The notes under the pieces: generated by a model
What the model saw: only the letters and a program-made list of their open reading frames with translations
Told to the model about the DNA's origin: nothing
Database searches by the model: none
Part shown: positions 1 through 64,000 of the stretch, one piece after another
How positions within the stretch are numbered: the stretch's first letter is position 1
How the letters are laid out: every line of letters starts with the position of its first letter
Program-made: the position numbers and the translations under genes
Assembly (NCBI RefSeq): GCF_041146345.1
Contig: NW_027191413.1
Span: 992,001 to 1,056,000 of the forward strand
Direction of reading: 5' to 3'
DNA from: Neodothiora populina
Lineage: Eukaryota
DNA: 64,000 nt

Positions 1-2604
1 TAAGAGCATCATGTTTCGACTTCAGGTGAGCTTCATCGGAAGCCAAAGGGGGGATCTCGACCTCCTTCAGACGAAGCCAGGTATCATATGTCGGTTGGAA
101 TTCTTGCACAGCCTGAAAGTCTTCCTCCACATTTCGCAGCTCCTCGGGATCCGAGCCCTTTTCGGCCTTTGCGATCTCGTTACGTAGCATACCCACAAAG
201 ACCTCGTATTGTCTGGTGTCTTTGCTGTCGTATCGCCGTGTGCACATTCTGCAGCATTTCTTCTCCTGCGCGACTTGTAGCGAGTTCTTCCAAAACCCTA
301 GTACTGACTCTGCATACTTGGCATCAGTCAAGACTTGATCGCGCTCTGCAATGGCTTTCTGGAGTTCCGATGGGTATTCTGACGGATCTGCACCGAGTAG
401 TTTTCGAAGGCTGGTCTCAGCTGTCGAAAGTTGGGACTTCTTTGTCTTCAACTCTGACGAGCATGTTTTGAGACGGAATGCAAGTTGATCTAGTTCCCTT
501 GTGGTACCATCCCTAGCACGCTCGGCTTCGGCAAGATGTCGCCGGCTTTGCTCTAGACAGCCCTGGTAGTCGGCATCAAGCGTTGACGGCTGCCAATCGC
601 TGGTGACTATCTCGCTGATCTTGGAGCCGTGCGCGCCGACCATAGTCTGCAGGCTATGTTCGCGATCCCTCACCTCTTTGCGCAAGAAATCCAGTCTTGC
701 CGATTCACCAGCCTGCCTCGTCGCTTGGACAAGGTCCGAGTCGAGCTTTTCTTTCTGCTCATCAAGACTTCGTAATTTGGCATCGTTCTCTTCCACCAAC
801 CTATCCAGGTTCTTGGATCGCAAGTCTTCTTTCGCCAGACGAAGCTTTGTCTCGGTGTCCGCTATAGAAGACTCCAATATGACCTTACCTCCCTCATCAA
901 TTTCGATGTTGTCTAGCTCCGCCTGGAAGCCACCGATTCTTCGGTCGTTTGCAGCGATGGATGCTCTGGCACTTTCTTTCTTCTGATTCAACGCCGACTT
1001 CTGCTCGCTGATGCGGTTCAGAACCGCCTGTGCCGACTGGAGTTGCTGTTGAGTCTCTCGTCGAGCTCGCTCGAATGCAGTATGCTGATCTTGCGCCATT
1101 CGACTGATTTTCTCGATGAAGTCAAGCACCTTGTCCTCGTCCACGTCCAGCTCGTAACCACGGATGTTGTGCTTCCGGGCTGTCTGTTTCACGAGCTGCT
1201 CACGCTGCTCCAGCTGTCGTTCATGGTTGGCTTTCTGTGCTTCAAAAGAGCCGCATTCTCGCTCCTTCACACTAAGCGTCTCACGGCTCTGAGAAAGCAC
1301 CCGCATCATGTCCGAGTAACGCCTTTTCTCGGCTTCGGACCATGCTTGCAGTTCACCTACACGAGTCTGATACTGCTCAAGCATCTCTTGGAGATCCTCA
1401 TCCGAATCAGCCATCTCCTTGAGATTACGCTTGAGCCTCTGCACATTCTCCTGTTTGGCACGGTGTTCAATGCGTTTACCAGATAGCTCACCGACGATGC
1501 CACTCAGGAAGCTTATACGTTCCCACGCGGCGTCGTACTTCTCTTTGGCTTCGCCGATTTTGTCACCTAGTGACTCGCTCTTAGTGCGCAACTCTTCGAT
1601 TTCTTCGAACAATTCTTGAGATCGTTTCTCTGCCTGCCACGTATTAGCGAGTGGATGCCGACGCAGAAATGATACCTTACGCGCTCGCCCTTGTCTTTGT
1701 CGTCTTTCGAGTGTTGTTCGATAATTCTCAATTTGCCAAGTTCTTCATTCTGGTTCTTGCGGAGAACTTTGATGTTGTCGATAGCTTTCGTATACTTCAT
1801 GGCTTCAAAAATCTCGTCAAAGCGTTTCTTTAGGGCACTAGGCTCAGCCATTGGCCACAGGCTCTCATCTTGATGGCAGAATATGACAGAATCCAGAATG
1901 GCTTTTGAGACACCCAGATACTGAGGCATGATCTGGTCAAGCTCGGCAACACGACTGGAAATGGCGATTCGTTCACCATCCTTGAGTGCCATCAATTGTC
2001 CTTCGAGCGATTTGACGGTCCGTGAATTCTTCTTCACGGTAAGCTGCAAACTACGAGTCGCAACCATCTTTGCCCCGTTGGTTGCCTTGAACGAGAGCTT
2101 TACTTGTGCAAGCACCTCTTTTTCGCCGCATAACTAAAGTAGTCAGATCATAGTCTCTGCGGTGGATGACTGTTTCACCCTCTCACCTTAGGATCGTGAA
2201 TGAATGCTCCTCCTCTACTGTTGGGTGGTTGATCTCCAGTAGTGGCATATTTGAGACATTCGATAATCGTCTGTTCTGATCAGTAGTGCTATCATCTGGT
2301 GTGGGTACCATACGCACAGTTTTGCCAGAGCCATTGTATCCCACGATCAATGTGAGAGGTGTGTAGAACTGGATAGTTTCGCTTCGGGTGTTGTCAAAGG
2401 ATCGAACACTACAGCATGCGATTAATTGTGAGATCCTTTTCCAAGAGGCCTATATCACTAACCCCAAGATAGAAAGCTTATCGATTTTCGCTTTGAAGAT
2501 GTCAGGAAATAGCAGGAGGGGGGATTGTATGTACAACATACACCTAGGGGAGATCAGTATATGGTTGTGTATATAGACTCGCTTTGCACCTGGATAGCAT
2601 ACAT
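1..2604 (-). CDS. RAD50: DNA repair protein Rad50 (MRX/MRN SMC-like ATPase), 5' part; runs off left edge
   Basis: Spliced N-terminus [41 protein letters not shown] (Walker A), followed by [18 protein letters not shown] and [13 protein letters not shown], then coiled coil. First exons inferred at 2604-2603, 2543-2542, 2490-2463 and 2408 onward, with more introns downstream. Confidence 0.96.
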
Positions 2605-3626
2605 GTTTGTTGCAACGAAAGTAACGAAGCGTGAGGGTGTTGGTCAAATTATACCATGCTCCTCTGGTATGTATTTTGCAAGCAGTCTGCAATTCTGAAT
2701 GTTCGACTCAATCACATCTGCCGTGGCGAATCAGGAATGGACACAATCAACTGGCGCTTTGACTCACTTTGATCTGCCTACAAGAAATTACGCCTCGTTC
2801 ATACAGTGCTGGGTGAAGTATCTCGCTGTACCTTACTACTGTGCTACGTGAAGCAGCCGCCTGAATGTGGAGTTTGTGTGACGCGCATCTACGTGTTGGT
2901 CACGAAAGTCACGTTACCTCAAAAGCAATTACACTCGAATAGGAAGTGACCCTGAGTCTGGGACCAGAGGCACGTGCAAAACAAGGGATCCTAAAGTGTC
3001 TGAAGTGAAGCAATAATAAGGTAATCTTTATTACTCGATGTCACGAGTACATCAGCTATGATTACTTGAATGTATAACACATGAATCAGCGGAGCAGGCA
3101 ATATTCTAGGCATATGCCCTATACAGCAAGTACGTGCAGCAATGACCTGTAGTCGCAGTGAAGCACATAACGAAAGTCTTATTCTTTGTTGCATGCAGCA
3201 GCGAATCAGATCACTGCAAAAAATATCTCAGCGATCGAAAAGACAATCAGTCGATGACTCGGGCCAATTCTTATGTCCAGCAGTCTCTCCGAAGGTATTG
3301 CGAATGCCGCCAGAGATATTTACAGTCTCAGCACGAAGTAAGATATTACTGTAGAACAGAAGGATTCCTTCCAAACCTGACTGAGATGGTCCCACTGAGT
3401 AATTTAACATGACGAGTCAAGACCCGCTTGGACGGGGCGGGATCAGCGCGTGTCAAAGACCCTGAATGCCAATACTGGGATACCGGCCCCGTGCTGACGT
3501 CCAGCGATCGAAGTCTTCCTCCATCATCGCACATGCATCGCGCTCCATCGCAATTCAATGTGTGGCCGTTCGGTGCCTTGCCTCTCTACATTTCTTCCTT
3601 AGGCAAAGCGTATTGTCTTTTGTGGG

Positions 3627-5494
3627 ATGTCCTTCTCACTGGCCCCTGATGGCTCGATAATGCAGAGCGTAAGTTTCAGCCCTATTCTTTCTCAACCCCC
3701 CCCCAAAATCCGTGTCGGGCATGGGCATGGCGGCGGCGCATGGCGTAGTAGCATGCATGCCTACGTTCCATCCTGGAGGCGCCCATGCGCCGTCGTCCAT
3801 GTGGTGGTACGCTGGACGAGGAATTATGACACTCTCTCTACGTGTGCATCTAATTCTCACCCGGTAGCTGCTCTATATCCGATCGTAATCGATATCGCGT
3901 GGCAACCGCAAGGGTTTTGTTTCGCAGGCGTCTGTGGAGTGTGCACTGCACGCTGTGCGGTGAAAACAGTCGTTTACTGGGTGCTGATGACAATACGCGA
4001 ATTTAGATGGCGGGGCCACACTCGATGGGTGGTGTACTAGACGCAAGCACCACAGCCAACATGTTGTGCGGCTTAGACGATCTCTTACCTATGGACCTTG
4101 ACCAATATGATGCCTCTCTCGCCGATGCCGCCGCTGTCGCCGCCGCTTCCTCCACTACTTTCGACCCCATGTCTCTTGGACAGGAGAACCGTGCGGACTC
4201 GTCTTATGATAATCTCACCGGTTCGCTCACCCCTACTAATGCCTCAAACACCATGTCCGCCGTCGGTGCCGGCCCTCTGCCCACGGGGTTTGGCATCGCA
4301 CCGCAGAACGGCAATAGTGCCTTGACCGAGTTCACCAAGCGGAGAAATTGGTCACAGCGCATCATCGAGGAGTTGAAAGATTTTTTGCACATTCTCACTC
4401 CTGATGGCCGAATCGTCTATGTTTCGCCGTCGGCACGCACCCTCACCGGCTATGCCCAACAACAGCTCGTCGGCAGATTCATTGGGGAATTCGTGCATCC
4501 CGATGACAGCGGCATCTTCATGCGCGAATTCAACGAGTCCATAGCAAGCGGCAATGCTCTACGATTCTTCTATCGCTTCAAGAAGGAAGATGGCACCTAT
4601 GTCATCTTTGAGTGTGACGGCCATCCGCACATTTCGACCGACATCCATGCCGCCTACAACACCTCCGCGGTGGCTCCGATCTCCACTCTCTGCAAGGGTT
4701 TCTTCATGATGGCAAGGCCCTATCCCACAAAGAACGCGGCTCTGCTGGACTCGTTCTTGGAGCACAAGATGGAGAACGAGCGGCTGATGAAAAGAATCGC
4801 GGACCTGAAGCGAGAAGAAGTCGAGGAAAACGCACAACAAGAGAGACAGTGGCAGGAACACTCTTCCAACACGCCATTGCAACAAGCGCGAGAGGGCGAC
4901 ATGTCCGAAAGCGCCTCGCGTGTGCCCGATTCTCTTATAGACGCCCCTAGCCAAACAGATTATCAGGGTATGCCACCACCTGCCAGACCACCTGGTAATT
5001 CCAAAGCTGCTCTTACAAGGCAAAATCTAGATAGCGTGCTCTCGGCACAACAGCCTGACAGTATCGCAGACAAAATGTCACGCTACGAGGGCTCGAATCA
5101 CCTCGAGACGATCGAAATGCTCACTGGTCTGCGTTACCGCGATGGCGAGCGAAGTCACGGTATCTCTACTGGTGATACTTCGCCTGCCTTGATCCGTGGC
5201 GATGCCGGTATTGCCATCCTTCTGGACCGAGACCGCGATGGTCATCAAAAGGAGAAGAAAAAGAAACTCAAGCTCGCAGACGAGTACGTCTGCGCAGATT
5301 GCGGCACTTTAGACAGCCCTGAATGGAGGAAGGGACCCAAGGGGCCCAAGACTCTGTGCAACGCTTGTGGTCTACGATGGGCGAAGAAGGAAAAGAAGAA
5401 GCACGGCAGCGACAGCATCAACGGTGGGAATTCGCTGCCGGGTGGTATGTCCAAGCCAAGCTTACCACAACAAAGCAGTGGGGACAGTCTGTGA
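3627..5494 (+). CDS. wc-2: White collar-2 type PAS + GATA zinc-finger transcription factor (WC-2/LreB)
   Basis: [40 protein letters not shown] region, [19 protein letters not shown], and GATA finger [32 protein letters not shown]. Probable 14-codon first exon 3627-3668 (donor gtaagt at 3669) spliced in frame to the TAG acceptor at 4004-4006; the start could alternatively be 3660 or 4007. Confidence 0.93.
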
Positions 5495-7606
5495 TGATTA
5501 GAATAAATCCTGACATTGCGAATTTAATTGAAACGGGGTCACCATGAGTGACGGGCGTTTGGCGCATAATGGTTGGCGAGCTTTAATGGGACCTCCAATT
5601 GTGCATATTCGGGGTTCTCGCAAGATACCCTCGAGCTTTATATCCAATAGAAAAATCCACAACATACATAATCGAGTCACTTTCTACCCTCGGCCTATGC
5701 CTGAGTGGACCTTTGTATTCATTTCCAGTTTCATTATTCATATGTTGATAGGCTCGATTTGCAAGCGAGAGGAGAGCAAGTGCAAAGGCATTCGGCGCCC
5801 GTCTGATTGAGCCTGTTACTATTGGTTGGCGAAAGAGTCTACTATACATATCACGGCTGATCGATTTCATTCGTCAGTGTCATGGTCCTTACTCGGTGTA
5901 CTCGCGTACACACACAACCTGAATCAGCGTTTACCAGGCGAAGCGAAGGCAGCGTCCTGCACCTTATCTTGACTGCCGTGAATCTCTGAATGTGTGTGGC
6001 AACCATCTCAGATTCAAGCGCTGTGCAGAACAAAGCAGAGAGACATGATTGCGCACGGTTTTAATATATCTACAAGCCGGCCTCTCGCAAAAAGGTTGAG
6101 CAACACATATTGAAAGGGGAATATGTGATAGATGCAGGTCGAATCGTGATGGCAGACCATGGTCTGTTCTCATGCACGCCATTTTCCGAACCCTGAAGGC
6201 CGAGTCTCAGGATGGCGTGTGCGCTGGCAGGTGTGAATACTGTATAAATTTCCATCAACCATTGAGTTCATTGCACTTAAGACCCCTCCGGATTGAATAT
6301 CTTTTTGTGATCTTGGTTCTTATCATCCTGGTGATGCGTGTGATCATTCTGTGATGGAGTCGGCATTTATAGTATTGCTTGCAGTACTCCAGTGAGTGAT
6401 GTGTCGCCGGCACCTCGCGCCAACTCACTACCACTATCTAGAGGTAGGTTTGATGAGCTGCACTGAACAAATAGCGCTTGAACACATCTTTCAGAATACC
6501 CAATTTCTTTTACCTACTTTCCTGTGCTTCCAAGGTGCAATTGACCAGACCTTCGCTATTGAGAGGCTATGCCATCTTCTTGCTCTAACATTGCACTGCT
6601 ATAGCATAGGATTGACATCAAGTCGCTATCGCAACTTGGTGGCCCCAGACATGGCACTTCGATCCAACTTTCTTGCCGTGGCCATTGTGCAAAGGAGTAG
6701 AATTGCCGGAATTTCAAGGTGTCAGAAGCCGAGGCTCTACACAAGACCTCTTATCGCTTTATTGTTTCCCTGAAGTTTGTGTAATTGTGTTATATGTGCA
6801 CGTTCGCGAATATAAACGGTCTCAGCATATCGCATGGAGCATATATGACCTCTGTATGTATCGACATATATTTATTCATATTACTGCCATGCGGTTTCTG
6901 TCTTTGTCACACCGAAGCCTTTGCAGACAGCGACGTCGAGTATTCGAGTAAGTCTGGAGCCCGCCCACGTGGTCGTCTAGGAATGGTTCTAGACGCCACA
7001 AGGTATGGAGAGACCGTTGAAGCCTATAGCACCACTTAACGGCATTTCATCATGCAGATTGCACCCCATCACTATGCCACAACGAATAACCCTCACGAAT
7101 AGACATGCCGCGACGACGACCGTTGGAGCTATCAAGGATCTGTTTCTAATATCCAATGCAAATCTCGGATACGGAATTGTCAGATTGGCCGTAGAACACT
7201 GCGAAGTCAATAGTCACTATGTGGCAAGGAAGCATAGGTAGGGTGAATATGATCAAGTGCCGAAGAATAGGACGTTGACACTGTACCAACTATGACCATG
7301 CTCATGTCTCAGATCCTGTGAACTGCCATGCAGAAATGGATAGAGGAAATCAAGACTGCTGTGCGACATTCACAGTGCTGTCTCGGATTAACACATGGGA
7401 TTTTCCCCCAGCGCCTGCGACCTTATAGCATGCTACCTCATACATAGGTCTACTGCCTTATAGATTACACAACCGTCTTCGACAATCTCATAACTTGTGT
7501 CACGCAAAAGCTCCGTGAGCTGTCCCTTCTTGATCGTCACTACCCATCCCTTCTGTTCGGAAGTCTTGTCGTCGACTAGGTTGGTGAAAGCCTCACAGTT
7601 CTCAAC

Positions 7607-8917
7607 ATGGCAATATCAGCACGCGCAATACCGTACATTCGCGTAAATGATGTTTTGATGGCGCTGGCATTTTTAGTCGTGGTAGCCCGCTTGTGGCTCA
7701 GATACAAGCATCAAAAAAGAGGGCTTTGGTGGGACGATCTTTTCATGGCTTTGTCTGTGGTAAGCGCTCAAGATAACTTTTCATTTAGTCTGAGAAACTG
7801 GCAGCGTACTGACTGATCCGTCAGATAGTCACGATTATCTATGGCACCTTGGTGAATGTGGGGATGAAACACTTTGCCTGGGGAAACAGTATAGAAGATT
7901 CATCTATCGAAAAGCTGTCGCAGTCCATTCTAGGCTATATCATTGCCAAAGAGCTCTTCCTCGTGGCGGGTGCCTGCATACGGATGTCACTGCTGTTCTT
8001 CTATCTATCTCTTGTTCGGTTTATTGCCACCAAGACTTTACGACGGATCATATATGCCTGTCTCATTGGCAATGCACTTATGTGTATAGTATTCTGTTTC
8101 ACGAGTATATTTGTTTGTCGGTAAGGCCTCCTCCAATTCTTCTCTCCGGATATCCAAAGGTACTGACATCTTTCCTTCTTAGCCCCGTTAAAGCTTACTG
8201 GACGATACCACGACCGGAAGGCGCGAAGTGCTACAACGATAAATTGAACACAATGATCATTGGAGCTCTCCTATGCCTTGCGGACGTCATTGTCAATATC
8301 TTGCCTTTGCCAATCGTGGCCACCATGAACCTTCCGTTACGTCAGCGCGTTGAAGTCGGCATACTATTGTCTCTGGGAGCAGTAGCTACGATAGCCGGTA
8401 TCGTTCGCGAAGTCTTCATTTACAAAGTTCTGTTCAAGGCGGCTGATCCCATCCTGGATGCATTTCCTCTCTGGATCTGTGCTGACGTGGAACTGTATCT
8501 TGCAATTGTGAGTTATCAGATGTTCTACCATTCCAGTTCAACACTGATCGTTTCTTGCAGCTCTGTGGGTGTGCTCCCACCCTCAAGTCTCTGTTTGAAA
8601 AACTTGAAGTCTGCGGCATGCCACACTTTCTCAAGCGCCAGAAGTTGGGAAGCGAACCGGCAGCTGTGCGACCTGAAACGCTGGAGCAGGGACTTCACGA
8701 AGTACCGCAAGAAACCTTCATGTCTCGTGGAAGTAGATCTTCTAGTGTCACCCTCATAGCCGCGGCAACTTCAAACGACATATCCGGTCCAGGATCACCC
8801 AGCAAATCGTCATACAACCGCCGGGAGAGCACCAATAGTTGTACGTGCGGAATCCAAGTTGACACACGGATTCACATGGAAGAAATACGTCCTAAGGACG
8901 ATTCATGCCACACATGA
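7607..8917 (+). CDS. PTH11-like / fungal rhodopsin-domain integral membrane protein (no CFEM domain)
   Basis: Exons 7607-7759, 7825-8120, 8183-8507 and 8561-8917 join in frame. Motifs ARLWLR..GLWWDD, IRMSLLFFYL, CRPVKAYW, DVIVNILPLP..LPLRQR and VELYLAILCGCAPTLK are typical of the family. Confidence 0.88.
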
Positions 8918-10765
8918 GATATGGTCGAATTACTTCTAAGTCTATACAGCGCATTATGTGTCGCGAATGATCCGAGCCTATACAGGAGTCTGGGTTTGCA
9001 TACCACTGAGATACGGCCAAATCACCGAGCTTGCACGAGCGATACAGGACTCGAGGAGCTACACATTTCAGCTACTAACCCAGAGTCATTCCTCTTGCTA
9101 CAGGGTAAAAGTGCAAGCACTTGCCACTGCTCTGTCACCGAAGCCACATCTTGGATTTCCCGAATCCATGTCACGAGGGAAAGGTCACGGACTCGATCTC
9201 AGGCGACCACATAGCCCTCCGTGTGCAATCAATGTTCCGGCAGAGTGTCTTGATCCGGCAAAAAGCATCCCGATTGGATTGTGCCAGGTGACAGCGGCTT
9301 CATTCAGCGCTACAATTATCCCAGCTGACTTTACCGGGACTGGCAATTGCGGTGGCACCATCACCTCATGTGTTTGCTGCATTGCGATAAGAGAGACTCA
9401 ATTGTCTGTGGTTGTAATACATTCTGGCACGGACCAGTAGAGGCATTCGGAAGCACGGAGCACGAGAGCTTAATTGCGATTGTGAGACAACCATCGCATG
9501 GACATGAACACCAGAAGAGATGGGTGGGTGGTAATGTCTCGGCGATGCCTTCAGTCATTGTGTTTGCCTGGTGCTGCAAGGTTTCGATAATCCACCACGC
9601 CCGGACAAGAAATTGACACGCACGGATGTACAGCGAGAAGCTAATGTTACAGTCCCGCACATTGCTGGCAGCAGCAAGGCAATGTTACTAACGCAGTGGA
9701 TCGGAAGACTCTCCATCACAGAGAAAAAAGCTCAGGAAAGCAGTGTCCGAGTCAGGTCGAAAAGGATGATGCAGGGAATATGATGATGCAGGGAAAAGAT
9801 TTATGTCTGTTCTTTACCTGCGACACGTCGCACGAGGAGCCAATCAATTGCCCGATACCCGGGTACTGTGGAAATGCGAATTGTGCCCTGGGAAGGGCTG
9901 CTTTCACCGCATCGTTACGCGGGTAGGGACAGCTTGACGGTTGCGATGCACGACAGCTGCTATGCAGCACAAAGCGCGCGTAAAATTCACGTCCACCAAT
10001 TTGAAAAGCTGCACCCTTGTAGATCTACTTTGATCATCCCAAAAGGTAGCTTACTCAATCTAGCTTGTTCTGCTATAAGTGCTATCCATTGGTTTCGTTG
10101 ATCTGACTTCAAAATCTGGTCAGCCCCAGATATCGCACTATAATTACTGTATCTTATAGATGTGACGCTAAGGTTGGGTAGTCATACTGATGTGTTGCTG
10201 GTACGGCAGCTCCCGCGTAGTGCGCTTGTACCTCGCCCGCCTTAGCTTGCTTGACGATCTTTAACGCAAGACTTTAAGACAAGTTCACATTCTTCGCCTA
10301 CAACGCGCTTGGTCAAACATCCTTGCATACATCTCAAGAGCTCTCAGGCCTGCGTTTCGGTTGACCAAACGGCCGTCGCATCAAGCTGGAGGAGCCGCAT
10401 GCGGTGCCGCACATGGAGAGATCGTCTTTGCTGAACCTCTATTATTATCTCCGAATGGAGTTACATGTCGTACAGTTCTCGATGCATGCTATCTGCATGG
10501 TAGGCCAACTGCCACACCGGATGGTGCATGTGCCACACGAGTTCCTGCAGACGCCAGGGCAGATATCAAACTTTCAAGGTTATTATTAGGATGGCATGCC
10601 GTTCTGCCCGTCGTTATGGTCGATCACACGATGGAAGAGGCAATAGTCAATCAGGTAGGTAGGTGACATTCCGTTCAGGAAACCATTGCTATATGAGTTC
10701 TGCCCTGCCCCCTCGGAAACGTGAATACATCAACTCTTATTCGTTCTATATTGTTCGTTCGCATT

Positions 10766-12765
10766 ATGGGATTCCTTTCCTTCGCTCTTTACGGAGCTAT
10801 AGCTGCATACGTGCAGCTTGCGTCAGGCGCGCCAACTGAGAATTATCATTCCCTTGTCTCGAGGCAAGATGGTAACTGTGCCCACACAGCAACATCCAGA
10901 CAGTGCTGGGGAGGGGGTTATTACATCGGCACTGACGACGAGACTTTTTGCCCCCCTACTGGGGTGACTAGGACGTACGTTCTGGAAATCACAAACACCA
11001 CCATGGCACCGGATGGGACTAAACGGATGGTTTTTGCAATCAACGGTCAATACCCTGGTCCTACCATTACGGCGGACTGGGGTGACATGGTTAGCGTGAC
11101 GGTCAAGAACTCGTTGCCGTACAACGGCACGAGCATTCACTTTCACGGCATTCAGCAGAAGAACAGCAACAACATGGACGGTGTAAGTGCATGAAGCCTT
11201 GACCTACTACTCGTGTGATTACTGACGATCGATAGACGAACGGCATAACCGAATGCCCTTTGGCACCGGGAGATTCGAAAACCTACCTGTGGCAGGCGAC
11301 TCAGTATGGGACTAGTTGGTACCATAGCCATTTTTCCAACCAATAGTAAGCACAGGAGTGTGTCGTCGCATACGGTAGCTGAGTGAGGCTGACCTTCCAT
11401 AGTGGAGATGGTGTTGTGGGCCCAATTGTGGTCAACGGCCCTGCAACTGCTAATTATGATATCGATCTTGGTGCATATCCCATCACCGATTGGTTCTACA
11501 CGACTGCAGAAAATGTCGGCTATGCACAGAGAGTTGAAGGTATCCCTTGGAAAGCCGATACAGGCTTGATCAATGGAACCATGATAAATTCGCAAGGTCG
11601 CGGTGCATACGCAAAGACCACCTTGAAACCTGGAAAAACCTACCGATTGCGGCTTATCAACACCAGTGTCGACAACAATTTCAAAGTGCATTTGGATGGA
11701 CACAACATGACCATCATCCAAGCGGATTTCGTGGCAGTGCAACCCCAAAAAGTGGATTGGTTAGCATTTCCCTGATATTTTAATACTTCAACCTCGGTTC
11801 ACTGACATTTTGCACTGTCAGGCTCTTCATTGCAATTGGACAGCGCTACGATGTTCTAATAACAGCGAATCAAGCAGTCAAGAACTACTGGTTCCGCGCA
11901 GAAGCACAAATTGACTGCGGAGAGAACTGGAATAATGGTAACATTAAGTCTATCTTCTCATACGAGGGATCCAATCTTTCAGCCTTACCTACCACGACAG
12001 CCACATCCTACACGAAAGGTTGCGTTGACCAAACCGGGCTTGTGCCTTGGTGGAAGAAGGACGTTCCTCGCGATGTCTTCACGGCACAAGTAAAGGAGCT
12101 TGATGTTTTGTTCAGCGTCGGAAAGAAAGCCTCATGGTCCAACGGAGTCAGCGTAGTACAATGGTCAATCAACGGCACGATGATGGCCATCAACTGGGAG
12201 CAGCCAACATTGGGCAATGTGTTTGACGGCACAACCGACAACTTCACGGACATTCAGCATGTCATCGAATTGCCCGACGCAAACGCATGGTCCTTTTGGA
12301 TCATCCAGAGCTTGGCCGGCGACGTCACGAGCGCGCCACACCCAATTCATCTCCACGGACACGACTTTTTCGTTCTCGGGGCAGGCCAAGGCACGTTTCC
12401 TGGCGCCGATGCACTCACGTTCAAGGCGCCCACGCGTAGAGACGTCGCCATGCTCGCTGCCGTAGGCTGGCTCGTGATTGCCTTCAAAACGGACAACCCC
12501 GGCGCCTGGCTGATGGTACGTTGCCGCGATGACCTTTCCCAATTCTGATAAATTGCTCGCCATAGAAGACAAGAGAGGCTGACTTGAAGACTAGCACTGC
12601 CACATCGCATGGCACGTGGCCGAAGGCCTGTCGCTGCAATTCCTCGAGCGCGCAAGCGAGATCCCAGAAACCTTTCAACTGGGAGACGAGTACGAACAGC
12701 AATGCGCCAAGTGGGACAAGTACTACAAAACGGCGCCTTACAAACAAGATCAATCGGGTCTTTGA
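10766..12765 (+). CDS. Secreted multicopper oxidase (ascomycete laccase, AA1)
   Basis: Signal-peptide-like N-terminus and four Cu motifs: [24 protein letters not shown]. Exons 10766-11182, 11236-11345, 11403-11759, 11822-12515 and 12595-12765. Confidence 0.95.
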
Positions 12766-15311
12766 TTGACCAAGACATTTTTATCTGTGTGTTTGACAGG
12801 GAGGTCTTATTTCTCTTGTTTCGTTCACCCGTCGAAGTCGACGACACGTACATAATCGATTGTTTCTTTCTCACAACCCCTGTCCTTTTCAAGGCACCAA
12901 CGTTACTCGGTGATCTCCTAGTCCGCTTCTGGTCGCAGCGAGCGAGCGTCCGGATTTGCTCGGACGTGGCCCTTTGATCTCTTTCCTTAGGCGACTGCTT
13001 AACATTTAGTCTGGGTGGATTATCTTTCTCCACCCGGGTGACTCTCCACCCGCGGCCTTTGGCACACTTCATAGAATGCAAGATCTGTCAGCTCCATCAG
13101 CGGAACACAAAAACCGATGGACTGCTCACCCACCCATCATCAACCGATGGGTCCACATGACCGTTTTTGCACACCTTTTTATTTTCCGTCGGGACAGGAG
13201 GCGAAGTGCCTAAGATACCTCATGGTTGGATTATAATATGTACATTCATTGCGAAGTGTAATCAGTCATACATACACCCATACACGCACACAGCGAAAAG
13301 ACAACGGGGCCTTTACCTAGTCCCTGAAGTTGTTATTGTCGGAAAAAAGTCCCCTTTTTCCTTCTTTCCTGGCTACAAGCCCAATTGCATACCTTATATA
13401 GTACTGTACGCACATATACGCTCGGATAGGCAATATAATATGTAATGTGTTCTTCATTCGGACGACCTTCTTCTTCATCAAAGCTTATCATCATCACCGA
13501 CTGTCAATCCGCTATATTAAGATACAGAGCTCCACTTTGGACTTATCTTTCTGACAAGTCTTCACGATATGCAGGGAGACAAAAGAAGACAGAGAAAGAA
13601 GAAGAAACGACAATTTCTGAGGATCGCGTTTGTTCCATTTTGGCTTGCAGCCGAGTTGAACCCCACTGCTTAAACGCCTGTGCTGTGCATGGATGGATTT
13701 CTGTGGATTCAACAATAAAGTGCCGCACGAAGAACAAAAAGCATTTGCTTGCAGCTGTCATGAGATTCAATTCCGTACACGTTCAAGATTGATGATATGC
13801 TTGTTCGCTCGCGGCTGTTATGCCCATTTAGGTGAAATTATTCAGCTCTTGTGTCTGTCTGTAAAGTGATATTGTGGGGATGGTCTTAGATCATGTTTGA
13901 ATCAATGATGTGACTTGATTAGAGGTAACTGCATAATCTATCGGAAGAAGTCTATTTGACTTGTGCAGCCGCTAGTTGATCCGAAGCTTAACCGCGCTTA
14001 CCGCGCTAGTCCCAATTGATCCACCTCATGCCTCGCAACAGATCAGATCGAATCTGTGGGGTTAGACCCTCTTGTCGCACACTAGCACCTGCACAGCATG
14101 CCACTATCGCTGCGTAGACCGTCTTCAACTGGCTGTACAAGTACACGCCGACGTCTTCTTTCCCGCGAGACACTGTTGATATTAGCCATTCTCGAGAGAG
14201 AGAGAGATAGACCGAGATAGTTCGTGTTGTAAGCGGTACGAAAGGTCGCATTGCGTCAAGGTTGATGCAGCATTGTTCCATCGTGACACATGCAAGGCAC
14301 TAGTGACCCGCATGATTTTCGTTGAAGATAATAGGACATCGCTGGTACGGATAACGCGTGTATGCACGACCTCGGCATTGTGCTACCATAGGCATGAAGC
14401 TTCCTGCATTTGCTTGGTCACTGCAGCATCCAATGCATCCTCTGGACGTGGCGAGCGCCTATGTAGCATGGGTTCCTATCAAAGCGTCTTCTCTCCATGT
14501 ATTCCTTGCCTGATACTCTTCGGCGGCAGACTCCCTTGACGGCGGGCCGCTTCCCGAGCCAGTGGGTTGTTTATCCAAGCTGCCACTTCGATACACAGCT
14601 TGACAGCTCCTGGTGATGAAGCGTCTTCCTTGCTGTGGAAGCACTAACAAGCCTTACGACTTGAGGTTAATGCCCTCAATGTAGCGATAAGTGCTCCGGG
14701 AAAGAAACCCTGTTTCTCCAACAAAAGCGGTGAAGATATCTCAGTGATCCCATCCAGCTCTTCTCTTCACAGAAGACTCGACATTTCTTTACTGGAGATA
14801 GTCACTGCCAGTAATTCATCATGCGCTAGAGCACTCCCATGATCTCTCTTCTTGCCTCGATGGACAAAGCGATTGCCGTACATACAAGCACTGTGTAGGC
14901 ACTACTTACAACTCACAGAAAATAGGCATAAACAGTGGAACTGAGGTCTGTGGGAGTCAGTCTCGAGTGCCCACGAAGCTCTGATGACATTCTCCATCAA
15001 TAGCTACTCTGAAGTAAAGTGCCTCAGACCGTGGAAACGCCTTTTTGTGTACGATTGTTTGGTAGACAGAGTGTTGATCGGTTGCTTGGTGTGGGGATAT
15101 CAAGATGGCTACGTCATCGAGTTTCGGCTACACAAAGATGCAAAGTCCGACAACTCCATCAGGCCTAGGATTACCTTACCTTTTTGTACGTGCTACTCGA
15201 ACAACACCTGGACTCTCACACCTCATTCCAGCTCTCTTTAAGCCTTGTTACCTAGCATTGATAGCAGCCTAAGCACAACAAGACTCGTTGCTTCCACAAA
15301 CCACAATCAAG

Positions 15312-16240
15312 ATGGCCTCCGCATTCCTCCTACCTCGGCTCTCGAGGCCAATGACCTACGGTCTCGGCCTCTCACTTGCGACAGCTAGCGTCATGCACTT
15401 CCGGAAATCACCTTCAAGCCGCTTGATTCAATGCGATACCACGTCGGGTGGTGTGAGTCCACGCGACTGGAGCTTCTCTCAATACACATCGGACGCCAAG
15501 ACGCCTGTTGTAAACAGCGATGGTAGATTGAACCGAGGAGCTGTCAGACAGATCACCAGGGGCAGCATTGCTGGTGAGTTTTTTTTCCCTTCAATTTTTG
15601 ATTTCGAAGGTCTTTTGGGTGGAGGATAGCCAGACAGCGGAAGTTGTGAGATTGGCTCTGGCACGTCGAGGATGGGCTGATTCACGAGGTTATGACACGA
15701 CTATGGTCTCGAAGCAATCAATTCTAGCATCAAGCGAAGCCTTTGATCGTACACGGGGAGCAGGTAGATCTCAGCAAGATCATAGTTCATTGAAAGTGGG
15801 TTTTGGAGGGCAATGCGAGCTTCTATGCCCGCCGTGAGAAAAGCTAGGACACGTCAGAGTCTGGTAAACCAATCAATTAGCTGACACGTCTTTTTGATAC
15901 AGGCGTCATATGCGGTCTCGCCGTCTCCGTCTTCTCCAAGACTCTCGCTCTCCTCTTCGGTCTAGTCGTCATTGGCGTTCAGGTAAGCATCCTCACCCTT
16001 TCCCATCTGTCAACCCCTCTACGGCCCGCGAAAGGCAACATACAACCCAAGAATGCCAGTGCTAACCATAGACAAACACTACAGGTTGCAGAATCAAAAG
16101 GTATTCACATCATCCCGTATGGTCGTTTGCAAAGCTACTTCAAGGACATCGACCTACGATCCGCGGTCCAGGATAACGTGGCCTTGAAGCTCAGTTTCGG
16201 CGCTACGTTCGCGCTGGCTGGTTTCGCGAGATTGGAGTAA
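15312..16240 (+). CDS. FUN14-family mitochondrial membrane protein
   Basis: Exons 15312-15573, 15903-15982 and 16085-16240. RQITRGSIAGVICGLAVSVFSKTLALLFGLVVIGVQ...GIHIIP...FGATFALAGF matches the FUN14 pattern. Confidence 0.8.
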
Positions 16241-16464
16241 GGTCTCTGGTAGGAACATAAGCATTGGATCATCGAGAGTCTAAAATGTGCCTCATCTTCG
16301 ACGCAAAGAAAAAGAATTAACTTTGTAATTCAACAAGCACTATTGGCTCGGAGTCTATCTCTGTCCACTGCATATACGTCAAACTTTACAAAGTGTTATA
16401 TATACCATCCCAGGGGCGCGAACTTTTGAACCACTGTCGCACTCGTGCCGTTGATATATTCCTT

Positions 16465-17983
16465 TTATGTTCTATAGTCTCCGTTGATGGTGACGTATTC
16501 GTGGCTAAAGTCACAAGTCCACATGGTGGCCTGTCCAAACTTGATTGCCTTGTCGACTGCTCCGTCGCACAAGTTGACCAAGATCTCAAGATCTTCCATC
16601 TCGAGAATGGCCTTGGCGCGGACCTCATCAATTTGCTCGGGCTCGCCTCGGACCAACAGCTTGAGCTCCTCGCTGCCGTCTGCTGGAATAAACGACACAG
16701 AGGTATGTTCCGGCGTGACCGATTTTTGTGCGCCAGCGGCGTAGCCAATGGCGCATAGGATGCGACCCCAGTTGGCATCCTTGCCATACAAAGCAGTCTT
16801 GACAAGAGGGGAACGAACGATGCTGTTAGCGATGCCGTGAGCAGTCTTGTGATTCTTTGCTCCCTCGACCCGAACAGTGACAAACTTGGTCGCTCCCTCG
16901 CCATCACGAACGACAAGCTTTGCAAGATCGACCATGAAGTCGGTGAGGACGGTGACGAAGGCGTTGTAATCTTCGGATTGCAAGACATGCTTACTACCCA
17001 TTGCAGCCGAAGATTTGTTATAATAGACTGGGGAGACATCGGAACTGTCGGCTGCGCCATTTGCTAGGATAGCACATGTGTCATTTGTACTTGTGTCGCC
17101 GTCGATGCTGATCCTGTTGAACGATTGCTCCGTCGCTGTAATCAAAGCTTGACCGAGAGCAACATGATGGATAGAGGCATCGGTTGTGATTAAAGACAGA
17201 AGAGTGGCCATGTTTGGGTGTATCATACCGGCACCTTTGGTCATGCCCGCGATACTGTACTCAACATCTGGACGAGATGGGAGTCTGAAGGTCTTAGACA
17301 CCAACTTGGGGAAGGTATCGGTTGTGCAGATGGCACGCGCTGTGCGCAGCCAGTGATCATGGGTGTTGCCCAGGGAGGCGTGCAATTCTGGAACCTTGTT
17401 TATGATCTTGGTAATGGGAAGTCTTCAAGCATCTATCAGTACAAGTAGATTACAAAACTTACAGAAAAGATTCAACATACCGTTGGCCAATGACACCAGT
17501 ACTCATCACGAGAGATTGAAGATGTTCGACACTGTCCTCTGCCCCACTTGGTTGGACGATGCCGAACTGTTTGTCTGCCGCGCGCGCCATAGAAACTGCA
17601 TCCTCATAGCCACCCTTTCCAGTAACAGCATTGGCACAACCAGAGTTGACGATGATAGACTGAATGTCCTGGCCATTGGTCGCTTGAAGAATGGCTTTGG
17701 ACACTTGCACAGGAGCTGCCTTGAAAACGTTGGTGGTGAAAACTCCGGCGGCGACACAAGGTTTCTCTGAGGCAACGAGAGCGAGATCATCGAATTTGGT
17801 GTTACTCGCCTTGACCCCAGCATGTGCACTTCCGGCCAAGAATCCTTTTGGGTAGGTGCCACTCGTTGGAATATACTTGATCTTGTTGGGCGGATCTCCA
17901 CCTGTGGGCGCTGCGTAGAAGCGACGCTGAGCAGGAGATGAAAGGAAGATCCTCTTTGCGGGGCCACGAGTTACTGAAAGCAT
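16465..17983 (-). CDS. ARG7: Mitochondrial ornithine acetyltransferase (ArgJ family)
   Basis: Mitochondrial-type presequence, [18 protein letters not shown], autocleavage motif [29 protein letters not shown] and ANWGRI. One intron at 17480-17423. Confidence 0.96.
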
Positions 17984-18122
17984 GATTGAGCTCCTTTGTC
18001 TCACGTCAACACTGCGGTTTATGACAACTTCAACTTTGAATGGGGGACTATCACGAGTTTACCGTGCACAAGGAAAGGAAGTACCCGACGTTTTTATGTT
18101 CGGGGACAATTGGAATGACACA

Positions 18123-18152
18123 TACAGTCGAACCTATTACAGTCGAACCTAT
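18123..18152. repeat. Perfect 15-bp tandem duplication (tacagtcgaacctat x2)
   Basis: Read directly in the ARG7/ORC2 divergent intergenic region. Confidence 0.9.
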
Positions 18153-18199
18153 GAAGAAACACAATAAGAGTAAGACCGTCAGTCGGAGTTTGTCTGATG

Positions 18200-18234
18200 T
18201 GACTCAACGATATCTCAACTATGCGGTAGAGTCA
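18200..18234. promoter_or_regulatory. Putative Gcn4/CpcA sites upstream of ARG7
   Basis: TGACTCA at 18200-18206 and GAGTCA at 18229-18234, about 220-250 bp upstream of an amino-acid biosynthesis gene. Confidence 0.55.
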
Positions 18235-18471
18235 CACATCTCGGTATAAATTCATCTGATAATTAAGCACCTGTATTGTTAGCTAGATTCGCGTCATCGC
18301 GGATGAACCTCGGATTTCATCTTGCAGTGCAGCGCGGCTTTCTTATATTTCCCCACATGAATCTGCTACAGTACCTGTGCTCTTTGATTGTTTTGATCCA
18401 GGTAAGTCAAGACATGCAACGATGCGACTGTTTGAGCGACTCAATTCCATTGCTGACCCTCTTCATAGAAA

Positions 18472-20328
18472 ATGCCTAAGAGGAAGTCGACTGGGGAGGT
18501 AGTGGAGAGGACTCCCAAAAAAGCACCTGTAGACATAGATGCAGATGAACTTGCCGGTACTGCTACACCATCAAAACAGTATCTGGTCGCAGATACTCCA
18601 TCTAAGCAACGCTCCATACTCAAAAACCCGCATAACGGTATTGTCAATGGCGGCGAAACACCAAGATCAGTGAGAAAAGTACTCTTTTCAACCCCTGCCA
18701 GAGCGCTTGAAACGGTAGTGGAGGTTGGGACAGAGTCACCATTAACGGCAGCGCGAAATGCTGACCGATCAGCCCGTAAAAAAAGCTCTAGAAAGCTCTT
18801 CCAGGGTGATGATGCTGGCATTGATGAAGAAGATGACATAGAGGAAGATGTGGCGCGCCAAATCTTAGACACAGATGACGAAGATGAAAGAGAGTCAGAC
18901 GAGCTTGAGCAAGAGCTTGAGCAAGATGCTGCCATTGATGGGCCAATTGCGCCCGATACTCCTTCGACTCATGCAAAACTTCGAGGAAGACCGAAAGGAA
19001 AACGACGTGTCCCATCACCAACGCCTCTTGAACATCTTCCGCCACATGAGCTGTACTTCTTTCAGAATCGTCCTGGCAGTGTCAAAACATCTACCAACTC
19101 ATTCGGCGCTAATGCCATTCTTGACCATGACGAATATAATGCGCAAATAAATGCCTATTCTGATCCACATGAGGAGGACAGGATGATTTTGACGCAGATG
19201 CATGAAGCCTCTTTCGAACAATGGACTTTCGAGCTGGAGCAAGGCTTCAACATATGCCTCTACGGCTATGGCTCCAAACGCGAGCTTCTTCTGGACTTTG
19301 CAGAGTATCTATACGCCAATCCCCTCAACCCCAAGAAACCGTCCAAAATTGTCATTGTCAATGGCTATGATCCCTCCGTCAACCTTCGTGACATATTGAC
19401 ACTCGTATCCACAACACTCTTGGGCCCTGTAGCTGCTCGAAAATTGCCTCTACAGGTCTCTGCACACCTCGACGCACTGCTTGCCTATCTTGCCAGCTCA
19501 ACAACGGAACATTCTGTGCATCTACTCATTCACAGTATCGATGGTCCCGCATTGCGCCGGCATCAACAAATTCTGTCGCGTCTTGCATCCAGTCCATACA
19601 TCACGCTTATTGCGTCAGCCGATACACCGAACTTCCCCCTATTGTGGGACATTTCTCTACGTTCAGCTCTGCGATTCGTGTTTCATGATACGACTACTTA
19701 CGCCCCTTACACTGCAGAGTTCGATGTTGTGGATGAGGTCAACGCACTTCTTGGCCGTAGCGGCCGTCGTGTCGGAGGCAAAGATGGTGTTGCTTATGTC
19801 CTGCGTTCTTTACCGGAGAACGCAAGGAATCTTTTCAGGATACTTGTGGCCGAGCAATTGGCCCTCGCAGATGCCGACAACATGGACATGGGTAGTGCTG
19901 CCTCTTTCACGACCGACATGCAAGGCTTCGGGGATGAGCTCGGAAATGAAGGAGAAGATGATGACGAGGACTTCCTAGGACATGCAGAAGGTCATCATGC
20001 TTTTGACATGGATATCGAGACGGAGGTCCCGGATAGTCCAACCAAACGCCGTGTTCGCAAGGGCCGACCAGCGAAGCGTGATAAGGCAACACCACAGAAG
20101 CAGCAGCAGGTGCAGCTCATGCAGCACCAAGGCGTCGAGTACAGGACTCTGTATCACAAAGCCGTCGAAGAATTCGTTTGCTCGTCGGAAATGTCTTTCC
20201 GCACGCTTTTACGAGAATTTCACGATCATGCAATGCTCGAAAGTCGTAGAGATGCTCAAGGCACCGAAAGACTCAGCGTGCCATTCGCGCGAGATGAGCT
20301 CGAAGAAATATTGAGCGAGCTGGTATAA
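18472..20328 (+). CDS. ORC2: Origin recognition complex subunit 2
   Basis: Single ORF with NADRSARKKS, QWTFELEQGFNICLYGYGSKR, LIHSIDG, FVFHDTTTYAPY and LLREFHDH. Confidence 0.95.
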   Translation: MPKRKSTGEVVERTPKKAPVDIDADELAGTATPSKQYLVADTPSKQRSILKNPHNGIVNGGETPRSVRKVLFSTPARALETVVEVGTESPLTAARNADRSARKKSSRKLFQGDDAGIDEEDDIEEDVARQILDTDDEDERESDELEQELEQDAAIDGPIAPDTPSTHAKLRGRPKGKRRVPSPTPLEHLPPHELYFFQNRPGSVKTSTNSFGANAILDHDEYNAQINAYSDPHEEDRMILTQMHEASFEQWTFELEQGFNICLYGYGSKRELLLDFAEYLYANPLNPKKPSKIVIVNGYDPSVNLRDILTLVSTTLLGPVAARKLPLQVSAHLDALLAYLASSTTEHSVHLLIHSIDGPALRRHQQILSRLASSPYITLIASADTPNFPLLWDISLRSALRFVFHDTTTYAPYTAEFDVVDEVNALLGRSGRRVGGKDGVAYVLRSLPENARNLFRILVAEQLALADADNMDMGSAASFTTDMQGFGDELGNEGEDDDEDFLGHAEGHHAFDMDIETEVPDSPTKRRVRKGRPAKRDKATPQKQQQVQLMQHQGVEYRTLYHKAVEEFVCSSEMSFRTLLREFHDHAMLESRRDAQGTERLSVPFARDELEEILSELV

Positions 20329-20715
20329 CGAGACAACACATGGAGATCAACGGACATGTACACAACTCAGATGCTCTATCCAATCGACGCGCCAGCTATC
20401 TCAGTGCGACGGATGCACAGACCTTCAGCAGGGTCATCCCGGCAAGCATCAAATGAAAATGGTGATCTGCGTGTTACACGCATTCTCTACGTCTCATCCA
20501 GAGCTCCAAAGACGAATGGTATGCTCGTGGACGGTCGCACAGAAATGTCACTCACCTGTAGACCAGGACACAGTGAGCAAAGGCAGCCATCGTGACGATG
20601 CTTAACGTACAGGACCCGAGCCAGCAATATCAAAATATGCATGACTGCCCAACCTAGTCATGAACGAATAATGTTGTATGAGTGTTGCTGATCTTAAGCA
20701 TGGCTTCATAGCGTT

Positions 20716-21504
20716 TCAGTATCCATACCTATTTCCGATGCGTACCTTCGCCTTGTCGCTGGCAGTCACGTTCTCGACACTTGCTCTTGAGTTTGAGTTA
20801 CTACTTCCTTTCCAGTCTTTCGAATATTCATTCCCTACCGAGATATTGGCCTCACCCATCGCCTGAAGCCCCTTGACCATGTGGTCTATATCTTGGTTTA
20901 AGGACGATTGGTTTCGTGTCATCTTTTCCGCCTTCACGAAGTCGCTGTTCTTGCCGTCAAGCTGAGCTCTTTTTCTTGCCTGATTGACATCTGCACGACT
21001 TCCAGTGCTTGGGAACTGACATTCTAGCTGCGCGACTAAAGCCGTAACGTTGGTGCTTAGTTCCTCGACCTCCGATTGCCGTTTCAGAATCGATGAGGCT
21101 GACGTCGAAGCAGTAGCAGTGGTCGGCGTGCTACTATCAGTGGAAGTATGTATCGGCTTGAGTTTGAGATCATCTCTGAGCAATCTTAAAAGCGAAAGCA
21201 GACCGGCCAGCGTCAGCTTCAGTTCGTCTTCGCTCGCCTCCTTGTTTCTCCCCTGGCCCAGTGACTGTTTTGCATCGCGGCTGTGTTCCGTGTGTCTGTC
21301 CATGCCCGTGGCTTCACCCCATCGCGCGAATCGTGTACGAATTCCATCGAGAGATATTCGAGCAGCTGTCGAATTGCCTTCGAACTCGGTTCCGATATCA
21401 ACCGAATCAATGTATGCCCGGCATTTGATATAGGCTTCGGCTATGGTGGGCTGGTGGCCCACTGTAGCAGCCATATCTGAGACGGCTTCCCTGACTATGG
21501 TCAT
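20716..21504 (-). CDS. HET-S/HET-s-like protein: HeLo domain + C-terminal two-repeat HET-s-type prion-forming domain
   Basis: KCRAYIDSVDIGTEF...ISLDGIRTRFARWGEATGM and LVAQLECQFP resemble the HeLo domain of Podospora HET-S (CVACFEYVQLGRHF...LRLDIAKVRLSRWGEAV; FVDELEKAFP, recalled from memory). C-terminal pseudo-repeats are HMVKGLQAMGEANISVGNEY and ASVENVTASDKAKVRIGNRY. Confidence 0.85.
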   Translation of the reverse strand: MTIVREAVSDMAATVGHQPTIAEAYIKCRAYIDSVDIGTEFEGNSTAARISLDGIRTRFARWGEATGMDRHTEHSRDAKQSLGQGRNKEASEDELKLTLAGLLSLLRLLRDDLKLKPIHTSTDSSTPTTATASTSASSILKRQSEVEELSTNVTALVAQLECQFPSTGSRADVNQARKRAQLDGKNSDFVKAEKMTRNQSSLNQDIDHMVKGLQAMGEANISVGNEYSKDWKGSSNSNSRASVENVTASDKAKVRIGNRYGY

Positions 21505-22286
21505 AGCTCTGCCGACTGCAAGATTGAGCTCGCCTTGTGGACAATCTTGGAAAAAGGAGCAAAAAGAGAAGAAGATAATTCCGTTATGCTCCTACTTCGT
21601 GCGCCTAAGAAGGCGACGACATTAAATCAAGTCCGCTGCCTTCATCACCTACAAAAATCACGATGCCACTCGCCCGTCACCTGGTAAACGAGGCTGTCAA
21701 TGATATGCGCTGGCCGACAATGTGGTTCTTATCATGAGGAGTTTGGGTCGCATGCTTAGCGCTAAGCCAAACGGGACCAGTCATTCGGCTTACCACTTCT
21801 CAACGTCGCAATTTGATTAGGCTGGCTTGCATATTACCCCTGCTCAAAGCGAAGCCGTCATAGTGAAGCGACATTGCCTGCCTTATCTCAAGACGAACGC
21901 CTTGTTTTGTTGTGGAGTATTTCAGGACTCGCGCTACACGTGGCCTCAGGCGTCGGAGTTGGGTCTCAATTGTCGCCAGCTTTTCACCTACCTGACATGA
22001 GAACACCAATCTCTCTATCCTAACGATTTTTGACGATTTTTACGAATTAGCCAAAGATTGCTGTATACCCGATCTTCGAACGATGGAGGTTCTGTGGAGT
22101 AAAAGCGACGTTCTTTGCGATTAATTTATTGATCTGTACATTCCAGATTTGCCAGAAACCAGCCGAGCATAATTAGTTCCATCAACACGAAAAAAGCAGA
22201 AAAGAACATCCACAAATCGTTGAACAGCATTTCTAAGCATGTCTCGAATGTACAGGCTACTGCGTGCCTTTGAGCTTCATTGCGGC

Positions 22287-23504
22287 TCATATTGTCCACA
22301 TCTCATGTGAGTCGATGATGACCCCCTTCCTGATGGCAGTTGCAGGAGCACCTCGAAGAGCATCCTGAATGCTTATGATGTCGCGACTAGACTGGTTGAT
22401 CTGGAAGGCCGTCTCGTATAGTTGGTCGAAAAGCGGGTAACATACTGGCCGCAACCTCTTCCTATGGTTCGGGCATACGTTGGTCTACGGCTGGTTAATG
22501 TAGCCACTGAAGCCGAGAATGGACAGACCGATGAGAGCGCCGGATGTGTTGCAGAAACGCAAGTCTGCATCATCAGACCTGTCTGCCTCACAGCTGTACA
22601 ACAGACCAGGAATATTATCTTTCTGTTTCGAGGATTTCTTTCGATATCGCGAAGATGTTGATTGGTCAAGAAGTAGTAGGCCCAAATGATATAAATGTCA
22701 TCGTCGGGATTCTCAAGACGCTGGCGTATCTCTTCCTTGATGAGATCGACTGTCAGGGGAGGAGCGATGGCGAGCTCAAGAGTCAGGGACGCGGGCAATA
22801 TGAAGACTCTGATCTTCCAGACAGCTGCAGTGGCCCTAGCAGCCTCGGCCGATCGAGTCAAAACGTTATCAGTCTCGCCCAAGACATCCGCCGGTCTCGA
22901 TCGTGCTGTGGAATAGTTCGAAGCGAGGTTCTCAGTTGATTGGTTGAGTACCTCTCTTAAAAGGTCGAGAGGTCCGCCGATTATGGCCTGGTCAAGGGAG
23001 GCAAGAGCATCCGCCTGCAAGTGTCTAGCAACATCCAACTCCTGCGTCCGCCGAGGCATCCTAGACCGCGAGCGTGCCACCACGCTAGCCGAGATCAGGG
23101 GCTGTCGGGATGGTGGTGGTTCTCTAGGTGGATATGTCAGGACCGTGAAAGCATGGCAGAGGGGCGATACCAACCTAGCGAGTCTGCGAGCGCTTCTCTC
23201 CTCGGCAATAAGGCCCTGGTCATCATCTTGCCCTCCTTGCCTAGAGCCGTACCAGCCTGCCAGCCCATTTTCCCCAAGAGCTTGACGTGGCAGGATGTGA
23301 TTCTGATCCGGGAGTACTGCATGACAAGGTCAGCCAGATCAGAGGCGCAGGAAACATAGGGGTCGTACCGAATATGAGGTTGACGTTGTATGTGATCCTT
23401 TCATCGCTACCAATGTGCACGGTGGAGTGGTCTCGAGCTTGCACCTCACGCACCGTGTTTTCTTCAGCACGGTGCCGGGCTGGGACGGGGAGAATAGTTT
23501 CCAT
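22287..23504 (-). CDS. Uncharacterised protein with N-terminal HET-s-type amyloid repeat (R0-like) and a putative ubiquitin-like domain
   Basis: Exons 23504-23369, 23316-23175 and 23123 onward join in frame through GT..ctgac..YAG introns. The 3' end is uncertain: stop at 22373 if unspliced, or at 22287 with a 44-nt intron at 22528-22485, optionally plus an in-frame 42-nt intron at 22606-22565. Residues 16-33 are NTVREVQARDHSTVHIGS. 22819-22604 encodes WKIRVFILPASLTLELAIAPPLTVDLIKEEIRQRLENPDDDIYIIWAYYFLTNQHLRDIERNPRNRKIIFLV, a beta-grasp-like pattern. Confidence 0.7.
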
Positions 23505-23925
23505 CGCTTCTATACATGAGAAAGTGTTGTGTTGTGAAAATATTATGGCTGGTGATGCTCGCAAGGTTGCTGTTGATTGAGGTTCTAAGTTGGAGGTGCT
23601 ATGATGAGAGTCCCGGGAGTCGAATGAGCTTAGCGGTAGCCCGTAGCATGCGACTGACTGTACCTGAATCGTGATGATCGATAAGATTGTGGCGCAAACA
23701 TCTACCGAGATATTTCCCCTTCTCGAGTTGGAGACATGTGCGCACTTGTGTATACATCATGAACATTCGAAGCGCTTCCACAATAGCGAAAGGATTTTCA
23801 GGGCACGATCTGCCGTGGATATATCGCTCACGCTTGCTTGCGGACTACGTTGCACGTTCAGGAGGTGAGCGAGGCCGGTAGGACAGATTGCGATGCGACT
23901 AAGGTGTCTACAAAAGCATTTACAA

Positions 23926-26048
23926 TCAGATAGCAGCGCACTCCCTCTCCAACCACTTCAAAGTCTTCTCATCCCCTCCACGGAAATAGCCCTCCGTCTT
24001 CTCGAAAACTTCCTTGTGATAGTCATTGAGCCACTTCTTCTCCGTCTCGCTGAGCAAGGAGACGTCGGTGAGCTTCTTACACATAGGAGTCATGGTGACG
24101 TGCTCGAAGCCCAGATATGGCTTATCGCCGAACTGGAACTTCGTCTTCACTTCGCGGACCATGACGATATTCTCTATCCGGATGCCGAAGCCGCCGTCCT
24201 CGTAGTACCCGGGCTCGTTGGAGATGACGTTGCCGACGCTGAGGGGGACTTCGGAGTATTGCACGCGAGTGCCAATGCCGATGGGACCTTCGTGGACGTT
24301 GAGGTAGGAGCCGACGCCGTGGCCTGTGCCGTGTCTGTAGTCTAGACCTTCCTGCCATAGGAATTGTCGCGCCATGCTGTCTAGAGCGAAGCCTGTGGTG
24401 CCTTTGGGGAAACGGACGTTGTCGAGAGCGATATGGCCTTTTAGCACCAGAGTGTATGCCTTACGTTCCATCTCAGTAGGTTCACCGAAGTGTAATGTCC
24501 GCGTCGTGTCTGTCGTGCCGTCGAAGTATTGTGCGCCCGAGTCGCAAAGGTAGATCGCGTTTGGGTCAATGATGCTGCAGGCGCCGCGCTCGGGCTTGTA
24601 GTGTATCACTGCCGCATTCGCTCCAGTAGAAGAGATGGTGTCGAATGAAAGACCAGCGAAAGATTCGTGTTTGGATCGAATCGCTTCAAGCTTGTCTGCT
24701 GCCTCCACTTCATCAATCTTTGCCTTCTTGTGGATCAGCTCGTACTCCAACCAGGCGAAGAACTCGGAGACGGCGGCACCATCGCGAACATGGCAATCGC
24801 GCATACCCGCCTTCTCAGTCTCGTTTTTGATTGCCTTTGCATCTCCAACAGGAGAGCGAACCTCATCAACACGCTCGGTTCCACCCAGTGCGTGCGAAAG
24901 AGCCCACGAAGCTTTCGATGAAACGAGATACTTCGCAGGAGATGACTTTGTTTTCTCCGAAGCAGCAAGAGCTTCAATATCCGTGAATATTGCCTCGTAT
25001 GGCCTGATGGTCACACCGCCGAGCTGTGCCTTGGCTTGGTCGCTGAGCTTTGATTCATCGATGTAGAGGGTCACTGCTTTGGGGGTGACGACCGCATAGG
25101 AGAAGAACACGGGGTTGTAGGGGATGTCAGTTCCGCGGAGGTTGAATAGCCACGCAATCTCATCTAACATGGATACAACGAAGCCTGCACTTTTCCTCTT
25201 CTCGAGTTCTTTTCGAAGCTCCTCTATCTTCTCGTTGAAGTTCTTGCCGGAATACTTCAGGGGCTGGATGTTGACCTTTTCATTTGGTCTCGCTGGTTTG
25301 TCGGCACCCCATACTGCATCCACAAAGTTATCCTTGACGCCAACGAGATCCTTACCACCCTTGTTCTTGATCTTCTCGGCAAGTTTGCGTGCATCGGCTA
25401 AGAAGCGTCAATTTGGGGAGGTCCCAGGAAAGGTTTGGTTCACATACCAGCAGTTATCGTGGTTGGGTCTACACCGACCACTTTACCACCTTCAGCTTGC
25501 TCGGCAGTCCTGGCTCCAATCAGCATCCTACTTGTTCCCAGATAGGTTCACCCACCAACCATTCTTGCCATGTGGGAACGTCCTGTAATCCCTGTTTGAG
25601 CAGCGTCCAGTTCTCATCGAGTTGCTTAGCTGCCTGGTTGAAGTATCGACCATCTGTTGCCAGTGCTGCTTTCTCCAGTCCAACTACAGCTGTTCCTGCA
25701 GAGCCAGAAAAGCCGCAGATATATTCTTCAATAGTGTTAGCCTGCGATGGTACTGACGGTTGACGGGCGGGAGCGAACCTCTTCTTGCATCGGTCGGCGC
25801 TATGTATTCTGACTGATGGCTGTCCTCAGACGGTACGACTAGGAATGTCAGTCAGCCGTCTGTGACCTTTCCAATCGGATATGCTTACTGAAGATATCTA
25901 CCTTATTGCGCTTCATCAAGTCTCTCAATTGAGACAGACGCTCTGTTGTGTGTACGCGCTCCATTTCGATGGGAAACTTCCGAATTGCTGAAGTATGGAA
26001 GGCTCGGGATGCCCCTTGTCTGGTCAATCTAGAGACACAACGTAGCAT
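23926..26048 (-). CDS. Xaa-Pro aminopeptidase P (M24B; AmpP/FRA1-like)
   Basis: [63 protein letters not shown] and [17 protein letters not shown]. Exons 26048-25889, 25838-25779, 25725-25560, 25509-25448 and 25397-23926. Confidence 0.95.
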
Positions 26049-26923
26049 CTGTGAGAGAATGAGATATCCTATATACCTTACCCAGAGTTGGGCTGTTAGT
26101 GCTGATAGACGGTAGACCGCAATGATGCGATATAGCCTATGACGGAAGGTGCTACCGCAGCAAAGCGGCAATTGCCGCTGTTGGTCACCAGCACTATCAA
26201 TTGTGACCATTAAACTCCCGTATCTTTGCATTTGACATTACGGCTGATGTATTCGCCATACCATGTAAAATGACAGATACTGATACGATAACAATGTAGG
26301 TAGCCATGGGCTCGAATGTGGTGATCCGGTCAGCGATTTCGAATATACATGAGAAGAGATCATCGATGTGTTAAGGGTAGAATAGTTGGAGTGAACTATG
26401 ATTCCACTTTGCTTGTATAAGAATGCTACGTGTGATAGTGGAACGTAAAACTATAGGCTGGAATGCTAGCACGCGAGACAGTCGCGTTGCGCCAGATCCA
26501 CCATTTCGTTCACATGATATAGTCCATCACACGAGTCCACTTCGAGTAAAGGTACCAACGATATTGAGCCATTGGTATATATGTCTTGCTACTGCACAAG
26601 AGCTTTTCACGATATGCGTATTCTCAAAGCAAGTAGATTCTTCCGATCTCGAGATCCGCATTCACTTGTATAGAGCAGTTTCAGTAGAGGCTCCAGGTCT
26701 AAGGCGCGGAATGGAATGCAATGCAGGAGACGTGAAGAACATACTTATAGGCAAGGGAGCATATATCACGCGACTGATGGATAAGTGCCTGAAGACATAG
26801 AGTAGTTTCATCTATTCTCCTGGGAATATTAGTAGCTCTTTAACACTATCCCCTTTCACTATCTACCTCTATCCTAGGTTCATTACCTTGACAAGGTGAA
26901 AGTCAAACGAAAGAAGACACGAA

Positions 26924-27647
26924 ATGCCTCGACCGTCGCGTTTCTTCCTCTTACTGCTCTTGAATCTGTCGACTCTATTTCTGCCCTTCTCGGCACTAGG
27001 ATTAATAGCCCGAGCCCGAGCCCTGCCTCTTTCCCTCGGTGGTAAGTCTCTCACTGATACACTCTATAGTGCTTCGGATTCTGTCGACGCTTTTCACGCT
27101 CTTCTGCAAATCTCGTCTGTGGGTTCTTGAACTGACCTCGAGATATCATCCTGTATGTGTAGGTCACTTGGTATACTGTAACAGATATGCTCGTTCCACA
27201 ATACTGGAGCAAATGGGCCCTGAAGCAGCAACGGTGGCGGTCAAGGCAAGAGTTACGCCACGAGACATCGCCCTGCGGACTTCATCAGACGCATTTGTCG
27301 AAGCAGCGGCAGCATCTTTCTATGAGAAACGAGAGATGAGTGGGACTGTAGGCGAGAGGAAGGATCGGGATGTCCTGGAGAGAAGACTTGATGACGGGTC
27401 TGGAGGTAATTATGCTGGGGTTGGAAGTTGTACGGGGGGTGGATATCGCGGAGAGATGATAAAGAATATGACTGGGATACGGGCCTGTGTCGGCTTGTTC
27501 ATTGCAGTCGTCTTTACGTGTATGATGTGGTTGCACTGGCGCGCAAAGAGTCGCCTGCTGCATGCTGGGTGGAATGATATGACAGTTGCAAAGGAAGAGG
27601 GGATGAGGTCAGTCATCCACAATTTGGAGCTGGGAAACGAGAGGTAG
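26924..27647 (+). CDS. Hypothetical signal-peptide / single-TM protein (exon structure uncertain)
   Basis: Hydrophobic N-terminus ending at donor gtaagt (27042), and a downstream ORF with a C-terminal hydrophobic helix (ACVGLFIAVVFTCMMWLHW). Joining them needs an unusually short 28-nt intron or another unresolved structure. Confidence 0.4.
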
Positions 27648-27777
27648 AATATCTGATGAATGGTAACAAACGCTTGTGCTGTTAGATATTGGGTATACGA
27701 GGATTGCTATGTAACCAGGATTATGAGAGCCCTTGGCAGACGTGACAACGCAAGCAGACGCGCCCACGGGCTATGTA

Positions 27778-28127
27778 CTATGCTTTCTCTGAATAATGCC
27801 GTCGTCAGAGGTCTGTCATAAGACACTTTCGATTGGGGATACTAGCATACCTTTACTTTTAGCATCGGATTCATGGCCACCGGATTTGGTCTCGTTGCTA
27901 CTAGTATCAAGATCTTCCTGCCCAGGAGCATTTGTGCCATTAAGATCATTCTCGGCAGAGGACATGATGTCGTCCGTTATCTCAGAGGACACTGGTGGAG
28001 GCTGTCCGCTGATGGGACCTGTCTTCTCGCCAGCTATAGAGTAATATCAGTGCTGGCGATGCGCGCAACCAATGTCCCACTCAGTCGATGGCTTACTGGG
28101 ATTGTGGGAAGCTGCGTTCAATGCCAT
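27778..28127 (-). CDS. Small 74-aa hydrophilic, acidic protein (absent from the ORF track)
   Basis: Exons 28127-28097, 28033-27851 and 27788-27778, with donors gtaagc/gtatgc, branch sites ctgat/ctgac and acceptors tag/cag. Product: MALNAASHNPTGEKTGPISGQPPPVSSEITDDIMSSAENDLNGTNAPGQEDLDTSSNETKSGGHESDAKSKEKA*. Confidence 0.65.
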
Positions 28128-30038
28128 AATGTTTATTTGACGACGCACGACAAGAAATGAATGTTATCAAGGTAAGAAGTGGAAATGTGAAACTTGTACT
28201 TAGCTATATTGACAGCACCTACTATGAGTAGTATATCTATTGCTACATGCAGCATGCATGATAAGCTGGAGCTTGACACGCGGGTGGGAGGCTTATACTC
28301 GTACGACCGTCTCGATCAGGGTCCCTCTCCTCGTTGCTTCCAGGTCGTCTCCGCGGTCATCCTTTCACTTGTGCGACAAGGAGCTTTATGAGTTCAGATT
28401 CAAGAGAAAGACTAACCGCATCATCCGCAATAGGCCGTGAATCTGCTTCGATCCAATATAGACATATAATGGTAGAGCCATACGGAATGCTTTCTTGGCA
28501 GTGATGCGCGCGAAACTGATGCGAGACTTGAGGTTCGGCAGTAAAGATGACCTCATCGCCACCTGCAGCTGCGCTGGGTGGCCTGCCTATATACACGTTA
28601 TAACCCTCGTCAGCCAAAATCAAATCGAAACAAAACCTACCTCGCATCTCAATAGCTCTTACACTACAACTTGTCATCCATCAGCATCAGTTACTAGATC
28701 CTGTGTACACCAAGGCCGATCGATCCGAACCAATCCACAATGTCTCCACAGAACACTCACCAAGCAAGCCTCCTCGAGCGTATTGGAAATGCGTTGGTAT
28801 ATGTGCTTGCCTTCCCATTCATCGCGATGTTCATTGCCATGAAGCGCATATTCACCGAACGACATGAGCCTGCGCGATCATACCGCGCCAATTTACCTCC
28901 ACAGAAGTCGATATGAAATATAGCGGAAGTCGATTGCATGGTCCAATCGATGCGCCACCTTTATGATTCCTCCGGATCAATCGGAGTTACGCACAGTACT
29001 TGTTCACTCGTAGCAACCCCCGCGAGCTATAAGTTGCGAGATTTGCTAGATGAGAACCCACGAGGTTGTGCGACTCGGATAGCAGCCATGACTGATGAGA
29101 AGGACATACCCAAGAGTTGCGCCAGCATCTCGATCTTGAGCCCGATTACTGGCTTGTGCCCTGAAAGAGCGGGATCATTCTCCTGGTGCAACATTTCTGG
29201 TGTAAAACGAATCGGACGGGACTGCTACCATGTCTACTATCAAGCTTGGTTCGCGAAGTAGAGCAACTTGGGCAGATCTGACCTCGAATGGATCATACAC
29301 GATTTAGTGCGTCGATGGCTTGCTCAAGGGTGCTTGATCGCAACGCTGATGAGCAATGCAATTAACCCGATAAGCCACATCTTTTCACGCATCGTCATCC
29401 CAAGTCTCAGTGCTCTGGAAGGGATTGAGGACATTGTGCAACACGGACGCAACTCTGTATCTTAATCCGGACTAGGAGCAGATGACTTCTTTCGAAGATT
29501 TGGGTAGTACTTTAGTAGCATTGCAGTCGTTCTGCGTTATATCAGGTATATGGCAGGAGAAATGCATGAGCCTTTGCCCCAAGACATGTGAAACAGGCTG
29601 CCCGCTGTACAGCATGACTCGTCGAGGCACTCATTCGCCTGCTACATCAATTTTACGTTATCCCATGTGCTATAATATTTGATTGTACACAGGCAATGCT
29701 ACCTTCGCCTGCCAAATAATATACTCCAAACCATCGCCTACATCTACTTCTGCCACAAAGTACATCTCAACTATAATATCTCAACCATAAGGTAAGGTAC
29801 CCAGGTTAGATTCCAAACACCAATCACAAGGGTGCGGATTGGCCGGTGCTCAGGGCCCCCTCGTCATGGGTTCGCCGGCGAGTGCGGGGCAGATTGGCCG
29901 GCGATCCTGTGATTGCACATTTCCCCCCCTACAGACAGTATCACCCATGACAGATTCAATAGGCGTACTAGTTATACTTCACGATATTTCCTTTCATATA
30001 CTCGCTGAACTATGAGTGTCTCGACATACTGAGCGGGT

Positions 30039-30087
30039 TGACTCACAGTGGAGCTGAGAAATTTGATGCCAGCCATGGACTGACTCA
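30039..30087. promoter_or_regulatory. Two perfect TGACTCA (Gcn4/CpcA/AP-1-type) sites upstream of ATG101
   Basis: TGACTCA at 30039-30045 and 30081-30087, 80-130 bp before the ATG101 start. Confidence 0.55.
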
Positions 30088-30167
30088 ACCGACTTTACAC
30101 TTGCATCTCAACATAAACACTCAGCCATTGTTGTAGCCTTGGGCACATCGCAAAATAGCAGTACAAG

Positions 30168-30892
30168 ATGGAGGAGAGGCAAACACCCGAGTATGCGCTT
30201 GACTTGTTCGCCGATCGGACGAATGCGCGAGATGTCGCAAGAGGTAAATGCACACAATATCAGCGACCGTGGGGTACACATATATCTGATCGCATTGTGT
30301 TACTCGTCAGGCATCCTCCACTTGATCTTCTTCCATCGCATGTTCGCATCAATCACTCCCAGTACTCTAGATGTACTCGATGTCGCACTGCCTCGAGTCA
30401 TAGACAACGATCTAGACGCCGTAGTCGATCAGCGTGTCAACGACCTTCTCCGCCAACTCGATCATGACTATCCTCAGCAGCACGGCGGTCGGGGCCAGAT
30501 TGCCATTCATTTCTCGGAGAGAAAGAGGAGGAAGGGATGGTTCGGAAACACGAACGACGATGAGTTGATATGGGAGACGTGGATCATCAGTTTCACCATG
30601 GCCTCGCCCAGGACCGAGTCCGGTAAGCTAGACTTTTGTTGACTGAACTATGGTTGCAGTAGCATCTGTGTTCGAAACCCACTAACTGCTTCTTCGTTTT
30701 TCAGATACATACAAAGTCCGGAAAGCCACAGAGAAGAGTCTGGACAATGCTTTCGCAAAGGTCATGAGCATCGTCGCCAGAGACACTGCGCACATTCCTC
30801 CCATCACAACCAACGAAGGAAATCCCTTTCCTTATTCTATCCAAGTCAAGTCCAAGAACGAAGGCTGGGGAAGGGGTATTCGAGTCTTTTAG
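30168..30892 (+). CDS. ATG101: Autophagy-related protein 101 (HORMA)
   Basis: Exons 30168-30243, 30311-30622 and 30705-30892. Motifs GILHLIFFHR, WF finger KRRKGWFG, IWETWII and HIPPITTNEGNPFPY. Confidence 0.92.
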
Positions 30893-31516
30893 ATTGTCTC
30901 ACGTTTTGGACATCACGATGAGGTACGCACTTACTCTGCCGCATCAGTAGATGGCGCAATCTACCATAGAACAGCTGAACGAATGTTTTCAGCTACTCCT
31001 ACACACGGTCTGGTGATACGGCTTTAGATTCTGGAGGTTATCTCATATACACTGCTACTGCGAACTAGACAATAGGTGGCACCTTGACTTTTGCAAACCG
31101 GCGCTCTAGAGAAGTCCTTATTTAACTTGGATTGAAATCAAGATACCCGTTTACCTCTTTGGCCTATGCTTCAGGGCAGCATGAAACCAAAAATCCATGA
31201 CATCACCAGATTGCACACTGATACACGGGTCTCGGACTGGGTAGAACCGTATCATTGGTCTACTCTGTCAGATCGTATCTGTTCTTAGATAATGGAAGTC
31301 CTATCCTGGAGAGACGGAATCATTGACTCAATTGACAACAAGGAAATCCCCCCACCACCATAAAACAAATTAGATCAGTCCGCTCGCCAGTGCCGATCAT
31401 GTCCGCAAGCATGTGGAAGGAAGCCAGGATCGCGCCTTCTCTATTCTCAACAGAGACGCAGAGGGAAACCCCTTGAACCACGCTCGACCCCCCGAATCAG
31501 CATGACAGGCACCTGC

Positions 31517-32398
31517 TCAAATCCAACTTTCTTCCTCATCCAACAAATAACAACGACGCATGCAACAAGCACGCAAATATCTGCTTAACTGCACCTCAAC
31601 AATGGCAGGCAAAGGGTCCTGAGATCCATTTCCGTGTGGGCCGTCCTTGCAGCGAATCAGACGCGCGAAGAGTCGTTCGTCGACCTCGACTTCTTCTTGG
31701 AAATTGAATCCGGTACTGTTCTCTCTATTGTTGGCGCTCTGTGATACCGCCAAGATGAATGCAACGATGTTAGGTGTCTTGAGCGTGAAGTCCCGGACCG
31801 TCAAAGCCCGCTTAAGAGGCAGAGGATCGGGCTCAGAAGGATCATTTCCCTCATGGTTGTTTGTTGTGTGCGCTACGGTATCCGTACTGTAACGGGGTAT
31901 CGAAATCGGAGAAGATGGAAAAGAAGCCCGGTCCGCAATGTCTGTAGCGGGAAAAGCCAACGACCAAGCGCGACTGAATCCATGGACAACAGCCGGCACA
32001 GCAGCAGCGCTCGTTGTTTGCGCAGCCGAAATGCAAGAAGTCATGAGTCCATGGGCATGTTCAACTCTACTCTGGTCGTTTCTTTTCTTGGCCTGGATAG
32101 TCCTGTTGATCTGAATGTTGTTTGGGTTGCAGGGCACGCCACGAGACACAGATAGATGGCGGTGCACTTCCTCGGAGATTGTTGGACGGGTGACCTGGAT
32201 CCAGTCGTCTTCTGCGTCGTACAACTGAATTTTCTGTTCTTCGTCTTGTGGGTCTTTGAGATTCAGTTGGGCTAGCAGACTTGTGGTGGTATCCAGAGGA
32301 ATGTCAAGTAGAATTTCGCTTGGACTTTGATCGGGGTTGTCGTTGTGGTCGGATGCCTTCGTACCGAGCGATGTTGTACTCATGTTGCTTGTCATCAT
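31517..32398 (-). CDS. Hypothetical protein (293 aa, no family recognised)
   Basis: Long uninterrupted ORF with plausible composition, in an otherwise empty interval. Confidence 0.6.
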   Translation of the reverse strand: MMTSNMSTTSLGTKASDHNDNPDQSPSEILLDIPLDTTTSLLAQLNLKDPQDEEQKIQLYDAEDDWIQVTRPTISEEVHRHLSVSRGVPCNPNNIQINRTIQAKKRNDQSRVEHAHGLMTSCISAAQTTSAAAVPAVVHGFSRAWSLAFPATDIADRASFPSSPISIPRYSTDTVAHTTNNHEGNDPSEPDPLPLKRALTVRDFTLKTPNIVAFILAVSQSANNRENSTGFNFQEEVEVDERLFARLIRCKDGPHGNGSQDPLPAIVEVQLSRYLRACCMRRCYLLDEEESWI

Positions 32399-32711
32399 GT
32401 AATGAGATGTAGATTTCAGGAGTGAAGGCTAAAGATTCAGAGCTGCATCTACAATTGTGACGGAAGCGAGGAGATGTTATTGACTCCGTTTAACAAGTTG
32501 TCGTAGCAGGCAGTCACTTTGATAGACACGTGTGCGGCATTCAGCGTTGGTTGATCATGTGGCAAAACCTGGTCGTAACAGAAGCAGTGCGACTTTCTCG
32601 GCTTTTGAACAGCAGAATAAGCCGCCTCCATTCACATGCCTATCATGTTTTCTCTAATTATCGTTCCTTTTAGTGCTTTTAAGATCATGCCTGAGTTGAC
32701 TGAAGTAAGTC

Positions 32712-33896
32712 TCAAAGTTCCATGTGCGAGGAGCCTCCTCTGAGTCTCGGACCATGACCCCTCTCCCCAAGCACTTTCTTCCTCAGTCCTGCAGCTGATC
32801 TCTTCTGCTCATGTTCCTCAGCTTGACCCTCCGAGGGAGTTTTCTTGTTTGACGCAAAAGCTTGAACCTGGCTTCCAATTGCCCTCATCTCCTCTGACTC
32901 CTCGCCCTCTTCTCCTATCGGCTTAGCGACGTGACTTCTCAGAATGTCGACAACTTTAGTTTCCTCATTGTCTGTGCTTCTAGCTGTATACCAGGACTCA
33001 TATTGCTCCCACCACCAGGTATGCGTTACACCGTCCCGTCCCAGATAGCCCGCGACACCATCCTCTCCCACGCGCTTAGCCCAGGGCTTGTCGACGATGT
33101 AATGCAGACAGTCCACTTCGTCGTCTCTCCAGATGTTCTCGTGCCAGTACCGCATGGTTTTGAGGGCGTTAAATTGCCATCCTACACTCACCCACTTGTT
33201 GCGGAAGAACTCGGCCAGAAAGTCCTGATCGGGGAATTTAAATTCGCTCAGTAGAGGAGTAGTGTTGAAGAATTCGAGCATCTTGTTCCATAGCTCTGTC
33301 GATGGGCTAAAGAGAAACATGCCGGAGTTCAAAAGGTGCCATGTGGGTCGCGCGTCAGGAGTCACTGGTGTTGGGCTCTCTAGTGCCCCAGGGTGTTTGA
33401 CGGCAGTATATGCGCAGTTCTCCTTGGTCCAGTCCTCGGGTGCCCAAGGGTCTTTGTCAAGATTGCACACGCACGCATGATTTGCGGCTATCCAATCGTC
33501 CGCCGGTAGTTGCTTGGTGAAGACGTGGTCCATGTTCTTCTTGATGATCATGTCCGCGTCTAGATAACATAACTTCTGCCACTGCCCCAACTCATGGAGT
33601 TGGAAGACCCGGAGTTTCGTCCATGTATCCGCAAATCGCTCTGCGATCAAGTGGACGTGTACGTTCTCGCGAGGCAGAAGCGCGGACACGCGATGGAGAA
33701 TTAGATTGGACTTTGGAGCCTCGAGGCGTAGAGCATCCAGAGCAGGTCGAGATAGGGTGTCAGTGTATAGCACTATGAGTGGGTATCTGCTACCGCTTTG
33801 CTGAAGGGTATAGGCTAGTATGATGACACCGGCCAGATATGAGGGCCGGGTTATGAGGGTGCAGTAAGCATTCACGCTGCTGTCGTCGTTGTCCAT
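32712..33896 (-). CDS. Glycosyltransferase family 8 (glycogenin/galactinol-synthase-like)
   Basis: AYCTLITRPSYLAG, DTWTKLRVF, YLDADM (DxD), HACVCN, LNSGMF, FPDQDFL and HYIVDKPW. Start taken at MDNDD (33896). Confidence 0.92.
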   Translation of the reverse strand: MDNDDSSVNAYCTLITRPSYLAGVIILAYTLQQSGSRYPLIVLYTDTLSRPALDALRLEAPKSNLILHRVSALLPRENVHVHLIAERFADTWTKLRVFQLHELGQWQKLCYLDADMIIKKNMDHVFTKQLPADDWIAANHACVCNLDKDPWAPEDWTKENCAYTAVKHPGALESPTPVTPDARPTWHLLNSGMFLFSPSTELWNKMLEFFNTTPLLSEFKFPDQDFLAEFFRNKWVSVGWQFNALKTMRYWHENIWRDDEVDCLHYIVDKPWAKRVGEDGVAGYLGRDGVTHTWWWEQYESWYTARSTDNEETKVVDILRSHVAKPIGEEGEESEEMRAIGSQVQAFASNKKTPSEGQAEEHEQKRSAAGLRKKVLGERGHGPRLRGGSSHMEL

Positions 33897-34338
33897 CTTG
33901 GTGGAGATCAAGTAGAGGACCACCTCGGACAGAAGGACGTACTTGTTGCGTATAACAACTCACAATAGTCTACTAAGTATTGAGTGTAGCTTGGATGGGT
34001 CCATAAATTATGAGGTACATATATAAAGGTAGTGGTGTTTGTTGATGTTAAAAGCTACCTATCTGGTGTCTACAAATGGTGGTGACGTCATCTATATACG
34101 AACTCCTCTCCAAGGATGTAATTCATGATCTCCACATACCTTACCTACCACTGAGTTCATATATCCAAGTATATACAATGACAGTTTTTGCTAGCCATGG
34201 GTGTGAAGGCCATAACGATTTGCACCTTTGCGTACCCTGGTGCAGCTGCAGACTGTGACACCTATCGAGTGTGAGCCTGTAGAAATCATTCTCACGAACC
34301 CTCGATTGTCAATGCCTTTCGATTCTCGTTGACTTGAG

Positions 34339-35183
34339 CTATTTTCGGAATTTGGCTACGGTCTCACTCATACTCGCGCCAGCTTGTAGAGCCTTCAGCA
34401 TCTTATCATCAATTTCTTTCCTTTCGTGACAAATCTGCGCCACTTGGTCAACAAGCTTCGTAGGCACGACTACGACACCATCCGAGTCTCCAACAACAAT
34501 ATCTCCGGGGAACACCGTGGGGCCGCTTGAGAAACGAACAGGCTCATCCAGTGCAGTCGTGCGAGTGAAAGTGTTGGAACCCAGGATAGAAATGCCTTTG
34601 GCGAAGACCTACATCTTTCAGTCCCCTGCTCACCCACATTAACGAGTACTCACTGGAAATCCCATATCCTGCATCTCGAGAATATCACGGAATCTACCAT
34701 CAATCACTACCCCAGCAGCACCAAGCTGGGTCGCTCTAGTTCCCATCAGGCCGCCGAAACACGCTGATATTGCGTTCTCTGGCTGTTTGATGACCATCAC
34801 TTTACCGGCCTGGTTGTTGTCCGCAAAATGCTTGCTGGGTTTTGCTTGTGACTCGTCGTTTTCGTGAACCATCTAGATCATACATAGATTAGAATGAAAT
34901 TGGTCCCGCCACAGTCAATGACATGAAGTCTTTGCATATAGGTACCGTTACTGTGGTCGCTTCGCCGATCATAGTTGGTGCTTGGCCGAGTCCGTGAGTG
35001 CCGGCTACACGAGGACTCCACATTCTGAGGTCCTGCAGATAACCGGCGTATGGGTGTTGTAATCTCACCAAAGCATCGCCAATCTATATCATGAGTATCA
35101 GGAGGTTCAGAGAAGGGAAATTTGATTATCGAACTTACATCGCACGATGCGAACGGCCTCAGTGCTTTTATAGACTGTGCCAT
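34339..35183 (-). CDS. RraA-like / 4-hydroxy-4-methyl-2-oxoglutarate aldolase family protein
   Basis: Exons 35183-35139, 35083-34946, 34872-34654 and 34608-34339. Motifs CDIGDAL, ACFGGLMGTRA, GVVIDGRFRD and PGDIVVGDSDGVVVVP. Confidence 0.9.
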
Positions 35184-35906
35184 CTTGACACCGTATGGTC
35201 TTTATTTTGCCCGAAGCCTGAGGAGTGATTCACTAGATACCTAAGGTACCTTATCTGCCTGCCTGTCTCTCTATTACGGCTACCGACTTTAACAGTAGAT
35301 GTAGTCGACACGGACCCTGTCTCGCCTGTTCACCACCTAACAGAGTCGTCGCCAAGCCAATCTGATTTGTTTGGGACGGCGCGTTGTGTTACAGGGTAAT
35401 CCTAGCGCGTGGTGGCAGCCTAGAAGTTCAAGTTACGTTTTACGTTTTATTGATTGGTGACTACGACACAAGTAAGGCGATTCACCAGCAACGCGCATGA
35501 AAGTGCCAAAAACACCCAACCCTTACATGAGAGCTTGAGTTACTCGAATCTCACAGGCTATAAAAACACCAGATCACCGTGCAACTGCATCGCTATACTT
35601 GTAGCTTCATCTACCGACTTGCGGACTCTCAGGACTTTACGCTAAAGCCGGATCGTGGGGTAAGTACGGGTTTTATCTCTGTAGCGGCGATTAGCATTGA
35701 GCGTATCTTATCGGAAGGAGCCCCTGCGCTCTAGAGGTGGCAATTCGGGAAGACATTGACATATTCATCTTTCTTTTTCACACACCTCTCTGTTTGTCCT
35801 GCGTTGTGTTATACCAGGTGAAACACAAGTGGAGGTAGCTTGTTCTAGTGTTGTTTTTTGTGTCTCTCACTACCTTACTTAGCTTCACTCTCGTTCACTT
35901 TCGAAA

Positions 35907-38900
35907 ATGCCTCGCACAACCAGGGCTTCTCTTCGCCACTGTGAGTAAATATTTCACTCGACCTGGAAAGTAGTTGTGCAGTTCACGTTTCAAACTGACA
36001 GAGTGAATACAGCCATGGTCTCTACGCCTGCTGAGTCAGACGTTGAAACCCCTCAAACAAGACAAGTTTCGCGACCACTGAGCAGTCGCGAGAAGAGTTC
36101 TGCCAGAGCATCCATTTCTGCCGACTCAGATCAAATCATGGACGAGGCCATTCGGATCTCACCTTACCATCCACGAACTGAAGTGCAGGTCGTTATCCCT
36201 GCAATGTCTGCCCCGACAAAGCCCACCGCCGCCCGGGCTGGCTCTTCCAAAAGCACAACCTCTGATTCGTCTCGTTCCGAGAGCGTCGACTTGACTGGTG
36301 TTGACACGCCTGGCACTAGCATTGCTGTCACCCCCGATGTGTCTGTTGATGGACGCCGTTATGGAGCCAAGGGAAAGCGCAGCCGCTTAAGCATCGAAGA
36401 GACTGCACAACAAGATGAGCTCATGGATGATGCGGATGCTGCTCTTGCCATACGCCTTCAACAACAGGAATACGAGGACTACGATCAGGTCGAAGAAGAT
36501 GATGAGCCTTCAAGAAAAAGAGTCAAGCTTGGCTCGTCTAGAGCATCTGCTCAACAACGAGTTGATATGGAGGATGATGACGAGTCAGACCTGTCTTCCG
36601 TCGCTTCTTTCATGCCAGACGAAGAAGACTTGAAGATTTTCAAACGACCTGCGCTGCCAGCGGCCGCCAGAGGCAAAGGTAAGGGCAAGGCTCGATCGAT
36701 CGTTCCCGATGGTGGCGACGTAGAGGATGATGTAGAGGAAGATTATCAGTCTGGCCTTGCTGCTGCTCGTGCTGGCAAGAAGGCTATCAGGGCACCCATA
36801 CGTCAAGCTGGAGCCGCAGCCCGGAAGTCAATCGAAAATGTCCTCGAAGCAGGTATTCCCGACAGCGATGATGATGACATTAGTGATTTCACAGACATGG
36901 CTTCGGAAGACGCCTTCGAGTCAGATGATGCTTCCTCTATTGCAGACGCCAATGCACCCACATACGATGACGACGACGATGATGTACCGCTCGCGCAGAC
37001 CAGAAAATCGAACATTGGTGGTAGTGCCATGAACGGAATTGCCCCGAGTCGTCGTAGCAAGGGCAAGTCCAAGAGAAAAGGCCAGCACAATCTCGCCAAC
37101 ACGACTTTTGAAGAAGAATACGCTCTCGTGAGCGGAGAGTACGGCAATTCTCTTACTGGTCGTAAGCTCAAGGAACGCAAGAAGCTCGAGAAGGCACATC
37201 CCCAGATCAAGACCATGTGGGACGATCTCGGCCAGATTCCCGTCATCACGCCACAACAAGCCGCCCAGCCTACATCGATCAATCGCAAGTTGAAATCATT
37301 CCAGCTCGAGGGCCTCGATTGGATGACCAGGATGGAGAAGACACATTACAAGGGTGGTTTGCTTGGTGATGAAATGGGTATGGGCAAGACCATCCAAGCC
37401 GTCTCACTGATAATGTCCGACTATCCTCAGAAGCAGCCCACTCTTGTGCTTGTCCCGCCTGTTGCTCTGATGCAGTGGGCTAGCGAGATCAAGGAGTACA
37501 CCGATGGCACATTGAAAGTGTTGGTCTATCATGGACAGAACAGCAAAGTCAAAAGCATGAGCAGGAAGGAACTCATGTCGTACGATGTCATTATGATATC
37601 CTATAACAGTCTGGAGTCTCTATATCGCAAGGAAGTGAAGGGATGGACTCGAGGCGACAACATCATCAAGGAGACATCATCGATTCATTCGATTCATTTC
37701 CATCGCCTCATCCTAGACGAGGCGCACAGCATCAAGACGAGAACTACAGGTGTGGCCAAAGCATGCTTTGCCCTGAAGGGTACTTACAAGTGGTGTCTAT
37801 CTGGAACGCCTGTTCAGAACCGTATCGGCGAGTTCTTTTCGCTGCTCAGATTCCTCGAAGTCCGACCATTTGCCGATTACTTTTGCAAAAAGTGTCCTTG
37901 CTCGATACTGCACTGGGAGCTTAATGAAGAGCACAAATGCAATGCATGTAAGCATGCAGGCATGGAACACGTATCTGTCTTCAATCAAGAGCTCCTGAAT
38001 CCACTCACCCAGAGCGAGGACAAGAAGATCCGCGAGAAGGCCATGGATAAGCTGCATATGATCACGGAGCGCATCATGCTCCGCCGCATGAAGCGGGATT
38101 ACACGTCGTCGATGGAGTTGCCACCCAAGGAGGTCATCGTGCACAACGAGTTTTTCGGGGAGACGGAGCGCGACTTTTCCTCCAGTATCATGTCCAACAC
38201 GACTCGAACATTCGACACGTACGTGTCCCGTGGTGTGATGCTCAACAACTACGCCAACATTTTCGGTCTCATCATGCAGATGCGTCAGGTGGCCAACCAT
38301 CCAGACTTGCTGTTGAAGAAGCACGCGGCCGAGGGTCAGAATGTGCTTGTGTGCAATATTTGCGATGAAGCAGCCGAGGACGCTGTGCGATCCAAGTGCA
38401 AGCACGACTTCTGTAGGATGTGCGTGAGGAATTTTGTGTCGCAGATCGAAGCTTCCGGTGGTGAAGCCGATTGCCCACGCTGCCACATTCCCCTGTCCAT
38501 TGACTTTGATCAGCCGGAGATTGAGCAGGACGAGGAAAGTGTCAAGAAGAGTTCCATCATCAACCGCATCAAGATGGAGAACTGGACATCGTCGACCAAG
38601 GTTGAGATGCTGGTTTATGATCTGTACAAGCTGCGCAGCAAGAAGCAGACGCTCAAGTCGATTGTCTTCTCGCAGTTTACCTCGATGTTGCAGCTGATAG
38701 AGTGGCGCCTCCGCCGTGCTGGTTTCAACACTGTGATGCTCGATGGTAGCATGACACCGATTCAGCGTCAGAGATCCATCGAGTACTTCATGACTAACTC
38801 GGACGTGGAGGTGTTCCTTGTTTCTTTGAAAGCCGGCGGTGTGGCCTTGAACTTGACCGAGGCATCTCGAGTCTTCATCGTTGACCCATGGTGGAATCCA

Positions 38901-39116
38901 GCTGCCGAGTGGCAGTCGGCCGATCGCTGTCACCGCATCGGGCAGAAACGTCCTTGTGTTATTACTCGACTCTGCATCGAGGACTCGGTGGAGAGCAGAA
39001 TGGTCATGCTGCAGGAGAAGAAAGCAAACATGATCAACGGCACGATCAACAACGACAAGGTGGCCATGGAGAAGCTCACGCCCGAGGATATGCAGTTTCT
39101 CTTCAGGGGTTCTTGA
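35907..39116 (+). CDS. RAD16: Global-genome NER ATPase Rad16 (SNF2 helicase with embedded RING finger)
   Basis: Short exon 35907-35940 plus exon 36013-39116. GGLLGDEMGMGKTIQ, DEAH box, RING CNIC..CKHDFCRMC..CPRC, WTSSTKVEML and PWWNPAAEWQSADRCHRIGQ. Confidence 0.95.
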
Positions 39117-40079
39117 AAAGAGCCATCTCAACGACGAAGATGACGGTAGAGGCAATGACACTCATGCTAAATCCACGGACAAGGGGGGTTACTGATTCAT
39201 TATTCGGGGATTGGTGGGATGAAAAGGGCGTTTCGGAGGGAAGAAGTATAAGCAAGGATCGGAGCAACATCAGGTTCTCTTTGGTATGGTTATATGGTGC
39301 TGCAGCTTTGGATGAACAGAGGCACAATCTCCAGAGGATGACAATGAAAAGTGGATCCAACGAATGATTTTTGTTTTACCGTCATCGGCGACGATATGAG
39401 TGTTGCGACTTGGCAGAATTAAATCACATGGCATTGGCAAAGTGACAGTTGCTATGCTTCGAGACGATTTAAAAAGCACTCATGAAGCGGCGCCAAAAAG
39501 CTCTAACTACACGGACGACCTAGCATGATGCAATCAATCTGCAAATCTGTATTGAGATGGAGAGATTGATAACTTTAAATCGCATAGTGGAGATTGATTG
39601 AAGGATAAATTGATTGGTCCAGCACAAGAGTGGATGCCGGCCGAGTAGAGAGGTGGGGAAGAGGACCCGACATGATAGTTTTTGTAGTGCAATAATCTGC
39701 AATAATCCGCCAAGTCGATCGAGGGGAGGTTTCTATTCACCCTAAGGAGCACTAAGTAAGGCACGGTATCTGTAGCAATAGTACAAAAGAACCAAGAGAC
39801 TGCGCCTCGCAAGAGGGTGCTGCCGCGACGACAATCTTTACCAAGTCGAGCTCGCCTTTCATTGCTATTTGCCTCGGAACAAGTTTTTCTTCTCTTTTCT
39901 TTTCTTTGGCGACGTCCCTTGTGACAGCTGGTGTCCATTTTTTATCAGTCGCTTCTTTAAGCTCTGGACTTCTCGACTCCTTCGGCGTTTGAATCCCCAG
40001 CGCCGGCGTCGGGTCCGATATTGTAGCTTATAGTAGTGGAACCGAGACATCATCCAAACACCACAATAACAAGAGGACA

Positions 40080-41930
40080 ATGTCTTCGCACCATGACACG
40101 ACATCGGCGACGACGACAGGGCTGAGTGGCTCTCCGCCAAAGGGCTCTCCGTTCCGCATACCACCTTCGATCAAAGGCTTCCTGCCGCTGTCCGATGAGG
40201 CCTCCCTCAGCACTCGAGGGCAACGTCTGCCGGGTCTGATCAGAGACCGCACGAGCACCAGCATGAACAGAAGGAGAAGGAGCTCCCTGGACGGCAGCTT
40301 CGCGCCCGGGAGCAGTGGGCTGTCGGACAAGCCCTCCTCTGTCAAGTCTGCTGATCTCGAGGCCGGCCTGGCGCGAACCCCGACCAACGAAGGCGAGAAC
40401 ATCCTGTGGGACAGCAACCCGCGAGGCTCATGGCGAGAAGGGAGAGAGCCGCGCACCAGTCTGACTTCGGGATGGGGAGGAGGCGACAGGGACGACAGAC
40501 GATCCAGCGCCGGCGCACAGATCTTGATGACGCCGCAGATGCGCTCGATGCGCCTGATTGGCAATTCGAACCCGCGTTATCGCTGGGAGCAGTACTGGAA
40601 GGACGAAGCAGAGCTCAAGACAATGTCCAACAAGTTGCGCAAGTACTACGAGAGAAACAACTTCTTGATCCAGCAGTACATGTACATCGACCGTCTGCTC
40701 GACTCGAGTCTGCCCCACGACTTGATCCAGGAGTATCAGAACAACGACATTTACAACAAGGCTGTGCAGGGTCGCGATGCTCATATCCCGCCTACTGTCA
40801 CCGAAGAGCAGACAAGCACGCCTGACAGCCCGGATCCAGATGCCGACGAGAACGGTGGTCTCAAACCAGGCACGAAGAAACTCAAGCGCACACCGAGAGC
40901 CATCTACCGCCATCAGGACGACGAGAACACTCCTCTGCTGAACCGCACCAACGATGTCATCGAGGACGAAGAAGATGAGTTTGCGAAACCTGTCTTACCG
41001 GACTTTGAACCAGAAGAGGAAACGTCCTCGTCGCATCCCATCGTCACGTTCGCCATCTATCTGAACCTCGCAGCAAACACGGCTCTGCTCATCATGAAGA
41101 TCGTCGCCACCGTCCTGACATCTTCAGTCTCCGTCCTGGCATCCCTGGTCGACGCCGCCCTTGATTTCCTCAGTACAGCAATCGTGTGGACGACGACGCG
41201 CCTGATCTCGCATTCCGACCAATACTCCTACCCGGTCGGTCGTCGCCGCCTCGAACCCATCGGTGTCCTCGTCTTCTCCGTCATAATGATCACATCCTTC
41301 GTGCAAGTCGCGCTAGAAGGCTTCAACAAGATCTCCTCGGGCGACCACGAGATCGTGCAACTCAGCGTGCCCGCAATCGCCATCATGGCGGGGACAGTGG
41401 TGATCAAATTCGCCTGCTGGCTGTGGTGCCGCTTCATCAACAACTCGTCTGTGCAAGCGCTGGCCCAAGACGCAATGACCGACGTCGTCTTCAACACCTT
41501 CTCCATCATCTTTCCGCTGGTCGGCTACTACGCGCGCATCTGGTGGCTCGACCCCCTAGGCGGCATTCTACTCTCTTTCTACGTGATCATAAACTGGTCG
41601 CGCACGAGCGCCTCGCATATCCGCAACTTGACAGGCGCAGCAGCGACCGCCGACGAGCGCAACGTGCTGCTGTACTTGACCATGCGCTTCGCCAAGTCCA
41701 TCCGTCAGATCCAGGGCTTGCAGGCTTACCACGCCGGAGACAGCCTGAACATCGAAGTCGATATCGTCTTGGATGAGGGCATGAGTCTAAGGGACAGTCA
41801 TGACCTCGGCGAGAGTTTGCAATATGTGCTTGAAAGCGTGCCTGGAGTGGAGCGCGCCTTCGTGCATCAGGATTACGCCAGCTGGAATCTGCCCAGTCAT
41901 ATGGTGCAGCATGATGATGACGATGATTGA
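40080..41930 (+). CDS. Cation diffusion facilitator (Mn-CDF/MTP11-like) metal transporter
   Basis: ASLVDAALDF, YPVGRRRLEPIG, LAQDAMTDV, WWLDPLGG, SHDLGESLQ and VERAFVH. Confidence 0.92.
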   Translation: MSSHHDTTSATTTGLSGSPPKGSPFRIPPSIKGFLPLSDEASLSTRGQRLPGLIRDRTSTSMNRRRRSSLDGSFAPGSSGLSDKPSSVKSADLEAGLARTPTNEGENILWDSNPRGSWREGREPRTSLTSGWGGGDRDDRRSSAGAQILMTPQMRSMRLIGNSNPRYRWEQYWKDEAELKTMSNKLRKYYERNNFLIQQYMYIDRLLDSSLPHDLIQEYQNNDIYNKAVQGRDAHIPPTVTEEQTSTPDSPDPDADENGGLKPGTKKLKRTPRAIYRHQDDENTPLLNRTNDVIEDEEDEFAKPVLPDFEPEEETSSSHPIVTFAIYLNLAANTALLIMKIVATVLTSSVSVLASLVDAALDFLSTAIVWTTTRLISHSDQYSYPVGRRRLEPIGVLVFSVIMITSFVQVALEGFNKISSGDHEIVQLSVPAIAIMAGTVVIKFACWLWCRFINNSSVQALAQDAMTDVVFNTFSIIFPLVGYYARIWWLDPLGGILLSFYVIINWSRTSASHIRNLTGAAATADERNVLLYLTMRFAKSIRQIQGLQAYHAGDSLNIEVDIVLDEGMSLRDSHDLGESLQYVLESVPGVERAFVHQDYASWNLPSHMVQHDDDDD

Positions 41931-42541
41931 TGTGATATATCTTCTGTTTTTTCTGTTTGTCTTTTTGGCCGCTATCCGCTGGCTGGGATTTATCGTATCT
42001 TACTTCTGCTTCGAGGCCGACCTATCTCTCTTCTTGTCTCTTCTTGGATTCGTGAGCCACGCATGTGTCACTGCAATATAGTCATCTCAGACCAGATCTG
42101 TTCCCTTCTCCTCTCGGGTTTCGAGGTGTCATCCATGTATCATTTCTATATCCAAACCAGATCTTCTTCTCATTCCCAAACAAATATGATACCAGCTCTT
42201 CTTCTTCTCTTTCCAAGTTTCATCCGTGTATCAGCTCGGCGGTGTAGTTTATTCCAGATCTTCCCCTGATTCCAAAGGACATATGCCCATCAGTAACGGC
42301 GCTTATCACGTACTTCGTTCCGCTTGCTGTCGCGTTTCTCCATCCTCAGTCCACTCTTTCTCTTCTCTCGTGTCTTTTCCTTGCCCTTTGAGTCTTTCTA
42401 CTTGTTTTATTTTCCAAGGTCACTTCTCGTGCAGTCGTGGAAATATCGTGATGGTATGTCTAAAGTGTATTGTATAGGGCTCCTACCCCTCCCCCGGCCA
42501 GACTCGAGTCGAGGGTGTTCGACGTGCATCTTGGATCGCCA

Positions 42542-44641
42542 TCAACTCAAAAATCGGAATCTACCGAGCAACTCCACAATCTCCTTCGCCACCTTCTCCA
42601 CTTCCTTGACACTATTGATGAGTCCGCCGACAGTCGCTTTGGCGTCCAGCGCAGCGCACAAATCTGCCACTTCCCCTGCGCGAGGAGCGCAATATACCAA
42701 ATACCCGAAGGAAGTGAGAGCCGTCCTGAGGGCTTCCGAGTTGACTTCTTTCGTTTTTTCCGTCGGTGTCTCTGTGCTCAGCAGCTCCAGAAGTCCAGCT
42801 GCTAGCTCTACCTGTGACGCCTCCTGCAGTGCTTCCCGGTCTTCCTCGCGTCGGATGCGGTGGTTGGTTGAGGTCAGGTTGAACGCGAGACTTGATGCAG
42901 CTGAGCGGACGGCGGGTTTGTCGGGTTCAGCGAGCAGACTCTCACAAGCAAGTTTTGTCATCAATGTCGGGAGTTGCCCTTGGCCTTGGCTCTTCATGAC
43001 AGTCTTGGCAAATAGTGGTGAAGTGAAGAGATTGCTTGCGAGCTGGATCGTCACGAGCCTCAGATTGTAAGGACATTTGTCTTGGTCGATCAGACTCAGA
43101 ACGTGAGAGAAGAGCACGGCTAGCGTTTCGCTGTCACCTCGACCTGACTCCTCGGCAAACCACCCGCTGACTCGGGGATCGAGTAGTGTGCATCGCATCA
43201 AGTCGTAGGCTGTAAACAAGTTGTCTACAGATATGGCCTTCGGCGCGTTACGCATGAAAGTAGCCACAGCTGGTAGGTCTGGCAATGGCGCGTTGCTCGA
43301 TCCTTCTGCTCTTCGATCGGACAAAAACGTCTTGATCTCGGCCACCACGGGATCTTTCGCCTTGTCGCCCATCTTTGCGGTCAACTTGTCCAGTGGTGGT
43401 ATCTTGCTGAAGCTGACAGGTTTGAGACTTCCGAATTGCAACGTCGGTGTTCGAATCTGCAGATGTGGATGTGGAGGGTATGCTTGCTGAATCAAAAGCC
43501 CTACATTGGCGCGTAGTTTCGACGGGTCGGCGCCAGACCACTCGTTGTCCTTCTTGCCATGCAGGAATGTCATAAATGTAGGCGTTGCGCGAATCTGATA
43601 CTTCATGGCAATCTCGTGCGCTTGGTTGATGTCTACCTTGACAAAAGGGATCTTCTCGTTCTCAGCGGCAAGAGCGTCGTATGTAGGATATGCGATCTTG
43701 CAAGGTGCGCAGGTCGACGAAGTAAAGAAGACAACGGCGCAGCCTTCCTTGGCTTTGGACAACAAGTCGTCCAAGGTGGAAAACTGCGTGATATTACGAA
43801 CAGACCCAACGGCAGAGGCAGCTCTTTGCTCGTCTCGTACTTCCAACTTCCTCGGATGTTTCCTGGGCGGCGTACCGTCTCCGTTGGACGTGTCTGCAGA
43901 CTGAGCGTCCTCTGATGACGTGCCATTACGGACCTCTAACTTGCGTGGGTGCTTCAGCGTCGCAGGCTCAGAAGCGTGTGCAATTGAACCACCGCTTCGC
44001 ACTTCTAATTTGCGCGGCTGCTTGTGAGGTGGGTCGGCTTGCTGCTGCAACGCTTGCTTCACGGTGGTTTCCACGGCAGTCTGGGCTGCATCCCCCTTGG
44101 AAGGAGTCGAAGTACCATTCTGTTGATTCCTGTCTCTCCGTGCCGCAGCAGCCTCTGCCTGTACCATGGGATTCTTCTCTGGTGGCACAGCAGCCTGTGT
44201 GACGGAACGCATAGAGGAATCCAATTGGTTCTTGATCATGGCCCCGAATGGTGTGTTCAAAACCTGGCTAGGCAGGCTCGTGATGTGTTCCGGGATACCC
44301 TTTCCAACAAGAAACATGGAAAAGTCATGAGTAAAATTGTTGCAGTTGTGTGAGAAGAGATCATAGTTCTCATAAGTGTACAACTCCTTCAGAGATTCGA
44401 GATAACTCAAAACAACGTCCATAGGCAATTCGGTCTTGTCGAGCTTGATGATCTCCATAGGCTGACCATGATGGGTCTGTCCGGGGAGACACGTCTGAAC
44501 ACCTGCACCATAAAAATACTCCACGCCGCCGAGCACGATAGAAGTATGATATACAGCATCGATTTGGATACCTACCAAGCCCATGGACATGACACGGGCC
44601 AGGCCCTTGGAAAGATCGTAAACATATAATTCAACGTCCAT
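42542..44641 (-). CDS. PPPDE (DeSI-like) isopeptidase + thioredoxin + PUL domain protein
   Basis: VELYVYDLS..YHTSIV..EYFYG..YDLFSHNCNNF (His/Cys dyad), thioredoxin FTSSTCAPC..IRATPTF, and a C-terminal helical PUL-like region. Confidence 0.9.
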   Translation of the reverse strand: MDVELYVYDLSKGLARVMSMGLVGIQIDAVYHTSIVLGGVEYFYGAGVQTCLPGQTHHGQPMEIIKLDKTELPMDVVLSYLESLKELYTYENYDLFSHNCNNFTHDFSMFLVGKGIPEHITSLPSQVLNTPFGAMIKNQLDSSMRSVTQAAVPPEKNPMVQAEAAAARRDRNQQNGTSTPSKGDAAQTAVETTVKQALQQQADPPHKQPRKLEVRSGGSIAHASEPATLKHPRKLEVRNGTSSEDAQSADTSNGDGTPPRKHPRKLEVRDEQRAASAVGSVRNITQFSTLDDLLSKAKEGCAVVFFTSSTCAPCKIAYPTYDALAAENEKIPFVKVDINQAHEIAMKYQIRATPTFMTFLHGKKDNEWSGADPSKLRANVGLLIQQAYPPHPHLQIRTPTLQFGSLKPVSFSKIPPLDKLTAKMGDKAKDPVVAEIKTFLSDRRAEGSSNAPLPDLPAVATFMRNAPKAISVDNLFTAYDLMRCTLLDPRVSGWFAEESGRGDSETLAVLFSHVLSLIDQDKCPYNLRLVTIQLASNLFTSPLFAKTVMKSQGQGQLPTLMTKLACESLLAEPDKPAVRSAASSLAFNLTSTNHRIRREEDREALQEASQVELAAGLLELLSTETPTEKTKEVNSEALRTALTSFGYLVYCAPRAGEVADLCAALDAKATVGGLINSVKEVEKVAKEIVELLGRFRFLS
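43835..44024 (-). repeat. Three copies of peptide K[QH]PRKLEVR in the PPPDE-thioredoxin linker
   Basis: KQPRKLEVR, KHPRKLEVR and KHPRKLEVR in the ORF translation; the copies use different synonymous codons. Confidence 0.9.
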
Positions 44642-45443
44642 GCTGCCGAACTACAAGGCAAATATCGAAGATAATCAGAATCACAAACAGCAAGGGTCAA
44701 ACATTGATATATGTATAAGAGGGAGAAAAGAGTCTATGGTGGAAAGTGTTGGAATCGCCTCTCGCTCGGCGTTCAGATAAGTGTAGCGTCATCGTGCTGC
44801 CGCCTGTTTCGTCGTGCAACTGCGCGTGATTCGAAGCTAGGTATGTACCTTTTGAGGATTACAGACTGTACTTTGCTTGCCTCTATACTAGACATGAAAC
44901 AATTCAGCAGCATTTAATGCATTGCTTATCATTTTCCACAAGACAAGGTCATGGTTTTTAGTTAACATTCCATCAACGTCACAACCAAAGCAACTCGAAG
45001 CAATCACCATCGCCACATGCGGCTTAGGTGAGCACCAATCAGATGCCACAGATACCCAAATAGACGCGGTGGACGGACCCCTGCGCCCCATCATCTTGGC
45101 GTCTCGTGCGACCAACCATTTTTCGACGAGTCACCAATGAAATATCCAATGAGTCTTTAGTGGATGGTGAATGATTCCAAGATGACTAGCCGATGACTAC
45201 CCGGTCAATGGTCAATGACTAAAGAATGAGCCCCTTGTACGCCGTTGCTCTGTTCTGATCTTACTGGATCCTTAATTCGAAGTCAATTGTTGGTTCAGTC
45301 ATTAGCACTGTATACATCGTCTTCGCAATTATACCTCAGTAACCCCTCACCTCTGCATCACAGACATGCCTCATTCGTCTTTGTCGCTTCGACCTCGGCC
45401 ACAATGTCCTCGACGGAGTTTCTGGCCTGATTTCATCTTTCAT

Positions 45444-47042
45444 CTATTCAAGTTCTTCGAACCTACCTTCATGCACAGCTCGAGCTACTGGGTTCTCAAC
45501 ATTTATCACGCCAGTCGCTTTCAGCCTAGAGTATGTCAATTGGATTCCGACCACAAAGCGAACACTTACCGTTCGAACAAGACAAATAGCTTCTCTGCCT
45601 CACGCTCTTTCTCGTCCTCTGTCAGCTCTGGAAGTTCAGATTCGATCTCGTCCTTCCGCCACTGCCCTGTGATAGTATTGATCTCGGAGTTTCGAAGACG
45701 TGCGTTCTCAGTGGGGATGCTGGAGTCTTCCTTCGAATCTTCTGTTACGCGTCTGTTGTGAGCCGCCGGATCGTGATATAGGCCTCTCGAGGCTAGATAT
45801 CCAGCTGCTAAACCGTAGCCAACGTTGGACACGAATAAATCCACATCTCGGTCCGATAACTCGAAATACAACGCGGGCAGGAGTGCACTCAATTCAGGTG
45901 CGGCTGGGTTGTTGAAGAGTCTCAGTAGTCTTGACGGCAACGAATCGTTCTTTCCGAGCACATTCTGCCGATCTTGTTCGGATGGCAGAAGGATCTTACC
46001 GAGCTGCGATGCCACGCCAGGGGGAGAGAGCTCCGTTGCGCGAAGGAGGACTTGCACCAGTGGTGAGGCCTTGATATTCATCTCTGCTGCGCTATAGGTC
46101 TGACTAGCAAGGTCAAGGATGAGCACCAATCGTTGTAGGTAAATGTTGTTGCTTGACTCTACTAGTAGAGGGCAGCCTTCCTTGAGCTCTAGTTGATTAA
46201 GTGGATTGATTAAGGACGATATCAGAAGCTGTAGTGGTGGGGAGGGTATTGAGGCTTTAGAGAGCAGGTCTAGGATAGGATATAGCGCCTCATCAAATAG
46301 TGTAGCTCGGTACGGATCACGATCAATCAAATTGTAGAGTAACTTCAGTGTCTCTGTACAAGCACGTTCGAGAGTGTCTCTCTGGGTACCTTCTGATATT
46401 GGAATCAGCCTTGCGTAATGCCCGATATTCTGCGCAGGGTCATCAATATATCATCTAGGCAGTATAAGAGACAATCATGCAGGCTACGGAACTCACCTGA
46501 TTAATAGTGTTTGCGAATTCGTATTTCTGGAACAGAGGCTCGAAATCTAGGTCTGTCTCATATGTACAGAAAAGCAGGAGTCTTGCCGACGTGAACACGT
46601 CGTCAGGATCGGTACTCTAGGGATGTTTTAGTGGCGGTAAATTCGACATGTCTCGTAGTACAGAAACTGTATCACAGGCCACGAATGAGGGCGGGCAACA
46701 TACCTTCATATGTAGTGCTGCTTTCCCTGGATAGTCTCTCTCGTTGCTCACAAACATCTGCCGTGTCTGCTCTGCCAAAAACAGAATATTGCAGAGACAC
46801 CTCACAGCGATGCGGTTTGGCTCTACCGAGGCGACATCAAAACTATAGCGGCAACAGATAGACACAGCACGTTCTGTAGAGAGCGAACTAATGCATCCTG
46901 ATTGGAAGGTGAGATTCCTAAGCTGATGAAGCAAGTCATTATGTTTTGGAGTGGCTGCTGATACGGTGCGTACGCCTTCGACCTCTGTACCAAGGTCGTC
47001 TTCAAGCATCTTAAGGACGTTCTGGATTTCGCTATCTGCCAT
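45444..47042 (-). CDS. RIC8: G-alpha guanine nucleotide exchange factor/chaperone Ric8 (synembryn)
   Basis: Exons 47042-46704, 46616-46497, 46429-45570 and 45525-45444. RCLCNIL, SARLLLFCTY, NVGYGLAAGYL, INTITGQ and LTEDEKEREAEKLFVLFERLKATGVINVENP. Confidence 0.92.
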
Positions 47043-47663
47043 CGTTGTGTAGCAAGTTGTTGGAACATGCAATGGTCAATGGCGATGCTGTGAGACAACG
47101 CGCTAGGCTTGGTCAAAAGGGAAAAGAACAGTACGAAAGAGATCGTGAATGCTACCTTGCACTACCTCTAGTGTGAGCCAGAAGTATAAGATGGCTAAGG
47201 TACAGTAGGTACAGTAGGTAATGAGTTTGGTTAGACCCCTGCAGCATCACCTTGGCATCTCCTGGGGCTGCAGACCTAGTGCGCCGCGGACAATGAGTGT
47301 GGAGCCCTCTTGCCTGACTCGAGTATTTATAAGATGGGTGAATGTTCACGGTTCAGTAGTAAATATGCCACGCATCGCGACTTGAAAGAAGGGGGCAAAG
47401 TTGTTGATTCGTAAATCCGATTTCCTAGCATCTCTTTCCCTCCCCTGTATCTTTTGCTTAGCACCTGGCAGGGTCTATCGTTCACTCTTCTCTATCATCT
47501 TGGGCTTCTGCATCTTCTCAACCTCTACAATTGCGCTGTCTGCCTTGCGGATGGTTCAACAGTTGTGATATAATTCCTTGGCAACAAACAGTACGAAGCA
47601 TACCTTACCTTATATATACGGGGTCCTGCTCGTCTTTTGTAGTCAGCGAAATAACAAGGTTTA

Positions 47664-49471
47664 ATGTCCACGAGTTTCGACCAGGGACAGTCCAACATCT
47701 GGTCCTATCTTCCCAATTGGTCTTCAACGCCGCGTCGTCGCACTTCTGTGTCAAAGTCCCACAACAGAACGGAGTCGCAGATATCCGCACACGCCCTGGA
47801 GGAGGAGGAGGAGGCGCAACATAGACAACACCGGGACGACGATAATTCACCCATGCAGGACGTCAAGTCAGCCTGGATGAATCAAGGACAGCGCGCCCGT
47901 TACATCAAGACGGGAGGGATACTGGCTTTTGTCCTTCTCGTCTTGTTCTACATTTCTCCCCGATCCGGCACCACTGCTACACCACCTTTCCCCGGCGGCG
48001 ATGTCGCTTCCAGTCCCGAGCTGGGCACCACCAAGTGCACAAATTCATACTCTTCCAGCAAGCCTCTGATTCAATATGCCCTCATGGTCGATGCCGGCAG
48101 CACTGGATCTCGCATTCACGTCTACCGATTCAACAACTGTGGCGCGACCCCCGAACTCGAGAGTGAGGACTTCAAGATGACAGAACCCAAGAAGGGCGGC
48201 TCAGGCTTGAGCTCGTACAAGGCCGACGCCGAAGGTGCAGCCAAGAGCTTGGACATGTTGCTGGATCTCGCCATGGAGAAGGTCCCCGACAAGATCAAGT
48301 CCTGCACCCCTATCGCGGTTAAGGCTACAGCCGGTCTGCGCAAGCTCGGTCCCGAACTCAGCGATGCCATACTCAAGGCTGTTCGCACTCGTCTCGAGAC
48401 CGTCTACCCTTTCCCCGTCGTCAGCGAAGAGCATGGCGGTGTCGAGGTCATGGACGGCAAGGACGAGGGTGTCTACGCCTGGATCACCACCAACTACCTG
48501 TTGGGCAAGATCGGTGGCCCTGACAAGACCCCGACAGCGGCCGTCTTTGATCTCGGTGGTGGCAGCACACAGATTGTCTTCGAGCCCACCTTCCCCCAGT
48601 CTCCCGCCGGTGGAATGCCTGAACAGCTCGCTGAGGGCGACCACAAGTACGCCTTGAGCTTCGGCGGTCGCGACTTCACTTTGTACCAACACTCCTACCT
48701 CGGCTACGGTCTCATGGCCGCACGTGAGAACCTTCACAAGCTCGTCGTCCAGAACGTCTACGAGAACAACCCATCTTCGCGCACCTGGCTCAAGTCTCCC
48801 GTGCTCAACCCCTGCCTCATCCCAGGCATGACCGAAGAAGTCACCGTAGAGCTCGGCGCAGACCACCCTCTGGGCGCCTCGATAAAGGTCAACATGACCG
48901 GACCTACCACCGGCAGCGCTGCCCAATGCCGCGCTCTTGCTGAGAAGACGCTACTGAAGGAGAAGGAGTGCAAATTGGCCCCCTGTGCCTTCAACGGTGT
49001 TCACCAACCTTCTCTCGACAAGACATTCGCGCGCGAGGAAGTCTACCTCTTCTCCTACTTCTTTGACCGCACCGCACCTCTCGGCATGCCCGAGTCCTTC
49101 ACTCTCCGTGAGCTCAAGGAACTCACCGCACGTGTGTGCGATGGACCGCGCAGCGACAAGGGATCATGGGAGCCTTTCAAGGCCGTCACCGGCGCCATTG
49201 ATGAGCTGATGCAGAGGGCTGAGACGTGTCTCGATCTGAACTTCATGATGGCGCTTTTGCACACGGGTTACGAGATGCCCATTGATCGTGAGGTCAAGAT
49301 TGCCAAGAAGATCAAGGGTAACGAGTTGGGATGGTGTTTGGGTGCCAGGTAAGCACTTTCTCTTTTCTTTTTCTTCACGTGTAAACAAGAGAACTTTCAC
49401 TGACGGTCGTCTGCAGTCTGCCCCTTCTCGCCGGAGAATCATGGAAGTGCAAGATCAAGCAGATCGCATGA
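47664..49471 (+). CDS. GDA1: Golgi guanosine diphosphatase (GDA1/CD39 family)
   Basis: N-terminal TM anchor; apyrase conserved regions DAGSTGSR, ATAGLR, GKDEGVYAW and DLGGGSTQ; ELGWCLGAS. Last intron at 49349-49416. Start codon uncertain. Confidence 0.93.
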
Positions 49472-50077
49472 ACGAATAGAAAGGGGAAATTTTAGACACA
49501 ATTTCTTCCTTTTCCATTTTGTTTCAATAATCACGAAACGAGACAAGAGACAAGACGAGGGGACAAGTTTAGCATGTCGAAAACGGCGTTATTTTTGGGT
49601 TATCGTGCCTGTAATCTTTCTTCCCTGGGTCCGACTCTTATAGAGTGTCTCCTAGCCCCCTTGCCAGGATTGGATCTTCTCCTGGGATGAAAGTAGGAAC
49701 GAGCGAAAGAGGAAGGAACAGGGAAATGATCCGTAGCGGTATCGGTCGACCGGCTCTGTTGTCCGACAGCTTTTGTATGGTGAATGTATTCAATTCTATG
49801 TATCCTTTTTTCTTTCTCGCAATCGTCTTGTCTTGTTTCCTCTTATGACTGTTTACCATCTTCGCCAGGCCTCGTGATTTCACAGGTCATAACGTGATTT
49901 GAATGCTCAACACATCCTTGCAGTACCTCGCAGGCTGTGAGCTTCGTTCCTTCCCCATAACACTGTCTTCTTTACTGCTCAAGAGTGGAAAGTGAGAGTT
50001 GATCTTGCTGGTCCGAGTAATGTCTAGGCATGTCATTTCAGTCTTTGTGTCTTTTGTCTGGACTCTTTTTTATCCAT

Positions 50078-51265
50078 CTATGCATCGCCCTGCTCTTCGA
50101 TAATCTTTCGGTTCAGGTTGATATCCTCAAGAATCTTGCCAGCACCAGCCTCGACCAATTTGCGAGCGACGTCCCAGCCAAACTCATCAGCCTGCTCCTC
50201 GGTCTCAATGAACCTCCTCATTTCCGTTTCGACAGCTTCCTCGCCGTTCAGACTGACGACCATGGCGCGCATCAGTAGCTCGCCCGTCTTCTCGTTGCCT
50301 TGACCCTGTGTCTCGCCACTCTGCTCGAGACCAGTGCGACCGCTGACGGCCACGCCGGTCATCTTGTCGTAATCTGCGGCTGGCTTCGCGCCGACGCCTA
50401 CGCCTGTGCCGACGTTGCTCGACAGCGAGACGCCCTTGGTGATCCATTCTGTTTCGACGCCGATGGGCACGCTGCAGCCGCCTTCAAGGGTGCGCAGCAG
50501 ACTGCGCTCGGCGAGGCAGGCGAGCGTGGTGTGCGGGCAGCCTACTTTGGCGAGAAGTTCTTTGGCCGTGGTGTCGTCGCTTCGGACCTCGATTCCGATG
50601 GCGCCCTGGCCGACGGCGTGCAGGATGCCGCCTTCTTTGCTGCTGAGGTAGGATGTGATACGGTCGTTCATTCCGAGACGCAAGAGGCCTGCCGCCGCGA
50701 GCACGAGGGCGGTGTATTGTCCGTCTTCGGCATCGAGCTTGGCGAGTCTGGTGCCGATGTTGCCGCGCACATCGGCGAAGTTGAGGTGTGGGAAGAGACG
50801 CTTCAGCTGGGCGCTCCGGCGGACAGAGGATGTGCCTATCACTGCGCCTTGAGGTAGGGTACTGAGAGACGTGTAGCCGAGACCGGGTTTGACCACGAGA
50901 GCGTCACGTGGGTCCTCGCGAGGGAAGATGCATCCAAGAGACATTTGAGAGGGCAATTGAGTCGGCATATCCTTGAGCGAATGCACAATCATGTCCAACT
51001 TGCTCTCTGCCAGCAGTGCCTCCAACTCATGCGTCCAGAGCGATTTGGCGTTGAATTCGTGTAGCGCAGTCACTTGATTCTTGTCGCCCATTGTCGCCAT
51101 TGCGTGGATCTCGTACTCGTGCTCCGGCCATGCCTTGCGCAGCTCCTTGACTACAATGTCTGTCTGTACGCGTGCCAGCACCGAGCGTCTGGTTCCGACA
51201 TTGACGACTAATTGGTTAGTGATGGAGGGGTCAGCAGCAGCTGGGGTGGGTTCTGCGGATGCCAT
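50078..51265 (-). CDS. HEM3: Porphobilinogen deaminase (hydroxymethylbilane synthase)
   Basis: GTRRSVLARVQT, VHSLKDMPT, REDPRD, GTSSVRR, RGNIGTRL, AVGQGA and LEGGCSVPIG (cofactor Cys). Confidence 0.97.
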   Translation of the reverse strand: MASAEPTPAAADPSITNQLVVNVGTRRSVLARVQTDIVVKELRKAWPEHEYEIHAMATMGDKNQVTALHEFNAKSLWTHELEALLAESKLDMIVHSLKDMPTQLPSQMSLGCIFPREDPRDALVVKPGLGYTSLSTLPQGAVIGTSSVRRSAQLKRLFPHLNFADVRGNIGTRLAKLDAEDGQYTALVLAAAGLLRLGMNDRITSYLSSKEGGILHAVGQGAIGIEVRSDDTTAKELLAKVGCPHTTLACLAERSLLRTLEGGCSVPIGVETEWITKGVSLSSNVGTGVGVGAKPAADYDKMTGVAVSGRTGLEQSGETQGQGNEKTGELLMRAMVVSLNGEEAVETEMRRFIETEEQADEFGWDVARKLVEAGAGKILEDINLNRKIIEEQGDA

Positions 51266-52082
51266 TGCGAGGGAATGGCAAGCAGAAAATCAGAAGACTG
51301 GAGTTGATTGAATAAGATTAGTACAAGATTTAATGTTATTTTTGTTTGTCCTTTGATTTACAGTAATTATTCGAGAGTGAGGTCGGGAAAGGGTGGTGTT
51401 TTTGGGGGATCGGGTTTCACTGACATCAGCGCTGTCGTCCCTCCACCCCACATTCTTGCATTCTTTTGTCGGCCAGCCCGTCCCCGAACCTCGGACTTGG
51501 CTATGACAGTATCGCCTCCACCAAGGTATCTCTTGCGGATTGACATGTCTATGCAATTACCCTATTGCTTCTGTTTTTTCTTGCCCGCACAGAGTCGATT
51601 GGTTCGACGTGAGAAAGACAATCAGCCCATCGCGTAGTGACCTATCCCCATATCTGGGCCGTCATGAAGCACAGCAGCCAGGATTGATCTCGCCTAGTCT
51701 TCATGTCTTGATAAATTTGTTGATCCCGTCGTCATGTATCAGTATCAGTGCCCAGAAGGACAGAAGAACCGTCTTCTAGACTAGCCATGTCTCAAATTCC
51801 GATCACTTGCCATGTGAACAGGTCCTTCTGCTTTGCGCAAGTCGTGAGGACAACGATCACTCTGGCGCACTCGCCGCCCTCCTTGCAAATAACTAATCGT
51901 TGCCATCCAGCATCTCAGGAGACTAATCGCATCCTGCCGACGGGAATTCCCAAACTCCTTTTTATGTCCCTCCACCCAATAAAAAAAAACTCCTCGTGGA
52001 ACGTACTGTCCACTGAAGACCCACAGCTTGTATTCATGGCTGGTAAACAGACACATCCATCAGATCTCTTCCGGGGTAAATA

Positions 52083-52367
52083 TCACATCATCGCACAACA
52101 AGAGCAACAATCATCGCATGCGCATGCGCAACCGGCACAGCAATCTCCTTTTCCTTCTTCCTCTGATGTTTGCGGTGCTTTCTGGTCCGTGGCCCCTGGA
52201 CCGCCGGAGGAAGGTTGTTCGTAGGTCACTGCAAGGGATCCATTAGGTTTTCCATCGCACAGAAAGACAGAAAAGCATGTATGCTTACTCGGTGCTGAAG
52301 CGCCTGTCATCGCTTCCGACGCGCCACCAGGACCCATGTTCGGCGGAGGAGCCCCATTGTATGACAT
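52083..52367 (-). CDS. Small Gly/Pro-rich protein with Cys-rich C-terminal tail (CYSTM-like) ending in CaaX-like CAMM
   Basis: Probable exons 52367-52289 and 52228-52083 (in-frame 60-nt gtaagc..cag intron). Tail GDCCAGCACACDDCCSCCAMM*. Confidence 0.7.
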   Translation of the reverse strand: MSYNGAPPPNMGPGGASEAMTGASAPSKHTCFSVFLCDGKPNGSLAVTYEQPSSGGPGATDQKAPQTSEEEGKGDCCAGCACACDDCCSCCAMM

Positions 52368-54242
52368 TTGTGTTGTGTTTGGTTCTGTATGCTATGCGCG
52401 GATAGATTGTTGTCCTCGTCTCTGATCGTCTAAAACCAATCGTCGAGGATCAGTCAGAGGAAGGAACTCCGACCAGAAACACGAAAATCTTGAGTGATTC
52501 GAAAAAGGGAGAAAGAAAGAATGACTTGTGTGATTTCCAGCCGATACTTTCTGAAGAGAGTCTCGGGACGGAAAATCAGTATATTCGGGCGACTTTCTGA
52601 AAGGGAAGAGAAAAGCAGTAGATCAATCCCCTATGCATTCATCCACTTTCTCACATCTAGGAACCGTCGCCCTTCGGTAGTGAGGCTGAGTAACATACAC
52701 TCACTTAAAGAGACCTACATATTACAGCGCTAATACGACACACACACGCACGTCTACGCCTGTGTTCATCTCACACGGCCGATGACGAGAATTACGTATG
52801 TACTGTATGCAGAAGAAGGACTTGACCATTGCGCAATATACATTTACCTACAATTCGAAATCTCAACTTACTCGTCACTCATTCTCTAATGATCCATGCA
52901 GTACAGTGCTGTGCGTGCTGCAAGAGAACTACATCTGAAACTTCGCTCTCCTCCCCCAAATCTGGCTCCTTTTGCGTGTGTGGTGCGTGTTTCAGGTCGG
53001 ATTTTCGCCCTCGTTGCACATCATCTCATGTTGTTTGATTCCCCCTGACACTCTGCGCGAATCGTGAACCCTGGAAAATGCGCAACACGAGGGGAGGAAC
53101 ACGACTAAAGCGCAGATCTGGATTTCGTTTCTGAGACGTCTGACCGGGCCTGACTGACTGACTGACTCTTCGAATAATTCAGTTGACTGGTTTTTTGCGG
53201 GTTGGAGAGGGAAGCATGAATCATGTACTCATCGACGCAGTAGTATAGGATCTCAGTCCTGGTAAAGTCAAGTAGAAAAAAGCCTCCATAGCTTGTCTAA
53301 TGGATTCCATACACACAAGTGCAACTTGCGCGCAAGGTAGCTCGTGCATCACACCGTGTGGTGGATCAAATCCGATCAGAGCCAGGGTATATATAGCAGC
53401 GTCCCACTACAGAGCTTCTTCATTCGCTGAATCCTGCAGAAGAGAACAGAGATTGGATGTGCCGCGCGTACATTTTTGCTTTCTTTATGTCCTTCTTTCA
53501 TGAAGATGCAGGGCTTGGTCGAGGGGTGTGGTTCTTGTAGCTTATGATACTGCTTTGCTTGATTCAGATGGGTACATATGCTGGGTACGGTAGGAATAAA
53601 TAGGTGGAGTTTGTGTGCATTGTCGATTTATATCTCTTCGTGGGCACTTCTTTTGCTAGTCGACTTTGCGTCTTATATTGGAGTTGTGGAGACTGGCATA
53701 AGGTCTCGTTTTCACGAAACCTCATTTTCTGGTTATGGTGTCTGCGACATTGATGGACATGCAACAGCCATATTCATGATTGTCTTCTAGTGAGAGCATG
53801 GCACTATGGTCTGGATATCAAGCATACATTCTTAATTTGATCGTACCTCATTTCCCATCGCAATTTTCCATCCATATCTAATATGCTGTTCCCAAATACA
53901 AAACTATCTCCAGAAGCCCGTGAGGGATTAGCCCACGGCAACAAATATAGACCAAATATCAAACAAGAAATGACTGTGCAAATGCACTCCAGATTCTCCC
54001 GTCCTCGTTCCTGCAAGAAAGAAAGACAGGACATATATTTGATACATTAAACCCGCGCTTCCCAAGCGACCGCTTTCTATACGAGACATATGCAAGAGCA
54101 TGTCAGAGCGTCATACATGCATTTGTGTAACCCCGCATTTTTACCCATACTTATCATGATATTCATAGCTACTTGCAACACGAGCCCCGGTTCTCTCGGG
54201 CGTTCTCAATGAGCTGCTCTCTTCAATATGAACGCATCGCAT

Positions 54243-56738
54243 TTACCGTTGCGGCAGCGTCATGCGCGGCACCGGCGCTCCGATGGGCGTCCAAGTGCGG
54301 GTTACATCCATACTTCTGTTTACTCTGGCACCAGGAGTCAAGGGCACATCGACGCGTCCCCTGCTGCCAGCTCCAAATGCCTCGTCACCAGAGTCATCGT
54401 CATATGCGTCGCTCAGCCGAGAGAAATAATCTGCAAGACCGCTTGTCGGCGATGCGATGCTGTCATATTGTGGTGGTGGTGTAGGCATCGGTGGCGGTGC
54501 CTCTTCGTCGTCAAAAGCCGGGGGATTGAAAGATGGTGCGCGCAACAGGTGAATCGGTCGATCCATTTGATGCACGTGATTTGTCGGTCCTCCAATATGT
54601 GCAGCCTGAGGACGTGCCAGGCCGGGGGATGGCGATCCTGAAGAGCTCGGGTCTGGTGTATCCCTTGGTGTGGAGGGATTGAGGGCATTGAGGGTCGGAA
54701 GGAACGAACTAGGTGAGTTGCGTCGGCGAGCAGCGTTGGGACAACCGCATTCGTACAGAGATGCCACATTCGTGGCTTCTGGACCAGAATATGCAGGAAG
54801 AGATGTGTTGGCCTGCGTTGCGCGACATGACAAGATATGGAACGGAGAGTCAATGGAAATCTCGAAATGACGGCGCTTGCCCGGGTTCTCTGCGTCTGGT
54901 TTGGACAGACGCATGACGATCTGGTCCAAGTTAGCAAAACATATTTTGATCATTAGAAACAAGCGAAAGAGAATTACCTTGATCCAATGGTGTACCTGGA
55001 TGTTTTGGTACGTCGTATCAAAATGTAGTCTGGTAGATCGGTTTCCTTCCCGATTGGTTGAGCAGCTCGGCAATTGCACATCGAACTCCATCTCTGTAGG
55101 TCCAATGTTGCTCTCGCCTTCGAGATTACCAAGCAAATTCGTCGAATCAGCGACTGTCACTTGCTCTCCAGCAGCAGCTTGTGCCCGTTGATCGTACGGT
55201 ACACCACCTCCGGCTGTCACCCGCATCGAACTACCCGGGAAGGTACTGGTCGGGGCTGCATCTGCGCGTTTTTCGAATAGCTGCACTTTCCTAGTAGGCT
55301 CCATGCGGTGCACACGCTTGCCAGAACAGAAATACTCAATGTTCTCGGTCACAAGCACCTTTATGCGATGACATTGCACTTTGGCGAGTGGTGTAAGCTT
55401 AAAGGCAATAGGGACCTTCGCGCCCAATGGGAATGACTTTCCAGATATCACGATGTCGTAGTGCAACTGATCCTCCCAGTTTCGACTGATAGCAATAGGC
55501 TCGACTTGCTCCAGAGAGCCTTCGGCGGGAGCTCTGATCAATTGCACCTCCTTCATACCAACCAAGTTGGCTCTAAATGCTCCGGCTCGCTCAACAACGG
55601 CCTCAAGTTCGTATTTGACGGATCCGAGGTCGACATCGATGGTCTCTGGCAAACGGCTGTCCAGAGGCAGCTCGAAATTGTAGACGTAGTCACCAGGGAA
55701 AAAGGTACGGTATCCCTTTTGCGCAACAGTTGGTCCACCAGTAGCGGACTCGCCCTTGCCGAAACTACGTGATTGATTCACTTGTAACGAAAGCTTGCGG
55801 TGATCTTTCGAGGTCAGGTTTGTTGTTGACACGTTGGGGGATTTTCCTAAAGCCGGACTGCCTGGAGGTTTGTGAAGCTCCACATGATCGGCACAACTGC
55901 CAGCTTCTGCAGTGGGAAATTGGGCGTTGAAGAAAGGCCATGTGTGGCTCATAATGTTGTCGATTTCCTCGAAATCGACTTTGCGCGGAGGTATGCCTTC
56001 GGGCCATTTTGTCAATGCCCTGCCTTTGAACTTTAGGGTGACAGCCTTTATTTTTGCACTTTTCGTAACTCTGAGATGAAGTGTTCCTCTAAGCATTGCC
56101 GTATTTCTATCTGTGTGATCGCTCTGGTCGAAACCTTGTAGGAAAAGTACCGGTTCCGCAAGGTTGATCGAGACTGATACGCCGCTGCCTGACACCAGTG
56201 GCTTGTCGTTTGGGTCTGTACCCAGCATAACATGGGAAGCGGTAGAAGAGCGCACAGAATTTTCCCGTGATCGTCCGTGATATACATCGTCTACCAGAGA
56301 TGGCCTCGAGGCCGTGCCACTAGAAGATCCCCCGAGGGATCCTCGGATTTGAGCCCTCATCTCGTCGCCTTGAGTCGATGTTTGCCCTGTATCTCTGCCA
56401 AATGGACTCTCTGTCCTCTTTCTTGAAGGCTTTCTGTGTTCTGATGGATCCGGCGAAGGTGAACGATCAGCTGGGTGATTATGAGAAATCACTGATCGTA
56501 GAAACCTCTTCGCGTGCTCTCGAGAGGTCGCCAGCTTTTCGGTAGCCCGGGTTCGATGATCGTATCTATGACGCTGTCCTACAGCTCTCGAGACACTTTC
56601 GACGTCGTTGGGTAGGCTCTTGATCAGAATCGAACCTCTTCTGAATTGACGTGGTTCGAAATAACGGATAGTCCGGACAGGACCGCGATCACTCCGACAA
56701 CAGTGAGTTCCACGGCTGCAGCGGCGAGGTTCTAGCAT
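54243..56738 (-). CDS. Alpha-arrestin / arrestin-related trafficking adaptor (Aly1/Aly2/ApyA-like)
   Basis: LAEPVLFLQG, LRGTLHL, WPEGIPP, YVYNFELP, ISRNWEDQLHYDIVISGKSF and RRHFEISIDSP; PY-like motifs LPAY and PPQY. In-frame intron at 54977-54921. The true start is uncertain and may lie downstream of 56738. Confidence 0.88.
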   Translation of the reverse strand: MLEPRRCSRGTHCCRSDRGPVRTIRYFEPRQFRRGSILIKSLPNDVESVSRAVGQRHRYDHRTRATEKLATSREHAKRFLRSVISHNHPADRSPSPDPSEHRKPSRKRTESPFGRDTGQTSTQGDEMRAQIRGSLGGSSSGTASRPSLVDDVYHGRSRENSVRSSTASHVMLGTDPNDKPLVSGSGVSVSINLAEPVLFLQGFDQSDHTDRNTAMLRGTLHLRVTKSAKIKAVTLKFKGRALTKWPEGIPPRKVDFEEIDNIMSHTWPFFNAQFPTAEAGSCADHVELHKPPGSPALGKSPNVSTTNLTSKDHRKLSLQVNQSRSFGKGESATGGPTVAQKGYRTFFPGDYVYNFELPLDSRLPETIDVDLGSVKYELEAVVERAGAFRANLVGMKEVQLIRAPAEGSLEQVEPIAISRNWEDQLHYDIVISGKSFPLGAKVPIAFKLTPLAKVQCHRIKVLVTENIEYFCSGKRVHRMEPTRKVQLFEKRADAAPTSTFPGSSMRVTAGGGVPYDQRAQAAAGEQVTVADSTNLLGNLEGESNIGPTEMEFDVQLPSCSTNREGNRSTRLHFDTTYQNIQVHHWIKVILFRLFLMIKICFANLDQIVMRLSKPDAENPGKRRHFEISIDSPFHILSCRATQANTSLPAYSGPEATNVASLYECGCPNAARRRNSPSSFLPTLNALNPSTPRDTPDPSSSGSPSPGLARPQAAHIGGPTNHVHQMDRPIHLLRAPSFNPPAFDDEEAPPPMPTPPPQYDSIASPTSGLADYFSRLSDAYDDDSGDEAFGAGSRGRVDVPLTPGARVNRSMDVTRTWTPIGAPVPRMTLPQR

Positions 56739-58961
56739 GCTTGGTCAGAGAATCGTCGGGGATCGTCCAATCGTACCAAGACTCGAATTTGCTTTTGGAA
56801 GGGAAAGTGAAAGGATAGATGATGAGAATGAGGAGGAATTTCTGTGTTTACAGGAATAGTGTTTTGCCGCTCGTAACGAGACCAGCAAGCACGGCCGCAC
56901 TCATTCGACAAAACAGGCATGCATACGTTTGGGAGGTGTGCAAGCATATCAAGGAGCATGGGATATAGTTGGTCACTTACCACCAGTACGTGCGTTGTTT
57001 CACGATGAGGCCGGCAAAATTTACCCTCGTCGTGTGACTTGCAAGTGGTCGTGACCGACCCAGATGAGGATATGCGGTGTGGTGCCGGGTATACAATAGT
57101 GCGGAGTCCAGATAATAGTTGCGTCACGAAATCCGCTGATCCAAAAATCCAGTGATAGAATAGGCGTGGCTAACAGCAATGAGGAGAACAAAAGAGCAAG
57201 GCAAGGTTATATTCGCACGCAGCTAACTCGGTCAGAAGAGTGGAGAAACGATCGCTGTGGGGTGGACTCGGACAGAGGAAGGTTAGTCTAACACTGGATC
57301 ATCTGCAAATTCACAATGACAGAGATGACAAGGTTTTCCTTGGGCATCGAATGAGATTGTGCGATGTGGCACGCAGCACCGAGAGGTCTGGAGGGGTTTT
57401 CGAGAACAGATGCAGATGTTTCACCAGAGAAGAGCAGTACCGGTATGGGCGTGACAATGTGCACTAACCCACGTTTTATCCAGGTCTTTCGTCATGCAAA
57501 AGCTGGACAAGGGCAGTGCCCAAAACCGCGCGGCATAGCTCTCCGTACAAATCCGCTGACCAGCTAGTGATAGGCTGGTCAAAAGTATTAATGCACTAAG
57601 CTTTGAAGTATCCGCTGGTCTTGCTTACCTACCTTACCATTTTCATGAACATGGCGAAACGGGCTAAGCTGTTTCGGCACGCGGAGCAAATACCGCGGCA
57701 TACCGAAGACAGACTTGACTGTTCGTAATAGTACCTTGCGCTTCCGGTCATCCCGCGCAATCTCAGAATTAACTCCGCCTCTTCCTGACAGCTCATGCCA
57801 TGGCTCGTGCAATAAGCTGATATTTTTCCCATCCCTCCATCACCATTGTCAGAAGAGCGCGCGGTGTACGATGGCAACTGGGACCCCGCTTTAGCCTCCA
57901 TGATGTCAAGGTGGAGACTCTCCCAGACAGGAGACGGTGTAAACTCTGCTGAACATGGAGGCAGTTGTGCGTGTAGCAATATTTGAGACACACACCAGTC
58001 CTTCATCCCGGACAGTACAGTACAAATACATCTACGATGGTGCATGTCCCACAGGAACAGGGCCATTCTCAATTGTCCACGTGAAACCGACAGAAAGTCC
58101 AGCGAGAGTCTTCAGGCCCACATACTGTCGGTAAGGTACGTAGTTTCTACATCACTAGAAAGGACTCCTGAAGCGCAAGCTCTTTTCTGCAAGGGTCTTG
58201 TGCGAAACTCTTGCTCTAGTGCTCTATGATTGTGTCCGCTGCTGTGTGAGCAGACGATGTCATCAAAGCCCAATGTCAAGATAGAGTAGGTGTGGCTCAA
58301 GATCTGCATTCCCAGCAACAAATAACACAGATCTCCACGGAGAGATCTGCACTGGGAAGCCAAGGACTCACGTCAACCTACAAATATGTACGGATCGTGA
58401 ATCGCGACATCTAAGTCATTGTCATACCATAGGTAGTGAGCGCACATGCACACACTTTGTTACTGCATTTGCGCATTTGCAAGGCATTCATTCATGAGGC
58501 ACACGATGCCGAGGCTGAGTTAAGCCATATATTGACCGATGAGTTTGCAAGACAACTCTATCCTACTTCCGGAGGCGATGCGGCCTTGGTGTGTCGATTC
58601 GCCAATGCGAACCGTTCGTTGGCAACAACTTTAATCGTCTTCCGTCTCTGATTCTTCGTTATCAATGTTGTTCCGTCCGAACACGGGCGTCGGCACCTTA
58701 ACTCCGCCATACAAGGTACAGTGATGCCAGATCTCGTCCTTATAGACAAGGCCCATACAGTAGCAAGCCATGTAGCGATCACCGTCATCGTCGACCATCT
58801 TGTATCGCACATGCCTCAGGCACTGAGGTCGCGTTAAGGTGGAGGTAGAGTACATGTAGTATCTTTATGCGAGCTCGATGCGAGATGCCTTATCGCATTC
58901 CCGTGACTTGCAAAACAAGCTCGCACCAATCTACCTGATATGGCCTAGCTCAACTCCGCGA

Positions 58962-59000
58962 ACGCGTCTTGCTTAATTAATTTCTTCAGAGACGACGCGT
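58962..59000. promoter_or_regulatory. Two MCB elements (ACGCGT) upstream of DPB11
   Basis: ACGCGT at 58962-58967 and 58995-59000, about 100-135 bp upstream of a replication/checkpoint gene. Confidence 0.6.
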
Positions 59001-59097
59001 TTTGTAGTAATCGACTCCCAAGGGATCTGATTATTATTCGGGACTAGACAGAGAATAACAATTTACGTTCGATTGCGATAGCGATGCAGGTCTGACC

Positions 59098-61798
59098 ATG
59101 CAAGAGAACGGTCCGCACGATGGTATAAAAGTTCTATCTATCTGTTGTCGCTTGCCAATTATGTTACTTACGTCTTTACAGGCCATGCGTTGCCCCTCAA
59201 GGGCATCATCCTGTGCAGCACATCCATCAGCCAGGATGTTCGGGTCAGTAGGGTTAGTTGATATAGATGATTGATCATACTCATGGGAATCCCGCAGACA
59301 TCGCTGGTCGAGCTTTCGAATAACATGGGTGCCATTCACCGACTGGACCTTACGACAGACGTGACACATCTAATAGTGGGCCAAGTCGATACACCCAAAT
59401 ACAAGCATGTTGCGAAAGAGCGGCCTGACATTCATGTCTTGCATCCGAAATGGATCGATGCCATGCGTCTTGCCTGGACATCGGCCGAGGATTTCGATGT
59501 GTCTGCAATCATGGAAGAATATCGGCTCCCTGCTCTCTTTGGACTACAGATATGTGTCACTGGATTTGATGACCTGGACCAGCGACAGGCTTTGATGCAG
59601 TCTATCAAGGACAACGGTGCCACTTATAACGGAGATCTCACCAGAGCCGTCACGCATCTGGTCGCCAGAAGACCGGAGGGCCTAAAGTACGAGCGAGCAA
59701 AGCAATGGGGGCTGAATGTTGTTTCCATAAGGTGGCTACAACAAAGTCTCGAACGCGGCATGGTCTTGGAAGCAAGCTTGTACGATCCCTTACTGTCCGA
59801 AGATAGGCAGGGACAGGGCGCTTTCATTAGGGATTATCAAACAACGAGTGCAATACGGAAGAGGAACATCGACACTACAAGAGCTCAGATGCCAGAAGAG
59901 AACAGCAAGCGAAAGCTGCGTAGGACTGTTAGTTCACGTCTGAACAGCCACAGTCAGACTATGTGGGCAGAGATATCTACGGTTGAAGATGCGGCTCCCA
60001 TCAAGAACGAGAGTCATTGGAATGAGCCAGGACAAGTAGTTGACGAAACAACCTTAGCAATCCCTGAAGATGCTCCTACCCAGAGGACTAGTTTTACCGT
60101 ATCCGGAGAGGTGGTTGGCCAGCCAGGTACTAATTCAGCAGAACACCCCGAACCCAGAAATGGCTTATTTTCGAGCTGTCTCTTCCAAGTCATGGGACAT
60201 CCACCGAAACGATCTCAGAAGATACTTGAGATCCTGCAAAATGAAGGGGGTCAAATCGCTGATTACCCAGACGACCTCTACTCTGCCGTCGAAAGCCAAA
60301 ATCACCAACTGACTGCGCTCATAGTACCAAGCGAGTGGCATAAAGAGTCGGAAGAAGCACTACCTGATGTGCCCGAGGATACTTGGCTTGTGACGGAATG
60401 GTGGATCGAGCGATGCATTGTATCGAAGTCAATCATTGACCCCCAACAAGACTTCTACAGTCGCCCACGAATGGCCTTACCGATGGAGTGTTTCAAGGAC
60501 CTCATAATCAGCACATCAGGGTTGGGCAATGATGCCAAACTCATGCAAAATATCGTCAGATCGGCTGGGGGTGAATATGACGAGCATCTCAAGCCTACAT
60601 GTTCGGTTCTTGTGATCCGTTCGGCGGCTTCAAACAAAGCAAAGATCACATACGCTATGAAGCATAACGTCCCTGTTGTCTTCGAAAATTGGTTTCAGAC
60701 ATGTGTAACGCAGGGTCAACGACTCCCTTTTACTCTGTTCCGAGTACCTCATCCAGACAAGGCAGATCGCGTTGTGCGGGGACAAAACGCCAGCAGGCAG
60801 TCTGAAGTTCAGAGAAGGTACATCAATGTTCCATGACCTCGTTCCGTTCATACAGCTGACACTTTGTCAGGAAAGATGACTCGCATGTACAGCGATTATC
60901 TGCAACAAGGAAAAAGAGCTCCGTGCCCTCGCTGAAGCTTATCAAGACAACTACGATGCAGCCACCGCGGGAACCTCAGATGGTACTCAAGCTGGAGACA
61001 TCGAAGAGCACTACAGTACCGCTGCCTTTTACAGAAGAGGATGCATCGCCTGTCGATGACAATCCAGCCCCCTTTCTTGAACTTGCTCATTCACATGGGA
61101 CGGAATCGCAGCCACTGAGAGAACTGCCACCAAATGCCTCGAACTCGCCTTTGAAGAAGTCCGAAGCGAAGAACAGCACAAAGAACACAATTCCATTAGC
61201 TGACTCACATGGTGAAGATCACCTGACTCCTACACATACATATACGGATTATGGTCATACAAGCGAAGACCTTCCGAATCTTGCACTAGACGAGTATATG
61301 GACCTGCCGATCGGTGAAAGAGTGACAGAAGTGCACACAACGACAGCGCCAGCGACCGACGATGACAAGCTTCGCTTGACTGAAGAGATCAAATCACTAC
61401 TAGAGCGGAGGAAGGAGGCATCCGCTTCAGCAGAGCAAGCTTTGCCACCGAGAAAACGAAAAGACAGAAAGCTTGGCCGTGCTCCTTCTAATATGTCCAA
61501 TCCTCCCGCGCCCGCATCGCTGAGATATGGTAGAAGCACAGAGGTGGAAGAGTCTACAGCCTCTGCAAGCCCAATGGACCTAGGCATGATAATACCTAGC
61601 CAGCAGCTGGGCTACGAAACCGCAGATGCAAAAGAGCATCGAGCAAGAATGAGCAAGCGCACCGGGACAAATCTCCTGGATAACGAGAGTACAGGCAAGC
61701 GAGTTGAGAGTATTGGACTTGTCAAGGACATCGCTGCCGACAACGGAGGAACAAGTGTCGGTGGACGAGTCAGACGCAGTCGTCACGCGAAGTCATGA
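59098..61798 (+). CDS. DPB11: Multi-BRCT replication/checkpoint scaffold Dpb11/Rad4/Cut5 (TopBP1 family)
   Basis: Exons 59098-59122, 59182-59243, 59298-60817 and 60871-61798. BRCT repeats PLKGIILCSTS..MGAIHRLDLTTDVTHLIV..KYK, LQICVTGF..GATYNGDLT..VTHL..KYERAKQW and VTEWWIERC; C-terminal SQQLGYE. Confidence 0.88.
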
Positions 61799-62461
61799 TC
61801 AGTCGTCCCTACGAGAACATATCGGCCGACGTCTTCCTATGCGATATGAATAATGACTGAGGGGTTACATAGCCTTTGCATAATAACCGCAATCCGAAAG
61901 CGTTTATCGTTCTATCACAGCGTTTCACTGGGTTATCCTATGCATATGATTGTATGATACCCATATGAAAAGACCCTTGAATGCGGCATCTTGGAGTAAT
62001 CTCGGACTCAGTTTTCGCTTCATAAAATTGAGCCGAATTTGCGTACGTGGACGATTCGTTGCCGCACCCATCACATGAATGGTGCTCCTTGACATTCAGT
62101 GAGATAAGACTCTAAGATAGATGATATGAACCTTCGGTAGTTGTTCTTGCCACCATCATGCTCAAAATCTTGGCGCTTATGTACATGCATGTGGGACGTT
62201 CTTCGACACTTCACTTTCCCCGTCAAGAGCTTTGGCCACATGAAGCGGCTGTACCTGTTTACGTTCCGTTAGCCTCACGTGCGTTCACCTTGAACATCAT
62301 CACAATTCACAATATATTGTTCTACCGTTTAGAACATCCTGTCTTTGTCTTCTGATTGGCAAGGGTAATAAATACTGACTCGGTTTCTCCGGAATTTGCC
62401 ATTCGAGCCTGCTTCTCGAGGTGTTTTCATCATTACATCAGACACTTGTCAACACTAGACA

Positions 62462-64000
62462 ATGATTGCTGGATTCGATGAGTGGGCGGCCTCTGCCCAG
62501 GTAGGCCATGTGCTTCCTCTTGAGCAGCTGCGCAATCATAGACTCGGTATTGATGCAGAAGATTACATCAACAACCTTCTCGCGAACCAACCGACACGTG
62601 AGCCCCTTCTACCCGCTCTTGGGGGTCTTCCATTTTCCTTAAAGGGGATTGTGGAGAGCCATATCTCGATCCTCGAACAGCATGGCGTCGAACCTACCTT
62701 TGTCTTCAATGGCCTCAGTCACAATGCTCAGGAAGACCGGATGCGCATCATGGCGGGCTCCGCAAAGGCCTTCGCCGCGGCTTGGGACTTATATGGAGCA
62801 TCTCAACCCGACCAAGCTGTGAACGAATTTGGAACATTGTGTATGAATTCTGTTCTCCTACTAAAGCTTTTCTGTGTTGGTCGCTGACGCTGATGATTTC
62901 TTGCCAGGCACTCTGGATGTCGAGAATGTGTACCGTTATGTACAGACTATTCTACGTAAGCGCGGAGTGAAGTTCTTCATTGCTCCTTATAGCGCTGCCG
63001 CTCAGGTATGTCAAGTGTTTGGTTGATTCAAACTCCTCAAATTGACCTGATTTATTGTAGCTTGCATCAATCGCTGGCTCTGAATTTTGCGATGCAGTGG
63101 CTGGCTCGCCCGAAACCCTCATGTTTGAAATCGATAAATTGATTACCAAGCTAGACTTTGAGCACAAGGAGATTACGCTGGTGACGCGCAAAGAATGTGT
63201 CGAAGCGCTTGGCTGCACCTCAATTGGCATGTTCGTTGATGCATGTCTCTTGGCCGGCTCTTCTTTCCTACCGACGCTTCCTGCACTGGAGAATGAGATA
63301 TCCCCTCTCCCGAAGCCACCGAGGGTCAAGGCAGCTGCAGACTTACTCAAGCAACGCAATGTTCACACCAATGTTATCTGCATGCAATATCAACAAGAAG
63401 ACCCCATCATGGCTGCCATGGATTATGTCGACAGATACCGCAAAGCATCTTGCTCTATCAAGCAACACGTCGTCATGCGACCAAGCGGAGAGGTAGTCTC
63501 ACTGGATGCTCCTCACGTGCCCCGCGATATGCATGCGTTTATGGGTCAGCGACTACCTGACGAGATTTTTGCATACCTTTCGCGTGGCATCATTGGACCT
63601 GAAGTTCCGCAGTGGCGGTCATTGGGCGTGATTGTGGAGCGACCCCCACTTGACGGTGGTGAGTCGCAAGTTTACCATCGTCTCGTTCGAGAACGTCTTA
63701 CACCTTTACGGGCATCTGCTGTGGGCCTCCTGTCGCAATCCCTGAACCGTTACTATGGTAAAACAGACATTACCGTTCGATGCTGGTTCGACATCGATGG
63801 CGATCACACCAACTTGGGCATACCGGGAAGCTCAGATCCTCGAGCTGAAATAGCCGCTTGGAATGTACGAATTGAGCAAATTGGAGAGAGAGCCAACCAA
63901 CTTGAGGTAAGTCGGCTTGTCGTGCGATTAGTGCATCTTTTACTGTTGCTAACAGTGGAACATGATAGCGTGAGATCTCTTCGCTTGCTTTCTCGGTTAA
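62462..64000 (+). CDS. MKT1: Mkt1-family XPG/PIN-like post-transcriptional regulator; runs off right edge
   Basis: LGIDAEDYI, REPLLPALGGLPF, PTFVFNGL, FFIAPYSAAAQL, ACLLAGS and GQRLPDEIFAYLSRG. Exons 62462-62840, 62908-63005, 63061-63906 and 63969 onward. Confidence 0.88.

Follow-up and report, generated by a model that had tools for sequence, protein, structure and literature searches.

The closest described systems are HET-S/NWD2 of Podospora anserina and the HRAM pairs (PMC3321046, PMC4518210), in which a HeLo-type protein that ends in an r1-loop-r2 arrangement is encoded next to a gene whose product carries one matching repeat at its very N-terminus. The HRAM core is described as hydrophobic residues at positions 5, 8, 10, 16, and 18 plus a glycine at position 19, with a loop of 6 to 18 residues and a coupling of positions 8 and 12 (V8 with D12, L8 with G12), and receptor r0 motifs tend to carry S or H in place of charged residues (available text of PMC4518210). 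The r0 motif of canonical HET-s pairs is reported to be closest to r2. For 155 HeLo-type genes, 98 adjacent partners were reported by Daskalov 2015 (PMC4518210), all of them NLRs in the accessible part of that work. Fungal amyloid signalling appears in the accessible text of the cited papers (PMC3321046, PMC4518210) as an NLR-to-effector relay, and keyword look-ups in the open-access literature found no description of a non-NLR r0 partner in fungi. A non-NOD amyloid sensor is already known in bacteria. In E. coli, the antiphage system Bab/Agp (bioRxiv 10.1101/2024.11.07.622273) is encoded by adjacent genes with a common amyloid motif. A small pore-type executor has this motif at its C-terminus, and the partner, which is not a NOD-type NLR, has it at its N-terminus; Bab and HET-S are reported to be functionally interchangeable. 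Bab/Agp is a precedent for a sensor of this non-NOD kind.

Genes A and B of Neodothiora populina are a genuine motif pair of the HET-S/NWD2 type with a non-NLR partner, and our analysis supports the pair logic of that type, in which an executor with two repeats has a neighbouring gene that bears one matching repeat at the N-terminus. Shared with HET-S/NWD2 and the HRAM pairs are a greater similarity of r0 to r2 than to r1, the hydrophobic core with G19, and a loop (15 residues) inside the range given in the available text. Unlike het-s and nwd2, which are described as divergently transcribed, genes A and B are co-oriented; the HeLo match of gene A is partial in comparison with HET-S; and gene B, in contrast to NWD2, has 359 aa with a probable beta-grasp and without NACHT/NB-ARC or WD/ANK/TPR domains. 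Bab/Agp differs in being bacterial and in using another motif family (BASS11). In the available text, Agp is a protein of 1094 aa with TPR, GreA/B-C, and PIN domains and therefore has clear sensing and oligomerising parts, unlike gene B, which has none of these domains.

The motif shared by genes A and B

The original prediction placed two co-oriented neighbours with a common 18-residue motif between ORC2 and an aminopeptidase P gene, and both flanks as well as the motif were confirmed. The pair lies between ORC2 (18469-20325, plus strand) and the M24 aminopeptidase P gene (23929-25407, minus strand). Gene A is an ORF of 262 aa (20716-21504, minus strand), and gene B starts at an ATG at 23504 on the same strand, so the two start codons are only about 2 kb apart. 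Repeats or transposon traces between 20300 and 24000 amounted to only five short imperfect inverted pairs. An Rfam search gave no match, and searches of NCBIfam and PADLOC gave no meaningful match.

The two C-terminal repeats of gene A, r1 HMVKGLQAMGEANISVGN (20830-20883, minus strand; residues 208-225) and r2 ASVENVTASDKAKVRIGN (20731-20784, minus strand; residues 241-258), are present as originally quoted, and gene B carries the single N-terminal copy that had been claimed for it, r0 NTVREVQARDHSTVHIGS (23406-23459, minus strand; residues 16-33), which begins 15 residues after the first ATG of the frame. This r0 matches the Pfam family HET-s_218-289 (E = 1.2e-3, 19.3 bits) at profile positions 44-62, that is, the r2 half. 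When the 69,378 stop-free peptides of 18 residues from all six frames of the window (the whole 64-kb stretch of DNA that was analysed) were ranked against r1 and r2, r0 came first after r1 and r2 themselves, with a score of 54 against 38 for the next peptide. The position pattern given in the original prediction had three matches in the window, r1, r2, and r0.

Identities counted by eye were 7/18 between r0 and r2, 4/18 between r0 and r1, and 5/18 between r1 and r2. The HRAM core is intact in r0, r1, and r2, hydrophobic at positions 5, 8, 10, 16, and 18 with G at 19; these six positions read V, L, A, I, V, G in r1 and V, V, A, V, I, G in r2. The coupling rule is also obeyed, V8 occurring with D12 in r0 and r2 and L8 with G12 in r1. 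The K-A-K-V-R of r2 corresponds to H-S-T-V-H in r0, which follows the S/H-for-charge trend of receptor r0 motifs as given in the available text of PMC4518210. Position 3 sets r0 apart, with N against H in r1 and A in r2. Between r1 and r2, opposite charges occupy two equivalent positions (K211/E244 and E218/K251). Judged from the Pfam matches and the peptide ranking, the r0/r1/r2 triple is far beyond chance. A predicted complex of residues 198-262 of gene A with residues 1-46 of gene B, modelled without controls, scored 0.02 against a mark of 0.34.

Gene A as a candidate HeLo executor

A HeLo domain and a PFD had been proposed for gene A, with HMM searches as the check; the PFD exceeds its Pfam cut-off in the unspliced ORF, and the HeLo score lies just under its own. 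In the unspliced ORF, residues 213-261 match HET-s_218-289 (PF11558; E = 9.3e-8) with 32.4 bits, above the cut-off of 32.2. The public model (P0005; 275 aa) removes 20728-20654 as an intron and ends near 20602, and its spliced product scores only 26.9 for PF11558. In the unspliced reading, r2 is followed by RYGY and a stop. The HeLo-like region (21082-21444, minus strand; residues 21-141) matches Pfam HeLo (PF14479; E = 8.8e-5) with 22.8 bits, where the cut-off is 23.2, and the match covers only profile positions 9-109 of 205, the N-terminal half. Alignments with the HET-S/HET-s chains 2wvq and 2wvo in the PDB were weak (E = 0.16-0.43); the region includes RTRFARWGEATG, which aligned with the RLSRWGEAV stretch of HET-S. 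The codon-usage score of gene A was 0.17-0.21 over its full length.

The protein search for relatives of gene A returned only gene A itself, and none of 70 pattern matches in metagenome contigs was confirmed. These sequence matches are best explained if gene A encodes a divergent executor of the HeLo type, which we hold tentatively, as part of the whole reading given below.

The model and body of gene B

As annotated, gene B has two exons on the minus strand: exon 1 (23369-23504; 45 codons plus 1 base), which carries r0, and exon 2 (22373-23316; 313 codons plus stop). They are separated by a predicted intron of 52 nt (23317-23368) that we read from the sequence as GTACGA ... CTGAC ... CAG; its branch point would lie some 12 nt before the 3' end. 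The public N. populina model (P0003) has the same intron and encodes an identical protein of 359 aa. This intron resembles some of the short frame-restoring candidate introns at conserved-gene junctions in the window. The exon 2 frame is stop-free for 318 codons, a length reached in none of 2000 shuffles of 21505-23900; the open frame is not a product of chance. Codon scores were 0.27 for exon 1 and 0.28 for the beta-grasp region, compared with 0.25 +/- 0.11 in true frames, and were low (0.11-0.14) in the linker.

Gene B was predicted to be a protein of about 340-360 aa without a P-loop NACHT/NB-ARC domain or WD/ANK/TPR repeats, and its 359 aa indeed showed none of them. Against Pfam at E<=10, P0003 matched no family besides the HET-s motif. 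NACHT, NB-ARC, WD40, ANK, and TPR gave no match in the 28 scanned of the 90 window ORFs of at least 120 aa, nor in the 36 scanned of the 47 ORFs of at least 35 aa in 21505-23900. No P-loop pattern occurred on the sense strand among the six frames of 21505-23900. An antisense P-loop-like GLVKGGKS at 22985 (plus strand) was rejected as a chance occurrence, its ORF having no family and reading as nonsense; such P-loop-like patterns occur four times in the whole window. The possibility, raised with the original prediction, that gene B is a decayed NLR fragment was thus checked, and no NOD, P-loop, or repeat relic was seen in any frame scanned. These results support that gene B is not a recognisable NLR and that the locus frames scanned hold no NLR relic.

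The 3' part of gene B (22290-22609, minus strand) shows a conflict of reading frames. In the annotated frame, the final 78 codons score -0.09, and only about 2% of true in-frame windows score as low or lower, whereas a neighbouring frame scores 0.16-0.20, a level attained by <1% of off-frame windows; the same picture is given by RNY periodicity and by GC at the codon positions. The better-scoring frame, shifted by one base, is interrupted by a single TAG (22487-22485) and reaches its terminal TGA some 80 nt past the annotated stop (22373). No GT..AG intron of 40-300 nt near 22610 restores the frame, and candidate introns further downstream, for example with GTATGT at 22445, would swap only the last 25-30 residues. 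Since the coding periodicity of the last 78 codons lies in the other frame, the C-terminal part of gene B appears to be frame-disrupted in the assembly, which suggests either a frameshift or a wrong model.

Residues about 205-290 of gene B (22604-22840 on the minus strand for residues of about 205-283) are probably a ubiquitin-like beta-grasp, a call that combines several weak concordant results, none significant alone. An AF2 model of residues 196-300 had the order b-b-a-b-a-b (pLDDT 48), as in ubiquitin, Rad60-SLD, PB1, and Dsc3_N. With this model, the best Foldseek E-value was 0.52, and the VIA list consisted mostly of UBL entries, with Z of 3.4-4.2 and rmsd of 2.6-3.1 over 52-57 residues for the UBLs, a best Z of 4.7, and the UBLs of Dsk2, Rad23, and midnolin among the weak neighbours. 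Neighbours in the ESM Atlas reached TM 0.65-0.71 (whole-protein pLDDT 0.43), and an AF2 model of full-length gene B without alignment was unusable (pLDDT 30.5). In sequence, gene B is about 20-25% identical to ubiquitin across about 40-65 residues. Single-domain ubiquitin chains in the PDB gave E-values of only 0.15-1.6, and the low E-values of polyubiquitin arise from adding up 9 repeats that contribute about 2.5 bits apiece. Unlike ubiquitin-like domains, the region has no C-terminal di-glycine, and all of its structural scores are under the usual significance marks. Of the ubiquitin-like domain originally proposed, a plausible fold is retained from the weak PDB hits, AF2, Atlas, and VIA, but P0003 had no ubiquitin-clan Pfam match at E<=10.

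Relatives of gene B were sought in several databases. A near-length search of 5.8 billion proteins returned only gene B, and an exhaustive search across 1.84 billion representative proteins returned only gene B and P0004, a tandem-repeat protein whose score was summed over 10 stretches and which was rejected as an artefact. Comparison of residues 1-60 with longer proteins gave 15 candidates, none of which scored, and none of 576 pattern matches in metagenome contigs was confirmed. By these sequence searches, genes A and B are both orphans in the databases searched. Because gene B is an orphan and its tail shows a frame conflict, the claim that it represents a new sensor or adaptor class was not substantiated.

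Readings of the pair and their alternatives

Our leading, if tentative, explanation is a two-gene amyloid-signalling module of the HET-S/NWD2 type whose seed-bearing partner is not an NLR. Gene B, if expressed and spliced as predicted, would be a lineage-specific protein of ~360 aa composed of r0, a linker of about 150 residues that is weakly predicted to be helical (pLDDT about 30), the probable beta-grasp, and a frame-disrupted C-terminal part. Its molecules would be clustered by their own body, or by a partner or ligand that they bind, and the r0 segments could then stack into a solenoid rung. The stacked r0 would template r1 and r2 of gene A, whose r1-loop-r2 is expected to adopt a beta-solenoid of the HET-s type; the HeLo domain, once refolded, would attack the membrane. 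That gene B is a working non-NLR trigger is quite possible, at somewhat less than an even chance. Points against it are the orphan status of both genes, the NLR nature of the adjacent partners in Daskalov 2015, the frame conflict in the tail of gene B, the low linker score, the uORF and the alternative donor at its 5' end, the partial, sub-threshold HeLo match, and a beta-grasp that no single test makes significant. It is doubtful that it is the first fungal amyloid-signalling trigger other than a STAND NLR with a ubiquitin- or PB1-like beta-grasp body providing induced proximity for nucleation of the HET-s fold and firing of the HeLo executor.

Nearly as likely as a working sensor is a degenerating or chimeric remnant, in which an ancestral r0-NLR lost its NOD and repeat parts. 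The 5' exon would now read into unrelated or young sequence, the module would sense nothing, and gene A might be drifting too. This reading fits the adjacent r0 partners of Daskalov 2015, which were all NLRs (98 for 155 HeLo-type genes) in the text available, and the suspicion, in the accessible part of Wojciechowski 2022, that very short amyloid-motif proteins are pseudogenes. It also fits the finding that a transposon naturally inactivates nwd2 in het-s strains and that its partner's loss of function is correlated with this. At this locus, the orphan body of gene B, the weak coding score of its linker, the tail conflict, in which even the better-scoring frame contains a TAG, and the sub-threshold HeLo of gene A point the same way. 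However, NOD, P-loop, and repeat relics are absent from all frames scanned, 20300-24000 is without repeat or transposon trace beyond the short inverted pairs, and the start codons are so close together. Moreover, the 318-codon frame is open (0/2000 shuffles), coding statistics are normal for both the beta-grasp region and the exon with r0, and r0 has kept every core position. Chance resemblance of the motifs is highly improbable: the 19.3 bits of r0 are below the family cut-off, as for any single repeat, but r0 leads the 69,378 peptides with a clear gap to the next and stands at the N-terminus of an adjacent ORF, and its E-value of 1.2e-3 is already corrected for 24,736 families when one family is in question.

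Shuttles of the Rad23/Dsk2 type bind to the proteasome through their UBL domains. Gene B might be a brake or shuttle rather than a trigger, its r0 capping or co-aggregating with the gene A amyloid, its UBL leading to the proteasome or autophagy, and the true NLR sensor being encoded elsewhere. A monomeric single-repeat protein has no evident means to nucleate, and Dsk2, Rad23, and midnolin UBLs are among the weak structural neighbours; in addition, 57 of the 155 HeLo-type genes had no adjacent NLR in the available text of PMC4518210, which makes sensors elsewhere in the genome plausible. We nevertheless consider this role improbable, as the beta-grasp assignment is itself weak and the S/H substitutions of r0 fit homotypic stacking, the behaviour of a nucleator. 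Still less probable is that the annotated 5' end is wrong and that the r0 codons lie outside the main mature protein. An alternative donor, GTGCGT at 23453, is good and in phase with the acceptor at 23317; its use would remove r0 and join 17 N-terminal codons to the G-patch-like frame of 23316-23140, and the ORF 23140-23400 (minus strand) matches Pfam G-patch (E = 0.0059) and G-patch_2 (E = 0.022). With 36 ORFs scanned, however, about 0.2 such matches are expected by chance. The G-patch-like frame stops at 23137 and rejoins the rest only if a GTTGGT donor is used with the second AG of an adjacent pair, whereas the annotated frame scores better over 23314-23126 (0.11 versus 0.03) with a coding GC pattern by codon position. 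This alternative would also leave the window's best HET-s motif match unexplained.

Should the module with a non-NLR partner be real, the r0/r1/r2 relay could be plugged into non-NLR sensors in eukaryotes too, and a working NOD-free r0 protein would make the amyloid relay a portable connector, as Bab/Agp suggests in bacteria. The pair would also be a very small, tractable system for the minimal event that nucleates a functional prion fold. If gene B is instead a remnant, the locus would record the decay of a module in which the partner was lost first and the motif exon was kept, and it would call for caution with motif-based genome scans and with the public gene model. At the 5' end of gene B, an upstream out-of-frame ATG at 23517 opens a 17-codon uORF that spans the gene B start.

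Two neighbouring genes share a HET-s-type motif

The candidate HET-S-like executor (gene A) and its partner (gene B) are co-oriented on the minus strand, with start codons ~2 kb apart, between ORC2 (18469-20325, +) and an M24 aminopeptidase P gene (23929-25407, -). Gene A (20716-21504, -) is an uninterrupted 262-codon ORF, with a CT-rich stretch 5' of its ATG. Its match to Pfam HeLo (E 8.8e-5) spans profile positions 9-109 of 205 and, at 22.8 bits, falls just below the cut-off of 23.2; the match to HET-s_218-289 (E 9.3e-8) just clears its cut-off of 32.2 with 32.4 bits. Its N-terminal region aligns to HET-S through an RLSRWGEAV-type stretch, the first 34 residues being more charged than the portion of HET-S visible in that alignment. 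Thirteen conserved genes of the window served to calibrate our codon-usage score in 60-codon windows (true frame, 0.25 ± 0.11, n = 222; off frame, -0.23 ± 0.17, n = 444, 0.9% of which reach 0.1). Gene A scored 0.17-0.21 over its whole length and, judged by its sequence, looks intact. In the public model P0005 (275 aa), an intron of 75 nt (20728-20654) is spliced out directly after the second repeat, r2, and 16 other residues are added (region 20602-20728, -). This splicing replaces the RYGY end and lowers the score of the prion-forming domain (PFD) from 32.4 to 26.9 bits, and the only branch-like site nearly abuts the acceptor. The unspliced RYGY end is similar to the G/aromatic tail known from HET-s-type domains. 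The annotated intron may be wrong.

Gene B starts at 23504 (-), the first ATG in its frame, and a predicted 52-nt intron (23368-23317; GTACGA ... CTGAC ... CAG) is followed by an open frame to 22373. The derived 359-aa product is identical in every letter to the public model P0003. Some short candidate introns that bring conserved genes of the window back into frame at their junctions look similar: one of 58 nt has GTATGT, for instance, and one of 53 nt has GTACAT, their branch points lying 11-13 nt from the 3' end.

The first exon of gene B matched the r2 half of the HET-s_218-289 profile at E 1.2e-3, and the full protein matched the profile at E 6.2e-3 (Pfam). We then scored all stop-free 18-mers in the six frames of the window (n = 69,378) against the gene A repeats r1 (residues 208-225) and r2 (residues 241-258) with BLOSUM62. 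Residues 16-33 of gene B (r0; 23459-23406) ranked first after r1 and r2 themselves, at 54 versus 38 for the runner-up, which makes a chance likeness extremely improbable. The position pattern originally proposed also matched only r0, r1, and r2 in the six frames. These results bear out the original observation of a motif common to both genes.

The repeats share several features of HET-s-related motifs described by Daskalov et al. 2015 (PMC4518210). In all three, G occupies position 19, hydrophobic residues occupy positions 5, 8, 10, 16, and 18, and positions 8 and 12 are coupled (V8-D12 in r0 and r2, L8-G12 in r1); r1 and r2 bear opposite charges at two equivalent positions (K211/E244 and E218/K251). 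Where r2 reads K-A-K-V-R, r0 reads H-S-T-V-H. According to the same paper, receptor-side motifs have charges replaced by S and H, and r0 in canonical pairs is nearer to r2 than to r1; here, r0 is identical to r2 at 7/18 positions and to r1 at 4/18. Since the repeats keep these features, including the S/H substitutions and the proximity to r2, r0 seems to have evolved as an r0 rather than to be a recent copy of r2. The two genes form a true HET-s-type r0/r1/r2 pair in which the partner is not an NLR, and the pair follows the motif logic of HET-S/NWD2, gene A standing on the HET-S side and gene B on the NWD2 side.

Domain content of the partner

Besides the motif, P0003 matched no Pfam family even at E ≤ 10, and nothing in NCBIfam or PADLOC, confirming that the partner lacks NLR domains. 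NACHT, NB-ARC, WD40, ANK, and TPR were absent from the 28 longest non-redundant ORFs among the 90 of at least 120 aa in the window. Around gene B, 21505-23900 holds 47 stop-to-stop ORFs of at least 35 aa; 36 of them were scanned, and none showed an NLR domain or relic. Of the other 11, 3 had already been scanned, one was just 35 aa long, and seven lay at the aminopeptidase end. The sole P-loop-like pattern in that interval, GLVKGGKS (22985-23008, +), is antisense to gene B, in a 132-aa ORF that reads as nonsense and matched no family; as the whole window has 4 such patterns, it was taken as chance. No transposon-like repeat was found at the locus (20300-24000). Gene B lacks both the NOD and the repeats that define NWD2-type NLRs and so falls outside that family.

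A ubiquitin-like domain had also been proposed. In a phmmer search of the PDB, residues 205-295 matched 28 sequences at E ≤ 10, of which 25 were ubiquitin or ubiquitin derived; single-domain ubiquitin chains reached only E 0.15-1.6, the low E-values of polyubiquitin being sums over nine repeats of ~2.5 bits each. The ESM Atlas model is of low confidence (whole-protein pLDDT 0.43); its structural neighbours for residues 200-295 had TM scores of 0.65-0.71, and 8 of the 10 listed belonged to ubiquitin, Rad60-SLD, PB1, or Dsc3 clusters. AF2 run without an alignment gave the full-length protein a pLDDT of 30.5; for residues 196-300 the value was 48, with the elements in the order strand-strand-helix-strand-helix-strand. 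Foldseek returned nothing at E ≤ 0.001 (best E, 0.52), ubiquitin entries being the most frequent in its list. VIA-align against 48,161 chains gave no Z ≥ 5, and its best 50 matches were mostly ubiquitin fold by title (Z 3.4-4.2, rmsd 2.6-3.1 Å over 52-57 residues). Gene B has no di-glycine end. Taking all sequence and model comparisons together, a beta-grasp is probable, though no single one of them demonstrates it.

Reading frame and interpretation of gene B

In the annotated frame, the codon score was 0.27 for exon 1, 0.11-0.14 for the linker (23314-22841), and 0.28 for the beta-grasp region (22840-22610) but -0.09 for the last 78 codons (22609-22376). Shifted by one base, these codons scored 0.16, rising to 0.20 past the annotated stop. 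GC content by codon position (annotated frame, 0.44/0.68/0.47; other frame, 0.48/0.43/0.69; training genes, 0.57/0.43/0.60) and RNY periodicity agreed with the codon score in favouring the shifted frame. The switch lies at ~22640-22610, directly after the last predicted strand, and no 40-300 nt intron repairs it. The better-scoring frame contains one TAG, which a weak 63-nt GTGGCT..CAG intron, read by eye, could take out; the annotated tail was open in 188 of 5000 shuffles. The simplest readings of this conflict would be a frameshift, whether genuine or due to an indel in the assembly, or an erroneous 3' model. A genuine frameshift would have cost this allele its original C-terminal part, roughly a hundred residues.

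At the 5' end, an out-of-frame ATG at 23517, 13 nt upstream of the start, opens a 17-codon uORF (23464-23517, -) across the start codon, which could lower translation of the r0 frame unless transcription begins downstream of the uORF ATG. An 87-aa stop-to-stop ORF (23140-23400, -; ...VKLLGKMGWQAGTALGKEGKMMTRALLPRREALADSLGW...) overlaps the start of exon 2 in a non-annotated frame and matched Pfam G-patch at E 0.0059 (16.9 bits against a cut-off of 22) and G-patch_2 at E 0.022. We set this match aside as a curiosity, probably due to chance, because ~0.2 such matches are expected among the 36 ORFs scanned, its frame runs into a stop at 23137, and on the same DNA the annotated frame scores slightly better.

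A near-length search of 5.8 billion proteins with gene B and a near-length search with gene A each returned only the query. An exhaustive HMMER search with gene B, covering 1.84 billion representatives, added one protein, P0004, rejected as a tandem-repeat artefact. Residues 1-60 of gene B had no relative among longer proteins, nor did either gene among metagenome contigs. Both genes are thus orphans in these sequence searches, and the pair is known from a single instance. This orphan status and the disturbed 3' end weaken the proposal of a new sensor class.

We tentatively read gene B as a working non-NLR trigger, with somewhat less than even confidence. A bacterial precedent for an amyloid motif on a non-NOD partner is E. 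coli Bab/Agp, in which an N-terminal motif sits on a TPR-GreA/B-C-PIN sensor (bioRxiv 10.1101/2024.11.07.622273); keyword and passage searches of open-access text, supplements excluded, returned no fungal non-NLR r0 partner. That gene B is instead a degenerating or chimeric remnant is only somewhat less likely. This reading stays alive because the adjacent r0-bearing partners of 98 of 155 HeLo-type genes in the 2015 survey were all NLRs (PMC4518210), because nwd2 is naturally inactivated in het-s strains, and because very short motif-bearing "NLRs" are suspected pseudogenes in Wojciechowski 2022. We consider it unlikely that gene B serves as a brake or shuttle. Splicing of r0 out of the product is more unlikely still; it could use another good donor, GTGCGT at 23453, whose phase fits the same acceptor and which would join the first 17 codons to the frame of the G-patch match (23316-23140), dropping r0. 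If gene B does work as a trigger, it would place an amyloid-motif partner outside the NLRs, a conclusion whose weight is limited by the single orphan instance and the disturbed 3' end.

Elsewhere in the window, an ORF at 4007-5491 (+) encodes PAS and GATA zinc-finger domains and is presumably of the white-collar type. The rest consists of ordinary housekeeping genes: ArgJ, SNF2/RING helicase, cation efflux, PPPDE-PUL, Ric8, GDA1/CD39, porphobilinogen deaminase, arrestin-like, and BRCT.
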